Assembly: GCA_016195765.1 (NCBI GenBank)
Contig: JACPYZ010000069.1
Coordinates: 1 to 27,584 of the forward strand
Source: Candidatus Curtissbacteria bacterium
GTDB taxonomy: Bacteria > Patescibacteriota > Microgenomatia > Curtissbacterales > GWA2-41-24
DNA length: 27,584 bases
Direction of reading: 5' to 3'
The notes below the pieces were generated by a model, which saw nothing but the letters and a program-made list of their open reading frames with translations, was not told the origin of the DNA and did no database searches. Shown piece by piece: positions 1 through 27,584 of the stretch (positions are counted from its first letter, which is position 1; every line of letters begins with the position of its first letter). Made by a program: the position numbers and the translations under genes.

Positions 1-1197
1 TATGTCTTTGGTATTGGCAATCAACTTTAAATATGCCATTACATCTTTTACTTCTTTCCTGGCATAAAAGCTGACGCCTCCATAAAGACGGTAGGGAATA
101 TTAGCGTGCAAGAAAGCTTCTTCTATTGTTCTTGATTGCGCATTAGTTCTATATAAAATCGCAAAACAACTAAGCGACTTTTTGGAGCTCATTATTCGAT
201 CAGCCACAAAATTTGCCTCGTCTATCTCATTCATTGCGTTATAAATGCTTATTTTTTCTCCGGTGGGGTTCAGGGTCCAAAGTTTTAAAACAGGGTGTGA
301 ATTATTGTGTGAAATAATTTTATTAGCAGCTTCCAAAATATTTGCAGTTGATCTGTAATTTTGCTCTAAGTTAAAAACAGCAACATCCAAAAAATCGCTT
401 TTAAAATTCAAAATATTGCGAAAATCAGCTCCCCTAAAAGAATAAATCGCCTGACTGGCATCGCCAACAACCGTCAGATTTTTATGAAGGCTTGCTAGCA
501 TTTTGGTCAAAATATATTGCGATCTGTTCACATCTTGGTATTCATCTACCAAAACATATTCAAAACGGGTGGTCCATTTTTCTAAAGTTTTGGGGCTTAC
601 TTCAAACAACTTCACGGTTTGCATCAGCAAATCATCAAAATCACAAGCGTTTATTTCAAAAAGCATCTTTTGATATTCTCGGTAAACATCAGCAACAGTT
701 CTCGCAAAATATCCACGGGCAAACTGGTTGTATTCATCTGGTCCTATTAATTCTCCCTTGGCGCCAGAAATTGCTCCCAAAATTGAACTGGGTTTAAAGT
801 TTTTTACAGAAACATTAAGATCCGTCATTATTTTTTTAACGAGCGAAAGCGAATCGTCGCTGTCGTAGATTAAATATCCACTCGGAATCCCAATTTCCCG
901 GCCATCAACCCTTAGCAATTTCGCACAAAAAGAATGGAAAGTGCCAACATATGGAGGTGTCTGACCAACCAGTTTTAATATTCTTTCTTTCATCTCGTTT
1001 GCCGCTTTATTCGTAAAAGTAACTGCAAGAATATTGCCCGGGTTTGTGCCTTGTTCAATCAAATAAGCAATTTTGTAGGTCAAGACTCTAGTTTTTCCAC
1101 TTCCGGCACCCGCCAAAATTAAAACTGGTCCATCTTTTTGCAAAACAGCCTCTTTTTGCGCCTCGTCCAAATTATCTAGTAATTTAGATTTATTCAT
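1..1197 (-). CDS. pcrA: ATP-dependent DNA helicase PcrA/UvrD (N-terminal 399 codons; runs off the left edge, so absent from the ORF track)
   Basis: Manual translation from ATG at 1197: MNKSKLLDNLDEAQKEAVLQKDGPVLILAGAGSGKTRVLT (motif I), AVTFTNKAANEM (Ia), VDEYQDVN (II), VVGDASQAIYSFRGAD (III), LEQNYRS (IV), ILYRTNAQSR, GGVSFYARKEVKD. Confidence 0.95.
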   Translation of the reverse strand, partial: MNKSKLLDNLDEAQKEAVLQKDGPVLILAGAGSGKTRVLTYKIAYLIEQGTNPGNILAVTFTNKAANEMKERILKLVGQTPPYVGTFHSFCAKLLRVDGREIGIPSGYLIYDSDDSLSLVKKIMTDLNVSVKNFKPSSILGAISGAKGELIGPDEYNQFARGYFARTVADVYREYQKMLFEINACDFDDLLMQTVKLFEVSPKTLEKWTTRFEYVLVDEYQDVNRSQYILTKMLASLHKNLTVVGDASQAIYSFRGADFRNILNFKSDFLDVAVFNLEQNYRSTANILEAANKIISHNNSHPVLKLWTLNPTGEKISIYNAMNEIDEANFVADRIMSSKKSLSCFAILYRTNAQSRTIEEAFLHANIPYRLYGGVSFYARKEVKDVMAYLKLIANTKDI

Positions 1198-1208
1198 TTC
1201 AGTCTCTA

Positions 1209-1272
1209 AGTATAACAGCGATTTCTAGCCTTGACTCAACGATTTACGGGCCAACCTGGTCGCTGTTATAAT
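1209..1272. promoter_or_regulatory. Divergent extended -10 promoters for pcrA (-) and trxA (+)
   Basis: + strand TG-T-TATAAT (-10 at 1267-1272), 7 nt before the trxA ATG. - strand TG-T-TATACT (-10 at 1209-1214), 11 nt before the pcrA ATG. Confidence 0.75.
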
Positions 1273-1279
1273 AACCATT

Positions 1280-1543
1280 ATGATCAAACTCTTAGACTTC
1301 TGGGCAACATGGTGCGGCCCCTGTAAATTTATGGAACCCATAATAGAAGAATTAGAAAAAGAACTTTCCGGTAAAATTCAAATTCAAAAAATAGACGTTG
1401 ATCAGGAACAAGATTTGGCAGCCAAATACCAAGTTATGTCAATCCCAACTTATGTAGTCGAAAAAGACGGTAAAGAAGTCGACCGTATTATAGGTGCAAC
1501 CTCAAAAGACACTCTACTTGCAGCGCTCACCAAGAATGAGTGA
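1280..1543 (+). CDS. trxA: Thioredoxin
   Basis: 87 aa; DFWATWCGPCK active site; SIPT cis-Pro loop; IIG near the C-terminus. Confidence 0.95.
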   Translation: MIKLLDFWATWCGPCKFMEPIIEELEKELSGKIQIQKIDVDQEQDLAAKYQVMSIPTYVVEKDGKEVDRIIGATSKDTLLAALTKNE

Positions 1544-2198
1544 TCCGCTCCCGTTGGTAATTGCCAATCATAAAGCAAATCTTACGTATTCTGAATTTGA
1601 AATCTGGGTAAATAAAGTTGGTCCTGTCGCCAAAGATTTCGAAGGTACTGTTGTTGTTTGCCCTTCGTCCCCATTTTTAGCTCAAGCATTGATCTTAACC
1701 CAAGCACAGTCATGGAACCTAAAGATTGGTGCCCAAGATATTTCCCGTTTTGATATAGGTGCTTATACTGGTGAAGTTGCTGCGTCTCAACTTGCTGGAA
1801 TCTGCAAGTACGCCATTGTTGGCCATTCTGAAAGGCGTAAAAATTTCAATGAAACGGACGAAATATTGGATCAAAAAGTACAAATGGCAAAAAAAGTAAA
1901 TCTTACGCCAATATTTTGCGTTCAAGACGAAAATACTAAAATTCCAGAAGGTATAGAAGTTGTTGCATACGAACCAGTCTTCTCAATCGGCACAGGTAAC
2001 CCAGATACGCCTCAAAACGCAAGGGCGGTTTCAGCTAAAATTCAGGAAAAAGGTGATTATATTATCTTGTATGGTGGCTCCGTAAAAGGGGATAACGTTA
2101 AAAATTTCGTAGAAAAAAGTGTGATCGATGGAGTCTTAATCGGTTCAGCCTCACTGGACCCCCAGGATTTTATCGAAATCCTACAAAGCATATATTAA
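1536..2198 (+). CDS. tpiA: Triosephosphate isomerase (short form, 220 aa)
   Basis: IANHK (catalytic Lys), GAQD, GAYTGEV, IVGHSERR (catalytic His), AYEPVFSIGTG (catalytic Glu, loop 6), LYGGSV, LIGSASL. Start reassigned from 1494 to ATG 1536, which overlaps the trxA end by 8 nt. Confidence 0.93.
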   Translation: MSDPLPLVIANHKANLTYSEFEIWVNKVGPVAKDFEGTVVVCPSSPFLAQALILTQAQSWNLKIGAQDISRFDIGAYTGEVAASQLAGICKYAIVGHSERRKNFNETDEILDQKVQMAKKVNLTPIFCVQDENTKIPEGIEVVAYEPVFSIGTGNPDTPQNARAVSAKIQEKGDYIILYGGSVKGDNVKNFVEKSVIDGVLIGSASLDPQDFIEILQSIY

Positions 2199-2202
2199 CT
2201 AA

Positions 2203-3357
2203 ATGATTCGTCAATTAGGAGTAAGATCCAACCGTAAATATCCCATTGGCAAAATTCTTTTGATCGCTTTTGGAATCCTGATCCTCGTTGTATTTTTAAC
2301 GCGCGTCTTCAACCTTTCAGATCTTCTATTTAAAACACCTAAAACGGTCATGAACTTTCTGACAGACAGTGGTCTAAAAAGCGACAATAACAGGATTAAT
2401 ATTTTACTTTTGGGTGTCGGCGGCCAAGGCCATGACGGGCCATATCTTTCCGATTCTATGATTCTGGCTTCAATCGACAAAAATGGTAAAGATGTCGCAC
2501 TTATCAATATTCCTCGCGACATCTGGGTTGCAGATATCAATGCCAAAATCAATGCAGCCTATGCCATCGGCTTTGAAAAGCATCATGACGGAATAGGTTA
2601 TGCCAGAAACACAGTAAGTAAATTATTTGGCATTCCAGTTCATTATGTTTTCCGTATGGATTTCAGTAGCTTTGAGAAGGCGATTGATCAAATAGGGGGT
2701 TTGGATATTGATGTTGACAACGGTTTTACAGATAATTTCTACCCAATCGAAGGTAAAGAAAACGATACTTGCGGCATCGAAATTATCAACAAAAATGATG
2801 GTGTTTATTTCAAAGACGCAACTGGCTCCGCTGAATTAATAACGGAAGAAAACAACCCATTTACTTGTAGATACGAAACATTAAGGTTTAAAAAAGGTCT
2901 AGCTCACATGGATGGTAAAACCGCATTAAAATTTGTTAGATCGAGGCACGGTGATAACGGTGAAAATTCTGATTTTGCCCGAAGTGCCAGGCAAGAAAAA
3001 GTTATTAGCGCTTTTAAGCAAAAAATATTTTCAACAGAAACACTATTAAATCCTAAAAAAATCATCGATGTAGCCACAATATTCGGTCAATCTATAGATA
3101 CCGACATTAAAACGGAAAACACTCCACTTTTTCTAAAATTGGCTCAAAAAGCAAAAGGTGCCAACGTTCGTAGGATCGTTTTGGATGTCGGCAGACCAGA
3201 GTCTTTACTCGAAGAAGGCAAACCGGAAGACCATGATGGTCAGTTTGTACTTGTCCCTAAAAATAACGCCTGGCAGGACTTTGCTGAATACATTCAGGCC
3301 GAAATCTTTAAAAACACAGAAAATTTTCTGCCTTCATCATCACCTAAAAATAAATAG
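2203..3357 (+). CDS. LytR-CpsA-Psr (LCP) family glycopolymer transferase
   Basis: N-terminal TM helix; NILLLG, SDSMIL, IPRD, KINAAY, FVRSRHG, SDFARSARQ motifs of LCP proteins. Confidence 0.9.
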   Translation: MIRQLGVRSNRKYPIGKILLIAFGILILVVFLTRVFNLSDLLFKTPKTVMNFLTDSGLKSDNNRINILLLGVGGQGHDGPYLSDSMILASIDKNGKDVALINIPRDIWVADINAKINAAYAIGFEKHHDGIGYARNTVSKLFGIPVHYVFRMDFSSFEKAIDQIGGLDIDVDNGFTDNFYPIEGKENDTCGIEIINKNDGVYFKDATGSAELITEENNPFTCRYETLRFKKGLAHMDGKTALKFVRSRHGDNGENSDFARSARQEKVISAFKQKIFSTETLLNPKKIIDVATIFGQSIDTDIKTENTPLFLKLAQKAKGANVRRIVLDVGRPESLLEEGKPEDHDGQFVLVPKNNAWQDFAEYIQAEIFKNTENFLPSSSPKNK

Positions 3358-3362
3358 AAAAA

Positions 3363-3596
3363 TTATTCGCGGTAGCTTGAAACAAGCTTTAACATCCCAA
3401 AGATAAAAAGCATTGCGCCAACAATAAAAATAAAATATGTCAGGTCTGTTGAGCCTGCGTTGGGCAGGGACGAAGACGTCCCTTGGCCACCACCTATGCC
3501 GGCAGAACTAGAAGCGTCAGCAAAAACGTTAGATGCGACAGAAAGAGATCCTAGGAGGGAAGTGGTAAAAGTAGCAATACGGGCAAGCCTTAACAT
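3363..3596 (-). CDS. 77-aa secreted micro-protein: signal peptide, Ser/Gly-rich linker, LPNAG motif and C-terminal TM helix (putative sortase-type substrate)
   Basis: MLRLAR + hydrophobic core + VFA|D signal-peptidase-like site; DASSSAGIGGGQGTSSS; LPNAG; YFIFIVGAMLFIFGML; KLVSSYRE tail. It exactly fills the gap between LCP and rpsT. TTGACA and TG-G-TAATAT lie upstream on the - strand (about 3615-3640). Confidence 0.75.
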   Translation of the reverse strand: MLRLARIATFTTSLLGSLSVASNVFADASSSAGIGGGQGTSSSLPNAGSTDLTYFIFIVGAMLFIFGMLKLVSSYRE

Positions 3597-3654
3597 CTTA
3601 ACTATCTAAGTTAATATTACCACGAACTTTTGTCAATAACAGCAAATAAGAAAG

Positions 3655-3924
3655 TTAAGCTTTAGAAGCAGCAGGCTTAGAAATAACTTTTGAGGCCAAC
3701 ATCTTAGATAGTCTAGATTTTAGCCTTGAAGCTTTATTCTTGTGGATCACGTTTATTTTGGCAGCTCGATCTAAGGTCACAAACGCTTTACTCAACGCTT
3801 CTGCGCTAGGGCTTTTCCGATAAGCGGCAACAGCCTTTTTATACGCTGCCTTTTTAAGCGCGTTTATAGCTGTCTTTCGCTTGTCTTGTCTGACCTTTTT
3901 GATCGCTTGTTTTATAACTGGCAT
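3655..3924 (-). CDS. rpsT: 30S ribosomal protein S20
   Basis: MPVIKQAIKKVRQ... LDRAAKINVIHKNKASRLKSRL (bS20 signature). Start reassigned from 4002 to ATG 3924. Confidence 0.95.
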   Translation of the reverse strand: MPVIKQAIKKVRQDKRKTAINALKKAAYKKAVAAYRKSPSAEALSKAFVTLDRAAKINVIHKNKASRLKSRLSKMLASKVISKPAASKA

Positions 3925-3989
3925 ATCTATTAAGATTCGTCTATCGAGTTTCAGCAAGAAGCCTTCTTGAGTCAAAAATCTTAAAGGCA

Positions 3990-4018
3990 ATTCTATACTC
4001 AAAATACTTCATTTGCAA
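3990..4018 (-). promoter_or_regulatory. Sigma70-type promoter of rpsT
   Basis: TTGCAA-17 nt-TAGAAT on the - strand. Confidence 0.7.
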
Positions 4019-4093
4019 ATATAATAAAATATTTTGAGTACATAATTGTATTGTTTGGCAAAAATAATAACTTTTGTTAAACGAACATATCAC

Positions 4094-5761
4094 ATGCTAG
4101 AAATTTTTAAAAATGGCAGTAGTATTTTTAAAAAAAAGCAGGAAGATATCCTCTCTGCTGCTTTTATTATAGCTTTTTCTGTCGCGCTCTCACGTTTTTT
4201 GGGCCTTATCCGGTACAGACTTCTAGCGTCCCACTTTGGAAACGATATTAAACTCCTGGATAGCTTCATTGCAGCTTCAATCCTTCCAGATGCTATTTTC
4301 GAGGTTTTAATTTTTGGTGCCATTGCTCTGGCATTTATACCTGTCTTTTCACAATATTTAACCAAGGAAAAACTTCAAAAAGCCTGGGATCTTTCGTCAT
4401 CGATGATCACCCTAGCGCTCATCACCTTCACTCTTTTTACAGTTATTATTCTACTTTTAGCAGATTTTATCGCTCCACTTATTGCGCCTGGTTTGGTTGC
4501 CAAAGAACCTGCAACTAGGTTACTTATTGGCAGCCTTTTAAGAATTATGATTTTTGCCCAGTTATTTTTTGTGGTCTCAATCTTTTTAACTGGAATTCTT
4601 CAATCATTCCAAAGGTTTTTAGTTCCGGCAATAGCCTCGATTTGCTACAACCTTGGGATTATCTTGGCAATTATTTTCTTAACCCCGTATATCGGTATTT
4701 ACGCACCAGCTGTCGGAATGATCCTTGGAGCATTACTTCATCTGCTAATTCAATTGCCTCTCGCTTTTGCTCTCGGATTTCGTTACAGGCCTAAACTCGA
4801 TTTCAAAAATAAAGATGTGCGTACAACTTTCGCTTTAATGTGGCCCAGATCGTTTTCTCTTGGACTAATTCGTCTTGCCGATATTATTAACGTTGCCATT
4901 GCCTCGATTGCGGCAGTTGGGTCAATCGTTGCCTTTAATTTTGCCCAAGTTTTGCAACTAGTTCCAACATCGCTTTTTGCAGCTTCGCTTGCTCAAGCCG
5001 CCTTGCCTTCTCTGTCTATCCAATTTAATAGTAATAGGTCACAAACTTTCAAAAAATTGTTTGCAGAAAGTTTTCACCAAATAATATTTCTGGTTTTACC
5101 GACAGCCTCGATTCTTGCAATTTTGCGCATCCCAATTGTCAGACTTGTTTTTGGTGCCAAAGACTTCCCTTGGGATATTACGGTTCTCACAGGCAGGCTT
5201 CTAATTGCTTTTGCAATTGGCATCATTGGTCAGTCTCTAAGCTTGCTTTTAACCAGAAGTTTTTACGCAATCAAAGACAGTGCAACTCCGGTAAAGATAG
5301 AAATATTCACAATCTCCCTAAACATCATTGCCAGCTTTGTTCTAGTTTTATATCTAAAATTGCCGCTCGTATTTTTGGCAGTCAACTATTCGATTGCAAA
5401 TTTATTAAACGCAACCCTACTTTTCTATTTTCTTAATCGTAAGGTTAAATTCGAGTTAAAGCCGTTACTTGTACCAGCTTTAAAAATGCTTTTAATAACG
5501 GCAATTACAGCAATTTCTCTTTATATCCCCATGAAGTTTTTGGATCAATTGGTTTTTGATACCACCCATGTTGTCGGTTTAATCCTTTTAACCGGAACGG
5601 CAGTAATAGCAGGACTCCTGGTTTACATTGCACTATCTTGGCTGTTTAGAATTCAAGAAGTTTCCATTTTCTACAACCTTGGCAAAAGAGTTATTTCTTT
5701 TCCGTCAAGACTCGCAAAACCTGCACCAACCGTCATGGACGCACAACAACCAAACCCCTAA
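4094..5761 (+). CDS. murJ: Lipid II flippase MurJ (MviN)
   Basis: SRFLGLIRYRLLASHFG, DSFIAASILPDAIF, AFIPVFS, FRYRP, LVPTSLFAASLAQAALPSLS, RLVFG, RSFYAIKD motifs; multi-TM protein. Start set at ATG 4094 rather than TTG 4046. Confidence 0.92.
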   Translation: MLEIFKNGSSIFKKKQEDILSAAFIIAFSVALSRFLGLIRYRLLASHFGNDIKLLDSFIAASILPDAIFEVLIFGAIALAFIPVFSQYLTKEKLQKAWDLSSSMITLALITFTLFTVIILLLADFIAPLIAPGLVAKEPATRLLIGSLLRIMIFAQLFFVVSIFLTGILQSFQRFLVPAIASICYNLGIILAIIFLTPYIGIYAPAVGMILGALLHLLIQLPLAFALGFRYRPKLDFKNKDVRTTFALMWPRSFSLGLIRLADIINVAIASIAAVGSIVAFNFAQVLQLVPTSLFAASLAQAALPSLSIQFNSNRSQTFKKLFAESFHQIIFLVLPTASILAILRIPIVRLVFGAKDFPWDITVLTGRLLIAFAIGIIGQSLSLLLTRSFYAIKDSATPVKIEIFTISLNIIASFVLVLYLKLPLVFLAVNYSIANLLNATLLFYFLNRKVKFELKPLLVPALKMLLITAITAISLYIPMKFLDQLVFDTTHVVGLILLTGTAVIAGLLVYIALSWLFRIQEVSIFYNLGKRVISFPSRLAKPAPTVMDAQQPNP

Positions 5762-5859
5762 TTGACGCGCCTTTTAACTCAGCCGTAAACTGAAACTATA
5801 TATACCTTTGTAGATTCGATCTAACTTGCCTGGAGAATTTACATTTCTAAGGAGGTGAT
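5762..5859 (+). promoter_or_regulatory. Promoter and very strong Shine-Dalgarno of the DUF378-like gene
   Basis: TTGACG (5762-5767)-18 nt-TAAACT (5786-5791); TAAGGAGGTGAT at 5848-5859 upstream of ATG 5868. Confidence 0.65.
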
Positions 5860-5867
5860 TTAAAAAT

Positions 5868-6062
5868 ATGAAAGCTTATCACAATTATCTTGTATGGCTA
5901 CTTGTTGTCGGCGGACTCCTTTTGGGTTACCAAGGTCTAACAAACAGCAATTTAGTAGAGAAATTATTAGGCGGCCAACTAGAAATGGTCGTTAACGTTA
6001 TTGTTGGTGCTGCAGCTGTACTTGTTGGTTACGGAATGCTCTCAGGAAAAAAGCGAAGGTAA
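5868..6062 (+). CDS. Small two-TM membrane protein, DUF378-like
   Basis: 64 aa; LVVGGLLLGYQGL-x-NLVEKLLG-x-IVGAAAV resembles the DUF378 pattern (IIGALNWGLIG..DLV...FG..ILVGLAAL); strong SD. Confidence 0.7.
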   Translation: MKAYHNYLVWLLVVGGLLLGYQGLTNSNLVEKLLGGQLEMVVNVIVGAAAVLVGYGMLSGKKRR

Positions 6063-6115
6063 TTTTAGTCCGGTATTGCCCTTTGGATTAAAAGTTTTAA
6101 CCTCTATTGTATTTG

Positions 6116-6139
6116 AGGCCCATATTGTGTGGCCTTTTT
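6116..6139 (+). terminator. Probable intrinsic terminator after the DUF378-like gene
   Basis: AGGCC...GGCCT stem (6116-6120 / 6131-6135) followed by a T5 run. Confidence 0.45.
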
Positions 6140-6155
6140 GATCAAGCCTGCTTTC

Positions 6156-6164
6156 TGCTAAACT
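6156..6164 (+). promoter_or_regulatory. Extended -10 promoter of lepA (probably a leaderless transcript)
   Basis: TG-C-TAAACT ending 7 nt before ATG 6172; no SD. Confidence 0.65.
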
Positions 6165-6171
6165 GAACCCC

Positions 6172-7917
6172 ATGAACATTCGCAATTTTGCAATAATTGC
6201 CCATATAGACCACGGTAAATCCACTCTGGCTGACCGTATTATGGAACTTTGTGATGCCGTCAAAGCCGGGCACCAAGCCCAGCTACTGGATAGTCTCGAA
6301 CTCGAACGGGAACACGGTATAACGATCAAGCTTAAAGCTATCCGCCTAAACTACAAACTACAAACTACAAACTACGTACTCAATTTGCTCGACACGCCAG
6401 GTCATGTAGATTTTGCTTACGAAGTTTCCCGTTCTCTCGCTTCTGTCGAAGGAGCGCTGCTCATTGTCGATGCCACTCAAGGTGTCCAAGCCCAAACTTT
6501 AGCAAACTTCAACTTGGCGCTTGATGCTAACCTTACTTTGATCCCTGTCATAAATAAAATAGATTCTCCCCAAGCGGAAGTAGAAAAGACGGAATCAGAA
6601 CTTATCGACCTTGGTTTTAGTGAAGCAGAAATTATTAAAGTTTCGGCTCGCACCGGTGAAAATGTAGATAAACTATTAGAAGCAATTATAGAAAAAATTC
6701 CACCTCCAACCGAATACGTCGATAAACTTTCAGCACTTATTTTCGATTCAGGACTCGATCCTTACAAAGGTGTTATCGCCACAATTAGAATCTTTGGCGG
6801 CAAGTTAAAAGTGGGCGATACAGTAAAATTTAAAGCAACAGGCGCATCAGCAGAAATTCTCCAGGTTGGTTACCTTGCACCAACACCTACTTATATAAAG
6901 GAAATTACAGCAGGCGAGGTTGGTTTCATTGTTACAAATGTTAAAGATCTTTCAAAAGTCATGGTTGGTGACACAATCACAGATGCCAAAGATCCCGCAG
7001 AGGCTCTTCCCGGCTACAAGGCAGCAAAACCAGTCGTCTTTCTTTCTTTTTACCCCACAGATATTGGTCAATTCGCAAAACTCAAAGAAGCGCTAGAAAA
7101 GTTAAAACTAAATGATGCTGCCCTTATCTTCTCACCAGAAACTTCAGCCTCTCTTGGTCAGGGTCTTCGAGTCGGTTTCCTTGGTTTGCTGCATGCTCAA
7201 ATTACCCAAGAACGACTAGAGCGTGAATATAACGTAGACATTATTGCAACATCACCTTCTGTTAACTTCGAACAAAATGGCAAATATATTAACAAACCTG
7301 CAGAATTCGACCCTATGGTTAAAGACACAAAAGAACCATATGCCGACGTCTCTATTTTTTCGCCTCAAAAATATTATGGCGCCATAAGCAACCTGGTTCA
7401 TGAAAAAAGGGGAGAGATAAAGGGTGTAGAAAATGTGGGGTCTTTGCAAAAAATCCAAGCCGAAATTCCACTTCTGGAACTTTTGATCGGTTTTTATGAT
7501 CAATTAAAAACAACTTCTTCAGGCTATGCTTCGCTCGATTTTGAAATTACAGATTATAGACCCGCAAAGTTAGTCAAACTAGATATTCTTGTAAATCACG
7601 AGCCAATAGAAGGTCTAACCCAAATTGTTCCAGAAGAAAAAGCCGAAGAAATCGGCAGAAAATTTACAGAAAAGCTTAAAGATGCGATTCCGCGTCAACA
7701 AATCGCAATCCCAATTCAAGCTGCAATCGGCGGCAAAATAGTAGCTCGAGAAACAATTGCCAGCTTTCGTAAAGACGTGACTGCCAAGCTTTATGGTGGC
7801 GATGTTACCCGCAAAAATAAACTTCTAGAAAAGCAAAAAAAAGGTAAAAAGCGTATGCGCCGTTTTGGTTCTGTCGATATTCCCCAAGAGGCTTTTCTCG
7901 CTGTGTTGAAAATATAA
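6172..7917 (+). CDS. lepA: Elongation factor 4 (LepA)
   Basis: IRNFAIIAHIDHGKSTLADR, GITIK, LLDTPGHVDF, NKID, GFLGLLH, GYASLD, FRKDVTAKLYGGDVTRKNKLLEKQKKGKKRM. Confidence 0.97.
   Translation: MNIRNFAIIAHIDHGKSTLADRIMELCDAVKAGHQAQLLDSLELEREHGITIKLKAIRLNYKLQTTNYVLNLLDTPGHVDFAYEVSRSLASVEGALLIVDATQGVQAQTLANFNLALDANLTLIPVINKIDSPQAEVEKTESELIDLGFSEAEIIKVSARTGENVDKLLEAIIEKIPPPTEYVDKLSALIFDSGLDPYKGVIATIRIFGGKLKVGDTVKFKATGASAEILQVGYLAPTPTYIKEITAGEVGFIVTNVKDLSKVMVGDTITDAKDPAEALPGYKAAKPVVFLSFYPTDIGQFAKLKEALEKLKLNDAALIFSPETSASLGQGLRVGFLGLLHAQITQERLEREYNVDIIATSPSVNFEQNGKYINKPAEFDPMVKDTKEPYADVSIFSPQKYYGAISNLVHEKRGEIKGVENVGSLQKIQAEIPLLELLIGFYDQLKTTSSGYASLDFEITDYRPAKLVKLDILVNHEPIEGLTQIVPEEKAEEIGRKFTEKLKDAIPRQQIAIPIQAAIGGKIVARETIASFRKDVTAKLYGGDVTRKNKLLEKQKKGKKRMRRFGSVDIPQEAFLAVLKI
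6351..6378 (+). repeat. Heptamer tandem repeat (CTACAAA)x3 + CTACGTA inside lepA
   Basis: Read directly: ctacaaa ctacaaa ctacaaa ctacgta; encodes YKLQTTNYV. Confidence 0.9.
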
Positions 7918-7919
7918 AT

Positions 7920-8153
7920 TTAAGCGGCTTCGCAGTAGCTTTTTAAATCCGCAGCAGTCTTCGTCAAATTATTTTTGGCCATCATACCCATCATTGGGGC
8001 AAAAATAACAAATAGTCCCTTTGGATCCATAACCAGCTCATGATCAATGTGCGTCTTTTTGCCAACAGCTTTAAAAATGAACACATTACAAACAATTTCA
8101 AAAACAGTGCTTATTGGGGTATCAATTACTTGGGATAACTTTGCAACTGCCAT
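7920..8153 (-). CDS. Half-length SRPBCC/START-like protein (77 aa), apparently internally deleted
   Basis: The SRPBCC-type N-terminus (SQVIDTPISTVFEIV) is joined directly to the SRPBCC-type C-terminus (THIDHELVMDPKG..FAPMM..K..L..ADLKSYCE). ATG 8153 is supported by a promoter 7 nt upstream. Confidence 0.6.
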   Translation of the reverse strand: MAVAKLSQVIDTPISTVFEIVCNVFIFKAVGKKTHIDHELVMDPKGLFVIFAPMMGMMAKNNLTKTAADLKSYCEAA

Positions 8154-8160
8154 AAAAGGC

Positions 8161-8236
8161 AGTTTAACAAATGAACTTTCTTTTGTACAAATAGATTTGT
8201 TATTGGTTTGCATTTCTCAGACAACTTTTCTACACT
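8161..8236. promoter_or_regulatory. Back-to-back divergent leaderless promoters (SRPBCC gene - / DUF4389 gene +)
   Basis: - strand: TTGTAC (8185-8190)-18-TG-T-TAAACT (8161-8166), 7 nt to ATG 8153. + strand: TTGCAT (8208-8213)-17-TACACT (8231-8236), 7 nt to GTG 8244. Confidence 0.7.
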
Positions 8237-8243
8237 TGAATTA

Positions 8244-9041
8244 GTGGCGAAAGCGCTTATCTATCCAAAGTTTGCATTGACGCACATCAAAGACCCAAAC
8301 CGTTTTTGGGCAATTCCTCTCTTGGGAGGTCTTACAAAAATAATAATCTTAATCCCGGTCTTTATTGAATTTTGGTTTTTGGCAATGTATGTGTTTGTGA
8401 TTTCCATAATCAATTCATTCATTGTTCTTTTTACTGGTTCGTATTGGCGTCATTGCTTTAATGTAACGACTGGGCTTATGAAGCTTGCTGCCAAAACCGG
8501 TTTGTTTTTCTCAGGTCTTACAAATAAGTACCCAGGGTTCGATCTGCAAATTCACGACAACTGGCAATTAGAATTTACCCTTCCTCAAAAACCTAATCGC
8601 TATTTTGCAATCCCGCTTTTAGGTGGTCTCTCAAGAATAATTCTGCTTTTACCATATGCAGTCTATTCTCAAGTAATTGCCAGGGGTAGCGGGGTTGGCA
8701 TGGTCATCTCGTCAGTTCCCGTGCTTTTTTCTGGCAAATATCCAGAAAGTACATACGAAATGGGTCGTGATGCAATTAGATTAAGTCTAAGACAAGGAGT
8801 CTATTTTGCTGGCATTTCCGATACTTATCCTAGTTGGTATATTTCGATGAATCATAAAGCTATCAAAATAATTTTGATAATCGTAGGCGCCTTAATGATT
8901 CTTGGCCAAAGCAGCGCAAGGCACGAAAGATTTAATCATCAAAATTACAATAATAATGGAGACTACGGACGCAATTACATGCCTAGCAGACATTTACAAC
9001 CGCCAAACAACACTACTCCACAAACTAACGGTGTTTTCTAG
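8244..9041 (+). CDS. Membrane protein with two tandem DUF4389-like repeats and an Asn-rich tail
   Basis: PNRFWAIPLLGG...VLFTGSYW...LTNKYPGF and PNRYFAIPLLGG...VLFSGKYP...ISDTYPSW. Start inferred at GTG 8244 from promoter geometry (the ORF track starts at TTG 8208, which is the -35 box). Confidence 0.7.
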   Translation: MAKALIYPKFALTHIKDPNRFWAIPLLGGLTKIIILIPVFIEFWFLAMYVFVISIINSFIVLFTGSYWRHCFNVTTGLMKLAAKTGLFFSGLTNKYPGFDLQIHDNWQLEFTLPQKPNRYFAIPLLGGLSRIILLLPYAVYSQVIARGSGVGMVISSVPVLFSGKYPESTYEMGRDAIRLSLRQGVYFAGISDTYPSWYISMNHKAIKIILIIVGALMILGQSSARHERFNHQNYNNNGDYGRNYMPSRHLQPPNNTTPQTNGVF

Positions 9042-9101
9042 TCTCTTAAATTTTTGACTCTCGTTTTCAAAAGGTGTTATTCTCCCACTCGACACTAAAA
9101 T

Positions 9102-10610
9102 ATGAAACTTAAAAATCCTGTTGTCAAAAAACTCTGCGAAAAATACAAAACAGTTTCACTGCTCAATCACATAGATGCCATTCTTGGTTGGGACTTAAAC
9201 GTAAATTTACCGCCAAAAGGTGGTCAAGAGAGAGGCCAACAAATAGCTTTTATAACCAAGCAAATAACAGATATTTTCAACGACAAAGATTTTAAAAACT
9301 TAGTAGAAGAATCAAAAACTCAGCGCAATTTAACTCCAGAAGAAAAAGCAATTCTAAGAAACCTTCACAAGGCAAGCGAGTATTACGACAAAGTTCCCGC
9401 AGAAATCATTACCGAAAAATCTAAGACTACTTCCGAAGCATATATGGCTTGGCAAAAAGCAAAACAGGATGATAAGTTTGGTGATTTTCTGCCTCACCTT
9501 AAAAAATTAATTGAACTGGACCAAATAATTGCGGGTCACATAGGCTACCGCGAGAATCCCCTCGATGCACTTTTAGATCTTCACGAACCAGATCTTACAG
9601 CCAGTTTTTGCAAAAAGAATATCGTTGCATTGCAACCAGGATTAACTGCGCTAATCAAAAGAATTCAAAGTAAGCAAAAATTTGGTAATGTAGAAACCTT
9701 CGTAAATAACCAACAGAATTATGCTGTCGATGCCCAAAGGCAATTAGCTCTCTACGTTTCTAGGAAAATGGGTTACGACTTAGATGCTGGTAGAATCGAT
9801 GTTTCTGCACACCCTTTCACCACAACTCCAGGCAGGCAAGATGTAAGAATCACCAATTTTTACAAAGAACACGACTTTCGGGATTCTTTTAGCTCTACCA
9901 TGCACGAAACAGGCCATGCGCTTTATGAACAAAACATTAACCAAGATTACGACCAAACGCCGCTCGAATGGGGCGTTTCTTATGGAATTCATGAAGCACT
10001 ATCGCGCTTCTGGGAAAACCAAATTGGTAAAAATCCCCATTTCTTAACCTTTATGACACCGCTTTTCCAGGCATTTTTCCCGGAACAACTTAAAAACACC
10101 AGCCATGAAACTTTTATTAAGTTATTTAACTTGCCAAAACCCGGGTTTATTAGAATCGAAGCAGACGAAGTGACCTATACTCTTCATATTATTATCCGCT
10201 TCGAAATCGAAGACGCTCTTATAAATAACAAGTTAAAACCAAAAGATCTTCCCGAAGCCTGGCGCGCCAAAATGAAAAAGTATCTGGGCGTTGTGCCCCA
10301 AACAGACAGAGATGGAGTTTTACAAGATATGCATTGGGCAGGTGGTTCTTTTGGCTATTTCCCGGCCTATGCGCTTGGGAATCTTTATGCATCGCAATTT
10401 TTGCACTATATGAAAAAAGAAATAGACGTTGATGGGGAATTAGAAAAAGGTCACTTAGGCAGCGTTTTGTATTGGCTTAACGAAAATGTTCACAAACATG
10501 GTAGTCGTTATTGGCCAGATGAACTTGTAAAAGTTGCAACAGGCGAAAGCTTAAACCCTAAATACTTCCTAAACTACCTCAGCGAAAAATTTACTGGCAT
10601 TTACGGCTAA
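9102..10610 (+). CDS. Carboxypeptidase, family M32 (Taq-type)
   Basis: HPF, DVRITN, HETGH (HEXXH), HEALSRFWE, IRIEADE, GVLQDMHW, FGYFPAYALG motifs. Confidence 0.93.
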   Translation: MKLKNPVVKKLCEKYKTVSLLNHIDAILGWDLNVNLPPKGGQERGQQIAFITKQITDIFNDKDFKNLVEESKTQRNLTPEEKAILRNLHKASEYYDKVPAEIITEKSKTTSEAYMAWQKAKQDDKFGDFLPHLKKLIELDQIIAGHIGYRENPLDALLDLHEPDLTASFCKKNIVALQPGLTALIKRIQSKQKFGNVETFVNNQQNYAVDAQRQLALYVSRKMGYDLDAGRIDVSAHPFTTTPGRQDVRITNFYKEHDFRDSFSSTMHETGHALYEQNINQDYDQTPLEWGVSYGIHEALSRFWENQIGKNPHFLTFMTPLFQAFFPEQLKNTSHETFIKLFNLPKPGFIRIEADEVTYTLHIIIRFEIEDALINNKLKPKDLPEAWRAKMKKYLGVVPQTDRDGVLQDMHWAGGSFGYFPAYALGNLYASQFLHYMKKEIDVDGELEKGHLGSVLYWLNENVHKHGSRYWPDELVKVATGESLNPKYFLNYLSEKFTGIYG

Positions 10611-10620
10611 GTTCAGACTC

Positions 10621-10658
10621 TTGACAACAATTAGCACTCGTTGTATATTAAGTGCTAA
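10621..10658 (+). promoter_or_regulatory. hrcA operon promoter with an overlapping CIRCE-like operator (non-canonical spacer)
   Basis: TTGACA (10621-10626)-17-TATATT (10644-10649). Inverted repeat TTAGCACT (10631-10638) / AGTGCTAA (10651-10658) with 12 nt between the arms (canonical is 11). Confidence 0.9.
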
Positions 10659-10663
10659 CAACG

Positions 10664-11386
10664 ATGGACCTAACTGAAAGACAAAAAAAGTTACTAAGAG
10701 CCGTAATTGAAAAATACATCGAAACCGCAGAAGCTGTTGGTTCCGAAACCATAGAAAAAGAAGCCAGCCTTGGTGTTTCCCCAGCAACTATCCGCAACGA
10801 AATGGTCAGATTAACTTCTCTTGGCTACTTAAGGCAACCTCACACATCTGCCGGCCGTACCCCAACTTCTATGGGTATGAAGTTTTTTGTAGATTCTCTT
10901 ATGGAAGAAAAATCTCTATCGCTGAAAGATGAAGTAGCCATAAAAGAAGAACTTTCAGACGATCCTAAAACCTTCAACAAACTCCTGCGTCATACAGCTC
11001 AATCTTTAGCAAACCAAACTCATTCACTAGCAATTGCAACCAACGAAGACGATGAAGTTTTCGCTTCCGGTATGGCAAACATTTTAGATATGCCAGAATT
11101 TTTTGATATCGACATCACCCGTACGGTGCTTTCTTTGGTAGACAAAGTAGAAATGTTAGGTCAAATTTTCGATCAGCTTTCTCCACAAGACCAAATTAAA
11201 ATTTTATTTGGAGACGAACTTGGTGTTCCATATCTTGAACCGTGCGGTTTTGTGCTTACTCGTTATCAAGCACCGGGTCACACCGGCATGCTCGGCATAA
11301 TAGGTCCCAACAGGCTAAATTATCCAACAGTCATACCTACAATGCGCTACTTTTCACATCTTTTATCAGAAATATGGGGGGAATAA
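10664..11386 (+). CDS. hrcA: Heat-inducible transcription repressor HrcA, short form (240 aa)
   Basis: LTERQKKLLRAVIEKYI, VGS, SPATIRNEM, GYLRQPHTSAGRTPT (wHTH); GMANILDMPEF, GIIGPNRLNY (GAF-like). ATG 10664 lies within the ORF-track entry at 10652. Confidence 0.93.
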   Translation: MDLTERQKKLLRAVIEKYIETAEAVGSETIEKEASLGVSPATIRNEMVRLTSLGYLRQPHTSAGRTPTSMGMKFFVDSLMEEKSLSLKDEVAIKEELSDDPKTFNKLLRHTAQSLANQTHSLAIATNEDDEVFASGMANILDMPEFFDIDITRTVLSLVDKVEMLGQIFDQLSPQDQIKILFGDELGVPYLEPCGFVLTRYQAPGHTGMLGIIGPNRLNYPTVIPTMRYFSHLLSEIWGE

Positions 11387-11872
11387 ATGGCAAAAGCTAA
11401 AAAACAACCAGAGGAAAATAAAAACGAAGAACTAGAAAACCAACTTAAACGCGCCCTTGCGGATTATCAGAATCTAGAAAGGCGAGTTTCAGAAGAGCGA
11501 AAATTACTCTCACAACTTTCAACCGCGATTATTGTCGAAAAGTTTTTACCAATATTAGATAATTTGGAAGTAGCTCAATCTCACTTGAACGACCCCGGCC
11601 TGGCTATGGTTACCAAGCAATTCAAAGATGTTTTGGCAAGTGAAGGCATCGAAGAAATAGGCCAAGTCGGTGAGCAGTTCGATCCAAACTTGCACGAAGC
11701 AGCAGAAGTTGTTGTTGGAGAGAACCAAAATGCAGTCGTGAAAGTCATTAACAAAGGTTATAAAATGGAAGGTAAGGTCATAAGACCCGCTAAAGTCACT
11801 GTTTCCAGAAAATCAGAATCAGCGCAAGCCAGTGGGCAGGAGCAAGCAGAGCAAGGAGGATTAAATGAGTAA
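11387..11872 (+). CDS. grpE: Nucleotide exchange factor GrpE
   Basis: [48 protein letters not shown]. Confidence 0.95.
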
Positions 11873-13784
11873 AATTATTGGAATCGATTTAGGTACAACC
11901 AATTCATGTGTCGCCGTGGTCGAAGCTGGAAAACCAAAAGTGATTCATAGCGCAGAGGGAAGAAATACAATCCCATCTGTCGTTGACCCGGTCAAACATA
12001 TTGTCGGTGACGTTGCCAAACGTCAAATGATTGTTAATCCTAAAACTACAATTTTTTCTGTCAAAAGGTTAATGGGCCGCAAGTACAAAGACCCAGAAGT
12101 TCAACGTGATATCAAATGGCTTCCTTACGAAGTAAAAGAGGGTAGAGACGGTATGGCTGTAGTTTCTGTTGAAGGTCACGATTACACTCCTCAAGAAGTC
12201 TCGGCCATGATTCTGCAAAAAATTAAAGCAGATGCCGAAGCTTATCTTGGCGAAAAAGTCGAAAAAGCTGTGATTACGGTGCCAGCTTACTTTGACGATT
12301 CTCAAAGACAAGCAACTAAGCAAGCCGGAGAAATTGCTGGCCTGCAAGTTGAAAGAATCATCAATGAACCAACAGCGGCTGCGCTTGCCTATGGTTTGGA
12401 CAAATCCCACGCGCACACAATTGCCGTTTATGATTTAGGCGGTGGCACGTTCGATGTTTCAATTCTTGAGCTCGGAGAAGGCGTTTTTGAAGTTAAAGCC
12501 ACAAACGGTGACACCCATTTAGGTGGAGACGATTTTGATTCTAAAATTGTTGAATATCTAGTTGAACAATTTAAATCAGATTCAGGCGTCGATATCACCA
12601 AAGATCGTCCTGCGTTGCAAAGGCTAAGAGACGCTGCAGAAAAAGCAAAAATTGAACTTTCTACAACTCAAGAGACCGAAATTTCAATTCCATATTTAAC
12701 AGCGACCGATGCTGGTCCTCAACACTTGCAACTAAAACTAACAAGAGCAAAGTTAGAGTCAATTGTGACCGAACTTGTCGAAAAGACTTTTGGTCCAGTT
12801 AAGGATGTTTTAAAAGACGCTAAATTAGATGCTTCGAAAATAGACGAAGTAATCTTAGTCGGTGGCATGACCAGAATGCCTTTAATCGTCGAAAAAGTTA
12901 AAGCTTTCTTTGGCAAGGAACCAAACAAGAGCATTAACCCAGACGAAGTTGTCGCAATTGGTGCTGCTGTCCAAGGTGCAGTTCTCGGTGGCGAAATGAA
13001 AGAAATGGTTCTTTTAGATGTTACCCCGCTTACACTGGGTATCGAAACTTTGGGCGGCGTTTCTACACCGCTTATTTCCAGAAACACTACAGTTCCAACT
13101 TCAAAAACTGAAGTCTTCTCGACGGCTTCTGATAACCAAACTTCTGTTGACATTAACGTTTTGCAAGGCGAAAGACCAATGGCAGCCGATAACAAGTCTT
13201 TAGGTCGCTTCATCTTAGATGGCATTCCACCAGCACCTCGTGGGGTTCCTCAAGTAGAAGTTACTTTCGATATCGATGCTAGCGGTATTCTTTCTGTTAA
13301 AGCCAAAGACAAAGCAACCAATAAAGAACAATCTATAAAAATCACAGGTTCAACTGGTCTAACAGACGAAGAAATTGCACGTATGACCAAAGAGGCAGAA
13401 GAACATGCCAAAGAAGACGAAGCTAAAAAAGAAGAAATCGAAGCCAGAAACCACGCAGATTCGTTAATCTATCAAGCCGAAAAAGCTTTAAAAGATGGGG
13501 GAGACAAAGTACCTGCAGATGTTAAAACAGAAGTAGAAGAAAAGATTAAAGCCCTAAAAGATATTTCGGCAGCCGGCGCCATTGAAGATGTTAAAACAAA
13601 AACCGAAGAGCTTTCTACGTCTCTTTCCAAAATAGGTCAATCTATGTACGGCCAGCAGGGCGAGTCTGGTGCTCAAAGTCAAACGGGGGCAACAGACTCC
13701 GAAGCTGGCGGAGACGAAAAATCTACAGAAGATAAGAAAAAAGACGAAGGCGATGTTCAGGAAGGGGAAGTTGTTAAAGAATAA
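11865..13784 (+). CDS. dnaK: Chaperone DnaK (Hsp70)
   Basis: [66 protein letters not shown]; SD AAGGAGGA at 11853-11860. Confidence 0.98.
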
Positions 13785-14206
13785 TGGCAAATCTTACAAC
13801 AGAATTATTTGTTCTTTGTGATTACGCTTCTATTTCCCAAGAGCAAAAGCTTTCGGTGATTGGTATTTTCGACCAATTTTTTGCAGCCAACATTCCAACT
13901 ACTTGGCCGCGTATGTTTTTGGTCGCAGTTTTAAAAGGCGAGCCAGGTAAACAATACCCCTTAACATTAAAGTTAGTTTCTCCAGCTCCAGATCAAAACT
14001 TCCCAGAAAAAACAGTCGAGGTGTCACTGGGTAATAATGGCAAAGCAAACTTGTTAACAGAACTTGTTAATTTTCCGCTAAATGCCCCAGGTGTTCATAA
14101 ATTCGAAATCACCACCAGCAACGAAGTTGTTGGCAGGCTAGAATTTAACGTCACCAAAACTACCGCTTCTTACGACGGCCAAATCGCTAAAAAACCGGCA
14201 AACTAA
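13784..14206 (+). CDS. DUF6941-like hypothetical protein
   Basis: LCDYA..Q.QKLSVIGIFD N-terminal pattern; beta-rich; F..PG.HKF near the C-terminus; start overlaps the dnaK stop (TAATG). Confidence 0.65.
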   Translation: MANLTTELFVLCDYASISQEQKLSVIGIFDQFFAANIPTTWPRMFLVAVLKGEPGKQYPLTLKLVSPAPDQNFPEKTVEVSLGNNGKANLLTELVNFPLNAPGVHKFEITTSNEVVGRLEFNVTKTTASYDGQIAKKPAN

Positions 14207-14207
14207 A

Positions 14208-14417
14208 ATGGTTGAAGTAAGAAATTCAAAATCACCGCTGTATGATAGAGGTCCGAGAAGATCTGACAACGCAGTAACTGTTCAACCAGGACCCGTCCCC
14301 ATTAAAATTACAAACCGCGAACCTGGGGTTTTTGGTCAGTATTTTCCGCATCCTTTTAATAAATATCCAGGGTCGCCTCGTTTCAAAAGAGAAGTTGATC
14401 GTAGAGGTCCTAGATAA
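14208..14417 (+). CDS. 69-aa Pro/Arg-rich hypothetical protein
   Basis: ATG lies 1 nt after the preceding stop and the ORF ends 27 nt before dnaJ. No recognisable family. Confidence 0.5.
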   Translation: MVEVRNSKSPLYDRGPRRSDNAVTVQPGPVPIKITNREPGVFGQYFPHPFNKYPGSPRFKREVDRRGPR

Positions 14418-14444
14418 TATATATACTGCACGGTCAATTTCAAA

Positions 14445-15287
14445 ATGGCAAAAAAAGATTATTACGAAATCCTCGGTGTTTCTAAAAATGCATCAGCAGA
14501 TGAGTTAAAAAAAGCTTATCGTAATCTTGCGCGTAAACATCATCCAGATGTTGACAAGACAGAAGGCGCAGAAGCAAAGTTCAAAGAAATAAACGAAGCC
14601 TACCAAGTTCTTTCCGATCCGCAAAAAAAATCAGCTTACGATCAATATGGTCATAGTGCTTTTGAACCAGGTGGTGGTGGTCCAGGCGGTTTCGGCAATC
14701 AAGGTAACTACCAAACATACTCATGGAGTAACGGCGGCGGCCAAGGTCAAGATTTTGGGGGATTTCAAGATCCGTTTGATATTTTCGAAATGTTTTTTGG
14801 CGGTCAATCACCGTTTGGTAAACAAGCCCGTCTTCCAAGCTACGTTTTAAATATCTCTTTCGAAGAAGCGGTTCATGGTACAGAAAAAGAAGTAGAGATC
14901 AAGGGTAAAAAACAAAAAATAAAAATCCCAGCAGGGGTTGATAACGGTAGTGAAATTGCTTTTAAGGATTTTGTTATCGTGACTCAAGTTGCAACGAGCC
15001 CCAAATTTTCAAGACGTGGTTACGATATTGTTTCCGAACATTACATTGCTTTTTCCCAGGCAGCTCTGGGAGCAATTGCCGATATAGAAACCATAGATGG
15101 CACCGTCAGTATTCGTATTCCGCAAGGTACTCAACCAGGAACACAAATCAGGTTAAAAGGTAGGGGAGTCAAAAAATTAAACGGCCATGGCGCCGGCGAC
15201 CATTACGTCATCGTCCGTCTCGATGTTCCCAAACATCTTTCAAAAGAACAAAAGCGTCTTCTTGAAGAACTGGAAAAAACATATTGA
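14445..15287 (+). CDS. dnaJ: J-domain co-chaperone DnaJ lacking the zinc finger (class B-like)
   Basis: [25 protein letters not shown]-rich region, [26 protein letters not shown]; no CxxCxGxG repeats and no Cys at all. Confidence 0.9.
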
Positions 15288-15289
15288 AA

Positions 15290-15985
15290 ATGAAGTTTAT
15301 CGTCGACCAAAAAATTTTTGAAAAATGGTCCGACGTAATTATTGGTGGCTTAGTTCTTTCTGATTTTAACAACAAAGGTAGCAATCAAGATTTATTAAAG
15401 TTATTAAGAGATCAAGAAGCCAAGACCCAACAAGCACTTGCGTCTCTCGAAATGGGCCAAGTGCCAGAAGTTGCTGCTTGGAGACAAGCTCATCGAGATT
15501 TTGGGTCCGATCCGCGCGATTTCCCGTCTTCAATTGAGTCTTTGCTGCGCCGAGCGCGCGGTGGCAAGCCTTTGCCACAAATCAATAAGCTCGTCGATTT
15601 ATATAATTACATGTCCTTAAAATATTATGTCCCAGCAGGTGCAGAAGATGCAGACAAAATTAAAGGTAATGTACAGCTTGCTTTCGCAACAGGTACAGAA
15701 AGCGGCATGTATTTAGGATCAGATACCGTTGAAAATTGCCAAGAAGGCGAAGTAATTTACAAGGATGACGAAGGTTTTATCTGTAGGCGCTGGAATTGGC
15801 GAGAAGCAGACAGAACAAAGATAGACGAAAACACTAAAAATGCCCTTTTAGTTTTCGAAGCCATTCCACCAACAAATAGAGAAAAATTGGAAACCATCAT
15901 TAAGGAAGCAGCAGATCTTTCAGCAAAATTTGTAGGTGGCACCCAAACAAGTTTTATTCTAGACAAAAACAATCCCGAGTTGTAA
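15290..15985 (+). CDS. Stand-alone B3/B4 (PheRS-beta editing-like) domain protein
   Basis: AWRQAHRDFG, SSIESLLRR, LPQINKLVDLYNYMSL, GEVIYKD, CRRWNWRE, TKIDENTKNAL. ATG 15290 lies 2 nt after the dnaJ stop. Confidence 0.85.
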   Translation: MKFIVDQKIFEKWSDVIIGGLVLSDFNNKGSNQDLLKLLRDQEAKTQQALASLEMGQVPEVAAWRQAHRDFGSDPRDFPSSIESLLRRARGGKPLPQINKLVDLYNYMSLKYYVPAGAEDADKIKGNVQLAFATGTESGMYLGSDTVENCQEGEVIYKDDEGFICRRWNWREADRTKIDENTKNALLVFEAIPPTNREKLETIIKEAADLSAKFVGGTQTSFILDKNNPEL

Positions 15986-15994
15986 GCTTAAATT

Positions 15995-16168
15995 ATGGCT
16001 AGTTATGGCAAAAGACCGCTTTGGCAATGGATTGTTATTTACGTGATTGTAGGTGCAGTCGCCTACGGACTAATTTACTATTTTGTTTTTGCTAAAAACG
16101 GCAGCAGTTACACCAATAATACTGGCGGCAATCAGCTACAGCAAAATCCCTATAGCTATCCAAAGTAA
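15995..16168 (+). CDS. 57-aa single-TM small protein (not in the ORF track)
   Basis: Manual translation: MASYGKRPLWQWIVIYVIVGAVAYGLIYYFVFAKNGSSYTNNTGGNQLQQNPYSYPK. ATG lies 9 nt after the B3/4 stop. Confidence 0.75.
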   Translation: MASYGKRPLWQWIVIYVIVGAVAYGLIYYFVFAKNGSSYTNNTGGNQLQQNPYSYPK

Positions 16169-16224
16169 CGTACTTCTTACAGATTTTTCTTCGAACTTTA
16201 ACCAAATCAACTTAAAATTGACCT

Positions 16225-16359
16225 ATGATTAAAAAAATTAAAGAAGGGTACCGTGTAATGGCCGAAAGCGGCCGCAATATGGGCACCTATAAAACGGAAG
16301 GCGAGGCCAAAAAGAGGCTTCAGCAAATCGAATACTTCAAGCACTCTAAGAAAAATTAG
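16225..16359 (+). CDS. 44-aa basic small protein (not in the ORF track)
   Basis: Manual translation: MIKKIKEGYRVMAESGRNMGTYKTEGEAKKRLQQIEYFKHSKKN. TAAAAT -10 at 16213-16218, 6 nt before the ATG. Confidence 0.75.
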   Translation: MIKKIKEGYRVMAESGRNMGTYKTEGEAKKRLQQIEYFKHSKKN

Positions 16360-16377
16360 TGCCCAATAATCTTATCC

Positions 16378-16386
16378 TGTTATAAT
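16378..16386 (+). promoter_or_regulatory. Extended -10 promoter of thrC
   Basis: Perfect TG-T-TATAAT, 30 nt upstream of ATG 16417. Confidence 0.65.
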
Positions 16387-16416
16387 TCTTCACACTTCAA
16401 AAGCCAAATTGAAAAA

Positions 16417-17994
16417 ATGATGACTGACAGGGTGGAATATGTGAGCACCAGAGGCGGGTCTGAACCCCGCTTTTTCTCTCGTGCACTGCTTTCTGGAATA
16501 GCAGAAGACGGCGGTTTATTTTCCCCAGACAAAGTACCTACTCTATCAGCTACAGAGCTTTCCCGGTTGCGGCCATTAAAATACTGGCAGCGAGCTTTCC
16601 ATATACTTAGAAAATTTAATCCTGACATGCCAGATGTAACTTTAGGAGAAATGACTCGAGATGCCTATGGCAGTAACTTTGACAGTCTAGATGTGGCGCC
16701 CGTGGTGAGTATAGGAAACAGGCAATATATGCAGGAACTATGGCATGGCCCGTCAGGCGCTTTCAAAGATATGGCTCTTCAAATTATGCCCTTAATGTTT
16801 GAAGAAGCATGCGCAAAAGATAATAGAGCTCGCGAGGCAGCATCTTTGGGACCCCTTCGGTATTTTGTTATAGGCACAACTTCCGGTGATACAGGCGCAG
16901 CTGCAATAGAGGGGTATAAAAATAAACGCAGCTTGTCAATTGCTGTTTTTTACCCTCGTGGTAAAGTTTCCAGACTGCAAGAGCTTATGATGACAACCCA
17001 AGATGGTAACAATGTTTTTGTCGGAGCAATGGAAGGAGATTTCGATGCTATTCAAAGAGCAGCCAAAGAAACATTTGCAGACAAAGAATTCAATGATCTT
17101 TTGCTGGATCAATATGGTGTAGTTCTTTCCTCGGCGAACTCCATAAATTGGGGCAGAATAGTTCCACAAATTGCTTATCACGTTAGCGCTTATGTTGACT
17201 TGTTAGAAAAGGGAGTTATCGAGCCTGGCGATAAAATAGATATTGCAGTCCCGACTGGTAACTTTGGCAATATCTTGTCGGCATTTTATGCCAAACAAAT
17301 GGGAGTTCCTATAAACAAACTAGTGTGTGCGTCAAACGAAAATAATGTTTTGACAGCTTTTTTACAAACAGGAATCTACGATATTAGGGAAAGGTCGATG
17401 AAGCAAACCCCTTCACCATCAATGGATATTTTAGTTTCTAGCAATGTAGAACGGCTACTTTACGAAATCACTCGTGATCCTGTCCGTGTTTATCGTTGGA
17501 TGGAAGAGCTAAAAACAAATAAAGTTTTCAAAGTAGACGAAGATGTACTAAAGCGACTGCATGAGGATTTTTATGCGGGTTGGGTGGAAAATGATGAATG
17601 TTTACAAAATATAAAAGATCTTTTTGAAAGAAAAAACTACCTAATGGATACGCATACTTCTGTCGCTCATAGAGTAGCCCAAGAATATCAGGAGCAAAAT
17701 CCATCTAATAGGCCACTGATTATTTCCTCAACAGCTCACTGGGCTAAATTCCCAAGAGATATAAGAAAAGCACTGTTAGGTAGTGACGCTAATCAAATTA
17801 TTGCAGATGCTTCTCCGGAAGAAACCGAGTTTTCAATTATTTCTCAAATAATGAAATTAGTCCCGAATGCAACAGTACCGCAGAGCATTGCTACTCTTCA
17901 AGCTAAACCTGAAAGGTTTGCAGGCGTTGCAGACGCAGAAAGTGAATGGATCAAACGCGCAATTCTTTCATATTTACAACCAAAAGCGGCTTAA
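16417..17994 (+). CDS. thrC: Threonine synthase (long form, 525 aa)
   Basis: YVSTRG, DGGLFSP, ELWHGPSGAFKDMAL (PLP lysine), TSGDTG, SSANSINWGRIVPQ, VPTGNFGN, TPSPSMDILVSSNVER, DTHTSVA, STAHWAKF. Confidence 0.9.
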   Translation: MMTDRVEYVSTRGGSEPRFFSRALLSGIAEDGGLFSPDKVPTLSATELSRLRPLKYWQRAFHILRKFNPDMPDVTLGEMTRDAYGSNFDSLDVAPVVSIGNRQYMQELWHGPSGAFKDMALQIMPLMFEEACAKDNRAREAASLGPLRYFVIGTTSGDTGAAAIEGYKNKRSLSIAVFYPRGKVSRLQELMMTTQDGNNVFVGAMEGDFDAIQRAAKETFADKEFNDLLLDQYGVVLSSANSINWGRIVPQIAYHVSAYVDLLEKGVIEPGDKIDIAVPTGNFGNILSAFYAKQMGVPINKLVCASNENNVLTAFLQTGIYDIRERSMKQTPSPSMDILVSSNVERLLYEITRDPVRVYRWMEELKTNKVFKVDEDVLKRLHEDFYAGWVENDECLQNIKDLFERKNYLMDTHTSVAHRVAQEYQEQNPSNRPLIISSTAHWAKFPRDIRKALLGSDANQIIADASPEETEFSIISQIMKLVPNATVPQSIATLQAKPERFAGVADAESEWIKRAILSYLQPKAA

Positions 17995-18034
17995 AATAGC
18001 CTCTAATATTTTTACTTCGATTAACAAGCATGAT

Positions 18035-18063
18035 TTGACTCGCTTGACTTCATTTGCTAGAAT
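18035..18063 (+). promoter_or_regulatory. Sigma70 promoter of nusA-infB
   Basis: TTGACT (18035-18040)-17-TAGAAT (18058-18063) with a TG extension at 18055-18056. Confidence 0.8.
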
Positions 18064-18091
18064 TCGACTAGTTTTACAGTTCCTTGGAAAC

Positions 18092-18115
18092 AAAGGCGCA
18101 CATGCGCCTTTTTTT
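18092..18115 (+). terminator. Intrinsic terminator hairpin within the nusA 5' leader
   Basis: AAAGGCGC-ACAT-GCGCCTTT, with T7 at 18109-18115. Confidence 0.8.
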
Positions 18116-18127
18116 GAACCCTGGGAC

Positions 18128-18169
18128 TTGCGACTAACGATTATCGATTTACGATAAACGATTAACGTC
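18128..18169 (+). repeat. Six degenerate 7-nt tandem units (consensus about TWACGAT) immediately before the nusA start
   Basis: ttgcgac taacgat tatcgat ttacgat aaacgat taacgtc. Confidence 0.85.
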
Positions 18170-18173
18170 TAAA

Positions 18174-19520
18174 ATGGCTATACAATCAAGATCCGAATTT
18201 GCGAGTGCTCTCAACCAGGTTTGTTCCGAACGTGGAATCGAACCAGAAGTTGTTATCGATTCCATCAAACAGGCAATTCTAGCAGCTTATCGCAAAGATT
18301 ACGGTGAACCAGAAGGAATAGAAGTCGATCTAGACGCAAATTCCGGCGAAGTTAAACTTCATAAATATAAAAAAGATGTAACCCCGGCTGGTTTTGGAAG
18401 AATTGCCGCTCAAACCGCAAAACAAGTTATTTTACAAAGAATCAGAGAAGCCGAGAAAAACGCCATCCTGGAAGAATATTCAAGCAAAATTAACACCATC
18501 GTTTCTGGTGTTGTTCAACGAATTTCCGGTCCGGTTATTACTGTTAATCTTGGAAAAGCAGAAGCCATTATGCCCCCACAAGAACAAGGACGCACCGAAA
18601 AATATTTTGTTAATCAAAGGCTAAAATTTTACGTTGTTGGTATTAAAGAAGGCACCCGTGGCGAAGAAATCATTGTTTCCAGAAGCGACAATGGTTTGCT
18701 TGAAGGTCTGTTTAAACAAGAAGTCCCCGAAATTGCTTCTGGTGCTGTAGAAGTTAAAGCGATTGCCCGCGAAGCCGGCTCCCGCAGTAAAATCGCCGTT
18801 GCTTCTGGTCAGCTTGGTGTTGACCCAGTTGGTTCTTGTGTCGGCCAAAAAGGTGTGCGTGTTCAGGCTGTCATTAACGAATTAAATGATGAAAAAATCG
18901 ACGTTATTGCCTACCAAGAAGACCTTGGCGAATTTATAAAAGCCGCCCTTTCTCCTGCTAAAGAATTGCAAGTCAAAATAGAAGAAGAAACAAAAACGGC
19001 AGAAGTAACCGCTCCAGACGATCAACTTTCTTTGGCAATTGGTAAAGAAGGTCAAAATGTTCGCTTGGCAGCCAAACTTACTGGTTACAAAATAGACATT
19101 CGTGGTACGAGCGGCACACCACGCGAGGTTGAACAAAGAGAAAAATCGGCAGTCGAAGAAGCTAAAAAAGCTCTTGGTGTTACAGACGAAGAGCCGAAAG
19201 CAGAAGGCACAACTGAAGAATCTTCAGCAACAGACGATTCCCAAAGTACTCAGGCAGTGCCCGATCCCAATATTGCAGCCAATCCAGATCTTGACCCTGT
19301 GCAACCAGAAGATGCCGCTGTTCTAAAAAGTCGCGAAGAAGAAGCCGATGCATCAGATAAAGAGCCATTGATAGCAGACAGCGAAGAGAAAAAAGAAGAA
19401 GCAGAAGCAGAAAAAGTTGCAGAAAATATTCAGGCAGCCGACGTAACCAAGGATTCAGACCCGAATGCTACAATAGATAAAGTAGATGAAACTGTCTCAA
19501 CCGACGGCGAAAATAGTTAA
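18174..19520 (+). CDS. nusA: Transcription factor NusA with a long acidic C-terminal tail
   Basis: FGRIAAQTAKQVI, REAEK, S1 domain, IVSRS, LFKQEVPEI, AREAGSRSKIAV, DPVGSCVG, QLSLAIGKEGQNVRLAAKLTGYKIDI. Confidence 0.96.
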   Translation: MAIQSRSEFASALNQVCSERGIEPEVVIDSIKQAILAAYRKDYGEPEGIEVDLDANSGEVKLHKYKKDVTPAGFGRIAAQTAKQVILQRIREAEKNAILEEYSSKINTIVSGVVQRISGPVITVNLGKAEAIMPPQEQGRTEKYFVNQRLKFYVVGIKEGTRGEEIIVSRSDNGLLEGLFKQEVPEIASGAVEVKAIAREAGSRSKIAVASGQLGVDPVGSCVGQKGVRVQAVINELNDEKIDVIAYQEDLGEFIKAALSPAKELQVKIEEETKTAEVTAPDDQLSLAIGKEGQNVRLAAKLTGYKIDIRGTSGTPREVEQREKSAVEEAKKALGVTDEEPKAEGTTEESSATDDSQSTQAVPDPNIAANPDLDPVQPEDAAVLKSREEEADASDKEPLIADSEEKKEEAEAEKVAENIQAADVTKDSDPNATIDKVDETVSTDGENS

Positions 19521-19552
19521 ATGAAAGCTTTTTCGCAAGCAAATACAAATAT

Positions 19553-20983
19553 ATGGACGAAAAACAAAGCCAATTTAGGCCACCTATTATCACCATCATG
19601 GGCCATGTCGATCATGGCAAAACGACTCTTCTAGACGCGATTCGTAAATCTTCTGTCGCTTCCGGCGAACATGGTGGAATTACCCAACACATCGGTGCAT
19701 ACCAAGTAGAATTTGAAGGTCATCTAATCACATTTGTAGATACCCCTGGTCATGCTGCGTTTGAACAAATGCGCTCTCGCGGTGCAGAAGTTGCGGACAT
19801 TGTGATTCTTGTTGTGGCCGCCAACGACAGCGTTAAACCCCAAACAATAGAAGCAATAAAACATATTAAAAAATCTCAAAAGCCAATCATTGTTGCAATC
19901 ACCAAAGTCGATCTTCCAGATATCAGCATTGAAAAAGTTAAGGGTGAACTACAAAAGTACGAAGTTGCAGTCGAAGGCCAAGGTGGAGATGTGCCTGTTG
20001 TAGAAGTTGCAGCAACTAAGGGCAAGGGCATAAGTGAACTGCTTGAAGTGATCAATCTATCATGGCAACTAAACCCGCAGCCAAGTTTGGCGAGTGATCC
20101 ATTAGAAGCAGTAGTTGTTGAATCGTTTTTAGATCGTGGTCGGGGAGCAGTGGTTACAGTAATTGTCGAAAAAGGCACACTGAAAGTTGGCCAAAAAATC
20201 GTCGTGGATAACGATACTATAAATGTACGGGCGCTTGTAGATGATGCTGGTAAAAATATAAAAGAAGCAGGCCCAAGCAAGCCTGTTGAAATTTTAGGCT
20301 TCAAAAAAGCTTTAGAAGTAGGTTCCATTGTTCGCGACACCAACATAACAGCAGTCAAAGAAAAAGGTCCAGTAGATTACGCGGAAATTATTGCTCACGC
20401 CCAAGAAGTAAAAGATAAATTCAAAATTATTTTAAAAGCCGATGTTCTTGGTTCACTTGAAGCAATTTTGAATAATTTGCCAGAAAAAGTTCTGGTTGTA
20501 GCCTCCAGTGTCGGTGAGGTTTCGCAAACTGATATTTCTTTTGCCAAAGTTGCCAGTGCCCCAATTCTTGCTTTCAACATTAAAGTTAGTAATCAACTTA
20601 AAATTCAAGCAGAACGCGAAGGTGTTGTTGTTAAAGAATACCGCATTATTTACGAACTTCTAGAAGATATGGAAGCCGTCTCCGAAGGTTTTGAAGCGGC
20701 AAAATTGCAAGCAAAAGTTAAAGGACGCGCAAAAATCACTCAAATTTTCGAAATCGAAGGCAAAAAAATTGCAGGCTGTGTAGTCACAATGGGTAAATTG
20801 AACGTGGGTGAAACAATTTTTGTAAAAAAGAACGAAGATGATCCCGGCATAGAAACAAAAATTGCTTCTATCAAGAGATTCAAGAAAGATGTTCCCAGTA
20901 TCAGCAACGGCCAAGAATGTGGAATCGCAATGGCCTCTAGTATTGACTTTGAGGCTGGAAATGTCATAGAATCCCTTGGCTAA
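19553..20983 (+). CDS. infB: Translation initiation factor IF-2, minimal form (476 aa, no N-terminal domain)
   Basis: RPPIITIMGHVDHGKTTLLD, GGITQHIGAY, DTPGHAAF, ILKADVLGSLEA, YRIIYELL, IAGCVV, GQECGI. Confidence 0.95.
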   Translation: MDEKQSQFRPPIITIMGHVDHGKTTLLDAIRKSSVASGEHGGITQHIGAYQVEFEGHLITFVDTPGHAAFEQMRSRGAEVADIVILVVAANDSVKPQTIEAIKHIKKSQKPIIVAITKVDLPDISIEKVKGELQKYEVAVEGQGGDVPVVEVAATKGKGISELLEVINLSWQLNPQPSLASDPLEAVVVESFLDRGRGAVVTVIVEKGTLKVGQKIVVDNDTINVRALVDDAGKNIKEAGPSKPVEILGFKKALEVGSIVRDTNITAVKEKGPVDYAEIIAHAQEVKDKFKIILKADVLGSLEAILNNLPEKVLVVASSVGEVSQTDISFAKVASAPILAFNIKVSNQLKIQAEREGVVVKEYRIIYELLEDMEAVSEGFEAAKLQAKVKGRAKITQIFEIEGKKIAGCVVTMGKLNVGETIFVKKNEDDPGIETKIASIKRFKKDVPSISNGQECGIAMASSIDFEAGNVIESLG

Positions 20984-21000
20984 ATAGTTCTCCTGTCCAC

Positions 21001-21046
21001 TATAATATCTTTGAAAATCGATTATTAGATTTTCAAATAGAGATAT
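21001..21046 (+). promoter_or_regulatory. -10 box followed by a long inverted repeat upstream of the DHH-like gene
   Basis: TATAAT at 21001-21006; TTTGAAAATC (21010-21019) / GATTTTCAAA (21028-21037); outer ATATCT/AGATAT pair. Confidence 0.55.
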
Positions 21047-21051
21047 CAACA

Positions 21052-22104
21052 ATGGATCAAGATCTTAAACAAAAAACTCAAGATAATATAACCAAAGCCC
21101 AATCAGTCATGGTTGCGGTTTCTCCGGATTCGGGCCTTGATGGTATGGCAGCCGGCCTTGGTTTATTTTTAGCTTTCCAAAAACTTGGCAAAAGCGCCTC
21201 CATTATGGCCCAAAGCCCAACAGCTGGTGATGCCCAAAAGCTTTATGGCGTTGACCAAATTGGCAAAGCTCAGGGTGTTACTAATCTTGTTGTCACAGTC
21301 GAAAATGCCGTTGATACGGTAGACCGCGTTTCTCATTTTCTAGATGGAGACAAATTAAAACTCACGCTGCACGCATTCCCAGGCTCGACTGGTCCAACCA
21401 AAGATCAGGTATCTTTTGCCGAAGAAATGACACAACCAGACGTTATTTTTGCAATTGGCTTCACAACAGAAGATAACTTGAAACAATATGTTACTCAAGT
21501 ACAAAATATTTCCCCAAATTGTTGGCTTGTTAATATAAACACTCAAGATATGGGGCAAATATTTGCTCAACTTAACGTTTTTGACCCTAATGCTTCCAGT
21601 TTGAGTGAAATAACTGCTCAACTTATTGCCGATCTTGCTTTGCCAGTAGACGAGGATATCGCTTTTAACTTGTATGAAGGAATTTCTCAAGCAACCACCC
21701 AATTCAATCCCGGTCACGTTGGTACAAATACGTTCGAAATCGCCTCTTGGCTTATTAAGTTTGGGGCTGGTAAGGCAAGCTTTGCAGGTTCAAGCAAGCT
21801 ATCACAGACGTCATTTCAACCCCAGCCTAGACCTCAATTTCAATCACAGCCGCAGCCGCAAACCCAGCCAATTTCTAGTACTCAACCTCAGTCGTCTGCT
21901 TTTAGTCAGATGTTAAATATCGGCCAGCAAATTCCAACAGAATCCCAGACACAGCCTCAAAATCAAGCGCAACCACAGGCAATGGGAGAAGTAATAGAAA
22001 CACCAATCACACAAGTCGAAAGAGAAAAAGGTTCAAGTGGAGACGATTGGCTAAACCCGCCAAAAATCTACAGTGGCTCAAAATCCTTTGACACTAAAGA
22101 ATAA
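21052..22104 (+). CDS. DHH/NrnA-like protein with degenerate catalytic motifs and a Q/P-rich C-terminus
   Basis: DHH-family scaffold (DG..A.LGL, SSLSEI, IAFNLYEGI...T..F, TFEIAS.L..FG) but the D/H ligands are replaced. It sits at the usual nrnA position between infB and rpsO. Confidence 0.65.
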   Translation: MDQDLKQKTQDNITKAQSVMVAVSPDSGLDGMAAGLGLFLAFQKLGKSASIMAQSPTAGDAQKLYGVDQIGKAQGVTNLVVTVENAVDTVDRVSHFLDGDKLKLTLHAFPGSTGPTKDQVSFAEEMTQPDVIFAIGFTTEDNLKQYVTQVQNISPNCWLVNINTQDMGQIFAQLNVFDPNASSLSEITAQLIADLALPVDEDIAFNLYEGISQATTQFNPGHVGTNTFEIASWLIKFGAGKASFAGSSKLSQTSFQPQPRPQFQSQPQPQTQPISSTQPQSSAFSQMLNIGQQIPTESQTQPQNQAQPQAMGEVIETPITQVEREKGSSGDDWLNPPKIYSGSKSFDTKE

Positions 22105-22116
22105 TTATTGTAATAT
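22088..22116 (+). promoter_or_regulatory. Promoter of rpsO
   Basis: TTGACA (22088-22093)-17-TAATAT (22111-22116), overlapping the end of the DHH-like gene. Confidence 0.7.
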
Positions 22117-22163
22117 CACATGACCTCTAGTCTCTATTCATAAGACTCTAGACACTAATCTAA

Positions 22164-22430
22164 ATGGCAGCAGCAGCAGCAAAAAAACAAGTAATAGACA
22201 AGTTTAAAACTCACGAAGGTGATACCGGATCGCCAGAGGTTCAAGTGGCACTTCTATCACAAAGAATAGATACCGTCGGTCTTCACCTCAAATCTCACAA
22301 TCATGACGATCATTCAAGGCGCGGTCTACTTTCTATGATCAATCACCGCCGCAGATTACTACATTATCTTATGCGCAAAGCGCCAGACCGCTACAAGGAA
22401 ATTATAGGCAAGCTTGGACTTCCAAAGTAA
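22164..22430 (+). CDS. rpsO: 30S ribosomal protein S15
   Basis: HEGDTGSPEVQVALLSQRI, HLKSH..D.HSRRGLL, RRRLLHYL, IGKLGL. Confidence 0.97.
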   Translation: MAAAAAKKQVIDKFKTHEGDTGSPEVQVALLSQRIDTVGLHLKSHNHDDHSRRGLLSMINHRRRLLHYLMRKAPDRYKEIIGKLGLPK

Positions 22431-22486
22431 TCGCTTTATACCAAACATTGCTTTTTAGAGCCTATATAAGTTATAATAAGTAAAGT

Positions 22487-22574
22487 TAAGAGGAAAAAAG
22501 GTTGTTGGAAGTTGACTAGATGTAGCCCTAGGGGCTACATGTAACCGATTTCTAACTCCCAAAAGCCTCTTTTA
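22487..22574 (+). promoter_or_regulatory. Long imperfect stem-loop in the pnp 5' leader (RNase III-site-like)
   Basis: Apical ATGTAGCCC-TAG-GGGCTACAT (22520-22540); middle GTTGGAAGTTG pairing with CGATTTCTAAC; basal AAGAGG/CCTCTT. Downstream of TTGCTT-18-TATAAT (22448-22477). Confidence 0.65.
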
Positions 22575-22594
22575 CCTACAAGAAAAGTTTTACT

Positions 22595-22617
22595 GTTCTC
22601 TGCATGAGAACCTTTTT
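22595..22617 (+). terminator. Small hairpin plus U-tract just before the pnp start (terminator-like or translational)
   Basis: GTTCTC-TGCAT-GAGAAC then CTTTTT. Confidence 0.4.
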
Positions 22618-22622
22618 GATTG

Positions 22623-24833
22623 ATGCAAAATAAAGTTATTCGTAAAGAAATAGAACTTGGCGGACGCAAATTAAGCCTCGAAACCGGCCTACTTGCAGGT
22701 CACGCTAACGCGTCTATTCTAGCCACATATGGCGAAACTGTCGTTCTTGCAACTGCAGTAACAAAACCAGCCTCACCAGACGTTGGTTTTTTCCCACTGG
22801 CTGTAGATTTTGAAGAAAAACTTTATGCTGGTGGTAGAATCTCCAGCTCCAGATTCATCAAAAGAGAAGGTCGTCCTTCAGAAACCTCAGTTTTAACAGG
22901 AAGGCTTATCGACAGATCCATAAGACCACTATTTCCTAAAGATTTCCAAGCAGAAGTTCAAGTCATAATTACAGTTCTTTCCTTCGACGGAGAAAACGAT
23001 CCAGATGTAGTATCGCTAATTGCCGCATCTTCTGTGCTTGCGATTTCAGACATTCCATGGAACGGCCCGCTTTCTGGAATGCGTGTTGGCAAAGTAGAAG
23101 ATAAATTTGTTATCAACCCAACAATTGCTCAGTCAGCTGCTGCTTCTATGGAGATTTTAGTTGCAACCACCAAAGACGAAATAGTCATGATCGAAGCAGA
23201 AGGAAAAGAAGCTCCAGAAGCAGATGTCGCCGAAGGATTCAAAATGATTATTAAAGAAGGCCAAGCCGTTCTTGGGCTAATTAACGAAATGGTAAAAGAA
23301 GTAGGCAAGGAAAAAATGGAGTATGAAGTTGCCAAACTAGACCCTAAGGTTGAAGAAAAAATTAAGTCCTATATAGAGAAAAATATCATGGCTACTTTCG
23401 AAAAAGACAGCCTGGACGATGGTTGGTTTGGCAAAACATTAAAAATTCTAGAAGAAGAGTTTATCGAAAAAGCGCCAGACGAAGAAAAAGTCCATGGTAA
23501 GGTTTTGGCAAGCATGCTGGAAGATGCATCTACTCAAAAGCTTAGAGACGATATTTTGGTTAACAAAAAACGACCAGACGGAAGAAAACCAGACGAAATC
23601 AGGGAAATTTTCATAAAAGTACCAGTTCTTCCTAGAACCCATGGTTCGGCAATTTTTCAAAGAGGCGAAACTCAAGTTCTCTCGATAGCGACGCTTGCAT
23701 CACCCTCGCTGGAACAATTAATAGAAGGCATGTATGGCGAAAGCAAAAGAAGTTACATGCACCATTACAACTTCCCGCCATATTCATCTGGCGAAGTTAA
23801 AAGAATGGGCTCACCCGGCCGTCGCGAAATTGGCCATGGTGCACTGGCAGAAAAAGCCTTGCTTCCAATGATCCCGTCACAAGATAAGTTTCCTTACACC
23901 ATTAGAGTTGTTTCAGAGTGTTTATCCTCAGCCGGATCAACATCTCAAGCATCAGTCTGCGGCTCAACTTTGGCATTGATGGATGCCGGGGTTCCCCTAA
24001 TAAACCCTGTTGCCGGTATTTCAATCGGCCTAATAACAGACGCCAAAGATAAAGGTAAATACGTTTTAATCACAGATATTGCCTATCAAGAAGATTCTCA
24101 AGGAGACATGGATTTTAAGGTCGCTGGTACTAAAAATGGCGTTACCGCGATTCAAATGGATATAAAACTGGATGGAATCTCCTTAAAAATTGCCGAAGAA
24201 GCATTGGAAAAAGCAAAAGTAGCCAGACTCGCAATTCTAGAAAAAATGCTAGAAGCAATCCCTGCTTCAAGAGAGAAAGTTTCACCGCATGCACCAACTG
24301 TTATTCTCATTAAAATCGATCCAAGCAAAATCGGCGAAGTTATCGGTTCCGGTGGCAGAACCATCAATAAGATCATTGCCGAAACTGGTTCTCAAATAGA
24401 TATTAACGATGAAGGAACCGTCACAATTAGTGGTACAGATCCAGAAGCGTGCCAAAAGGCGGCAAAATGGGTAGAGGGCATCGTCAAAGAACCAGAACCA
24501 GGCGAAGTTTTCGAAGGACCAGTTAAGCGAATCTTGCCATTTGGTGCCATGGTCGAAATAATGCCAGGCAAAGAAGGCTTGGTCCACATTAGTAAACTGG
24601 CCAATCATCGGGTCGAAAAAGTAGAAGATGTTGTAAATGTCGGTGATATCGTAAAAGTAAAAGTTGCAGAGATAGATGATATGGGCAGAGTTAACTTAGC
24701 CATGGAAAATGTTGACACTACTGCAAAACGCGAAGATGCCAGGGGCAGTGGTGGTGGCGGTTATCGCGGTTCAGATAGGCGCAGTGGTGGTGGATTTGAC
24801 CGCAACAGACGCCCTCCAAGAAAAAGGTTCTAA
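22623..24833 (+). CDS. pnp: Polyribonucleotide nucleotidyltransferase (PNPase)
   Basis: FFPLAVDFEEK, RLIDRSIRPLFP, RPDGR, HGSAIFQRGETQ, HYNFPPYS, RREIGHGALAE, GDMDFKVAGT, KH and S1 domains, Gly/Arg tail. ATG at 22623. Confidence 0.97.
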   Translation: MQNKVIRKEIELGGRKLSLETGLLAGHANASILATYGETVVLATAVTKPASPDVGFFPLAVDFEEKLYAGGRISSSRFIKREGRPSETSVLTGRLIDRSIRPLFPKDFQAEVQVIITVLSFDGENDPDVVSLIAASSVLAISDIPWNGPLSGMRVGKVEDKFVINPTIAQSAAASMEILVATTKDEIVMIEAEGKEAPEADVAEGFKMIIKEGQAVLGLINEMVKEVGKEKMEYEVAKLDPKVEEKIKSYIEKNIMATFEKDSLDDGWFGKTLKILEEEFIEKAPDEEKVHGKVLASMLEDASTQKLRDDILVNKKRPDGRKPDEIREIFIKVPVLPRTHGSAIFQRGETQVLSIATLASPSLEQLIEGMYGESKRSYMHHYNFPPYSSGEVKRMGSPGRREIGHGALAEKALLPMIPSQDKFPYTIRVVSECLSSAGSTSQASVCGSTLALMDAGVPLINPVAGISIGLITDAKDKGKYVLITDIAYQEDSQGDMDFKVAGTKNGVTAIQMDIKLDGISLKIAEEALEKAKVARLAILEKMLEAIPASREKVSPHAPTVILIKIDPSKIGEVIGSGGRTINKIIAETGSQIDINDEGTVTISGTDPEACQKAAKWVEGIVKEPEPGEVFEGPVKRILPFGAMVEIMPGKEGLVHISKLANHRVEKVEDVVNVGDIVKVKVAEIDDMGRVNLAMENVDTTAKREDARGSGGGGYRGSDRRSGGGFDRNRRPPRKRF

Positions 24834-25781
24834 ATGCTGCGTTACCCAAAATACGCTTTGGGTCTTTTGATAACAGCAGCAGTTGTGCTTTTTTTAATAA
24901 TTTCCTTTTTCTTTACAAAAAAAACCAACGTTTCTAAATTTAATCTAAGCTCGGAAAATAACAAGTTTCGCCTGCAATTTAATATTTCTCAAAAAGACCA
25001 AAATAATTTTGCTAAGTTTTTAGAAAATGTCTCACTTCCTTCAAATACAGAAAAAGGTATTACTTTTGGCCTTGATGCAACCTCTTCTGCCATCCTTAAT
25101 TTCCAAACACCAATAGAAGGTCAATTGAATCTATCGGCGACAAAAATTACGACAACAGGTAATCTTAACTTTCCACTCGTAACCAAAAATATTTCGAGTG
25201 AATCTTTTCTCTTTCCAAAAAACTTAAGTTTTGCCATAGCTGGGCCCAATCTTGGCGCTAGTGCTGCAACTTATCTCAATCTGCCACCAAAAGTAAAAGC
25301 AACAATAGAAGAAAACAGCGCAAGTGGTGGGCAAATACTTGCTTTCTTTGGACAAGCAGTAGACGGCGTATATATTTTCAAAACTGGGAACTTTGATATT
25401 GAATCGTTTAAAGATGCAAATCCTCAAGGCGGCCTTGTTTACAAGGAAGAAACAACAGAAAATACAAAATTCTCGCTGATTAATAATCTTGCTTCGTTTC
25501 AAGTAGGAGACTGGACAATTATGGCAAGTTCTCTCGAAAACGCCAAAACAATGCTTGCCCAACAAAAAGATCCAAAAGATTCAATCTATTTTCCACCCCA
25601 AACAGGCTCGACAACACCAACTATTGCTTTACTTTTTCAAAACCCAGTTCCAGAACAATTGCTATCAACAATATTTGGCAACAAAGAAAAAATTCCCGCC
25701 TTTCTTGCTAATATTCAAAAGATAGATTTTGCTGCAAAAAATCAAAGTTTTAATTTAACCGTTACGGCAAGAGATAAGTAG
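24834..25781 (+). CDS. Hypothetical membrane-anchored extracytoplasmic protein
   Basis: 315-aa ORF abutting the pnp stop; single N-terminal TM (LGLLITAAVVLFLIISFFF); no family recognised. Confidence 0.7.
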   Translation: MLRYPKYALGLLITAAVVLFLIISFFFTKKTNVSKFNLSSENNKFRLQFNISQKDQNNFAKFLENVSLPSNTEKGITFGLDATSSAILNFQTPIEGQLNLSATKITTTGNLNFPLVTKNISSESFLFPKNLSFAIAGPNLGASAATYLNLPPKVKATIEENSASGGQILAFFGQAVDGVYIFKTGNFDIESFKDANPQGGLVYKEETTENTKFSLINNLASFQVGDWTIMASSLENAKTMLAQQKDPKDSIYFPPQTGSTTPTIALLFQNPVPEQLLSTIFGNKEKIPAFLANIQKIDFAAKNQSFNLTVTARDK

Positions 25782-25807
25782 TCTTGGCGTGATATCATAA
25801 ACCTCAC

Positions 25808-26866
25808 ATGCCTACTGCTCAGTACGAAGACATTCAGCTTTTAGAAACTAAGCTCCAAAACGCCAAGCTCCCCACAGATTTAAAACAAAAAGCCTTAGCC
25901 CAAGTAGAGCGCTTAGTCCGCATGGTCGCCAATCAAGGCTACTCACAAGAATATGATTCTACTGCTCGTTATATAGACTGGATTGTTTCCCTGCCTTGGG
26001 ATAAACGCAGTTTAGATCCTGTAAATTTAGAAAACGCTAAAAAAGTCTTAGATTCAAACCATTATGGTTTGGAATCAATAAAAGAAAGAATACTAGAATT
26101 TTTAGCAGTTTCTGCGCTCAAAAATAAACAGGCTCAAGTAGAAACAGAAAATTCTAAAGCACCCGCTATTTTGCTTTTAGGTTTAGTCGGAACTGGCAAA
26201 ACTACAATGGCCTATTCAATTGCTCAGGCCCTGGGTCGTAAATTCGGCAGAATTCCTATGGGAGGAATGGGAGATGCCCTTCAGCTGCGTGGTCGTGCCC
26301 GCGCATATCCAGATGCTGAACCCGGACAAATTGTCAAAACTATTCGCCGTGCTCAAACAATGAACCCAGTTATTCTTCTTGACGAAATTGATCGTGTCAC
26401 AGACGAAGCGAGAGCCGACATTATGGGCGTTTTAGTAGAACTTTTAGATCCCGAACAAAATAACAATTTCCTGGACCATTATCTTGATTACCCTGTAAAT
26501 CTTTCAGAAGTTCTTTTTATTGCAACTGCCAACAACACAGGTGGTATCGCAACTGCTGTTTTAGATCGTCTGGAAGTAGTCGAAATGCCCAGCTATTCCG
26601 ATCAACAAAAAGTCACAATTGGCAAAGAATACCTGCTTCCTCGCGCCATAAAAACTAATGGCCTAACAGATCAAGACATCGCTTTTGACCAAAACGTTTG
26701 GGAACAAATTGTCCGTCCGCTTGGATTTGATGCTGGCATGCGCACGCTAGATAGAACCATATCGGGTATTTGTCGCAAAGTGGCGAAATTAAAAGTCGAG
26801 GGCCAATTAAAAGAGAAGCTTACAATTACCGTCGCAAACATCAAACAGTATACCCCAAGTTGGTAA
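25808..26866 (+). CDS. Lon-like AAA+ ATPase lacking the N-terminal and protease domains (352 aa)
   Basis: YIDWIVSLPW, LDSNHYGLESIKERILEFLAV, GLVGTGKTT, LLDEID, LLDPEQNNNFLDHYL, FIATAN, LDRLE, G.RTL.R.I..ICRKVA; ends QYTPSW. TG-A-TATCAT lies 9 nt before the ATG. Confidence 0.85.
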   Translation: MPTAQYEDIQLLETKLQNAKLPTDLKQKALAQVERLVRMVANQGYSQEYDSTARYIDWIVSLPWDKRSLDPVNLENAKKVLDSNHYGLESIKERILEFLAVSALKNKQAQVETENSKAPAILLLGLVGTGKTTMAYSIAQALGRKFGRIPMGGMGDALQLRGRARAYPDAEPGQIVKTIRRAQTMNPVILLDEIDRVTDEARADIMGVLVELLDPEQNNNFLDHYLDYPVNLSEVLFIATANNTGGIATAVLDRLEVVEMPSYSDQQKVTIGKEYLLPRAIKTNGLTDQDIAFDQNVWEQIVRPLGFDAGMRTLDRTISGICRKVAKLKVEGQLKEKLTITVANIKQYTPSW

Positions 26867-26926
26867 ATTAGACCCATAGTAGCATTTTCTTAAAATCTAT
26901 GCTATATTTACCGAAGCTGTTGTAAC

Positions 26927-26960
26927 TTGGGAAATACCAACTTTCTGTTCAAGAAAGTTT
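26927..26960 (+). terminator. Two overlapping hairpins between the lon-like gene and ftsK
   Basis: TTGG-GAAATA-CCAA (26927-26940) overlaps AACTTTCT-GTTCA-AGAAAGTT (26939-26959). Confidence 0.4.
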
Positions 26961-26971
26961 ATATTCCTATA

Positions 26972-27000
26972 TACTTTGTACTTTTGTACTTTGTACAATT
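26972..27000 (+). repeat. About 7-nt tandem repeat (TACTTTG) upstream of ftsK
   Basis: tactttg tacttttg tactttg tacaatt. Confidence 0.8.
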
Positions 27001-27017
27001 AACTTATCAGCTTGCCC

Positions 27018-27584
27018 ATGGCCAGACGTCGTCGCAGAACCAGAAATTTAGGTGGTGGTAATCCACCAATTGCACTCGAAAAAAAGACTATAAAAACAAT
27101 TCTCGGAATTGGTGTTATCGGTTTTGCAATCCTTCTCTTAATTTCCTTTTTTAACCAAAGCGGAGTTTTACTGTCAATCCGCGATCCGTTTTATAAATAT
27201 TTTGGCGCTGGCATTATTTTTGTTCCAGCTGTTTTAGTCTTAATTAGCCTTCCACTTTTATCTCTCCATAATCGTCTAACGAAAATCAATGTTATTTTTG
27301 GCTCAATTGGAGCCCTCTTATCATTTATTGGCCTGGTTGGCATTTTTTCTGATGAGTTTGGTGGAAAACTAGGCATGATTTTAGCAAGTACCCTCAGTTC
27401 GTTTGTCACACCAATTGGCACTTTTTTCATTCTTTTACTTACGATAATTGTTAGCGTTGTAGTTGCTGCCAACACAAGCTTAAATGATGCAGTTGGGGCA
27501 ATTGCTGCAGTTTTCAAGGCAATAGCTCACGGATTAGGTGCCGTTAAATCAAAAATATTTAAAAAACCAGAACCCAAGTTTGCC
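27018..27584 (+). CDS. ftsK: Probable FtsK/SpoIIIE DNA translocase, N-terminal membrane domain (partial, runs off the right edge)
   Basis: Open 189-codon frame from ATG 27018: MARRRRRTR basic start, about 4 TM helices, YFG and FGGKLG motifs like the FtsK 4TM region; typical position downstream of rpsO-pnp. The ATPase domain is not visible in the window. Confidence 0.6.
   Translation, partial: MARRRRRTRNLGGGNPPIALEKKTIKTILGIGVIGFAILLLISFFNQSGVLLSIRDPFYKYFGAGIIFVPAVLVLISLPLLSLHNRLTKINVIFGSIGALLSFIGLVGIFSDEFGGKLGMILASTLSSFVTPIGTFFILLLTIIVSVVVAANTSLNDAVGAIAAVFKAIAHGLGAVKSKIFKKPEPKFA

Follow-up and report, generated by a model that had tools for sequence, protein, structure and literature searches.

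The window analyzed here, a stretch of 27,584 nt of Microgenomates DNA, carries a heat-shock locus in which a true HrcA orthologue of the standard short form of the CPR, one without the inserted dimerizing domain, lies behind a CIRCE operator that is one base longer than the canonical one. What is new here, on the known HrcA/CIRCE system, is the lack of that domain in HrcA across the CPR together with a conserved, Microgenomates-specific polymorphism in which the 8-bp arms of the operator are set either 11 nt (N11) or 12 nt (N12) apart. According to the explanation that we favor, and which we consider likely when taken as a whole, hrcA, grpE, and dnaK form an ordinary autoregulated operon of the type found in the CPR, and one HrcA dimer most likely reads both the 27-bp (N11) and the 28-bp (N12) operators, possibly at different strength.

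Operon, promoter, and operator of hrcA

The hrcA gene (10664..11386, forward strand, with the stop codon at 11384-11386) is the first gene of hrcA-grpE-dnaK behind a CIRCE, which is the genomic context looked for in an HrcA. The program that listed open reading frames placed its start at a GTG at 10652 (244 aa), inside the operator; the alignment with relatives begins at the ATG at 10664 (MDLTER...), which gives a protein of 240 aa. Since grpE (11387..11872, forward strand) starts on the base directly after the hrcA stop codon, we assigned both genes to the same operon, and the neighbor of hrcA in a relative has a PF01025 GrpE match. The end of grpE is overlapped by dnaK (11865..13784, forward strand), which was assigned by reading its translation as a typical Hsp70 and not by a profile. 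The interval from dnaK to dnaJ (window positions 13784-14417) holds two small open reading frames (140 and 69 aa), which, barring an internal promoter, would depend on the HrcA-controlled promoter for their transcription.

The promoter of the operon consists of a -35 hexamer TTGACA (10621..10626, forward strand) and a -10 hexamer TATATT (10644..10649, forward strand) separated by 17 nt, and it agrees with the consensus at 11 of 12 positions. The operator is interleaved with these elements. Four nucleotides after TTGACA, in a layout that is conserved class-wide, comes the left CIRCE arm TTAGCACTC (10631..10639, forward strand), which is located between the -35 and -10 hexamers and is at least 90% conserved in the hrcA and lon promoters of the family. 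The right arm AGTGCTAA (10651..10658, forward strand) covers the expected transcription start and is separated from the 8-bp left arm by 12 nt. The full 28-bp operator, TTAGCACT-N12-AGTGCTAA (10631..10658, no strand assigned), agrees with the CIRCE consensus at 8/8 positions in each arm, and its ninth pair is C against A, which are non-complementary. This pattern has its sole match in the window at this site, was absent from 100 shuffles, and has 0 matches expected by chance. The original prediction, made from the letters of this DNA, that the operator exceeds the canonical fixed spacing (11 nt between the 8-mers) by one base and straddles the -10 box, with TATATT inside its spacer, was therefore confirmed on both counts.

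The site is found at the promoter of class I heat-shock genes and is conserved in relatives, as is the rule for the location of a CIRCE. Only 5 nt separate the right arm from the hrcA ATG and no Shine-Dalgarno sequence was visible before this codon (window positions 10651-10666), so that the hrcA transcript is probably leaderless or nearly so; the distance from right arm to ATG ranges from 5 to 316 nt in relatives.

Classical HrcA binds CIRCE as a dimer and its activity is GroEL-dependent. Few bacterial operators are conserved as rigidly as CIRCE, and most regulon scans presuppose its fixed spacing. In the Bacillus subtilis paradigm, the class I consensus is TTAGCACTC-N9-GAGTGCTAA (PMC7464140). 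Our locus shares with this type of system an orthologous repressor (above the TIGR00331 cut-off), the arm sequence, the hrcA-grpE-dnaK operon, the groES target, and the position of the operator across the core promoter and transcription start. It differs in having a repressor without the inserted domain, a -10 box enclosed in the spacer, and, in the hrcA and lon operators, a spacer of 10 nt instead of 9 between the 9-mers, with the ninth pair unpaired; in addition, lon would belong to the regulon, judging from its promoter. For HrcA of the Campylobacter/Helicobacter type, the binding sites are CIRCE-like repeats that cover the core promoter (PMC7464140).

The short HrcA and its distribution

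The 240-aa protein matched the HrcA model TIGR00331 above its cut-off (204.7 bits against 197.2), and did so in two stretches, the first of which places residues 4-128 on positions 1-126 of the 338 of the model. Matches above the cut-off were also obtained for PF01628 (75.1 against 22.2) and PF03444 (27.2 against 21). When aligned by MAFFT with six full-length HrcAs (337-354 aa), the protein showed a single gap that opens after residue 127 and spans about 100 columns, falling between ...SLAIATN and EDDEVFASG..., and the conserved block GMANILDMPEF...GIIGPNR of the GAF-like C-terminal domain aligned with the full-length proteins.

An AlphaFold2 model of the protein (pLDDT 89.4, pTM 0.85) had as its best Foldseek match 1STZ, the crystal structure of Thermotoga maritima HrcA (Liu et al. 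2005, J Mol Biol 350:987, as cited in PMC13750654). Both the winged helix and the GAF-like domain fit onto this structure, with a TM-score by query of 0.77-0.79, the alignment taking 327-337 columns for the 240 residues. Specifically, residues 3-94 align to residues 15-106 of 1STZ, the winged helix-turn-helix, which in the model comprises helices at 5-21, 27-34, and 40-52 and a wing at 65-67. On the other hand, some 95-100 residues of 1STZ have no counterpart: the inserted dimerizing domain, which takes up about 100 aa within the GAF-like domain of 1STZ, is absent, and the model has a short hairpin in its place (strands 122-126 and 132-135). To our knowledge, 1STZ is the only solved HrcA structure, and it is said to be a three-domain HrcA with a dimer held mainly by the inserted domain. 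This domain is a feature of the solved structure and not of the curated family models, and the window's HrcA passes those models. The alignment gap, the split TIGR00331 match, and the fit to 1STZ together uphold what had been proposed from the letters, namely an HrcA of 240 aa lacking the inserted domain at exactly this point. One detail of that description had to be corrected: in the AlphaFold2 model SLAIAT does not end a helix and is the first beta strand of the hairpin.

Other short regulators resemble this protein to a lesser degree. The HrcA of Campylobacter and Helicobacter (NCBIfam NF003033, model length 264) is also much shorter than 340 aa, but the window's HrcA matches that model over residues 4-113 only, with 63 bits against a cut-off of 248, and is thus not a member. 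Regulators of the IclR family (about 250 aa), the next Foldseek matches, have a similar size and the same layout of a winged helix and a GAF-like effector domain; they differ in structure (TM about 0.3), in giving no sequence-family match, and in their operators and biology.

The class concerned is the Microgenomates of the CPR, in line with relatives titled Levy-, Shapiro-, Ames-, Woese-, Roizman-, and Blackburnbacteria. We searched 61 relatives representing 30 families of this class. An HrcA match was obtained for 58 of them, every complete gene encoded 237-247 aa, and the short form was present in all 30 families sampled. Short HrcAs (236-254 aa) were also found in loci titled Dojka-, Saccharibacteria, Doudna-, and Peregrinibacteria, and in a second CPR class the short form was present in 51/51 sampled genomes. 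No second hrcA-like gene was detected among the 61 relatives, nearly all of which had one match per genome. The possibility of two HrcA paralogues, one for each spacing, was rejected for these relatives, as the only genomes with two matches hold pieces of one gene.

A MAG labelled as Eubacteriales Family XIII encodes a 254-aa HrcA with the identical gap, behind a perfect N11 CIRCE. As the sequence of this HrcA resembles those of its full-length Firmicute neighbors, the comparison suggests that the domain may have been lost independently there. HrcAs of 244-254 aa occur in MAGs labelled as Eubacteriales Family XIII, Actinobacteria, and Binatia (loci L106, L107, L112, and L098), and these labels may be errors of binning or naming, or may mark independent losses. 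Our literature search found no paper that joins HrcA and Patescibacteria on the short form or on operator spacing, and none that uses the term "inserted dimerizing domain"; PMC8533110 holds no statement on HrcA domains.

Operator spacing within genomes and across lineages

The genome to which the window belongs (875 kb, 86% complete, 127 contigs) contains three credible CIRCE sites, at hrcA, lon, and groES. The hrcA operator (10631-10658) is N12 with 0 mismatches. The lon operator (G000:C74:3707-3734, equivalent to positions 1501-1528 of locus L002, in which lon starts at 1592) is N12 with 1 mismatch, and has the same TTGACA-N4-TTAGCACTC layout. The groES operator (positions 293-319 of locus L003, on G000:C111, with groES at 357) is N11 with 3 mismatches and lies directly after the -10 box. 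A similar distribution was observed across the family, in which the operator is N12 in 27/29 genomes at lon and in 20 of 28 loci at hrcA, the other 8 hrcA loci being N11. At groES, every detected site in the family is N11 and has the form TTAGCAGT-N11-AGTGCT[T/C]G, which is conserved family-wide despite its off-consensus outer right-arm bases and is the most degenerate of the sites (3-4 mismatches). The combination of N11 at hrcA with N12 at lon is common in the family (e.g., G004, G025, G008, and G001). Since there is a single hrcA gene per genome, functional sites would require one protein to serve both spacings.

These counts leave practically no chance that the extra base arose as a private indel or through faulty sequencing or assembly. 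Such a suspicion is natural for a locus known from a draft genome, but four further genomes of the family share the window's exact 28-mer, three independent ENA metagenome assemblies contain it as well, and N12 prevails in the hrcA and lon promoters of the family as a whole.

At lon, a promoter-embedded CIRCE was detected in 29/29 of those that could be read in the family, and likewise in 5 other sampled families, from which we take Lon to be probably under HrcA control across the Microgenomates. Among 26 lon promoters, conservation reaches at least 90% for TTGACA, TTAGCACTC, TGGTAT, and CTGCTAA (the last in the N12 register) and falls to 30-40% in the sequence just downstream. The right arm is thus conserved in the N12 register without having a role in the promoter, a pattern that points to its being kept by selection for a binding site. 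The same data bear on a different account of the N12 repeats, according to which HrcA no longer acts on them and they serve another factor or persist as promoter sequence only. The left arm and the spacer do overlap promoter elements (an extended -10), so that their conservation could in part be promoter-driven. However, the right-arm TGCTAA is located downstream of the -10 box, the arms are those of the CIRCE consensus, the sites precede classical HrcA targets (hrcA-grpE-dnaK, lon, and hsp20), and no second HrcA-like gene was found in the genomes searched; we consider this account improbable. Promoter geometry was likewise rejected as the cause of N12, as both forms have 17 nt between the -35 and -10 hexamers, with the extra base located after the -10 box.

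Beyond the family, 29 genomes from other Microgenomates families yielded 27 hrcA loci with a site (at most 3 mismatches), all of them N11. Further hrcA loci from Microgenomates and other CPR lineages were N11 wherever a site was found, except for a weak N10 match (3 mismatches) at one Dojkabacteria locus. The hrcA operator was also N11, and mostly perfect, in 36 Firmicute-labelled loci with full-length HrcA. A short HrcA is therefore not predictive of N12, since N11 is found elsewhere behind short HrcAs and both spacings coexist within the window's own family. An HrcA tree of that family requires 5 changes to explain the spacing label, and well-supported branches make at least 3 of these unavoidable. 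Being a midpoint-rooted gene tree of non-independent kin, it is taken here as evidence of repeated switching only. The congeners G004 (N11) and G029 (N12) have HrcAs that are 95.8% identical.

For a count at a larger scale, genomes containing TTAGCACT-N12-AGTGCTAA at no more than 1 mismatch were compared with a control in which the pattern was written backwards. N12 was detected in 36/201 genomes of Microgenomates (short HrcA, control 6), some of these matches being false positives inside recA, in 6/201 genomes of Bacilli (full-length HrcA, control about 22), and in 2/146 genomes of the second CPR class (short HrcA, control 3). At equal stringency, N11 was detected in 70/101 Microgenomates genomes against 1 in the control. 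These counts include one genome marked as unpublished, G099, on which none of our conclusions depend. As the second short-HrcA class shows no N12 excess, N12 is a recurrent peculiarity of the Microgenomates and not a general consequence of domain loss, and its excess in one short-HrcA class but not in the other points to a lineage-specific factor beyond the loss of the domain.

The only N12 promoters that we kept outside the family were those of lon in families f3 and f25 and of hsp20 in family f10. The lon operator is N12 in f3, which belongs to the same order as the window, and in three f25 genomes, one of which has a perfect N11 at hrcA. In f2 (also of the same order), f18, f22, and f11 the lon operator is N11. 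Most other N12 hexamer pairs outside the family had no -35 context, some were located inside recA or before rRNA-like sequence, and all of these were dropped.

Several further elements came to light during this survey. In family f29 (loci L224-L226, from G186, G059, and G159), a conserved TTAGCACT-N12-AGTGCCAA either closely precedes a RecA-like sequence or falls in its 5' part; this is probably a coincidence of coding sequence that inflates genome-wide N12 counts. Family f9 (L202, L204, L205, and L218) has TTAGCA-N16-TGCTAA followed by TTGGnnnTGAAT, with no -35 box where one would be expected and, in L205, an rRNA-like neighbor. Within one genus, the perfect palindrome TTAGCATGCTAACATGTTAGCATGCTAA is present on several contigs (G060:C3:66205; G187:C11:528, C13:12641, and C17:3053) and may be a repeat element. 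Three genomes of family f30 (L199, L200, and L209) share a conserved GGTGGGGAACCT-TTAGCACT-N12-AGTGCTAA, perfect in G174, which has no recognizable -35 box and precedes an open reading frame that is not a known chaperone. The two CPR classes also differ visibly in how promoter and operator interleave: the -10 box fills the spacer in Microgenomates, whereas in G426 and G427, two CPR genomes outside this class, TTGAC is found in the spacer of one perfect N11 CIRCE each (e.g., TTAGCACTCTACTTGACAGAGTGCTAA).

Taken together, these patterns bear on the cause that had first been suggested for the wider spacer. The original prediction held that the loss of the inserted domain altered the geometry of the dimer and that the operators shifted to N12 in compensation, the two co-evolving into a variant HrcA/CIRCE code. 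The perfect N12 site behind a short HrcA in the window fits this proposal, as does the enrichment of N12 in short-HrcA Microgenomates that is not seen in full-length-HrcA Bacilli. However, short HrcAs are accompanied by N11 in every other family sampled, as well as in other CPR lineages and the Firmicute-labelled MAG; groES keeps N11 in the same genome and family, in which both spacings thus occur side by side; near-identical HrcAs are found behind different spacings; and a class in which all HrcAs are short has no N12 excess. We consequently regard compensation for domain loss as highly improbable. The same prediction had allowed that short-HrcA relatives might mostly carry N11, in which case the extra base was to be read as a private indel or an error. 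The first part of this holds for 27/27 detectable loci in other families and the second does not, N12 being widespread in the window's own family.

A further proposal is that N12 sites are deliberately weakened operators. HrcA would then bind optimally at N11, the lower affinity at N12 would raise the basal levels of hrcA-dnaK and lon, and groES would be tightly repressed. This overlaps with our preferred explanation but predicts a clear gap in affinity between the two spacings. It would account for the gene-specific use of N12, which in the family predominates at lon and hrcA and never occurs at groES, and for its having arisen again independently at lon in f3 and f25. The inner two right-arm bases of N12 sites are, moreover, mostly off consensus (TC, AC, or AT, not AG), so that the right half-site could be weak. 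Yet five genomes have perfect 8+8 arms at N12, and the N11 site of groES is itself the most degenerate one, which is a misfit for tight control of groES and loose control of lon. We see in deliberate weakening a possible but rather doubtful explanation, and retain as the preferred one a single dimer that accepts both spacings.

Predicted dimer and the proposed reading of two spacings

Homodimer prediction for the window's HrcA gave an ipSAE of 0.45, compared with 0.00 for the best control; the mark applied to this score is reached by 20/30 proteins solved as one-chain pairs and by 1/23 solved as single chains. At least 92% of contacts were shared between runs, and the pLDDT of the partners was at least 84. 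The predicted interface (residues 105-116, 129-138, and 141-160) corresponds to the GAF-like face adjoining the deletion point. It overlaps the invariant or near-invariant columns G136, A138, N139, L141, D148, I149, T152, and L156 (including the stretch D148-L156) and flanks the invariant P144-E145-F146. The model supports the prediction that short HrcA pairs through its GAF-like face, and, by comparison with 1STZ, the predicted dimer would use this face only. The positive result for the homodimer may in part be a memory of the GAF-GAF contact in 1STZ.

In the mechanism that we propose, a symmetric HrcA dimer would form via the conserved GAF-like face next to the deletion point, and its winged helices, carried on long helical connectors, would bind both arms around the -10 box. 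The left arm would be held between the -35 and -10 hexamers and the right arm over the transcription start, and binding should exclude RNA polymerase because the inverted repeat is interleaved with the promoter. A dimer held by the GAF-like face only would tolerate one extra base pair, and the base added between the -10 box and the right arm would then represent a heritable operator variant, common in the family and sporadic elsewhere in the class. From arm identity, position, and conservation we infer that N12 sites would be occupied by HrcA. It would bind them as the predicted dimer, and the wider spacing may affect the strength of repression.

A more far-reaching interpretation combines these elements. 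Spacing specificity would be relaxed in the HrcA of Microgenomates, the additional base would act as a gene-specific dial of repression (lon and hrcA versus groES), and the inserted domain of classical HrcA would be, at least in part, a rigid ruler for the spacing. We put this forward tentatively, as an idea that we would sooner doubt than assert. Under it, domain loss would be necessary for flexibility but not sufficient, since another short-HrcA class does not use N12.

As regards the biology of these organisms, a whole radiation (the CPR) runs HrcA/CIRCE with a repressor that is missing the domain said to hold the 1STZ dimer together, and one class of this radiation conserves operators with an added base beside standard ones in the same genome. 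One practical consequence had been anticipated correctly by the original prediction, namely that CIRCE scans with fixed spacing miss such sites. These scans under-call the Microgenomates regulon, and in the window's own genome they would lose the operators of both hrcA and lon. Finally, the natural N11/N12 pairs constitute a test case for a two-fold repressor that faces a one-base shift of a half-site (about 3.4 Å and 36°), and they also bear on the role of the inserted domain.
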